From the NCBI GenBank assembly GCA_965365605.1, contig CBDUCI010000003.1, positions 1 through 35,235 of the forward strand: a DNA stretch of 35,235 nucleotides, given 5' to 3'. A model generated the notes under the pieces. It was not told the DNA's origin. It worked only from the letters and a program-made list of their open reading frames with translations, and did not search any database. This document shows, in pieces, positions 1 to 35,235 of the stretch (positions are counted from its first letter, which is position 1; every line of letters begins with the position of its first letter). Source of the DNA: an uncultured bacterium. Lineage in GTDB: Bacteria; Gemmatimonadota; Gemmatimonadetes; JACCXV01; JAHWKZ01. Position numbers and translations under genes: made by a program.

Positions 1-2
1 GC

Positions 3-572
3 GTGAAGTGGCAACGCATCGACCGGCAGCGAGTCTATTCGGGCCGCGTCGTCGATGTCGCGAGAGACACGATTCGCATCACCAACGGCGACGAAACCAG
101 ACAGACGATTTTCGACGTTGTTCGTCACCCGGGCGCAGCGGCGATTGTGCCGCTTTTCGACGATGCGACCGTGGCGTTGGTCAACCAGTTCCGGTACGCG
201 GTCGGCGAGCGCATCTGGGAGATCCCAGCCGGTAGTCTGGGGGACGGGGAGTCATTCGAGGCTTGCGCCGAGCGCGAGTTGGAGGAAGAGGTTGGTTATC
301 GCGCGCAACGGTGGACGCCGCTGGCCGCTTTCTACACGACTCCTGGTTTCTGCGACGAGGAGTTGAGAGTGTTCTTGGCGGAGCGCCTGATCCCCGGCAA
401 AACCAACCATGAAGACGACGAGGACATCGACATTAGACGCGTCCCGTTGCAACAAGCGCTCGAGTGGGCAACCAGCGGCCAGATCCGCGATGCGAAATCG
501 ATGCTCGGGTTGTGGGCGGCGCGGGACTATCTCAGCGCTGCCAACCGTTGGCCGCCGAGTCGTGGAGCTTGA
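3..572 (+). CDS. NUDIX hydrolase, ADP-ribose pyrophosphatase (NudF-like)
   Basis: Nudix box GSLGDGESFEACAERELEEEVG, plus HPGAAAIVP, QFRY, WEIPAG, TPGFCDE and IRDAKS typical of ADP-ribose pyrophosphatases. The GTG start is at the window edge. Confidence 0.9.
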   Translation: MKWQRIDRQRVYSGRVVDVARDTIRITNGDETRQTIFDVVRHPGAAAIVPLFDDATVALVNQFRYAVGERIWEIPAGSLGDGESFEACAERELEEEVGYRAQRWTPLAAFYTTPGFCDEELRVFLAERLIPGKTNHEDDEDIDIRRVPLQQALEWATSGQIRDAKSMLGLWAARDYLSAANRWPPSRGA

Positions 573-920
573 GTGAAGGGCGCGACCAAATCCGGTGGTG
601 AGGTTCGGTTGGTCGTCACGACCTGTCCAGACGAGGAGTTGGGAGAAGCGATCGTGCGTTCGCTCGTCGAGGAGCGACTGGCTGCCTGTGGGAATATCGT
701 CACCGGCGTGCGTTCAATCTTCTGGTGGCAGGGCAAAGTCGACAACGATAGCGAGTGCCTGGTGCTCCTCAAGACTCACACCTCACGGCTCGATCAGCTC
801 GCCTGCCGGCTCGAAGAGCTACACCCTTATGATGTTCCCGAGCTGCTTGCCCTAGAGGTCGATCGGGGGGCGATCGCGTATCTCGATTGGGTGGTTGAGG
901 AAACCGCGAGCGGCTCTTAG
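573..920 (+). CDS. cutA: Divalent-cation tolerance protein CutA
   Basis: LVEERLAACGNI, SIFWWQG, LLKT and HPYDVPE motifs; 115 aa. Confidence 0.93.
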   Translation: MKGATKSGGEVRLVVTTCPDEELGEAIVRSLVEERLAACGNIVTGVRSIFWWQGKVDNDSECLVLLKTHTSRLDQLACRLEELHPYDVPELLALEVDRGAIAYLDWVVEETASGS

Positions 921-975
921 GTTCTTTCACCTCAGCCCCATGTCCGGTCAAATCACGCTATTTCGGAATCCGTCG

Positions 976-1725
976 ATGCGCAGGATCGCGGTCGTCAACC
1001 ACAAGGGTGGAACCGGCAAGACGACGACGGCGGTTCATCTTGCGGCAGGCCTGGCCGGCCTGGGTCACCAGGTTCTGCTGCTAGAGCTCGATCCCCAGGG
1101 CAACGTCGGCACATGGTTCGGCATCAACGAACGAGACGCGTGTATGGCGGAGTTTCTGGCTGGCGAGCTGGATGCGTATGATTCGCTGGTCGAGGTGCGC
1201 GACAACCTCGATGTGATCGCCAGCGACTGGCGGTTGGCTGAAACCGAGGAGCGACTAATCTGGGGTCAAGAGCGGGAGCGCGGCTTGGCCAACCGACTCG
1301 CCAGCATCGAGGAGTACGAGGAGTACGAGTTCACGATTATCGATTGCGCGCCGTCGATGAGCATGTTAACGACCAGCGCGCTCGCTTACGCTGACGAGGT
1401 AATCATACCGATCTCGATGGAGTACCTAGCGTTGGTTGGAGTGCGACAGATCGTCGAGAACATTCTGCGGATGTCATCGTGGAACGGTAAGGAGGTACGG
1501 ATCGCCGCCGTTGTACCGACCTTCTATCGACACAACCTGCGAAAGAGCAAGGAGATTCTGGGTGTGCTGCGCAAACACTTCGACGCAGCTGTAACCGATC
1601 CGATACGCGACAACGTTCGGCTCTCGGAAGCGCCCAGCCACCGGGAGACGGTGTTCGAGTACGCTCCTCGCTCTCACGGAGCGGTCGACTACCGCAAACT
1701 GGTCGATCGTTTCGCCAGTGCCTGA
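976..1725 (+). CDS. ParA/Soj-family ATPase (orphan, no adjacent parB)
   Basis: Deviant Walker A NHKGGTGKTT, LDPQGN, IIDCAPS and Soj-like C-terminal RDNVRLSEAPSH. ATG 976 (MRRIAVVN) is the most likely start; ATG 940 is possible. Confidence 0.92.
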   Translation: MRRIAVVNHKGGTGKTTTAVHLAAGLAGLGHQVLLLELDPQGNVGTWFGINERDACMAEFLAGELDAYDSLVEVRDNLDVIASDWRLAETEERLIWGQERERGLANRLASIEEYEEYEFTIIDCAPSMSMLTTSALAYADEVIIPISMEYLALVGVRQIVENILRMSSWNGKEVRIAAVVPTFYRHNLRKSKEILGVLRKHFDAAVTDPIRDNVRLSEAPSHRETVFEYAPRSHGAVDYRKLVDRFASA

Positions 1726-2788
1726 GCGCGGCGACCAAATGAAGGGCTCGAGGGTCGGCACCGATCCGCTTGCAGCTCTCGACCCGGACCGGGTCGCTAC
1801 CTTGCTCGGTCAGGAGCCTCGGCGGAAAGCGCGGCGCAAGAAGGCTCGACCCCCAGAAAATCGCAAGTCGTCCAAGCCGGCCCGAAAGCGGTCGCGACCC
1901 CCAGCTGAGCCCGAACCGCCGGAGCTGAAGCTGATTCCAGAGCCTGAACCGGCGCCGCTGGAAACCACCCCCGCACCGGAGCCGATCGAGGTTGCGCCGG
2001 CGGAGCCGGAACCGATCGAGGTCGCGCCGGCGGAGCCCGCAGCGGCCGAAACGGTGTTGGTGGAACCCCCACTGGTCCAACCTCCGATCGTCGCGACACC
2101 GACAACTGAAACGTCATTGGTCGAGCCGCCGATTGTCGACACACCGTCGGTTGAAACACCGCCGACTGCGGCGGGTGAGGCGACCTTCGAGGTCGTCCCC
2201 GAAGACGATCCTGGGACCGATCACGGGCTCGATAAGCTATACGCTGCCCTGCGCAGCGATCCGCGGGATGTCGATGCGGCGATCCAGGTCGCGGATCAGC
2301 ATCTCGAACGCGGCTTGCACGATCAAGCGATCGCACAGCTTCTAGAGACCAAGGAGTTCGTTCCGGATTCGGTGGACGCGGCTATCGCGCTGGGCTCCGC
2401 GTACTGTCGAGCCGGCATGTACAGCGAGGCCGAGGCCGAGCTGGCGCGCGCCCTCCGACTCGATCCCGACAACGCGAGCGGCCATTGTGAGCTGGGGATT
2501 GTACACGGCAAGAAGGGGCTCTACGAAGAGGCGATCCAACAGCTGGGCCGAGCGCTCGAGCTGGACGCTGAACAAGCCCGCGCGCACTACTACGTGGGAG
2601 TGTACCTCAACCATATCGATCGGCTCGACGAGGCGGCTCAGGCGTTCGAGCGCGCAGTCGAGTGTGATCCGGCGCTCGGACGCGCCTACTACCACCTAGG
2701 CATCATCTGGGATCGCAAAGGTCGAACCGAGCGCGCGAAAGAGATGTACCGCCAAGCGCGGGAAGTCGAGAGCGACGATCGTGGATAG
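1718..2788 (+). CDS. TPR-repeat protein with basic N-terminus and Pro/Glu/Thr-rich linker
   Basis: C-terminal tandem TPR-like helices (ALGSAYCRAGMYSEAEAELARALRLDP, ELGIVHGKKGLYEEAIQQLGRALELD, AYYHLGIIWDRKGRTERAKEMYRQA). GTG 1718 overlaps the parA end; ATG 1739 is an alternative start. Confidence 0.85.
   Translation: MPERGDQMKGSRVGTDPLAALDPDRVATLLGQEPRRKARRKKARPPENRKSSKPARKRSRPPAEPEPPELKLIPEPEPAPLETTPAPEPIEVAPAEPEPIEVAPAEPAAAETVLVEPPLVQPPIVATPTTETSLVEPPIVDTPSVETPPTAAGEATFEVVPEDDPGTDHGLDKLYAALRSDPRDVDAAIQVADQHLERGLHDQAIAQLLETKEFVPDSVDAAIALGSAYCRAGMYSEAEAELARALRLDPDNASGHCELGIVHGKKGLYEEAIQQLGRALELDAEQARAHYYVGVYLNHIDRLDEAAQAFERAVECDPALGRAYYHLGIIWDRKGRTERAKEMYRQAREVESDDRG
1976..2035 (+). repeat. 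Tandem 30-bp in-frame repeat (PEPIEVAPAE x2)
   Basis: ccggagccgatcgaggttgcgccggcggag followed directly by ccggaaccgatcgaggtcgcgccggcggag (2 mismatches, both synonymous). Confidence 0.9.
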
Positions 2789-3944
2789 TCGCCACGGCGA
2801 CGGTCGCGGGTTTGCCACCAAAGCGATCCATGCTGGACAACATCCCGACCCGGTGACCGGGGCGGTCATGACGCCGATCTACCAGACGTCGACCTACGTC
2901 CAGGACGGCGTTGGTCGCCACCGCGGCTACGAGTACGCTCGTACGCACCACCTGACCCGAGCCGCACTGGAAGGTTGCGTGGCGGCTCTCGAGGGCGGGA
3001 GCCATGGTATCGCCTTCGCCTCTGGGACGGCTGCGATTCACGCCGTGATGACGCTGCTCTCTGGAGGAGATCATCTGGTGGCTGGCGAGAACCTCTACGG
3101 TGGCACCCACCGACTGTTCCAGAACGTGCTCGAACGGTTTGGCCTTTACTTCGACTACGTCGACACGCGAGACGCATCGGCGGTGGAAGCGACGATGACC
3201 GCCAATACGAAGATGCTGTTTGTCGAGACGCCATCCAACCCGCTGATGCGGATCACCGACCTCGCGGCGATGCGCGAGATCGCCGAGCGAGCGGAGTGCA
3301 TGCTGGTCGTTGACAACACCTTCATGTCACCGTTCTTTCAGCGCCCGCTCGAGTTCGGGGCCGACATCGTCGTTCACTCGACGACAAAGTTTCTGAACGG
3401 TCACAGCGACATGGTGGGTGGCGTCGCGGTGACCAACGACGGTGAGATTGCGGAACGATTGCGGTTTATCCAAAACGCGGTTGGCGCGGTGCCGGGCCCG
3501 CTGGACTGTTTTCTGGCGCTCCGCGGTCTCAAGACTCTGCCTCTGCGGATGGAACGCTCAGAGGCGACAGCGGTCGAGCTGGCCGGTTGGCTAGCCGAGC
3601 AAGATGTCGTAACCGCGGTTCACTTTCCCGGCCTTCCGGATCACCCTGAGCACGAGCTCGCCACCCGTCAAATGAGCGGTTACGGCGCGGTTATCTCGCT
3701 TGAGTTTGGCGGTGGCGCGGCCGCGCGGCGATTCCTCGAAGGCCTCGAGATCTTTCAATTGGCTGAGAGTCTGGGTGGGGTGGAGAGCTTGTGCAGCCAC
3801 CCGGGCGAGATGACGCACGCCGCTGTCCCGGTCGAGCAGCGCGAGCGGATGGGTCTTGTCGATCACCTGGTTCGGCTGTCGGTCGGAATCGAGGACCTCG
3901 ATGATCTCCGATCGGACCTCGAGCGAGCACTGAGCAAGGTCTGA
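2781..3944 (+). CDS. Cystathionine gamma-synthase/gamma-lyase family PLP enzyme
   Basis: PIYQTSTY, YEYAR, ETPSNP, VDNTF, PLP-lysine motif HSTTKFLNGHSD, SLGGVESL and RLSVGIE. Confidence 0.93.
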   Translation: MDSRHGDGRGFATKAIHAGQHPDPVTGAVMTPIYQTSTYVQDGVGRHRGYEYARTHHLTRAALEGCVAALEGGSHGIAFASGTAAIHAVMTLLSGGDHLVAGENLYGGTHRLFQNVLERFGLYFDYVDTRDASAVEATMTANTKMLFVETPSNPLMRITDLAAMREIAERAECMLVVDNTFMSPFFQRPLEFGADIVVHSTTKFLNGHSDMVGGVAVTNDGEIAERLRFIQNAVGAVPGPLDCFLALRGLKTLPLRMERSEATAVELAGWLAEQDVVTAVHFPGLPDHPEHELATRQMSGYGAVISLEFGGGAAARRFLEGLEIFQLAESLGGVESLCSHPGEMTHAAVPVEQRERMGLVDHLVRLSVGIEDLDDLRSDLERALSKV

Positions 3945-3951
3945 GCTCAGC

Positions 3952-5253
3952 ATGAAAACCCTCGTCGTCGGTAGTGGCGGACGCGAGCACGCGCTCATCT
4001 GGAAACTCCGACGCGATCACCCCGACCACGAGTTTCTGGTCACCGGACGCAATGGCGGCCTCTACGATGTCGCACGATGCGTCGAGACGAGTCCCACCGA
4101 TATCGACGGCTTGGTCGACATGGCGCGGCGCGAGCGCGTCGGCTTTACCATCGTGGGCCCCGAGGTGCCGCTGGCGGCTGGTCTGGTGGACGCATTTCGA
4201 GCTGCGGGGCTGGCCGTTTTTGGGCCGACTCGGGCCGCGGCTCGTCTCGAGTCATCAAAGGCGTACGCGAAGCGCCTCATGCAAGCCCATGGGATCCCGA
4301 CAGCGCGGTTCGAGGTCTTTACCGCCAAACCACCGGCGGCCGAGTTTGCGGCAGAGCTGGGGTTGCCATGCGTGATCAAGGCGAGCGGGCTAGCCGCCGG
4401 TAAGGGAGCGTTGGTATGTGAGACGACGACCGACGTCGAAGAAGCGCTGACGGCGTGCTTTGATCGCCGTGATTTCGGCGCCGCCGGGGACGAAGTGGTC
4501 GTTGAGGAGTTTGTGGCTGGCGAGGAAGCGTCGATGATCGCGCTGACCGATGGGCAAGATCTACTGCCACTGTTGCCTTCGCAGGATCACAAGCGGGCTG
4601 CAGACGGCGATCGGGGGCCGAACACGGGCGGCATGGGTGCGTACGCTCCGGCGACGATGCTCGACGCGGCGCAGCAGGCAGACATCGTAGAGACGGTCTT
4701 TCGGCCGGTCCTGGCGGCGCTCGAGGCGGACGGGGTTGCGTTTTCCGGGTGCCTTTACGCAGGCCTCATGCTGACGGCGACGGGACCGCGGGTGCTCGAG
4801 TGGAACGTCCGTTTTGGCGACCCCGAGGCCCAGGCTTTATTGCCGCTCATCGACACCGATCTGCTCGCGTTGCTGATGGCTGCGACCCCCGGGGGCCGAT
4901 TGGGTGAGTGTGAGATCGGTTGGCGTGAGGGCGCTTGCGTGACGGTCGTCGCGGCATCGGTCGGCTACCCATTCGACTATGAAACCGGCGCGCCGATCGA
5001 CATCCCACCCGAGCTGGAGACCGACGCTTCCTTCGATCGTGATGGGGTGGTGGTGTTCCACGCTGGCACGCGGCGAGAGGCCGGCGGCCTCGTTACGGCC
5101 GGAGGTCGGGTGCTCAACGTGACCGCGGTTGGCGTTGATGTCGGTGTAGCGCGGGAGCGTGCATACAGCGCGTTGGCGAGGATCGAGAGCCCGGCGCTGC
5201 GGTGGCGCTCCGACATCGGGTGGCGGGAGCTCGCGCGATCGCTGGCTGACTGA
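3952..5253 (+). CDS. purD: Phosphoribosylamine--glycine ligase
   Basis: MKTLVVGSGGREHAL, GPEVPL, LESSK, GLAAGKG, QDHKR, GPNTGGMGAY, NVRFGDPE and GGRVL. Confidence 0.98.
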   Translation: MKTLVVGSGGREHALIWKLRRDHPDHEFLVTGRNGGLYDVARCVETSPTDIDGLVDMARRERVGFTIVGPEVPLAAGLVDAFRAAGLAVFGPTRAAARLESSKAYAKRLMQAHGIPTARFEVFTAKPPAAEFAAELGLPCVIKASGLAAGKGALVCETTTDVEEALTACFDRRDFGAAGDEVVVEEFVAGEEASMIALTDGQDLLPLLPSQDHKRAADGDRGPNTGGMGAYAPATMLDAAQQADIVETVFRPVLAALEADGVAFSGCLYAGLMLTATGPRVLEWNVRFGDPEAQALLPLIDTDLLALLMAATPGGRLGECEIGWREGACVTVVAASVGYPFDYETGAPIDIPPELETDASFDRDGVVVFHAGTRREAGGLVTAGGRVLNVTAVGVDVGVARERAYSALARIESPALRWRSDIGWRELARSLAD

Positions 5254-5258
5254 CGTTC

Positions 5259-6095
5259 ATGCCGGAGCTGCCCGAGGTCGAAACGATCGTTCGTCAGCTG
5301 GGAAAAATCCTTCCGGGAAACCGCGTCGAACGAGTCCAGATTCTAAGAGACAACATCGTGCAGGGGTCGCCGGCGAAACTCACCAGCGCGCTCGAGGGGG
5401 CAGCGATCCGTTCGGTCAGCCGTCGCGCCAAGTTCATCGTGGTCGAGCTCGAGAGCGATCAGGTGTGGCTAACGCACTTGAGGATGAGTGGCAGCTACCG
5501 AGTGCTGCGGAGCGGCGGAAACGATGGTTCTTTGCCGGTGTACACCCGGGGGATCTTCGACCTCGAAGATGGCTCTCGGCTCCTGTACGTCGATCCGCGG
5601 ACCCTCGGTCTACTGGAGATCGTTCCCGCCGTTGCTTGGATGGCGCGTGCCGCCAAGCTCGGTCCCGAGCCGCTGAGTCCGGCATTCACAGTAGCCGTGC
5701 TCGAAGATCGTCTGGCCCACAGCCGCCAACCGATCAAGACGTTCCTGCTCGACCAACGACGAATCGCGGGGCTCGGTAACATCTACGTTGCCGAGGCCTT
5801 GTGGCGAGCTCGGGTGAGCCCTCGCAGGCGCGCGAAAAACGTAGGCCCAATGCGCGCCGCCCGCCTCCATCGCGCGATCGTCGACGTCTTGTCCGAGGCG
5901 GTCGGCGAGTCGGGCACATCGTTGGGCGGGACGTACCTGAATTTCGCCGACGCCGACGGCGATCCAGGTGAGTTCTACGAAGCGCTCAACGTCTACGATC
6001 GCGAGGACGAACCCTGTCGTCGTTGTGGCGAGGCGATCAAACGGATCGTGCAGGCTCAACGCTCGACATATTACTGCTCGCTCTGTCAGCGTTAG
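5259..6095 (+). CDS. mutM: Formamidopyrimidine-DNA glycosylase (Fpg)
   Basis: N-terminal PELPEVE, HLRMSG, H2TH motif LLDQ..IAGLGNIY, and C-terminal zinc finger CRRC...RSTYYCSLCQ. Confidence 0.97.
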   Translation: MPELPEVETIVRQLGKILPGNRVERVQILRDNIVQGSPAKLTSALEGAAIRSVSRRAKFIVVELESDQVWLTHLRMSGSYRVLRSGGNDGSLPVYTRGIFDLEDGSRLLYVDPRTLGLLEIVPAVAWMARAAKLGPEPLSPAFTVAVLEDRLAHSRQPIKTFLLDQRRIAGLGNIYVAEALWRARVSPRRRAKNVGPMRAARLHRAIVDVLSEAVGESGTSLGGTYLNFADADGDPGEFYEALNVYDREDEPCRRCGEAIKRIVQAQRSTYYCSLCQR

Positions 6096-6265
6096 GCACT
6101 CGGGAGCGGGCAAGCCGCTTCCTCCGAGAAGCCATCCGATTCAACCCCGAGCGCATGATTGAACCGCGCATGAAAGTTCTCCCACGCCAGAAACGCCGTC
6201 AGCTAGATGACCTGCGCAACAGCGCCTTCTCCTGGGCGGGAAAAGCCTCGGATCGCTCGTGCCAT
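6092..6265 (-). pseudogene. Remnant of a carboxymuconolactone decarboxylase/AhpD-family gene
   Basis: GGAGG sits 8 nt upstream of ATG 6265. The frame reads MARAIRGFSRPGEGAVAQVI*LTAFLAWENFHARFNHALGVESDGFSEEAACPLPSA*, with an internal TAG at 6203-6205. The tail resembles CMD/AhpD C-termini (ELT..IAWEN.RARFN.ALG.ES.GF). Confidence 0.7.
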
Positions 6266-6301
6266 CGTGCTTTCCTCCAGCGTAAACGTTCTATCGAGAC
6301 C

Positions 6302-6769
6302 CTAGAGCTGGATGTGTCTTAAGTCGAAGGTCCCGTTATCGAGCGTCAGAATGCCTGCCGACGGCGGAGCGCCGAACCCACCGGCAGTGCCCGGATTGAA
6401 AAAACGGATGCCATCGACGACCTCCGACATGGCGACGTGACTGTGTCCAAACAACACGAGGTCGGGACCGAGACTCTGGAAGTGACGCGCGAAATGCTCG
6501 ATGCTACCACGGGGGAATCGGTGGCCGTGGATGACGGCGATCGTCAGCCCGGCTCGATCGAGTAAGAGCTCCTCAGGGAAGCGTTCCACCAACCCCCTGG
6601 CGTCACAGTTGCCGTGCACGGCCGCCACCGGCGCGATCGCGTCGAGCTCGACCAACGTGTGATCGCGGCAGATATCACCGCAATGGATGATCTCGTTTGT
6701 ATCACGAAGCGCTTCGTGTAGGGAGGCTGGGACCCGGTCGTGGGTATCGGAGACGATTCCGATCTGCAC
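6302..6769 (-). CDS. Metallophosphoesterase, YfcE/MJ0936 family
   Basis: SDTH, HCGD, GNCD, HGH, FGHSH and NPG motifs. Confidence 0.92.
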   Translation of the reverse strand: MQIGIVSDTHDRVPASLHEALRDTNEIIHCGDICRDHTLVELDAIAPVAAVHGNCDARGLVERFPEELLLDRAGLTIAVIHGHRFPRGSIEHFARHFQSLGPDLVLFGHSHVAMSEVVDGIRFFNPGTAGGFGAPPSAGILTLDNGTFDLRHIQL

Positions 6770-6775
6770 GGCCCG

Positions 6776-7702
6776 CTACAGGATCGATTTGCCCAGCGCC
6801 GACAGGATGAGCTCCACGCCGAGCGTCCCGGTGCGGTTGCGATCGTCCAAAATCGGGTTCGTTTCGACGCAATCCATGCTCACCACCCCGCCACTGTCAC
6901 TCACCAATTCGAGCGCCAGATGCCCCTCCCGATAGTTGACGCCCCCAATGACCGGCGTCCCGACCCCCGGTGCGTAGTTGGGATCTACGAAGTCCATGTC
7001 CCAAGACACGTGAAAACCGAGGGTTCCCTGACGCACGATCGCCAGCGCCTCTTCGAGCACGTGCACGATCCCTTTCTCGTCTATCTCACGCATCGTGAAG
7101 ACGCGGATTCCCGATTCGTGGACCGTCTCGCGCTCACCGCGATCGACGTCGCGCGCGCCGATCAACGCGACCTTCTCGGCTTTGACCTTGGGGGCTGGGC
7201 CGCCAAGCTCGGTCAAAACGGGGTCGCCGTATCCGAGCGACGCGGCCAACCCCATGCCGTGGATGTTGCCGCTCATCGTGGTGTCAGGGGTGTTCATGTC
7301 GGCGTGGGCGTCGAACCACAACAGCCCGAGATCGTCGCCTTCACGTGCGGCCCACGACGCGGCACCAGCGATCGAGCCGATCGACAACGAGTGATCGCCG
7401 CCGAGCACGATCGGGAATGCGCCGGCCTCGAGGGAGGTCGCGACGCGCTCGGCGAGGGCTCGGTTGGTGCCCGCGATCTCGTCCCTGAAGCGTGCTCGGT
7501 CGGACCCGGCATCGGCCGATTCGGGGATCCTCACCGCCACATCGCCAGTGTCGACGACATCGTACCCGAGGCGGATCAGTCGATGACACAGCCCAGCGAT
7601 TCGCAGTGCGGAAGGACCCATATCTACCCCGCGTCGCCCGGCGCCGAGGTCGATCGGTACTCCGATCAGGTGAACGGGCCCTCCGTCGGTTGTGGCCACC
7701 AT
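6776..7702 (-). CDS. rocF: Arginase
   Basis: GVDMGP, GGDHS, DAHAD, SGNIHGM, SWDMDFVDP, PGVGTP and ETNP ureohydrolase motifs. GGAG precedes the ATG. Confidence 0.95.
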   Translation of the reverse strand: MVATTDGGPVHLIGVPIDLGAGRRGVDMGPSALRIAGLCHRLIRLGYDVVDTGDVAVRIPESADAGSDRARFRDEIAGTNRALAERVATSLEAGAFPIVLGGDHSLSIGSIAGAASWAAREGDDLGLLWFDAHADMNTPDTTMSGNIHGMGLAASLGYGDPVLTELGGPAPKVKAEKVALIGARDVDRGERETVHESGIRVFTMREIDEKGIVHVLEEALAIVRQGTLGFHVSWDMDFVDPNYAPGVGTPVIGGVNYREGHLALELVSDSGGVVSMDCVETNPILDDRNRTGTLGVELILSALGKSIL

Positions 7703-7703
7703 T

Positions 7704-8405
7704 CTACTCCTTGACCCCGGTGTGAAGCGCTGCGATGCCGCGACTCAACAGACGAAAGCGGACGCGCGAAAAGCCGACGTTGGTTAGCATATCGGACAAG
7801 GCCTCGCAGTCGGGGAAGTCGGCCACCGAGTCGGGCAAGTAGCGGGCGGCACTGGCATCTCCCGCGATCAACGCCCCGGCGCGTGGCAGGAGGTGGTGAA
7901 AGTAACCGTGATAGAGGGTCCGAAAGAGTCTGCCCGGTGGCGTCGTGAACTCGAGCACCACCAGCCTCCCGCCACCGTCGAGGACGCGGTGCATCTCGGA
8001 CAATCCGGCCTCGAAATCGACGAGATTGCGCAGTCCAAAGCCGATCGTGCAGCCGGCGAAAACGCCATCGGTCACGGGCAGCGCCAGCGCGTCCGCGGCC
8101 ACCGGGAAAACCGATGGCTGGCCATCCAGCTTGCTGGCGCCTCGTCGAAGCATCGGCAACGAGAAGTCGAACCCCACCGCCACCGCGCCCGGGGCGCGTG
8201 CGGTGACCGCCCGGGCCAAGTCGAGAGTGCCAGCGCAGACGTCGAGGTATCGGCGGCCCGGTACCGGAGCCAGCGCGTCGATCGCGTCTGCCCGCCAGAG
8301 TCGGTGGACGCCGGCCGACAGAACATCGTTGAACAAGTCGTAGCGTGGCGCGATCGTGTCGAACATCGATCGCACCCGGGTCGCCTTGGCGCGATCAGCT
8401 TCCAA
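7704..8405 (-). CDS. ubiE: Ubiquinone/menaquinone biosynthesis C-methyltransferase (UbiE/MenG)
   Basis: VRSMFDTIAPRYDLFNDVLS, LDVCAGT, DFSLPML, GFGLRN, LEF and YLPDS. The start is uncertain; TTG 8405 is chosen. The ORF-track extension to 8717 is antisense to the sigma gene. Confidence 0.9.
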   Translation of the reverse strand: MEADRAKATRVRSMFDTIAPRYDLFNDVLSAGVHRLWRADAIDALAPVPGRRYLDVCAGTLDLARAVTARAPGAVAVGFDFSLPMLRRGASKLDGQPSVFPVAADALALPVTDGVFAGCTIGFGLRNLVDFEAGLSEMHRVLDGGGRLVVLEFTTPPGRLFRTLYHGYFHHLLPRAGALIAGDASAARYLPDSVADFPDCEALSDMLTNVGFSRVRFRLLSRGIAALHTGVKE

Positions 8406-8408
8406 CGG

Positions 8409-8435
8409 CGAAACTGGCGAGCGACACGCTCCGTA
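8409..8435 (+). promoter_or_regulatory. Putative autoregulatory ECF promoter CGAAAC-N17-CGTA
   Basis: CGAAAC at 8409-8414 and CGTA at 8432-8435, a few nt upstream of the sigma GTG. Similar to the SigW-type TGAAAC...CGTA consensus, and the same motif and spacing recur at 9054-9080. Confidence 0.7.
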
Positions 8436-8445
8436 CGGGGTGCAC

Positions 8446-9081
8446 GTGGGCATAGCTGATGAGCAACTCGTGGTCGAGGCGCTCGCGGGGTCGCAGAGCG
8501 CGTTCAGGGAAATCGTGCATCGCTTCGAGCGCCCCGTGTTCAACCTCGTTGCCCGCATGGTACACGATCGGACGTTGGCCGAGGACCTCTCGCAGGACGC
8601 GTTCGTAAAAGCGTTCAGCCGTCTCGACACGTACCAGCCAGAACAGGGGAAGTTCTCGAACTGGCTGTTCAAGATCGCCCACAACACAGCCATCGACCAC
8701 CTGCGTCGGCGGGCCATCGATACCGTTTCGTTGGAAGCCGGTAGCGAGGACGAGCCCGACTACGCGTCGACGACACCGGACCCGACGGCTCAGTCGCCGC
8801 TCGAATCGATGGTCCAGACTGATCTGGCGGCCGTCCTTTCAGAGGCGATCGATCGCCTCCGGCCCGAGTACCGCGAGGCGATGGTGCTCCGTCACCAGGA
8901 AGGGTTGGCGTACGAGGAGATCGCCGAGATCATGGAGTTACCTTTGGGAACGGTCAAGACGTACCTCCATCGGGCGCGGAAGGAGCTGGCGGGTGACCTC
9001 TCGGCGGCTGGCTGGGGCCCCGCAGGCCCGGATCTGACGCTTCCCGCGGCGGCTGAAACCCAGCCCCCCCGCCCAGCGTAG
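8446..9081 (+). CDS. ECF RNA polymerase sigma factor (SigW-like)
   Basis: Region 2 AEDLSQDAFVKAF...FSNWLFKIAHNTAIDHLRRR and region 4 LAYEEIAEIMELPLGTVKTYLHRARKEL. The start is probably GTG 8446 or 8440. Confidence 0.95.
   Translation: MGIADEQLVVEALAGSQSAFREIVHRFERPVFNLVARMVHDRTLAEDLSQDAFVKAFSRLDTYQPEQGKFSNWLFKIAHNTAIDHLRRRAIDTVSLEAGSEDEPDYASTTPDPTAQSPLESMVQTDLAAVLSEAIDRLRPEYREAMVLRHQEGLAYEEIAEIMELPLGTVKTYLHRARKELAGDLSAAGWGPAGPDLTLPAAAETQPPRPA
9054..9080 (+). promoter_or_regulatory. Putative internal ECF promoter TGAAAC-N17-CGTA for the downstream genes
   Basis: TGAAAC at 9054-9059 and CGTA at 9077-9080, overlapping the sigma stop codon. AGGAG and ATGs at 9096/9102/9105 follow. Confidence 0.7.
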
Positions 9082-9095
9082 GGCCAGATAGGAGA

Positions 9096-9617
9096 ATGAA
9101 GATGATGCGGAGACTCCAGAACGATCTGAAGCGCTGGCTCGCGGCCGAGGCCGCGGGCGACGAGCGCCAGGCCGAGGATGCGTTTGGCACATTGCTCGCC
9201 TCGGCACCCCGGCTGACACCGTCGGCGGGCTTTGCCGAGCGGGTGCTGTGGGCGATCCAGCCGGCACCGGCGCCACAATTGGCGCTCGGCGCGTGGTGGT
9301 GGAAAGCGGCGATCGTGGCTGCCGTGACGTTGGTTGGTGCAGCCACCGGGCTGCTGCCGCTCGTACAGTGGCTGCCGATCGATGCGCCGAGCTTTGGCGA
9401 GGTCTTGAGGACCGGTGCTGACGGCTTGGTTTGGATCGGCGAGTGGCTCGCGGCGGGGCTCGCGCTGTGGGGGTTCCTGGCCCGGATCGGAACCGCGCTC
9501 CAGGTTGCAGTGGCGACCCCGCAGGTGGCGTCACTGCTTTTGGCGAGCACGCTGATCGGTGTTTCCGCGCTCTATAGTCTGAATCGCTTATTGGCTTTTG
9601 AGAGGAGAACATGGTGA
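9096..9617 (+). CDS. Putative membrane anti-sigma factor
   Basis: Directly downstream of the ECF sigma. Cytoplasmic N-terminus with TPSAGFAERVLWAI (a P..F..RV motif common in anti-sigmas), then about 3 hydrophobic helices. No HxxxCxxC ZAS motif. Confidence 0.65.
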   Translation: MKMMRRLQNDLKRWLAAEAAGDERQAEDAFGTLLASAPRLTPSAGFAERVLWAIQPAPAPQLALGAWWWKAAIVAAVTLVGAATGLLPLVQWLPIDAPSFGEVLRTGADGLVWIGEWLAAGLALWGFLARIGTALQVAVATPQVASLLLASTLIGVSALYSLNRLLAFERRTW

Positions 9618-11047
9618 TGATCGCGTCGACGAATCTCTGGCGCGCCCTGACGCTTGGAGCGTTGCTCATGTTGAGTTTCGCTCCGACCAGCCTGGCGCAG
9701 GCGACCGCGGGATCCGCGGCGCAGGAAATTGCACCCACGTTGGGCGAATTGCGTGACCGGATCGAGCGCCGGTATCAGGTGCTGCCGATTCAGAGCGGCA
9801 TCGTGCTGATGCCCAAGTACCGGACCGACGTCCAGTCGATCGAGTTGGCAAACGGCTCGATAGGCATCGATGGAGAACCGGTGACTGGCGCCGAGTTGAC
9901 CGAACGGGTTGGTCAGGACGCCGAAGATATCACGCGACTTTCGTTCATGGATTCGACGACTCGTCGCGTCCTGTTCGGGATCGGCCCGCCACCAACTGGT
10001 AACCTGGCGGCCGATGCCGCGGCGGACGTGGTTGCCGATGCGGCAACAACCGATGACACCACCGCCGAACCGAGTGATCAAGAAGAGCCGCTGGATGACG
10101 AAGATCATGAGGGCGCCACGTTCGTCAGCGAGGAAGGCGACCAAGTTCGGGTCGGCGGAAGCGTCACCGTTCCAGCTGGCAGGCACGTCGAAGGGGACGT
10201 AGTGGCGGTTGGCGGCTCGGCGCGTGTGGATGGTCACGTAGATGGCTCCGTCGTTGCGGTCGGCGGCTCGGTCCGGTTGGGCCCCAACGCGGTGGTCGAA
10301 GGCGAGGTAACGTCGGTCGGTGGCACGATCCATCGTGCGCCGGGCGCGGTGGTCCATGGTGCCGTCAATGAGGTCGCCTTCGGACCAAACTTCGACTTCC
10401 ACCCTGGATGGGTCGGTTTCAGCCCGATGATCGGTGAGATCGGTGGGTTGATCGGTACCGTGCTGTGGATCGCCTTCCTGGCGTTCATCGCTAGCCTGGC
10501 GTTTTTGCTGGGGCGTGGCCCGATCGAGCGGATGGAGTATCGGATGGCGACCTCGGCGTGGAAGGCCGCGGCCGTGGGTCTAGTCTCGTGGCTCTTGTTT
10601 ATCCCCGTGTTGGTCATGACGACGGTGATTCTCGCCATCTCGATCATCGGGATCCCGCTGTTGCTGGTGATACCGTTCGCGATGTTGGCGTTGGCGATCG
10701 GGATCCTGCTCGGTTTCGTTGCTGTCGCCAAGTACATCGGCCACGAGGCTGAGCGGCGATTTGGGTGGGATCACACGAATCCGTACCTGTCGATTCTGGT
10801 TGGTGTCGGTTTTCTAACGGTGCTGACGCTGTTTGGCGGGGCGCTCGGGTTGATCGGTGGTCCGTTCGGGATCTTTGGTGCGATTCTGACGGCGATCGGG
10901 CTGGTGATCCAGTTTGCCGCCTGGACGATCGGCTTTGGGTTGTTCCTGCTGACCCGCTTCGGGACCCGCTACAGCTGGGGCAACGGGGAGACCCCCGAGC
11001 GCCCGGCGTCGGTCCCCGCTCCGAGCGGCTTCGCCCCAACCGAATAG
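9611..11047 (+). CDS. Membrane protein with bactofilin-like (polymer-forming) beta-helix repeats
   Basis: Signal peptide (..PTSLA|Q), repeated GDVVAVGGS/GSVVAVGGS/GEVTSVGGT units, then about 5-6 TM segments. AGGAG precedes the ATG. Confidence 0.8.
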   Translation: MVMIASTNLWRALTLGALLMLSFAPTSLAQATAGSAAQEIAPTLGELRDRIERRYQVLPIQSGIVLMPKYRTDVQSIELANGSIGIDGEPVTGAELTERVGQDAEDITRLSFMDSTTRRVLFGIGPPPTGNLAADAAADVVADAATTDDTTAEPSDQEEPLDDEDHEGATFVSEEGDQVRVGGSVTVPAGRHVEGDVVAVGGSARVDGHVDGSVVAVGGSVRLGPNAVVEGEVTSVGGTIHRAPGAVVHGAVNEVAFGPNFDFHPGWVGFSPMIGEIGGLIGTVLWIAFLAFIASLAFLLGRGPIERMEYRMATSAWKAAAVGLVSWLLFIPVLVMTTVILAISIIGIPLLLVIPFAMLALAIGILLGFVAVAKYIGHEAERRFGWDHTNPYLSILVGVGFLTVLTLFGGALGLIGGPFGIFGAILTAIGLVIQFAAWTIGFGLFLLTRFGTRYSWGNGETPERPASVPAPSGFAPTE

Positions 11048-11062
11048 CTACACGGAACTCTT

Positions 11063-11098
11063 CCCCTCCTCGGGTGGTACATTTCGCCCGAGGAGGGG
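11063..11098. promoter_or_regulatory. Perfect 12-bp inverted repeat covering the SD of the next gene
   Basis: cccctcctcggg (11063-11074) pairs with cccgaggagggg (11087-11098). The 12-nt loop contains TGGTACATT. Confidence 0.7.
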
Positions 11099-11107
11099 CA
11101 TTCTCTA

Positions 11108-11614
11108 ATGCTGACATATCTATTGCGATCGACGGTCTCGCTATCGCTGGCGCTTGTGGCGACGTTGTCGCTCGCTGCGACCACGCTAGCCCAGGCCCCG
11201 ACCGATGGCGCATCCCGGTCGTATCGGGTGATCCTGTTCTTGGCCGAGGATGGAGCGCCGAAGGACGTCGAGATCCAGCGCCTCAAGGAAGTCTGGCGCG
11301 AGGGCGAGGGGGCCGACCGACTGCAGCAGTTGCTCGCTACCCGCGAGGTTCGGCGGTTGGACGAGGTTACGATTCTTCCCGGCCGCGAGACCCCGGTCGT
11401 CCAGATGGGCGACGTGACGGTGCGGGTGAATGGGGTTCTCAAGGAGCCCCGCCGTGATCGGATGTTTCTCCGCGTCGAAGTCGATGGGGGCGAGGAGGCA
11501 TTCGTCAAGGAGATGATCTCGCGCTTCGATGAAACGATCGTTGTCGCCTACCCGTTGGCTCGCGGCGACCGATCGATCGTTGCCCTGATCGTGCCCACCC
11601 GGGGCTCTCCTTAG
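11108..11614 (+). CDS. Hypothetical secreted protein
   Basis: Clear signal peptide (..AATTLA|Q), SD upstream, GC-rich codon usage. No family recognised. Confidence 0.75.
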   Translation: MLTYLLRSTVSLSLALVATLSLAATTLAQAPTDGASRSYRVILFLAEDGAPKDVEIQRLKEVWREGEGADRLQQLLATREVRRLDEVTILPGRETPVVQMGDVTVRVNGVLKEPRRDRMFLRVEVDGGEEAFVKEMISRFDETIVVAYPLARGDRSIVALIVPTRGSP

Positions 11615-11678
11615 GTCTTTTCTGCGAAATCGGGCTGGACTAGGTTGTCGGCCTAACGATCGACTTTGCCCAAACCCC

Positions 11679-12446
11679 GTGAATCTCATGGTTAGCAAAA
11701 CCGCCGAGATCGGTGTCACAGAGTATCTCCGCCGCAACCCCCGCCGTCCGGTGTTGGCTTTCGACGTGGTCCCTGCCTACCGGCGTTACGAGTTGCGACT
11801 GGCTCGTTATCAGGACATGGTGCCCGCGGTGCGTGACCTGTCGCGATCGGGCGAGATGTTGGAAATCCTAGACGTCGGGTCGGGAACCGGACCCGCCAAG
11901 CGGTTCATTGATCATGCCGGCGTGGCGGCCCGCTGGACTGGGATCGAGATCCACCCGGATCGGATCGAACTCTGCAGGCAACTCGGCTACGATCGAATCA
12001 TCGACGATCACGATCTTGAGCGGGGCCCGCTTCCGATGAGTGCAGACTCCTTTGACGTCGTCATCGCCAGCCATGTCTTGGAACACCTGGAGAATGCAAG
12101 TGCAGCGCTGGAGGACTGGATGCGGGTGTTGCGACCCGGCGGCTTGTTGATACTCGGCGTACCGATGCACTTACCTCCGGTTGCAAAGTTGGCTCGCGCA
12201 CGCTTCCGCTACCGGGGTCGGAAGCGCACCCGCGCTCACTGCCACTTCTTCTCCATGCGCTCGCTGAGCGAGCTGTTGCGTCCTTATCCGGTCAGTGCGA
12301 TTCGGGGCTTTCGGCTGATTTCAGCCCGTAAATGGCTGCCGTTGGAGGATTATCGCTGGTTCTATCTCGTCAACCGCAGAATTGGGCGTCGATTCCCTGC
12401 ATTAGCGGCCGAAGTCAACGTTGAGATTCGGAAGCCGCTGAAATGA
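11679..12446 (+). CDS. Class I SAM-dependent methyltransferase
   Basis: ILDVGSGTG, FDVVIASHVLEH and VLRPGG motifs. Start GTG 11679 or ATG 11688. Confidence 0.88.
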   Translation: MNLMVSKTAEIGVTEYLRRNPRRPVLAFDVVPAYRRYELRLARYQDMVPAVRDLSRSGEMLEILDVGSGTGPAKRFIDHAGVAARWTGIEIHPDRIELCRQLGYDRIIDDHDLERGPLPMSADSFDVVIASHVLEHLENASAALEDWMRVLRPGGLLILGVPMHLPPVAKLARARFRYRGRKRTRAHCHFFSMRSLSELLRPYPVSAIRGFRLISARKWLPLEDYRWFYLVNRRIGRRFPALAAEVNVEIRKPLK

Positions 12447-12973
12447 AAACGCGACGCCTCTCGGTCATGATCTCGGCTCTATTCCTGGGTTTGCTGGTTG
12501 CCTGTGGCTCTGGCTCAGACGAGTTCCCATCGTCCAACTGGACCGGAAAGTACGCCACCCGGATTGTGCAGTCGTCGACTGATTGCGTCGACGCCGATGG
12601 ACCACCAGTCATGACCGGGTTCATCATGGACGTTGTGCAACTGACGACCAATAAGACGACGATCAAGATGAACCCGATCGTAGAGTTCAAAGGTGAGTTC
12701 GTCGGTGATCACGTCGAAGCGACGATGCACGTCGATCAGCCCGTTTCGCTACCTGACTCGATCGTCGCCCGCGCGACCCCGGCAGACTCTTTGGACGTTA
12801 TTACCTATTTGCTGGCTGCGGATTTTGAAAGCGATGGATTCGAGGGCGTGTACGTTGTGCGCTCTCCCGACCTTCGCGCGTTGATAAACCACAACCGTGG
12901 AGGCCGGTGCGACTTCCGCTACCAACTCGCGGGCACGCGGTTTGTGGCGATAGTCCCGGAGTCGGAAGACTAG
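12443..12973 (+). CDS. Hypothetical lipoprotein
   Basis: MKTRR n-region, hydrophobic core and lipobox LVAC. ATGA overlap with the upstream gene. Confidence 0.75.
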   Translation: MKTRRLSVMISALFLGLLVACGSGSDEFPSSNWTGKYATRIVQSSTDCVDADGPPVMTGFIMDVVQLTTNKTTIKMNPIVEFKGEFVGDHVEATMHVDQPVSLPDSIVARATPADSLDVITYLLAADFESDGFEGVYVVRSPDLRALINHNRGGRCDFRYQLAGTRFVAIVPESED

Positions 12974-14064
12974 GCCTCCAGCACTCGGCGCACGCCTACG
13001 AGCCAACTCGCCAGACGATTCCCGAACTCCGACTGCATCGGATCCGCCGGATTGAGCGTATCCCAAGCGACCCCGTTGCGGGTCGTTGACGCATGCACCA
13101 TCTGTCCGCCGGTGGTCAAGATTCCGACGTGAGTCACGCGCTCGCCGGGTGGCTCGGCGAAGAACGCCAAATCTCCATCGCGGATCGCACCCCAACCAGC
13201 GTCGGGCTCGATGGGGGCTCCGATCGCGAATTGCTGATCCGAGTCGCGCGGCAGGTACACCCCGTGGAGGCCGTATACCCGTTGGACGAGACCCGAGCAG
13301 TCAAACCCCTTCTCGGACGTGCCGCCCCACAGGTAGGGAAGGCCCATGAAGGTCGAGGCGTGGGCGACGATCGCCGAGCCATCGTGTGGATAAACATCGT
13401 TCAGGTGGTCGCACCGCACGGCGGCCTCGGCTTCGATCCACCCCCGGGTGCCATCGGGGAGCGTTAGCTCGAGGGCGTCGTCCCGGGCGCGAGCGTCAAC
13501 GATCGCCCCCTGCACGAGGTCGGCCACGATCGGCGCTTCGAGCTCTGGGGCCTGCCGTGCGACGGCTGCGCGGGCGACGACGATCCACGATCCTTCGCGG
13601 AATTGATTGGTGGCGAGCCGGCCCCGGTACTCGCCGGGATCGCCAGGATCGGACAGCAAGCACGCGCCGTGGTGAACCCACGCCACGTAGCTGTCGCCGG
13701 TCTGCACCTGCAGCCAATCGCCGCTGCGACGCAGCGCGAGCGCTTCCTCACCCATGATCATCTGGGAAACCATCTCGCCGGTATGACTTGGATCTCGTCG
13801 CAGGTACGCCAGGCTCCTGTGTGCTACGGCGCGGATCGAACCCTTTAGTGCCGGCTCGGGCAACAGCTGCACGTCGACCTCAGTGTGATCAGCAGCTTTC
13901 GCTCGCAGCTCCTCGAGCCCCGCGGCGGACGTCGTCGCGCCGCTCAAGCGCACCTCGCCGTTGGATGTGCGGTCGACGGTGATGTCCCACACGCCTAGCC
14001 GGGGGTCGGGAACGTGCCGCGCACCCAGCTCAATCGAGCGTTCTTCCCAGTTGGAGCCGCTCAC
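12970..14064 (-). CDS. NlpC/P60 (C40) peptidase with SH3b-like domains, YkfC/dipeptidyl-peptidase VI-like
   Basis: PYLWGG, FDCSG, LPRDSDQQ, GDLAFF, HVG and HAS catalytic motifs. SH3b-like segments (SQMIMGE..WLQVQ..YVAWV). No signal peptide seen. Confidence 0.9.
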   Translation of the reverse strand: MSGSNWEERSIELGARHVPDPRLGVWDITVDRTSNGEVRLSGATTSAAGLEELRAKAADHTEVDVQLLPEPALKGSIRAVAHRSLAYLRRDPSHTGEMVSQMIMGEEALALRRSGDWLQVQTGDSYVAWVHHGACLLSDPGDPGEYRGRLATNQFREGSWIVVARAAVARQAPELEAPIVADLVQGAIVDARARDDALELTLPDGTRGWIEAEAAVRCDHLNDVYPHDGSAIVAHASTFMGLPYLWGGTSEKGFDCSGLVQRVYGLHGVYLPRDSDQQFAIGAPIEPDAGWGAIRDGDLAFFAEPPGERVTHVGILTTGGQMVHASTTRNGVAWDTLNPADPMQSEFGNRLASWLVGVRRVLEA

Positions 14065-15908
14065 GACGGCTCGGCGGCTAACCGTCGCCGCTGCTCCTGG
14101 TCTGCGAACTGAAGCTCGTACAACCGCGCATAGACGCCCTCGTGAGCCAATAGCTCCTGGTGAGTTCCATTCTCGCAGACCACTCCCTTGTGCAAGACGA
14201 CGATCTGGTCGACGCGCCGAATCGTCGACAACCGGTGGGCTATGACGATCGACGAGCGGGCAACCATCAGCTGTCCGATCGCCTCCTCGATCAACACTTC
14301 GCTGGCGCTGTCAACGCTCGAGGTCGCTTCATCCAAGACGAGTACTGGAGGATCGTGAGCCAAGACTCGGGCGAACGCGACGAGTTGCTTCTGCCCGGTC
14401 GAGAGAGACCGTCCCCGCTCGCCGACTTCGGTATCGGCAAGATCTGGGAGCTCGTCCACGAACTCGTTGGCTCCGATCGCCTCCAAGGCCGCAGTGACTT
14501 GACGGTCGTCTACGCCAACGGCATCCAGATGAACGTTGTCCGCCACCGAGCGTGAGAACAGGAAAACGTCTTGCAGGACGAGGCCTACTCGACGACTGAG
14601 GTCGTCCCGTGGGTACTCCCGCACGTCCAGTCCATCGAGCAAGATCCGCCCTTTGGTTGGCTCATAGAATCCGCACAGGAGGCTGGCACAGGTCGTTTTT
14701 CCGGAGCCGGTCGGGCCCACCAACGCCAGCTTCTCACCCGGCCGGACGTCAAACGACACTCCGCGCAGCACCCATGAGTCCGGCGTGTATCGGAACCACA
14801 CGTCGTCGAATACGATCCCCCCGCTTGGCTGTGGCAACTGGCGCCCGCCACTAGCCGGCGCCGGCGCCAGCGGTTCGTCGAGCAATGTGATCAGTCGTTC
14901 CCCAGAGGCCATCGCCGCCTGCAGCAGGTTGTACTTCTCGGCCAGATCTCGGATGGGCCGGAAAAACTTCTGGGCATACTGAAGAAAAGCCACTAGTGCG
15001 CCAAACGTAAGGGCTCCTTTCAAGATCTCGCCGCCGCCGTACCAGACGATGAGTGCGACCGCAAGCGCTCCCACCAACTCGATCAACGGGTAGAACAATG
15101 CGTAGTAGTGCACTGAGGCGAGCTGTGCGCTCTGGTGTTCACGGTTGATGTCTGCGAACTCGGCCGCGCTCGCGCGCTCCTGACGAAACAGCTGCACGAC
15201 TACTAAGCCCGAAACGCGCTCCTGCAAGTAGGCGTTGAGTCTCGCCAGCTGTCGCCGGATCTCGCGTTGCGCGTCGCGCATGCGGCGTCTCAACGGAAAC
15301 GAAATCGCGAGCACCAGCGGAACAACCAGCAACGTAATGACGGCCAACTCAGCGTTGACGGCGAACATCATTATGGCGATCGCAACCAACATAAGGGCGT
15401 CACTGAGCACCGCGACGACGCCGGACGAGAAAAGCTCGTTCAACACCTCGACATCCGATGTGACACGTGTCACCAACCGACCGATCGGCTGACGATCGAA
15501 GAAAGACACTGGCAATCGCTGTAGGCGCTCGAACAGCCGTTCGCGCAGATCGTGCATGGCCTGCTGGCCGACCCAGCCGGTTAGATACGTTTCACCGTAG
15601 CCGACACCGAACTCGAGCACGAGCAGGCCCAGATAGACGAGGGCGATTGTGAGGAGGCCCCTCAAATCACCGGTAGCGATGTAGCGATCGATGGCGACCT
15701 TGACGAGATACGGCTGGAGGGCCTCGATGGACGCCAGCGCGATCAGCAGCGCCAGCGCACCAGCGACGTGCTTTCGGTATGGGACCAGGAACGCCAGCAA
15801 CCGCCGCGCGACCTGGGAGTCATAGGGTGCGTGCAGCGGTTCGTCCACGCTGCGGCTCACGATTTCTGTGGGCCGGGAAGAAATTCGGGTCGCTTCATCG
15901 TTGCGCAA
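14061..15908 (-). CDS. ABC exporter half-transporter (TMD+NBD), MdlB/YheH-like
   Basis: Hydrophobic TMD, Walker A GPTGSGKT, degenerate signature LSTGQ, Walker B VLVLDEAT and AHRLST. Confidence 0.93.
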   Translation of the reverse strand: MRNDEATRISSRPTEIVSRSVDEPLHAPYDSQVARRLLAFLVPYRKHVAGALALLIALASIEALQPYLVKVAIDRYIATGDLRGLLTIALVYLGLLVLEFGVGYGETYLTGWVGQQAMHDLRERLFERLQRLPVSFFDRQPIGRLVTRVTSDVEVLNELFSSGVVAVLSDALMLVAIAIMMFAVNAELAVITLLVVPLVLAISFPLRRRMRDAQREIRRQLARLNAYLQERVSGLVVVQLFRQERASAAEFADINREHQSAQLASVHYYALFYPLIELVGALAVALIVWYGGGEILKGALTFGALVAFLQYAQKFFRPIRDLAEKYNLLQAAMASGERLITLLDEPLAPAPASGGRQLPQPSGGIVFDDVWFRYTPDSWVLRGVSFDVRPGEKLALVGPTGSGKTTCASLLCGFYEPTKGRILLDGLDVREYPRDDLSRRVGLVLQDVFLFSRSVADNVHLDAVGVDDRQVTAALEAIGANEFVDELPDLADTEVGERGRSLSTGQKQLVAFARVLAHDPPVLVLDEATSSVDSASEVLIEEAIGQLMVARSSIVIAHRLSTIRRVDQIVVLHKGVVCENGTHQELLAHEGVYARLYELQFADQEQRRRLAAEPS

Positions 15909-16052
15909 AGGTGCCGGCCCGCGCAGCGTGGGTCAAGCAACCCGGCGGGGTTAGCTTCATTCGTTTAGCGGATGTCGATCCGGACCCGTACCGCTGGCCT
16001 GGGGTACATTTCTACGAATCGATCGGTGATCCGCTGAACGGAAGGAGTTCCG

Positions 16053-16388
16053 ATGAAACTGCGGGCGACGGCCATACCGTGGTTGTTCGTCGCCATTTTG
16101 GCGGCGGGTGCGTGTGAGCAGGGCGGTGAAACGGTGGTCGATGAGGCTCGTGTCGATGATCGCCTGGGTTCGCTCAACGTGGTGAACGCTGCTGACGAGC
16201 CGGTAACGGTGTACTTGGATGGCGAAGAGGTGTATTCGGTTCCGCCAGGAACGGCGTATACGTTCCGTAATCTGCCCACGCGCGAGGTTTCGATCTATGG
16301 TGTGGGGCGGGTCACCGAGCGCCACTATGGATTGCCAAAGCTGACGATCGAAGCGGGAGGAGAGTACGAGTGGACGATTCGCCAGTGA
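16053..16388 (+). CDS. Small hypothetical lipoprotein
   Basis: AAGGAG SD, signal peptide with AGAC lipobox, and a beta-rich mature part. Confidence 0.75.
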   Translation: MKLRATAIPWLFVAILAAGACEQGGETVVDEARVDDRLGSLNVVNAADEPVTVYLDGEEVYSVPPGTAYTFRNLPTREVSIYGVGRVTERHYGLPKLTIEAGGEYEWTIRQ

Positions 16389-17089
16389 TACGGGACGAAC
16401 CCGAGGTCCCATCGGTGGGCAGGCGTCAGCGGGGTTTGGGGCCCGCCGCCAGCATGCTCGTCCTGGGCGTCTTGATCGGCCTCGGCATTGGCTGGCTGAC
16501 ATGGCGCGAAACCCCCGGCTCAGGCCGCGCTGTTGCTGCGGGACCCTTGTCCGAGTCGACTGTCCTGGTACACGGCGTCGACGTCGGCGCAGACCCGGTT
16601 CTCGGTCCCGAGAATGCTCCGATCACGATCGTCGAGTTCTCCGATTTTGAATGTCCGTTCTGCGAGAAGTTTGCGCGCGAGACAGCGCCCGCGTTGAGGC
16701 GTCAATATGGCGATAAGATCCGCTGGATCTTCGTCAACAACCCGCTGCAGTCGATCCACCCCAAGGCCTATGACTTGGCGCTAGCTGGCGAGTGCGCACA
16801 CGAGCAGGGTCTTTTCTGGCAGTGGTACGACGTCATATTTAGTGGCCGATTCGGAACCGACGATGAGGCCGTGGCGGCTGCGGGCCGAGCGATCGAAGTC
16901 GACGAGGAGCAGTTCGAGGCTTGCTATCGTAACGCCGATCACGCCGCCGAGGTGGCCACCGACTTGAAGGAAGCGCAGAAGTTCTACATCCTCGGTACGC
17001 CGACCTTTTTTGTGAACGGTCAGCGCCTCGAGGGCGCCCTGCCAGCCGAGGTCTTCGCTGAAGTCATCGACGAGCTGCTGGGCGCGTAG
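16385..17089 (+). CDS. DsbA-family thioredoxin-fold protein
   Basis: APITIVEFSDFECPFC and cis-Pro loop GTPTFFVNG, with an N-terminal TM anchor. GTGA overlap with the upstream gene. Confidence 0.92.
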   Translation: MIRDEPEVPSVGRRQRGLGPAASMLVLGVLIGLGIGWLTWRETPGSGRAVAAGPLSESTVLVHGVDVGADPVLGPENAPITIVEFSDFECPFCEKFARETAPALRRQYGDKIRWIFVNNPLQSIHPKAYDLALAGECAHEQGLFWQWYDVIFSGRFGTDDEAVAAAGRAIEVDEEQFEACYRNADHAAEVATDLKEAQKFYILGTPTFFVNGQRLEGALPAEVFAEVIDELLGA

Positions 17090-17096
17090 CCCCTCT

Positions 17097-18839
17097 TCAG
17101 GCCTCTTCCAATGCCGCTTCCAACTGTTGCCGGCGGTACAGCTCTGCGTACTGACCGCCAGCTGCCAGGAGCTCATCGTGGGTGCCGCTCTCGGCGATGC
17201 GACCGTACTCCAGAACGACGATCCGGTCGGCGAATCTCAGCGTCGACACCCGGTGACTGATGAGCAGGGTCGTCCGGTTGTTCATGAACGTTTCGAGCCG
17301 GCTCAAGATCCGCTCCTCCGTTTCCGTGTCGACCGAAGAGAAAGCGTCGTCCAACAGTAGAATCGTGGGTTCTGTCAGCAGCGCTCGAGCCAGCGCCGCG
17401 CGTTGCTTTTGTCCCCCCGAGAGCGTAATCCCACGCTCTCCGACTACGGTCTCGTACCGATCTGGGAACGTCTCCACTTCGTTGCCCAAGCCGCTGATCG
17501 AGGTCGCCGCTTCGAGCGACAGCTCGCCGTCGGGCGTGCGGCCAAACTCCAGGTTCGCTTTCAGCGTGTCGCCAAACAGGAGTGGTTCCTGTTGAGCCAC
17601 CGCCACTGCGCGACGCAACACATCGAGCGGGTAGTCCCGAACCGGGCGGCCGTCGACCTCGATCGTGCCCGCCTGCGGTTCGTACAACCGGGTGATCAGC
17701 TTGAGAAGGGTCGTCTTGCCGCTCCCTGTCGGCCCGGTGATCCCGACCGTCGTTCCAGCGGGTATCGATAGGTTGAAGCCGTCCAAGACCGGAGGTCGAT
17801 CCGGATGATAGCGGAAAACCACGTTCGCGAGAGCGATACTTCCGGCGGTGATCCTTGCCGAAGGGTCGGCGTCCGCGTCGTCGATCGCAGGGATCGCAAG
17901 CAGAACCGCATTGAGCCGTCGCATCGCTGCGGTCGCGCGCTGAAGGAGATTGGCGATTCAACCGAAAGCGATCAGCGGCCAGCTGATCATCCCCAGGTAC
18001 ATCAAGAACGCGACCAGGTCGCCGAGCGTCATGTGTCCGGCCACGACGCGGCGGCCCCCTAGCCAGAGCAGGATCAGCAGGCTCAGGCCGAGCAGGAAAC
18101 CGAGCGCTGGGCCCAGCACCGCCCGTACTCTGGCCAGTCTGAGGTTCGCGGTGGCGTACTCCTCGCTTCGGATTGCGAAACGACCCTCTTCACTGCCCCG
18201 CAGGCCGTAGGCGCGAACCACTCTGAGGCCCGCCAGATTCTCTTGAACGGTGGTCGTCAGCGTGGCCAAGGCCGTCTGACTAACAAGGCTCAAGCGATGG
18301 ATTCGCTGGCCCATTAGCTTGACTGTCACCGAAACAAAAGGCAGCGGCAGTAGCGCGAAGAGGGTTAGCCACGGGTCGATCCAGAGCATGAACGCGATCG
18401 CCAGCGCGATTGTCGCCACGGTGTTGACGCCAAATAGAATGCCCGGTCCCAAGCTCATGCGGACGGCGCCGAGGTCGTTGGACAGGCGACTCAAAACGTC
18501 GCCCGTTGGCAAGCGATCAAAAAACGCTGGCGATTGTCGAAGCAGGTTGACGTACAGATCGTCGCGGAGATCGGTTTCGATCCTTCGCGAGGCGCCGTAC
18601 ACCAAGTGTCGTTGAGCGTACCGGAAGACGCCTTGAATCGCCGCGATGACGACGATCGCTCCGGCGTACATGGAAATCGTGGTCCAGGTGGCCTCTGCTT
18701 GAAGCGCATCGACCGCGAACTTGACCACGATCGGGCTCAGGGAACCAAACCCGGCGCTGAGGGCTATACAGATCGCCCCCCACACCAGGGATCTCCGATA
18801 CGGTCGGACGTATGGAATGAGCGAACGAAGAGGATGCAT
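17097..18839 (-). pseudogene. ABC exporter half-transporter (MdlA/YheI-like) with an in-frame TGA
   Basis: The TMD ORF and NBD ORF are in the same frame: ..SWPLIAFG*IANLLQRATAAMRRL.., stop at 17958-17960. The NBD has GPTGSGKT, LSGGQ and degenerate Walker B LDDAFS. AGGAG lies upstream of ATG 18839. A sequencing error cannot be excluded. Confidence 0.8.
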
Positions 18840-19761
18840 GCGCCGTAAGCTCCTGAAGCGGGCGGTCTGTGGCCAGCCCACCGTCGTTGCGGCGATGACG
18901 GCGGTCGCGCTCGGATGTCAGCACGAACCCGGCCGCACGATCGTCGTCGAGGCCGACTCGACAGCCATGTTCCCCGCATCGGTGGATACCATTCCGGCGG
19001 TGGCACCGCCAGCCTTCGAACCGATCGAAGAGGTCGTCATCGTCGAGCGACCGGCCTCCCCCGTCACCTTGGAAAACCTGGATCCGGAACCCGTCGATAT
19101 CTCCGAGGCGCCACGCGGGACCGAAGCCGGAGAACCCGACACCGTCGCGACGATGATCGAAGGAACACCCGATACAGCGACTCTCGATCCGGCCCTACCG
19201 GAAGGAACCCAACTCGAGCTCGAGCTCAGGACGCCGCTCCATACGGCGACCACACTCGTCGGAGACCGCTTCGCAGCCCGGCTCACCGATGACGTACGGG
19301 TGGGCGAGACGGTCGTGCTACCGGCGCACACGTTGGTCGAGGGGCGAGTCAGCCGGGTCGTGAGAGCCGATGAGGGCGACGACCAACAACCGGCGCGGGT
19401 CGAGCTCGAGTTCCGGTCGCTGATTCTGCCGTCGGGCGAACGGCGCCCTTTCAAAGCCGAGCTGGTGGATCCGGCAGCCGACGAGCTTAAAGCGGACGTT
19501 GAGAGTGATACCGGTGGCGATCGGGTGGCGGGTGGGGCCAAAGGTGCGCTCACCGGCGCGCTGCTGGGTCAGGTGCTGGGTGGCGGATCCCGGTCGGTCC
19601 TCGTTGGAGCGATCCTGGGCGGTGTGGCCGGCGCGACGCTCGTCGCGTCTGCGCCCGATCGCGAGGTGATCGTGCCCAGCGGCACACTGTTGACCGTCGT
19701 CCTGAACGTCCCGATCCGCGTATCGCTTCCCGAGATCAGCGAGCCGTCAATCGACCGATAG
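18838..19761 (+). CDS. Lipoprotein with TrbI/VirB10-like beta domain and glycine zipper
   Basis: MRRKLLKR..ALGC lipobox, Pro-rich linker, LPEGTQLELEL..GDRFAARL..VLPAHTLVEGRV, and GALTGALLG..GAILGGVAGA. Confidence 0.72.
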   Translation: MRRKLLKRAVCGQPTVVAAMTAVALGCQHEPGRTIVVEADSTAMFPASVDTIPAVAPPAFEPIEEVVIVERPASPVTLENLDPEPVDISEAPRGTEAGEPDTVATMIEGTPDTATLDPALPEGTQLELELRTPLHTATTLVGDRFAARLTDDVRVGETVVLPAHTLVEGRVSRVVRADEGDDQQPARVELEFRSLILPSGERRPFKAELVDPAADELKADVESDTGGDRVAGGAKGALTGALLGQVLGGGSRSVLVGAILGGVAGATLVASAPDREVIVPSGTLLTVVLNVPIRVSLPEISEPSIDR

Positions 19762-19774
19762 CGCAAGGAGAGCG

Positions 19775-21487
19775 CTAGAACCCCGCTGCTTCGCCCCCGC
19801 CTCGGAGGTCGCTCCGGCCGTACAGGAGGCCAGTTTCGACGCCCAGCTCGATCCCCTGAGCACGACCCCAGTAGCCGCGTCTCGTCTCCACGCGATGTCC
19901 CATCGACTCGAGCTGACTCACGGTATCTTCCGAGAGGGTCCACGGCTCGGCGCGAATCTTGTTCGGCAAGTGTTGGTGATGGAACCGTCCGCCGTCGAGC
20001 GCTTCGGCGAGCGTCATGCCGTAATCGATCACACCGATCAAGATCTGTGCGACGGTCGTGATGATCGTCGAACCGCCGGGGGAGCCGACAATGAATCTCG
20101 GGTTTCCGTTCTGTACGACGATCGTCGGGGTCATCGCCGATAGCGGTCGTTTGCCGGGCTGGATGGCGTTTGATCTTCCCTGAACGAGCCCGTACGCGTT
20201 TGGCACACCGGGCTTCACGGTCAGATCGTCCATCTCGTTGTTGAGAAAGAAGCCGGCAACCGTTTCCAACGATCCGAAAGAGCCATTGATGGTGGTTGTG
20301 GATGCGACTGCGTTGCCCATCGGATCGACGATCGAAAAATGGGTCGTCTCGGTGCTCTCCACCGTGGTGTGCGCCGATGGTGCGCTGAGCTCGGGTCGGA
20401 TATCGGTGGACGATGTGGCGTGCAACGTGTCGATTGTTGCCGCGAGATCGCGGGCGTACGACTCGGTCAAGATCGATTCTGGGATTTCGACAAAGTCAGG
20501 ATCACCAAGCAACGCGTTGCGCTCACCGAACGCGCGTCGCATCGCCTCGACGATGCGGTGAACTGAGCGCGCACCGTGGTAGGGATAGTCACCGAGCTCG
20601 ATCGTTTCGAGTTGTTCGAGGATGAGCTTGAGCGTGATCCCGCCCGAAGATGGCGGACCCATGCTGTGAACGGTGTAGCCGCGGTAATCGAATGTGATCG
20701 GAGGTCGCTCTACGGCGCGGTACCGGCGCAAGTCTTCGTGGGTGATCAAGCCTCCACGCCGCGCCATCGCGCCGACGATCGAGTCGGCGATCTCGCCGCG
20801 GTAGAAGACGTCCGGTCCCCGAGTCGCAATCAACCGAAGGGTACGCGCGAGCTCGGGCTGGCGGAGGGTGTCTCCAACCGCCGGCAGCTGATCGGTCGGG
20901 AGAAGGATCGCAGCGGCGCCGGGGAAGCGTCGGATGTCGTCGATCTTGCCGGCTATCAATCGACGCGAGTACGGGTCGACGGGAAAGCCTCGTTCGGCCA
21001 ATTCGACCGCTGGCTCGAGAAGATCCGCCCACGGCATCGACGCATGGCGTTCGTGAACGAGCTTCATTCCGGCGACGGACCCGGGTGTGGCTGCGGCGAG
21101 CGCGCCAAACCACGACGGACGGTCGGGTCTCACTTCCCCAAACTCGTCCAGGTACATATCCTCGCTCGCGGCCAACGGGGCGGTTTCCCGGTAATCGTAT
21201 GTGTGGACCGCGCCATCCGACGTTCGAACGACGAGAAACCCGCCGCCGCCGAGATTACCGGCCGATGGCAGAGCGACGGCGAGCGCGAAGTGGACTGCGA
21301 TCGCCGCGTCAACGGCATTTCCACCGCGGCGCAGGATTTCAATGCCGACGCGTGTCGCCTCACTCTTGGCGCTCACAACCATCGCGCTGTCGGCGACGAC
21401 CGGCGACCACCACCGCGGTTGCTGGGCCAGGGCTTTCGAACCGGTCAGCGACGCGACCAGCAATCCGAGCGCCATCAGATTACGCAT
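19775..21487 (-). CDS. ggt: Gamma-glutamyltransferase
   Basis: GGNAVDAAIA, LGGGGF, DYRETAP, PPSSGG, autoprocessing ETTHFS, LNNEMDD, PGKRPLSAMTP and GSPGG. Signal peptide present. Confidence 0.97.
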   Translation of the reverse strand: MRNLMALGLLVASLTGSKALAQQPRWWSPVVADSAMVVSAKSEATRVGIEILRRGGNAVDAAIAVHFALAVALPSAGNLGGGGFLVVRTSDGAVHTYDYRETAPLAASEDMYLDEFGEVRPDRPSWFGALAAATPGSVAGMKLVHERHASMPWADLLEPAVELAERGFPVDPYSRRLIAGKIDDIRRFPGAAAILLPTDQLPAVGDTLRQPELARTLRLIATRGPDVFYRGEIADSIVGAMARRGGLITHEDLRRYRAVERPPITFDYRGYTVHSMGPPSSGGITLKLILEQLETIELGDYPYHGARSVHRIVEAMRRAFGERNALLGDPDFVEIPESILTESYARDLAATIDTLHATSSTDIRPELSAPSAHTTVESTETTHFSIVDPMGNAVASTTTINGSFGSLETVAGFFLNNEMDDLTVKPGVPNAYGLVQGRSNAIQPGKRPLSAMTPTIVVQNGNPRFIVGSPGGSTIITTVAQILIGVIDYGMTLAEALDGGRFHHQHLPNKIRAEPWTLSEDTVSQLESMGHRVETRRGYWGRAQGIELGVETGLLYGRSDLRGGGEAAGF

Positions 21488-21517
21488 GGCACGAATATAT
21501 CATTACCTTCTGCAAAG
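21488..21517. promoter_or_regulatory. 30-bp bidirectional promoter with overlapping -10 elements
   Basis: Minus strand TG-a-TATATT lies 6 nt before the ggt ATG. Plus strand TATCAT (21498-21503) lies 14 nt before the nfeD ATG. AT-rich island in GC-rich DNA. Confidence 0.6.
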
Positions 21518-22909
21518 ATGAGTTCGGCCTCGAAAACCCTCTTCGGAGCGCTCGCGGCGCTCGTTGCGTTGTGGATTGCGACCCCGGTGGCAGCCCAGGA
21601 TTCGACAGCGGCAGAGTCGGATACGATGGCCTCTGAACCCGACCGTGGGTTCGTCTACCGGGTCGAGATCGACGGCGCCATTCAGCCTGCATCGGCCGAG
21701 TTTCTGGTCGACGCTATCGCCAAGGCGGGGGACGAGCGCGCCGACGCGTTGATCATCGAGCTCGACACGCCCGGCGGTCTGGTCGATTCGACGCGCGACA
21801 TCATCCAGGCGATGTTGGCCAGCCGAGTTCCGGTGGTTGTTTACGTCTCACCTGGTGGGGCGCGCGCCGGGTCGGCCGGGGTCTTTATCACGCTCGCTGC
21901 GCACGTGGCAGCGATGGCACCGGGCACCAACATCGGCGCGGCGACGCCGATCAATATCGGTGGCGGCGATTTCTCACCGGGTGGACCGGCGCCGGCAGAC
22001 TCTGTGGCCGAGGAGCAGACCGAGGGCCAGAGCGATCTGGAGCGCAAGATCTTGAACGACACAGTGGCGTTCATCCGGACGATTGCCGAGAAACGGGGTC
22101 GCAACGCCGACTGGGCCGAGCGCGCGGTGCGCGAGGCCGATGCGATAACCGAGACCGAGGCACTCGAACTAGACGTCATCGATCTGGTGGTACCAAACCT
22201 TGCCAAGCTGCTGGATGAGATCGACGGCCGCGAGGTCGAAGTGCTGGATCGCACCGTCACGCTCGCCACCGCCCAGGCCGAGATTCGGGACATCCCGAAA
22301 GGCTTGAGGTTTCGAATTCTGGACGCGATAGCCAATCCCAACATCGCGTTTATCCTGATGTTGATCGGCATCTACGGCATTTTCTTCGAGCTCATGAATC
22401 CGGGCGCGATCTTGCCTGGCGTGGCGGGGGTGATCTCCCTGCTACTGGCGTTCTTCGCCCTCCAGGCGCTGCCAGTGAACTACGTCGGTGTGTTGCTGCT
22501 CTTGTTCTCGCTGGTCTTGTTCATCGCTGAAGTGAAGATCGTGAGTTACGGGCTGCTTAGCGTCAGTGGCATCATCGCGTTCGTACTCGGGGCCACGATG
22601 TTGTTCGACGCGCCGGGATCGTTCTTCCGGGTCAGCTGGAGCGTGATCGTGCCGGCCGTCGTCGTGACGGCTGCGTTCTTCGTGATCGCGCTAGGGCTGG
22701 CCTACCGTACGTGGCGGACGCAACCGACGACTGGTCGCGAGGGGTTGGTCGGCGAGCGCGGTGTGGTACGCAAGGGAATCGACCCCGCGGGCCAGGTCCT
22801 AGTGCACGGCGAGCTGTGGAAGGCTCGGGCCGATGAAACGATCGAGCCTGGTGCCGAGGTCGAAGTCACCGCCGTCGACGGATTGACCGTTCACGTCAAG
22901 CGGACGTAG
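21518..22909 (+). CDS. nfeD: NfeD membrane-bound serine protease (ClpP class)
   Basis: Signal peptide, LDTPGG, ARAGSAG, MAPGTNIGAATP, TM bundle and C-terminal OB fold GQVLVHGELWKA. The real start is ATG 21518, not 20576. Confidence 0.93.
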   Translation: MSSASKTLFGALAALVALWIATPVAAQDSTAAESDTMASEPDRGFVYRVEIDGAIQPASAEFLVDAIAKAGDERADALIIELDTPGGLVDSTRDIIQAMLASRVPVVVYVSPGGARAGSAGVFITLAAHVAAMAPGTNIGAATPINIGGGDFSPGGPAPADSVAEEQTEGQSDLERKILNDTVAFIRTIAEKRGRNADWAERAVREADAITETEALELDVIDLVVPNLAKLLDEIDGREVEVLDRTVTLATAQAEIRDIPKGLRFRILDAIANPNIAFILMLIGIYGIFFELMNPGAILPGVAGVISLLLAFFALQALPVNYVGVLLLLFSLVLFIAEVKIVSYGLLSVSGIIAFVLGATMLFDAPGSFFRVSWSVIVPAVVVTAAFFVIALGLAYRTWRTQPTTGREGLVGERGVVRKGIDPAGQVLVHGELWKARADETIEPGAEVEVTAVDGLTVHVKRT

Positions 22910-22922
22910 CCGCGACCAACCG

Positions 22923-23525
22923 ATGGCCGATCGCGATGTCGTGGCGGCGGCCAAGAGTGCGCTCAGAAGACAGATGCTCCTGGCCCGCTCGGAGCTTGAA
23001 CCGCGCTTCCGGGAAGAGTCGGGACAGGCGATCACCAAGCGGCTGGTCGAGCTCGAGGAGTACCGTCAGGCGGACACCCTCCATCTCTACATCGACGCCC
23101 TTCCCGGGGAGGTGCCGACCCACGAGCTAGCGACCCTTGCGCTGACCCAGGGCAAACGGGTCGTGGTCCCCAGGATCGTGGCCTTCAACCCGCCGGAGAT
23201 GGTCGGGCTCGAGATCAGCTCGCTGGGGGAACTGACGCTCAGCCCGGCCGGGCTCTGGGAGCCCGATCCCAGTCGAACCGATCGCGTCCCGGAGGCCGAG
23301 ATCGACCTCGTCATCGTGCCGGGTGTCGCGTTCGACCGCTCCGGGCACCGGCTCGGACTCGGGGGCGGCTTCTACGACCGCTGGCTGCCCTCGGTACAGG
23401 CCCCGCGGGCGGCGTTGGCACTCTCCTTGCAAGTCGTTGAGAGGGTTCCACATACCGGGCGCGACCAGAGGGTCGATTGGATCGTCACCGAGAACGACCT
23501 TATCGATTGTCGCGAGTCGCGATAA
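22923..23525 (+). CDS. 5-formyltetrahydrofolate cyclo-ligase
   Basis: KSALR, IDLVIVPGVAFD, GHRLGLGGGFYDR and DQRVDWIVTE. Confidence 0.95.
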   Translation: MADRDVVAAAKSALRRQMLLARSELEPRFREESGQAITKRLVELEEYRQADTLHLYIDALPGEVPTHELATLALTQGKRVVVPRIVAFNPPEMVGLEISSLGELTLSPAGLWEPDPSRTDRVPEAEIDLVIVPGVAFDRSGHRLGLGGGFYDRWLPSVQAPRAALALSLQVVERVPHTGRDQRVDWIVTENDLIDCRESR

Positions 23526-23548
23526 CCCCTCGGCAGGACCCAAAGCGA

Positions 23549-24307
23549 TTGAGCGGCATCGTTCTCACCGATCTGACCAAGTCTTATGGCGCGTTTCCCG
23601 TGCTGCGCGGGATCTCCCTCAACGTCGAGCCGGGGGAGCTGTTTGGGTTCCTGGGGCCCAACGGCGCTGGCAAGACGACGACCATCAAGATCATGACGAG
23701 CCTGCTCCTGCCCTCTGGTGGTCGGGTCGAGGTCGCGGGGTACGACGTCGTAGAGGACCCGTACGAGGTCAAACGTCGTGTCGGGTTCGTCCCCGACCGG
23801 CCCTTCCTGTACGACAAGCTGACGGGATCGGAGTTTCTGGAGTTCGTCGGGCACCTGTACGACCTGAGCCCGGCGACGGTCCGCGACCGCTCACACGACC
23901 TGATCGAGCTGTTCGATCTCGGTGAATGGATTGATGAGCTCGTCGAAGCCTATAGCCATGGAATGCGACAGAAGCTGGCGATGACCTCGGCGCTGCTGCA
24001 CGAGCCCGAGATAATCATCATCGATGAACCCACGGTGGGCCTCGATCCGCGCAGTCAGAACCGCATGAAAACCTTGTTATCAAACCTTACCGCCAAGGGC
24101 CACACGGTGTTTCTGTCGACCCACACGCTGGAGATCGCCGAAGCGCTGTGCACCCGAGTCGCGATCATCCATCGCGGAGAGATCATCGCTCGCGGAACGA
24201 TCGACGAGTTGCGCCGCGAAGCGCGTCGGGAGGAAAGCTCGCTCGAAGAGATCTTTCTGGGGCTGACCGAGGGTGGCGGGCCGGTGGGCGAGCCCACCCC
24301 GGTGTGA
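23549..24307 (+). CDS. ABC transporter ATP-binding protein
   Basis: GPNGAGKTT, YSHGMRQK, IIDEPTVGLDP and LSTH. TTG 23549 chosen as start. Confidence 0.93.
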   Translation: MSGIVLTDLTKSYGAFPVLRGISLNVEPGELFGFLGPNGAGKTTTIKIMTSLLLPSGGRVEVAGYDVVEDPYEVKRRVGFVPDRPFLYDKLTGSEFLEFVGHLYDLSPATVRDRSHDLIELFDLGEWIDELVEAYSHGMRQKLAMTSALLHEPEIIIIDEPTVGLDPRSQNRMKTLLSNLTAKGHTVFLSTHTLEIAEALCTRVAIIHRGEIIARGTIDELRREARREESSLEEIFLGLTEGGGPVGEPTPV

Positions 24308-25998
24308 CGACGCTGTTCTATCCCCGAATCGCGGGACTTAGACGCGAGCAGCGACCCGGCGGGATTCACAGGATCAGCGTACCGATCGTGCTGGGGCTCG
24401 TTTTTTGGGCCGCTTTCTACCTGGTGATGGTCCGGGTGTTGAACCACTTCACGACCGTCGACCCGGACTTGGGTCGGATCCTGGCGGCCAAGCTCCTGGC
24501 GCTCTTGTTTCTGCTGTGGCTCTCGTTTCTCGCTTTCTCGGCGCTGATTACGGCGGTGACACAAATCTTCCTGGCGCGCGATCTCCCGATGTGGCTCGCG
24601 GCGCCGATTCCCCTGCGCCGATTGTTTCGCGTCAAGCTGGTTGAGGTCGCCACACTCGCGTCGTGGACGGCCATCTTTTTGGCGATCCCGGTGTGGGTGG
24701 CGTATGGGGTCGTCTTTGCCGCCGGCTGGGCTTATTACTCCGCGTTGGTGGTAGCGGTTGGATGTTGTGTCGCGATCGCAACATCGATCGGCATGTTGGT
24801 GGCCGTGGCGTTGGTAAACCTGTTTCCCGCTCGTCGCGCGCGAGATTTGTTGTCGCTAGTCGCGCTGATGTTCATTGCGGCGATCGTCATTCTCCTGCGC
24901 GCGCTCCGCCCCGAGGAGTTCGTGCGGCCCGAGGACTTCGGGACTTGGGCCGAGTACCTGGTTTCGCTGTCGAACCCAACACTGCCGTGGCTGCCTTCCT
25001 ATTGGGCGGCTCGTGTTCTGGGTGAGGTTTTGGGGGTATACAACGCAGTGCACTGGGACGCGGTGACGCTGTACGGCTCGCTGCTGGTGGTTGGGGCGAC
25101 GGTGTCGACGCTTGCCGCAGCTGGCGTGTTTCGCGAGATGTTCCGAACCGGCTACTCGAAGTCCCAGGAAGCACGACAGGTCCAGTGGACACGCCGGTTG
25201 TGGTGGCGTCGCACGTTACAGTCGTTGGCCCGCCCGTTCCCGCGGCGCGTGCAGGCGATGATCGTCAAGGACGTCTCGACGTTTTTTCGCGACCCGGGAC
25301 AATGGTCACAGCTTTTTCTGTTGCTCGCTGTGATCGCGATCTATCTGTACAACTTCAGGGTACTTCCCCTCGATGCCGCCGGCGGGACCGGCTACTTGGT
25401 TCGAGACCTGCTGGCATTTTTGAACATCGGTTTGGTCGGCTTCGTCGTGACAGCATTGGCGGCCCGATTCATCCTCCCCGGCGTGAGCCTCGAAGGCCAG
25501 ACGCTGTGGTTACTTCAGACCAGCCCGCTGACGATCGAGGAGATGTTGTGGGCCAAGTTCTGGACTGGATTCCTGCCGCTGGTCGCGCTGGCGGAACTGT
25601 TGGTTGTATTTTCCAACGCGTTGCTCCAGACGACGTTGCTACTGAGCGTGATCTCGGTAGCAACGGTTTTGTTTTTGTCGGCGGCCATCGTAGGAATGGC
25701 CGTTGGGCTTGGAGCCTCCCATCCGCGGTTCGATGCCCCCGACAGTTCACAGGTAACAGCCGGCTACGCGGGGTTCTTGTTTATGGTCATGAGCGCATTG
25801 TTGGTGCTGGCGTCGGTTATTGTCCTCGCCTGGCCGGTCTACAATTCCTTCCGCGCCTCGTGGCTAGGCTGGGGCGTCGGTGCGGGCGAGTGGGGAGGGA
25901 TAGCAGGTGGTCTGGTGGCGGTCGGCGGAGTTTCAGCGATTGCGTTGTTCACGACGATGCAAGCCGGTAGTCGCCGGTTGGCAGGGAGAGAGCTGTAG
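24304..25998 (+). CDS. Putative ABC transporter permease
   Basis: Many TM segments, conserved-looking KDVSTFFRDPGQWSQL and SLEGQTLWLLQTSP. GTGA overlap with the ATPase gene. Confidence 0.85.
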   Translation: MTTLFYPRIAGLRREQRPGGIHRISVPIVLGLVFWAAFYLVMVRVLNHFTTVDPDLGRILAAKLLALLFLLWLSFLAFSALITAVTQIFLARDLPMWLAAPIPLRRLFRVKLVEVATLASWTAIFLAIPVWVAYGVVFAAGWAYYSALVVAVGCCVAIATSIGMLVAVALVNLFPARRARDLLSLVALMFIAAIVILLRALRPEEFVRPEDFGTWAEYLVSLSNPTLPWLPSYWAARVLGEVLGVYNAVHWDAVTLYGSLLVVGATVSTLAAAGVFREMFRTGYSKSQEARQVQWTRRLWWRRTLQSLARPFPRRVQAMIVKDVSTFFRDPGQWSQLFLLLAVIAIYLYNFRVLPLDAAGGTGYLVRDLLAFLNIGLVGFVVTALAARFILPGVSLEGQTLWLLQTSPLTIEEMLWAKFWTGFLPLVALAELLVVFSNALLQTTLLLSVISVATVLFLSAAIVGMAVGLGASHPRFDAPDSSQVTAGYAGFLFMVMSALLVLASVIVLAWPVYNSFRASWLGWGVGAGEWGGIAGGLVAVGGVSAIALFTTMQAGSRRLAGREL

Positions 25999-25999
25999 C

Positions 26000-27576
26000 A
26001 TGCTGAAGTCGCCGCGTCTCGTGTTGTTGCTGCTGGTTGTACCGGTCGCGCTTGCCACGTCCCCGATCGCCGCAACGGCACAAGGTGGCCTGGTACGTGA
26101 TGGTGTCGTGGAGGAAGGGGGTGCGGCGGCGATCGCCGAGCTTCTGGACCCCGTCGTTCGTCACCGAAGTGGTCGTATCGGTGTCGCGGTGTACGCCGCT
26201 GATCTCGGTAATCCGCTCTACCTTCACAACGCCGACCTGCCGCTGACACCGGCTTCGAACATGAAGCTGTACACCACCGCTGCTGCGCTCGACCGGCTTG
26301 GACCAGACTTTCAGTACACGACATCGGTTTACGCCGATGGCGAGATCTATCCCGACGGCACGCTCGATGGCGACTTGATCCTCATCGGTCGTGGGGATCC
26401 AACGCTCTCGGGACGCTTCTACGGAGATAGTGTGACCTTCGTTTTTGATCGTTTTGCCGCCCGTCTCAAGCAGATGGGCATCCGTCGTGTCACCGGCGCG
26501 GTTGTCGGGGATGCCACATACTTCGACGATGCGAGGATCGCACCAGGGTGGGACAGCAGGCACTTGCTCCGTTGGTACGGAGCCCGTTCCAGCGCGCTGT
26601 CAACAAACGACAACGTAGTCACGATCGAGGTCCACCCCGGTGAGTGGGTGGGAGCCCCCCCAGCGCTGACTTTTTACCCGCACACCGATCGGTTGGAGAT
26701 CTCCAATCAGGCGACCACCGTTGGACGCCGGGGTGGTCGTTCAATCGGAATTCGACGCGAGTCAGAGACCGGTAAGTACGTGATCCGAGGTCGAATCCCG
26801 CTCAGAAGCCGCGCTCTCCGGTACATGGTTTCGGTCGAGGACCCGGCGCTGTACACGACATCGGTATTCGCCGACCGGATAAAGCGTGCCGGAATCGAGG
26901 TTGAAGGTGGTGAACGTGTCGTGCACCGCTGGCAACGAAAGGGAGCGAGGTCGGCGACCTTGCTCGTGAGCCACACCAGTCCCGCATGTCGGAGATCGTC
27001 AAGGTCGTGAACAAGCGCAGTCAGAATTTCTTTGCCGAGCAGGTCTTGAAGACGCTGGGCGCTGTTTTTAAAGCCGACGGGTCGTTTGCCAGTGGTGCCA
27101 AGGTGGTTTATGACGTGCTCGGCCAATTGGGCTTGGCGACTGATGGACTGACGATCGAGGACGGTTCAGGTCTCAGCCGTCTCAACCGTGTCACCGCCAG
27201 GCGCACCGCGGAACTCTTGGTGGCGATGCGCTCCCACCCGCTGTTCGATGAGTTCTACGACTCGCTCGCCATCGCTGGCGAAGACGGAGATCCGCGTAGG
27301 CTCGACTCGGCAGCTGCACGCGGCAACGTGCACAGCAAGACCGGCACGCTGCGCGGTGTTTCGGCGCTGTCGGGCTACGTGACGACCAGCGATGGAGAGC
27401 TGCTGGCCTTTTCAGTTCTGATCAACAATCTGTCGCGCGGGAAGTGGGCCGCCATTTCGATCGAGGATGCGATCGTCGAACGGTTGGCGGAGTTCTCGCG
27501 ATGGGATCAGCCACTGTGCGCAACCCAATCACAGATGTCAAACAGTGGAGAGGATTGCCTGCCCGGCGGGGGTTAG
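26000..27576 (+). pseudogene. dacB: D-alanyl-D-alanine carboxypeptidase/endopeptidase (PBP4, S13), frameshifted near 26981-26986
   Basis: First frame has a signal peptide, PASNMK (SxxK) and GRGDP. Second frame has SQN, DGSGLS and KTG. One base is missing at ..HTSP|gc|MSEIV. A sequencing error cannot be excluded. Confidence 0.85.
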
Positions 27577-27926
27577 TCTCGTCGCCTGAGCTCGTATGCG
27601 AGGACAGCCAACGCGACCAGTGCAGCAGATGCAAAGACGATCTTGGTCGTCGCGGTAAGCGGCGGTTGCAGATAGAGGTGCGATTTGTGGCGGCTGGCCC
27701 GGCCGTTGCCATGATCGGATACCCGGACGTGGTCTTTGGCGACGCCATCGAGGTTACGGCGTATCGCCCGCTTGAGCCGGCGTATCGCGCTCGACTCAGA
27801 CTGACCGTACGCGATGTAGCCGGGCAAAGCCGGAGACGTGGCCGCAAACGTGCCTTCGTCGGCCTCCTCCAGGAACACTTGGAAGCCCTCAATCGCCCCA
27901 AACCGGTCTCGGATAAACCCAAGCAT
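27573..27926 (-). CDS. HicB-like domain protein with C-terminal transmembrane helix
   Basis: FQVFLEEADEGTFAATSPALPGYIAYGQSESSAIRRLKRAI matches the HicB/UPF0150 pattern. C-terminus IVFASAALVALAVLAY is followed by RRRD. Confidence 0.72.
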   Translation of the reverse strand: MLGFIRDRFGAIEGFQVFLEEADEGTFAATSPALPGYIAYGQSESSAIRRLKRAIRRNLDGVAKDHVRVSDHGNGRASRHKSHLYLQPPLTATTKIVFASAALVALAVLAYELRRRD

Positions 27927-27932
27927 ATAGAT

Positions 27933-27961
27933 AAGATAGCGGGTTTTCGCGTGGTCGCCAA
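27933..27961 (-). promoter_or_regulatory. Sigma70-type promoter for a leaderless mRNA
   Basis: TTGGCG-N17-TATCTT-N6-ATG(27926), with no SD. Confidence 0.6.
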
Positions 27962-28028
27962 GCGGCTTACGTCGAACCCCGCTCGCGGGATGGGGTAGAA
28001 TATGGCTGCCCCCGGAAAGGAGGCTTAC

Positions 28029-28487
28029 GTGAGGCACCGCATCCGGTTGGTGCCGATCCTCGCCGGCTTTGTTATGGCGACCGGGTCGCACCTCAATGCG
28101 CAAGACACTCAACTCGACCGCGCCATTCGGTCGTTTCACTCCGATTTTCGGTTGTCATCTGATCGTGCTCGCACGGCCCGTGGTGATTTCAACGGCGACG
28201 GTCGCGAAGACGTGGCCGCAATCGTCGAGGGACCGAACCGATCGGCTTTTGTCATCTTCCACGCCCAGCCCGGAGGGTTCACGCCGCACCCACTGTTTAC
28301 CAGCCTGCCTCCAGGACGGGTCGAGCTTCGAGTGCTGGAACCGGGGCGACACAGGGTGGTGGGACCGCAGCGCTCGGTGGTGACAACCACATCAGCTGTC
28401 GAGCTGATCTTCGCGGGTCGTTCGAGCGCCATGTATGTATGGCGTGATGGCCGCTATCACGTGCTGGGTACGGAGAACTTCCGCTAG
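28029..28487 (+). CDS. Hypothetical secreted protein with an FG-GAP/VCBS-like Ca-binding motif
   Basis: TAGAAT at 27996-28001, AAGGAGG SD, GTG start, signal peptide and GDFNGDGREDVA. Confidence 0.75.
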   Translation: MRHRIRLVPILAGFVMATGSHLNAQDTQLDRAIRSFHSDFRLSSDRARTARGDFNGDGREDVAAIVEGPNRSAFVIFHAQPGGFTPHPLFTSLPPGRVELRVLEPGRHRVVGPQRSVVTTTSAVELIFAGRSSAMYVWRDGRYHVLGTENFR

Positions 28488-28502
28488 TCCTCGAACGCCT
28501 CG

Positions 28503-29564
28503 CTATTCATCGCCGTCACGAATAAGCGGATCTCCTGCACTTGCGGGGTCCAGCCCGAGTTCGCTCAGAAAACGACCCTTGACGATCTCTTGAATCGACA
28601 CCGGATCTTCGCCGATGTCGATCTGAGCGCCCGCCATCCGCCCGTGGCCGCCTGCCGTGCCGAGATCGCCGACGATAGCTGTGATCAACGCGCCTGCATC
28701 CAGTGTTTCGTCACGGCTCCGCAAGCTGAGGTAGAGACGACCCTTGTGGCGGCCCATGACGAGCGCGTACTCGGCTTGCTCGAGCGGGGCCAGGAAATCT
28801 GCCAACTCGGCCAACAGATCGGGGTTGTCGGCATCACCAAGATCGGCGATCACGGCCTGCCCGTGGACCACCGAGCGCTCGAGTGCCGAGTGAAAGGCCT
28901 CGAAATGGCGTCGTGGTATGAGCGGGTTCTCGATCCGCGCTAGCAGTGACAGATCGGCATGGGGGAAGATCTGGAGGTAAGCGTGCAGGTCGGCCTCGCT
29001 CGACTCACGCTCCAGTCCTCGGGTATCCGACTTTATGCCAATCAGGAGTGCTGTGGCCAGCCGGGTCGACAGATCGATTCCGGCCGCCTCCAGGTAGTAG
29101 TACATGATCGTCGAGGTGGCCCCATAGTCGGTGCGCACATCGGCGAACTGCACGTTTGCGGTCTCGGGTCGCATCGGGTGGTGGTCAATAGCGATCGAGA
29201 TTGGGAGATCGTTGGGTAGGGAGTGGTTTCCGGTTTGCGGTTGGGTGTCGATCAACGCGTGAGTCCCGTAATCGTCGAGGCGGACTTGCGCGAGCGGGTA
29301 CAGGCGAACACCGAGCTGGTGAACCATGGCGCGATTGGTGGCCCGGCCGATCGTTCCGCCAAATGCGATTATGGGCTCGATTGAGAGTTTGTGACTGAGT
29401 AGAAAGCTCAGTGCAAAGGCGCTGGCGATCGAGTCTGGATCGGGGTGGTCGTGGGTGTAGATGGCGACCGGCTTCTCGATGTCGACCGCTGCCAAGAGCT
29501 TGTCCAGCAACCGCTGGGCATGGCTGGTCGCATCGGCTGATGTAGCAGAAGGCTGGACCGCCAC
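28503..29564 (-). CDS. DHH/DHHA1 phosphoesterase (NrnA-like)
   Basis: THDHPDPDS, IDT, IDHH, GATST, GIKSDT, SLRS and GGH. Confidence 0.92.
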   Translation of the reverse strand: MAVQPSATSADATSHAQRLLDKLLAAVDIEKPVAIYTHDHPDPDSIASAFALSFLLSHKLSIEPIIAFGGTIGRATNRAMVHQLGVRLYPLAQVRLDDYGTHALIDTQPQTGNHSLPNDLPISIAIDHHPMRPETANVQFADVRTDYGATSTIMYYYLEAAGIDLSTRLATALLIGIKSDTRGLERESSEADLHAYLQIFPHADLSLLARIENPLIPRRHFEAFHSALERSVVHGQAVIADLGDADNPDLLAELADFLAPLEQAEYALVMGRHKGRLYLSLRSRDETLDAGALITAIVGDLGTAGGHGRMAGAQIDIGEDPVSIQEIVKGRFLSELGLDPASAGDPLIRDGDE

Positions 29565-29575
29565 GTGTGCGCTCC

Positions 29576-30622
29576 CTAGTCGGTCGCCAGGATGATGCGC
29601 TTGGCGATCTCGCGGAACCGCTCGGCGATCGGTGATTTGGGTAGCGCCACTACGATGGGCTCGCCGCTGTCGCCGGTCGGCGTGACGTCCTCATGCAATG
29701 GGATCGTACCGAGAAACGGAATGTTGAATCGCTCAGCGGTCGCTCGCCCGCCACCGCGCCCGAAGATCGAGTGCTCGGTGTTACAGCTCGGGCAAACGAA
29801 GCTGCCCATGTTTTCGACGATGCCCAACACCCGAGCGCCGACCTTGTCGAACATCTTGAGCCCTTTTTTGGCGTCGATCAGCGCGATGTCCTGTGGGGTG
29901 GTGACGATCACGGCTCCGTCCAAAGGCACGGATTGAGTCAGCGTCAGGTGTGCATCGCCGGTTCCGGGCGGTAAGTCGACAACCAGATAATCGAGCTCCC
30001 CCCAAGCGACTTCGCGCAGAAACTGGGTAACCGCCGAGTGAACCATAGGACCCCGCCACACCAGCGGCGTGTCCTCACCCTCAACTAAGAACCCGAGCGA
30101 CATGAGCGCGATCCCGTGGCGAGTCAGCGGTTGAATGCGCTTGCCGACGGTGCTCGGTTGAGCGCCTTTGAGTCCCATCATGGTGGGGATCGAAGGGCCG
30201 TAGATGTCGGCGTCAAGCAATCCCACGCGGTGTCCCTCAGCGGCGATTGCCAGCGCCAGGTTGACCGCTACGGTCGATTTACCGACGCCACCCTTTCCGC
30301 TGGCCACCGCCAACACATGATGCACGCCCTCGATCGGCTGCTGCGGCGACGGTCGTCGCGCCGGGCCAGTGGCGGTTCCTGGCTGCTCCTGGAGGCTGAT
30401 CGCCACCTCCTCGACGCCGTCGAGATCGCCAATCTGGCCCTTGAGCTCCTTGAGGACCGTCTCCGAGAGCGGCTGGGTGGGATCGACGAGCACCTTGAAT
30501 GCCACGCTGCCATCGTTGATCTTCAGTTCCTTGATCCGGCCCAGCGAGATGAGATCCTTGTCGCTGTCCGGGTCGCGGATACGGCGGATCGCTCGGATTA
30601 CGTCCTTTTCTTGCGCCGGCAT
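29576..30622 (-). CDS. mrp: Mrp/ApbC/NBP35 Fe-S cluster carrier ATPase
   Basis: N-terminal DUF59-like domain, SGKGGVGKST, DADIYGPS, WRGPM, DLPPGTGD, VTTPQ and ENM..FVCPSC. Confidence 0.95.
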   Translation of the reverse strand: MPAQEKDVIRAIRRIRDPDSDKDLISLGRIKELKINDGSVAFKVLVDPTQPLSETVLKELKGQIGDLDGVEEVAISLQEQPGTATGPARRPSPQQPIEGVHHVLAVASGKGGVGKSTVAVNLALAIAAEGHRVGLLDADIYGPSIPTMMGLKGAQPSTVGKRIQPLTRHGIALMSLGFLVEGEDTPLVWRGPMVHSAVTQFLREVAWGELDYLVVDLPPGTGDAHLTLTQSVPLDGAVIVTTPQDIALIDAKKGLKMFDKVGARVLGIVENMGSFVCPSCNTEHSIFGRGGGRATAERFNIPFLGTIPLHEDVTPTGDSGEPIVVALPKSPIAERFREIAKRIILATD

Positions 30623-30645
30623 AGTGTACGACGAGTTTTCTGGGG

Positions 30646-31797
30646 TTGAATGAGGACCTGAAAGTGATAGCAGACAGCGGCGAATATAGTAGCCCCCAAT
30701 ACCGCCATCATGCGGCGCTCAGAATCGCCCTGTTGTGGACGTTGGCGATCCTGGCAGTGGGTTTCGATGCGCGTCCGATTCACGGCCAATCCGGGGACCG
30801 AGTCCCGGCGGTTCGATTCCATGTTGGTGGTGCCGAGCTGCTGCCGATGGTGTATCCCGAACGGTACAGTGGCGGTCCTCAAGCGCTGACTGAGGACGCG
30901 GGGTGGGTGCGTGACAACGCTGACGAGCTCATCAAATGGTGGGACCGCGACGGATTGTTGTTCCTTCAGCGGATAACCGACTTCGCGGGACTTCGATGGC
31001 CCTACCAAGACATCGAGGTTTACTTGGTGCGTCACTGGCCGATCGTTTCGATCGAGCGACCACTGGTGATCGCGCTGGAGGCGGTGCGAGCCGGTGGGCG
31101 GGCGGTGCCGGTGCCCGAAGACGACGACGTCCGCATACTGCTCGTGGCTCATCAGATCACCCACTACATCGTCGATCCACCTGCTTTTGAACCTTCAGGT
31201 CCACGTAATCCGGCATACGAGCATCCGTTCATGGCGCCTGGAAACTTCGAGGCCGAGGCGATGGTGAACTGGTTGACGTATCGGGCGCTCGAGGATCTTT
31301 GGGGTCGTGAGCGGCTGGCTGCCGCGACCTCGGATGAGCTCTGGCAGGCATACAACCCCAACCACGGTTACGTCATCGACGAGCTGGAGCCCCGCCATCG
31401 ATTGTCACGTCGGCGTCCGCTCGCTGATTGGCTCACCGAAAATCCACCCGGGAGCGAGATCTTTCGTGTGCGGGACGCCTATGTGCGCCAAGCCGGCACT
31501 CCATCGGCTCAACCGGTGGCCGAGCGCGAGAGCGTGACTGGCACCGATTACGGCCTTGATCTCGGTGCGTCGCATGACGGCCGCATCTTTGTCGCCTACG
31601 TCGATGGTGAGTCGCCAGCGGCTCGGGTGGGTGTTCGGCAGGGGGACGTTGTGTTCACGATCGAGGGTCGTGAGGTCGGGACCGATGTCGTCAGCGCGCA
31701 GCAACGGATGAACGAGTCGTGGGCGGACAACGGTGAGATCAATCTGAGTGTGGAACGGCAGGGTCAGGAGATCTTCTTCAGCATCGAGGGGTCCTGA
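30646..31797 (+). CDS. Secreted protein with degenerate gluzincin-like domain and C-terminal PDZ
   Basis: PDZ: YGLDLG..IFVAYVDGESPAARVGVRQGDVVFTIEG. The N-terminal domain contains VAHQITH. The start is uncertain. Confidence 0.72.
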   Translation: MNEDLKVIADSGEYSSPQYRHHAALRIALLWTLAILAVGFDARPIHGQSGDRVPAVRFHVGGAELLPMVYPERYSGGPQALTEDAGWVRDNADELIKWWDRDGLLFLQRITDFAGLRWPYQDIEVYLVRHWPIVSIERPLVIALEAVRAGGRAVPVPEDDDVRILLVAHQITHYIVDPPAFEPSGPRNPAYEHPFMAPGNFEAEAMVNWLTYRALEDLWGRERLAAATSDELWQAYNPNHGYVIDELEPRHRLSRRRPLADWLTENPPGSEIFRVRDAYVRQAGTPSAQPVAERESVTGTDYGLDLGASHDGRIFVAYVDGESPAARVGVRQGDVVFTIEGREVGTDVVSAQQRMNESWADNGEINLSVERQGQEIFFSIEGS

Positions 31798-32657
31798 AGT
31801 CCCGCCGCGGTCTCACGCTAGGCCATACGGTCGTGGTCCTCGCCGCTACGTTAGTCATGGCCTACTGGCTGTTAGCGCTCACCGAGCGGCTTTTTCCCGA
31901 CTGGCCGGAAATCGTCCGCCTCGCGCTTCCAACCGAGATCGCCTTCGCGGCCGCGATCGCTTTCGTGGTTTGGAGAGGGGATGTGGGTTGGAAAAAGTCG
32001 TTAGCCCTGAAAGCGCTGGAGCGGCGCTCGGTCCCCCCGCTCATTCTGATTCTGGTCGGGTCGGTGACTGTGTTCAGCGAGCTGTACGTCGTTATTCAGC
32101 GGCTGGCTCCGGTGCCGGAAGCATATGCCGAGTTCCTCCGCGGTCTCCTCGACACCTCAAGCCCGGAGGCGATCATTCTGGCGGTTATCCTGGCCCCGCT
32201 GCTCGAAGAGGGCCTCTTTCGTGGCGCGATCCTACAAGGCCTCAGCCGGACCCGTGGACCACGCTCGGCAAGCACGTGGACAGCGATCTTTTTTGCCGTG
32301 TTTCATCTCTACAACCCGTGGCAGCTGTTGCCGACTTTCTTCCTCGGCTTGGTTCTAGCGTGGCTCGTGCTCACCACCGGTTCCCTGTGGGCGTCGGTGG
32401 CCGTGCACGGCCTCTTCAACGCAGTCTCACTGCTGTTGATCCGGCTCCCAACTGACGATATCTCGCCGTCTCAGTGGGCCGTGCCGTGGGTCGTATCGGC
32501 GATCGTGCTGGCCCTGCTCGCCGGGAGCTTGGCGTTGCTGGTTGGCATGGCGTGGATCGAACGCCAGACCGGAGGTGGGCCGTTTGCCGAGCCCGAAACG
32601 GACGCCGGTGGTCAATCGCCGCCGGGAACAAGCTACGTGCCCGACACCTCATCGTAA
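31794..32657 (+). CDS. CPBP (Abi/CAAX) intramembrane metalloprotease
   Basis: APLLEEGLFRG, FAVFH and HGLFN, multi-TM. Start is CTG 31794 (CTGA overlap) or GTG 31833. Confidence 0.9.
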   Translation: MKSRRGLTLGHTVVVLAATLVMAYWLLALTERLFPDWPEIVRLALPTEIAFAAAIAFVVWRGDVGWKKSLALKALERRSVPPLILILVGSVTVFSELYVVIQRLAPVPEAYAEFLRGLLDTSSPEAIILAVILAPLLEEGLFRGAILQGLSRTRGPRSASTWTAIFFAVFHLYNPWQLLPTFFLGLVLAWLVLTTGSLWASVAVHGLFNAVSLLLIRLPTDDISPSQWAVPWVVSAIVLALLAGSLALLVGMAWIERQTGGGPFAEPETDAGGQSPPGTSYVPDTSS

Positions 32658-33406
32658 GCCTGTTTGAACGCGTCGAGCTCGACGCGGCTCCAAGTGACCC
32701 TTCCTGCCCGGCGGACCTTTTTGAGCGAGCGCTGGAAGCGCTCCAGGTTGGCTTTTGCGCGCGCCGCGTCCGGCTCCGTGATGCGTGCCCGATCGAGGTC
32801 GAGCAAGGCTGCCCGCCACTGACCGTCGGCTGATGGCTGCACAAAGACATTCCCGATGTTCAGATCGGCGTGGTCGAGCCCGCATCGGTGAGCGCGTCCC
32901 ACCAAAGCGCCGGCTGCGCGCATCGCTGAGATGCGGACGTCCCCCGGGTACCGATTGGGCGCCAACAGCGCTTCGAGGTCGTGTCCCGGCTCGAGCCACT
33001 CGGTTCCCAGGTCCCCACGGTAGCCCGGACGCGCCGACGTCACAACGGCGCACAAAACGCGGGGCGTGAAGACGCCGGCGCGACGGAGCTGATCACTGAC
33101 CGCGAGCTCAAGGAACGGTCGCGGGGGTGAGTCGAGGTAGCGATCTCCGAGTAGGGGCGCCATCCAGCCGCCACGTCGAAAGTGACGCACCGCGGCGTCG
33201 TGTTCTCCAAGTCGGACTCGGTACACTAAACCGCGGCCGGTGTCGATCCTTTGCCGCGATCGATCGGCGGCCCACTCGCACAGCGATCCGGAACGATCGA
33301 TCGCAGCGCGAACGGCGTCAACGGTCGGTCGCCATGCGACGATCGTGTGCGAACCCTGTTGCCAGTGATCGTATTCGGGTGGAGTATGCGTTGGACGATC
33401 TGCCAA
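32633..33406 (-). CDS. Kdo kinase / lipopolysaccharide kinase family
   Basis: VRHFRRGG, RPFLEL, catalytic HADLNIGN, LLDLDR and NLERFQRSLKK resemble KdkA. Confidence 0.85.
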   Translation of the reverse strand: MADRPTHTPPEYDHWQQGSHTIVAWRPTVDAVRAAIDRSGSLCEWAADRSRQRIDTGRGLVYRVRLGEHDAAVRHFRRGGWMAPLLGDRYLDSPPRPFLELAVSDQLRRAGVFTPRVLCAVVTSARPGYRGDLGTEWLEPGHDLEALLAPNRYPGDVRISAMRAAGALVGRAHRCGLDHADLNIGNVFVQPSADGQWRAALLDLDRARITEPDAARAKANLERFQRSLKKVRRAGRVTWSRVELDAFKQAYDEVSGT

Positions 33407-33409
33407 CGG

Positions 33410-34918
33410 CTACGGCGCCCAGCCCAGGACGAACCCTTCCACCAGACGATCGATGGCTGGATTGGCTTGTGAGCCCGCGCCGTTGACAAACACGCTGAAG
33501 GCGTATTCGCGGCCGGAAACCGTGCTCATATAACCGGACAGCGCGTAGACGTTGGCGATAAAACCGGTTTTGGCTCGCACTCGCCCCTGAGCAGCACTGC
33601 CCCGAAAGCGCCCCTTCAGCGAGCCGCTCTGACCAGCGACCGACAGCGTTCGTGCGAAAACATCGCCATGAGGGCGTGAGCGCATCGTCGTCAGCAACTC
33701 AACCAGCGCTCGCGGCGTCGTCAGATTAGCTGGCGAGAGACCCGAGGCGTCGCGCAAAAGGAACGCGGTCGTATCCACTCCCAGTTGAGCTAGCGTCTCG
33801 CGCTCGACTCTTAGCCCCGCGTCCCATGTCCCGGCACCGGCGATCTCCCGCCCCAGCGTCTTGAGCACTTGCTCGGCGTGCCAATTTTGGCTCCGGCCAT
33901 TGATCGACTCCAGCACTGTCGCCAGCGGTACCGATCGATGGTTGGCGATCGCGATCGTGCCGGCCGATCCGACCGGTGAGACGAGTGGGTCCGACACGGT
34001 TCGAACACGGCCGCTTATTTCGATACCGCGCTCGGCGAGCACGCTTCGAAACATCGTAGCCGAGTAGGCGGCCGCGTCCACCACCGCGACATACGCCGTT
34101 TCCGGTCGCTCATCGAGCGGCAGCACGCCAAACGCGGTGATCCGATTGGTACCCGGTTCGCGCTTCATGTCGAACGTCGATTCAACGCCTCTGGCCCCGG
34201 TTACTGCGCGATTGTCCAGGGTGTAAAAAGGCGACTTTGGCAGGGTCTCGATCGACGGCTGGGCGCCGGCTCGGGGTCCCGGTCGGATGGCGACGTCAAC
34301 GCTGTTGTCGTTGAATCCCAACGCTCCCACGGGTGCCGCGTACCACCACATCTGATCAAAACCCGACCAGTCTCGATGGTGATATTGATCGTCCCAATGG
34401 GATTCGTCGGCGATCAAGTCTCCGGCAACCCGTTTCAACCCATGTGAGATCAGCGAATCGGCGAGCCACTCGAAGATCGAGGTCATAGACGGAGCGTGAC
34501 GTCCGGACAGGTTCGGGTCGCCGCGACCGTACAACACGAGGTCTCCGTTGAGTGTCCCATCCGGTCCAACTGGCCGCGTGGCGTAGACAGTCGTGCGGTA
34601 GGTGAATTCGGGTCCCAACCGTTCGAGCGCCACCGCGCTCACGACGAGCTTGAGGTTGGATGCAGGAACAAAAAAGCGATCCGCGTTGTGAAGCGCGACC
34701 CACTGCTCGGCTTCGGTGTCGTATACAGCGACACCCCAGTGCGCTCGGGAAAGCACGCCGCTGGCTACGGTGGCCAGCCACGATGGCAGCGTATCCGGGG
34801 GAGCGAACCGGATCGTAGAGTCGATCGCTGCGCTCGGTTGGCTCGCGACAGCCGTCAAGAGCGACAGCCCGAGCACCGTCGAGATCGACCGGACTTGTCT
34901 CGAGTGAGCGAATATCAT
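33410..34918 (-). CDS. dacB: D-alanyl-D-alanine carboxypeptidase/endopeptidase (PBP4, S13), intact
   Basis: Signal peptide, PASNLK, GRGDP, SQN, DASGLS, KTG and LSGY. Confidence 0.94.
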   Translation of the reverse strand: MIFAHSRQVRSISTVLGLSLLTAVASQPSAAIDSTIRFAPPDTLPSWLATVASGVLSRAHWGVAVYDTEAEQWVALHNADRFFVPASNLKLVVSAVALERLGPEFTYRTTVYATRPVGPDGTLNGDLVLYGRGDPNLSGRHAPSMTSIFEWLADSLISHGLKRVAGDLIADESHWDDQYHHRDWSGFDQMWWYAAPVGALGFNDNSVDVAIRPGPRAGAQPSIETLPKSPFYTLDNRAVTGARGVESTFDMKREPGTNRITAFGVLPLDERPETAYVAVVDAAAYSATMFRSVLAERGIEISGRVRTVSDPLVSPVGSAGTIAIANHRSVPLATVLESINGRSQNWHAEQVLKTLGREIAGAGTWDAGLRVERETLAQLGVDTTAFLLRDASGLSPANLTTPRALVELLTTMRSRPHGDVFARTLSVAGQSGSLKGRFRGSAAQGRVRAKTGFIANVYALSGYMSTVSGREYAFSVFVNGAGSQANPAIDRLVEGFVLGWAP

Positions 34919-34927
34919 CTGGAAACG

Positions 34928-34967
34928 AAGCTAGGAATGCGCCTCGGGAGGCGTCAATGTTGACGCC
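34928..34967 (-). promoter_or_regulatory. Putative dacB promoter with a palindrome over the -35 element
   Basis: TTGACG-N18-TAGCTT-N9-ATG. Inverted repeat GGCGTCAA-tg-TTGACGCC at 34950-34967. Confidence 0.55.
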
Positions 34968-34977
34968 CGATTGTGAG

Positions 34978-35235
34978 TCAATCGACCGAGGCGATCGTCC
35001 TTCCAGCCGAGAACTCGACCAGTTCTGCGCGGAACTTCCCGAGGCCGATCTTGCTCGACAACTTGACCGGCATGTGCCGATCGTCAGCGGTGATCCAGAT
35101 CAGGTTCTCGCCGCCCTTCTTGAACATGCCATGGTTGGTCTTGAAATCGAGCTTCAAGAGGTAAGTCTCGAATGTTCCGGCGGGCACCTTAATGCGTTCC
35201 TTCTTGAGAACCTGAATCCCCAGCGGGTTATCCCC
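34978..35235 (-). CDS. DUF3108-like protein, C-terminal part (truncated by window)
   Basis: VLKKERIKVPAGTFET..IWITADDRHMPVKL..IGLG. The frame is open to the window edge. Confidence 0.75.
   Translation of the reverse strand, partial: GDNPLGIQVLKKERIKVPAGTFETYLLKLDFKTNHGMFKKGGENLIWITADDRHMPVKLSSKIGLGKFRAELVEFSAGRTIASVD

Follow-up and report, generated by a model that had tools for sequence, protein, structure and literature searches.

A conserved ParA "luggage tag" on a TPR protein of Gemmatimonadota looks like part of an undescribed protein-cargo positioning system

An orphan parA gene in a housekeeping block

We analyzed a stretch of 35,235 nucleotides (the window) from the genome of an uncultured bacterium of the phylum Gemmatimonadota. 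Close to its start, a parA gene (976-1725, + strand) and a gene for a tetratricopeptide repeat (TPR) protein (1718-2788, + strand) sit within a long co-directional housekeeping block, nudix-cutA-parA-TPR-cgs-purD-mutM, which is syntenic among kin. In this block, the NUDIX, CutA and Cys/Met PLP enzyme genes were called by Pfam, and the purD-like and mutM-like genes by eye. The conserved upstream neighbour is cutA (573-920, + strand; Pfam CutA1, 3.8e-35, and synteny). Downstream, the conserved neighbour encodes a PLP enzyme of Cys/Met metabolism (2781-3944, + strand; Pfam, 4.6e-146, and synteny) and overlaps the stop of the TPR gene by 8 nt. Gene context was rejected as a guide to a cargo, the genes flanking the pair being housekeeping genes, and neither a cargo candidate nor a third conserved gene was found. 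Of the 21 public runs listed for positions 900-2900, none was an RNA run.

The first gene of the pair encodes an orphan ParA/Soj-like ATPase of 249 aa. Pfam AAA_31 matched it at 2.6e-42 (145.2 bits, cut-off 27) and CbiA at 3.2e-19 (69.6 bits, cut-off 25.4). The protein carries a deviant Walker A motif, KGGTGKT, with the signature lysine, and this motif was invariant in 24 of the 24 ParAs of alignment A2, as were K10 and G11-T18. It thus proved to be the Soj-like ATPase with an intact Walker A that an earlier reading, made from the sequence of the window only, had described. It also has an NVRLSEAPSH box, and no C-terminal membrane helix was evident in it. By sequence search, the closest solved structure was Thermus Soj (1wcv, 8.4e-36). 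Two narrower assignments were tried and rejected, namely a chromosomal ParABS ParA (NCBIfam ParA_partition, 102.8 bits for a cut-off of 180) and MinD (minD_bact, 35.1 bits for a cut-off of 212.9). The MipZ profile PF09140 gave 46 bits (cut-off 20.7) in a match limited to profile positions 2-134 of 262, which lies under the much stronger AAA_31 match.

Architecture of the partner protein

The second gene encodes a protein of 356 aa, hereafter the partner, which consists of a tag, a basic patch, a disordered linker and a TPR domain, all read from the + strand. Its GTG start (1718) lies over the ParA stop codon (1723-1725), an 8-nt overlap (1718-1725) of the kind typical of translational coupling. 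The start codon was found at the same position in 18 of 19 orthologous loci; an in-frame ATG at 1739 was not conserved. According to composition analysis, residues 1-31 form a peptide containing VGTDPL, and within it the N-terminal tag (residues 9-31; 1742-1810) comprises basic residues, VG-x-DPL and a short helix ending in LLG. The tag of the window contains only two basic residues, and residues 1-31 together have a net charge of -1; classical activator peptides are more basic. After an Arg/Lys-rich patch (residues 32-60; 1811-1897) comes an acidic, Pro-rich disordered linker (residues about 61-165; 1898-2209) with 29 P and 23 D/E of 105 residues, inside which lies a coding 30-nt tandem repeat (1976-2037). 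Across 24 orthologues, tag and TPR domain were separated by 62 to 176 aa.

The TPR domain (residues 165-354; 2210-2779) is built of eleven helices, corresponding to five TPRs and a capping helix. It matched Pfam TPR_11, TPR_2 and TPR_1 at 1e-20 to 1e-23 over residues about 170-352, and the partner alignment contained many invariant positions in it across orthologues. An AlphaFold2 model gave the eleven helices pLDDT values >93 and had low confidence over residues 1-164, bar a short helix at 23-29, with the linker at 40-57. We propose that this domain binds a cargo or self-associates. Composition and Pfam therefore bear out the short N-terminal peptide, acidic Pro-rich linker and several TPRs of the sequence-only reading. 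Its view of a gene overlapping parA and encoding neither a ParB domain nor an HTH also held, since ParB_N and HTH had no Pfam or NCBIfam match in the partner and only TPR families were returned by Pfam. More specific TPR assignments were rejected as generic: the magnetosome protein MamA (NCBIfam, 95 bits for a cut-off of 200), and PilW, LcrH and similar NCBIfam families, all far under their cut-offs. A sequence search against solved structures returned designed consensus TPRs, OGT and similar proteins, which was uninformative.

The Arg/Lys-rich stretch pointed out in the same reading is present, with 15 K/R of 29 residues and a net charge of +13, but in the partner alignment it was conserved among closer relatives only. 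Such a patch could bind DNA as the centromere-binding part of an unconventional partition system, the pair then segregating a chromosome region or a replicon. Its charge fits this explanation, which we nevertheless regard as improbable; more distant orthologues have no conserved basic patch, and Pfam detected no DNA-binding domain in the partner.

Search of the genome for canonical partition and Min genes

The genome has a single ParB_N match, adjacent to a canonical ParA on contig C1, which also carries a parS-like site (C1:38685-38700). No parS-like site was found in the window at ≤3 mismatches. The window is hence devoid of parB and parS, and a separate canonical parAB exists elsewhere, as had been anticipated. 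That the genome holds a complete parS-parA-parB set also speaks against a DNA partition role for the parA-TPR pair, as does its location in a block of chromosomal housekeeping genes that is conserved throughout the phylum. A search around the two genes found no centromere-like repeats, iterated or inverted, except for the coding 30-nt repeat of the linker. MinC and MinE had no match in the genome (96.9% complete), and no match to MinD reached the cut-off. A second P-loop gene in the window (29576-30622, - strand) was considered and set aside as an Mrp/NUBPL Fe-S carrier. The microcompartment locus of the genome, on another contig, has its own ParA-like gene. A regex search of the genome for the tag gave 10 matches, and no second protein with the tag at its true N-terminus; the motif was near the start only in the partner and in one signal-peptide-like ORF on contig C88.

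Conservation and absence across Gemmatimonadota

Among 20 loci from relatives, 19 had a parA orthologue directly upstream of the partner gene, and the remaining one was cut at a contig end. Similarly, the pair occurred in 26 of 28 Gemmatimonadota-titled loci (the other two were cut at contig ends), a set that overlaps in part with the previous one. It was also present in all six loci from two further classes, where ParA was just 42-45% identical. Judging from these comparisons, the parA-TPR pair is kept in at least three classes of Gemmatimonadota. Outside the TPR domain, the N-terminal peptide was the most conserved region of the partner, with D16, P17, L18 and L29 invariant in 24/24 partners from three classes. 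The sequence-only reading had relied on both the pairing and the peptide being conserved among homologues, and both were.

At E≤1e-40, four families had no match to this ParA, namely f4 (0/125), f8 (0/69), f7 (0/23) and f3 (0/6). Five loci from f3, f4, f5 and f7 were examined; in each, the TPR orthologue had neither an adjacent ParA nor the tag, and cutA was directly before the TPR gene in four of them. The joint absence of ParA and tag may correspond to one single evolutionary event. Several families retain the TPR protein although they have no such ParA, and it therefore has a ParA-independent role. Another arrangement was observed in family f11 (3/3 loci), in which the TPR gene is upstream of ParA and its product has a conserved C-terminal extension instead of the DPL tag. 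No tagged partner was found downstream of the f11 ParA, where a secreted beta-propeller-like protein is encoded.

Could the two genes be neighbours by inherited synteny alone, with no functional link? The compared genomes are kin and the whole seven-gene block is itself syntenic among them, so part of the adjacency was inherited rather than selected. As a full explanation, this is very improbable, given that 18 of the 19 loci retain the 8-nt overlap and that the tag is missing in all five ParA-less TPR orthologues examined.

Similar tags beside related ParAs in other phyla

In a 49-row tree, the ParA of the window fell into a clade with support of 100/99, apart from ParB-linked ParAs including the canonical ParA of the same genome. 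The clade also holds ParAs whose next gene encodes a different protein with the same kind of tag. In Bipolaricaulota, a tagged FtsZ followed the clade ParA in 14 of 15 loci (the other was cut at a contig end), and a search of five genomes of this phylum found no other FtsZ. In Nitrospinota, the protein following the clade ParA was a tagged CheA. Tagged proteins with a length of about 100 aa, which looked RHH-like by eye, were encoded in Myxococcota and others, at 34 of 77 loci by a regex count that includes two or three wrong-frame matches (by eye); for two such small partners, the Pfam RHH match was under the cut-off (L088) or absent (L092). At least one K/R preceded DP[L/F] within ten residues in 74 of 75 rows of tagged partners, about four of these rows being false matches. 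Among more distant ParAs with a true ParB gene after them, the ParB has the classical LG(K/R)GLDAL start.

The absence of the tag from the five ParA-less TPR orthologues, together with a similar peptide on unrelated partners, supports the peptide as the contact with ParA. We propose, from these sequence comparisons, that the tag is a ParA-binding, ATPase-activating peptide. In other phyla, related ParAs precede unrelated proteins that bear this tag, a further argument against mere inherited synteny in Gemmatimonadota. The small partners of the nearest ParA relatives (Myxococcota) resemble RHH DNA-binding proteins and favour DNA partition, which we still hold to be improbable for the reasons given above. 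With the same tag on FtsZ, CheA, RHH-like proteins and a TPR protein, each beside a ParA of one clade, a general rule becomes testable.

Co-fold of the ParA dimer with the tag

A co-fold of two ParA chains with two ATP and partner residues 1-45 scored 0.58, the best of three controls scoring 0.00, a result classed as "weak support". On calibration, 58 of 80 solved complexes attained the mark, as did 2 of 110 mismatched pairs; both of these mismatches, but just 7 of the 80 solved complexes, had scores ≤0.60. Across runs, at least 86% of contacts agreed and the pLDDT of the partner was at least 58. An interaction between the ParA dimer and the partner N-terminus, as foreseen by the sequence-only reading, was recovered above its controls, as a weak pass. 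This pass may reflect likeness to a solved ParA-peptide complex, if one exists. The controls at 0.00 do add to the case against two functionally unlinked neighbours.

A predicted two-gene positioning module

ParA/MinD ATPases are the main known means of placing large objects in bacteria. Taken together, our observations make it probable that the parA-TPR pair forms a two-gene positioning module, in which ParA works with an adaptor that bears a portable tag. From what is known of the family, ATP-bound ParA dimers would bind the nucleoid non-specifically. Sequence comparison shows that the partner is co-made with ParA and has a conserved N-terminal tag composed of a few Lys/Arg, (V/I)G-x-DPL and a short helix. 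This tag would dock on the ParA dimer and stimulate ATP hydrolysis, like the N-terminal peptides of ParB, ParG, PomX, McdB and TlpT. Joined to the tag by the long disordered linker, the TPR domain of 5.5 repeats would bind the cargo or itself build it, and repeated binding and release on a ParA gradient would then position the cargo along the nucleoid and apportion it to the daughter cells. As a first guess, the cargo would be a cytoplasmic protein assembly.

It is an established principle that a positive-rich N-terminal peptide yields a ParA/MinD activator when grafted onto any interaction domain (PMC7993993), and PMC10241942 terms the activating N-terminal peptide a "luggage tag". The partner has the layout of this class, with a conserved positively charged N-terminal peptide, a flexible region and then an interaction domain. 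Its own architecture had seemed unlike those of described systems, and indeed no description of it was found in the literature searched.

The TPR protein might instead act on ParA itself. As polar landmark proteins are known to do, it could serve as a regulator or anchor by recruiting this ParA to a cell site, or by sequestering it or turning it off there; alternatively, ParA could be a MipZ-like spatial inhibitor whose cycle is tuned by the TPR protein. The tag and coupling evidence fits here too, the TPR protein occurs without ParA in other families and is thus not a mere ParA accessory, and no cargo gene is linked to the pair. We nonetheless find a regulatory role unlikely. Adaptor logic is favoured by the tags that same-clade ParAs have on FtsZ and CheA, which are cargo or cargo parts, and the modelled tag, long flexible linker and binding domain match known adaptors as outlined in parts of PMC7993993.

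Within the positioning module that we favour, a divisome component is the most interesting cargo candidate. A 2024 paper reports no known division-site system in Gemmatimonadota and names extra ParA-like proteins as candidates (PMC11271474). The TPR domain could hold FtsZ or another early divisome protein that ParA would place at the division site of these Min-less bacteria. The pair would then be a branch of a cross-phylum, one-tag ParA clade, in which Bipolaricaulota would skip the adaptor and carry the tag on FtsZ. This is a speculative proposal, to which we give only a small chance of being right.

Each new ParA/MinD adaptor points to a new cargo, and the one described here is cleanly modular, its tag is sharply conserved and the cell biology of its phylum is almost unknown. 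By the general rule mentioned above, the tag and its ParA may travel as a unit that is grafted onto new cargo. Tagged partners could also offer a natural parts set for engineered positioning systems.

Comparison with known systems

Among chromosomal systems, Soj/ParA-Spo0J/ParB-parS includes Thermus Soj, the solved structure closest to our ParA in sequence, and the NVRLSEAPS box is common to both. The LG(K/R)GLDAL box of ParB has a layout similar to that of the tag, with basic residues, a Gly and a Leu-rich turn. In contrast to that system, the partner has no ParB_N or HTH, the window has no parS and the ParA belongs to a separate clade of the tree. Unlike McdA, the ParA at 976-1725 keeps the signature lysine; to our knowledge, the McdA of cyanobacteria is without it. 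McdA-McdB is otherwise similar in having two genes and an adaptor whose disordered N-terminal part contacts the ATPase and whose C-terminal part associates with cargo (PMC10241942 and PMC12139897). However, McdB is not a TPR protein, and no carboxysome genes are near the parA-TPR pair.

The plasmid TP228 pair ParF-ParG and other type Ib pairs also combine a small ParA with a partner that is not a ParB and that activates the ATPase through a flexible N-terminal tail (PMC7993993). The nearest relatives of our ParA outside Gemmatimonadota have partners of about 100 aa, with a tag, a linker and an RHH-like end. Here, on the other hand, the partner ends in TPRs with no DNA-binding domain, and the locus is a chromosomal housekeeping one without centromere repeats. 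The chemoreceptor-array systems ParC-ParP and PpfA-TlpT resemble the pair in having an orphan ParA, a cargo other than DNA and a partner that contacts the ATPase through its N-terminus (passages of PMC10241942 and PMC7993993), and a Nitrospinota member of the same ParA clade precedes a tagged CheA. They differ in that no chemotaxis genes are found at the parA-TPR locus and that the partner is a plain TPR protein.

PomXYZ of Myxococcus xanthus differs from the pair by its three components, by the C-terminal part of PomX, a filament-forming coiled coil, and by a dissimilar tag sequence. Yet it likewise relies on a nucleoid-bound ParA-like ATPase, PomZ, and on an activator, PomX, whose conserved N-terminal peptide suffices for ATPase stimulation; in PomX this peptide is followed by an Ala/Pro-rich, probably unstructured region and then by a C-terminal interaction domain (both points from parts of PMC7993993). 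PomXYZ also works in an organism without Min.

The ParA ATPase and its TPR partner

The ParA/Soj-type ATPase (976-1725, + strand, 249 aa) matched the Pfam families AAA_31 (2.6e-42) and CbiA (3.2e-19), and no NCBIfam equivalog at or above its cut-off: ParA_partition gave 102.8 bits (cut-off 180) and minD_bact 35.1 bits (cut-off 212.9). In a sequence search, its closest solved relative was the Thermus Soj (1wcv; 8.4e-36, residues 1-245 aligned). The alignment includes the NVRLSEAPS box, which we take to be the site of the non-specific DNA-binding arginine of Soj, and the protein carries all hallmarks of the ParA family. A second P-loop gene in the window (29576-30622, - strand) matched the same P-loop models; it encodes an Fe-S cluster carrier ATPase of the Mrp/NUBPL type (Pfam ParA/NUBPL 4.4e-105 and FeS_assembly_P) and is unrelated to the ParA-TPR system.

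Only TPRs were found by Pfam and NCBIfam in the 356-aa partner (1718-2788, + strand), which rules out a ParB and agrees with the sequence-only reading, where the protein was said to lack a ParB domain or HTH. The GTG start of the partner and the stop of ParA overlap by 8 nt. A start codon was kept at this position in 18 of 19 orthologous loci, while the in-frame ATG at 1739 was not kept, and this arrangement indicates that the two genes are co-translated. The partner opens with the peptide MPERGDQMKGSRVGTDPLAALDPDRVATLLG (residues 1-31), which holds the DPL-containing tag, followed by a K/R-rich stretch (residues 32-60, 15 of 29) and a segment with 29 Pro and 23 Asp/Glu among 105 residues (61-165), encoded in part by a 30-nt tandem repeat (1976-2037). 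The predicted model places eleven helices in residues 165-354, with pLDDT above 93, and gives low confidence to everything N-terminal of residue 165 except a short helix (23-29). A flexible spacer joins the tag to a TPR domain that is predicted to be well folded, with many invariant residues of surface type (K265, K266, N298, R322, D332, R333, and R348). Near-identical DNA to positions 900-2900 occurs in public metagenome runs labelled as marine sediment, sediment, marsh, or salt marsh; in 7 runs from 4 studies, half or more of the sequence words sampled were present.

Other partition and positioning genes in the genome

The assembly (2.52 Mb, 339 contigs, 96.9% complete) has a single ParB_N match, on contig C1 beside a canonical ParA; a parS-like site lies immediately upstream (C1:38685-38700). 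No parS was found in the window with up to 3 mismatches allowed. The sequence-only reading had also seen no parS in the window and supposed a separate canonical parAB elsewhere in the genome. A third ParA-like gene (L004 1477-2292, contig C13) lies in a microcompartment locus (L004 207-3520), between two shell-protein genes with BMC domains (Pfam BMC 1.6e-14 and 7.1e-25) and a gene for a phosphotransacetylase (PTA_PTB 9.1e-104), and is followed by a 107-aa ORF with no Pfam match. This third gene is an McdA-like candidate for positioning a metabolosome. The tag was not found at the true N-terminus of any other protein of this genome.

Conservation of the gene pair in Gemmatimonadota

Using the partner as query, we retrieved 20 loci of relatives (two of them, L019 and L020, from genomes flagged unpublished, neither of which carries any conclusion by itself), and a ParA orthologue (66-97% identity) was directly upstream of the partner in 19. 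In a partly overlapping set of 32 loci from a public genome collection, 28 were titled Gemmatimonadota or Gemmatimonadales, of which 26 had both ParA and tag; the four loci from other phyla were generic TPR proteins without ParA. The one exception in the first set and the two in the second end at contig ends. Such adjacency alone is weak evidence among kin, since the whole block nudix-cutA-parA-TPR-cgs-purD-mutM is syntenic throughout the 28 loci (cgs in all 28; cutA in 23, the others having no upstream sequence).

Three observations suggest more than synteny. Two further classes, represented by families f12 and f13, kept the order cutA-parA-TPR in 6/6 loci with ParAs only 42-45% identical to that of the window, and their partners open with a stretch rich in K and then (V/M/I)G-x-DPL. 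Across a 24-row partner alignment, D16, P17, L18, and L29 were invariant, and the segment from tag to TPRs varied from 62 to 176 residues with shifting composition. Finally, ParA and tag are absent together. At E≤1e-40, this ParA was found in 0/125 for family f4, 0/69 for f8, 0/23 for f7, 0/6 for f3, 0/1 for f5, and only 1/47 for f6, and the TPR orthologue had neither an adjacent ParA nor a tag in five of five loci from f3, f4, f5, and f7. This joint absence may be one evolutionary event. The ParA-TPR pair is a real feature, and both the pairing and the N-terminal peptide proved conserved, as the sequence-only reading required.

The cutA gene was the direct neighbor of the TPR orthologue in four of these five ParA-less loci, so that most of the phylum shares the cutA-TPR adjacency. 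CutA and the TPR protein may be functionally linked, which cannot be told apart from general synteny. Family f11 complicates this picture: the order was reversed in 3/3 loci, with the TPR gene upstream of ParA and a gene for a secreted beta-propeller-like protein after it. The f11 TPR protein has no DPL tag, and its C-terminus is extended by about 100 conserved residues that end in a possibly amphipathic helix. The function of the tag could have moved or been replaced.

The tag on other partners in other phyla

A ParA-alignment search of public genomes yielded 77 loci outside the phylum (40-50% identity to the window ParA), and the gene after ParA was inspected in each. For Myxococcota and a few other groups (e.g., L092 3313-3609), the product of this gene is conserved and about 100 aa long, with a short N-terminal peptide that is basic or acidic (often containing H-DPL or N-PL), a basic linker, and a conserved strand-helix C-terminal motif. 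Its hosts include Kofleriaceae, Haliangiales, Polyangiales, and Sorangium as well as a Bdellovibrionales MAG. The strand-helix end looks RHH-like (RHH_3 at 5.9e-4, below cut-off, for L088; no Pfam match for L092). The pattern [DNS]P[LFMI] after K/R within 40 residues occurred in 34/77 loci, 2-3 of them in the wrong frame by eye; 4 loci end at contig ends, and in most of the others the small protein is again present but its peptide is an acidic-hydrophobic variant.

In Bipolaricaulota (some records titled Thermotogae; e.g., L101 2501-4436), the dcw cluster runs murB-ftsA-parA-ftsZ. Its FtsZ (Pfam Tubulin 8.4e-47, FtsZ_C 3.6e-26) has 57-74 additional N-terminal residues, opening for instance with MNKKKKSVGQDPLDGVMEDFY, which carry a K-rich VG-x-DPL tag. 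Tagged FtsZ followed ParA in 14 of the 15 nearest loci, the last ending at a contig end. It was the sole Tubulin/FtsZ match in 5/5 genomes searched, all of unspecified completeness, in which MinC was not found. Here, FtsZ itself looks like the ParA cargo. In Nitrospinota (L148 731-3226; L186 and L187), the next gene encodes a CheA (two Hpt, H-kinase_dim, HATPase_c, and CheW domains) whose N-terminus consists of a stretch of Lys and IG-x-DPF, so that the chemoreceptor-array kinase itself bears the tag. Where more distant ParAs are followed by real ParBs, these open with the classical LG(K/R)GLDAL.

ParA phylogeny and co-folding

A maximum-likelihood tree of 49 ParAs grouped those of Gemmatimonadota, including f11, with those of Myxococcota, Bipolaricaulota, and Nitrospinota in one clade (support 100/99). 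The ParB-linked ParAs, including the canonical one of the window genome, fell outside, as did its microcompartment-linked ParA. Within the clade, the TPR-linked ParAs did not form one group, and the starred branches force two changes; partners have therefore been exchanged while the tag stayed. Sequence comparison shows the tag to be absent where this ParA is absent and to recur on different partners within this one ParA clade.

We also co-folded two ParA chains and two ATP with partner residues 1-45, supplying an alignment of 24 rows for each protein. The score was 0.58, compared with 0.00 for the best of three controls, with at least 86% contact agreement between runs and a partner pLDDT of at least 58. 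The verdict of the tool on the proposed docking of the N-terminus on the ParA dimer was 'weak support'. In calibration, the mark was reached by 58/80 solved complexes and 2/110 mismatched pairs, and scores of 0.60 or lower included only 7 of those 80 complexes along with both passing mismatches. The pass may reflect likeness to a solved ParA-peptide complex, if one exists, and we count the model as adding a little to what the comparisons show.

Mechanism, cargo, and comparison with known systems

By analogy with the family, ATP-bound ParA dimers would coat the nucleoid, docking of the tag on a dimer would trigger hydrolysis, and the cargo held by the TPRs would be moved and spaced. Two papers (PMC7993993; PMC10241942) give as a general rule that a positively charged N-terminal peptide joined to any interaction domain makes an activator. 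A divisome protein is an attractive, if rather unlikely, cargo. It is attractive because neither MinC nor MinE had a match in the window genome and MinD had none at cut-off, because a sister lineage has the tag on FtsZ, and because a 2024 paper describes the phylum as without a known division-site system and names extra ParA-like proteins as candidates (PMC11271474). However, CheA and RHH-like proteins are partners of the same ParA clade too, and Min is likewise missing from lineages that do not have this ParA. Among open-access papers and bioRxiv, we found no description of the ParA-TPR pair, the tag, or the tagged FtsZ. The pair would work like PomZ-PomX, ParF-ParG, McdA-McdB, and PpfA-TlpT.
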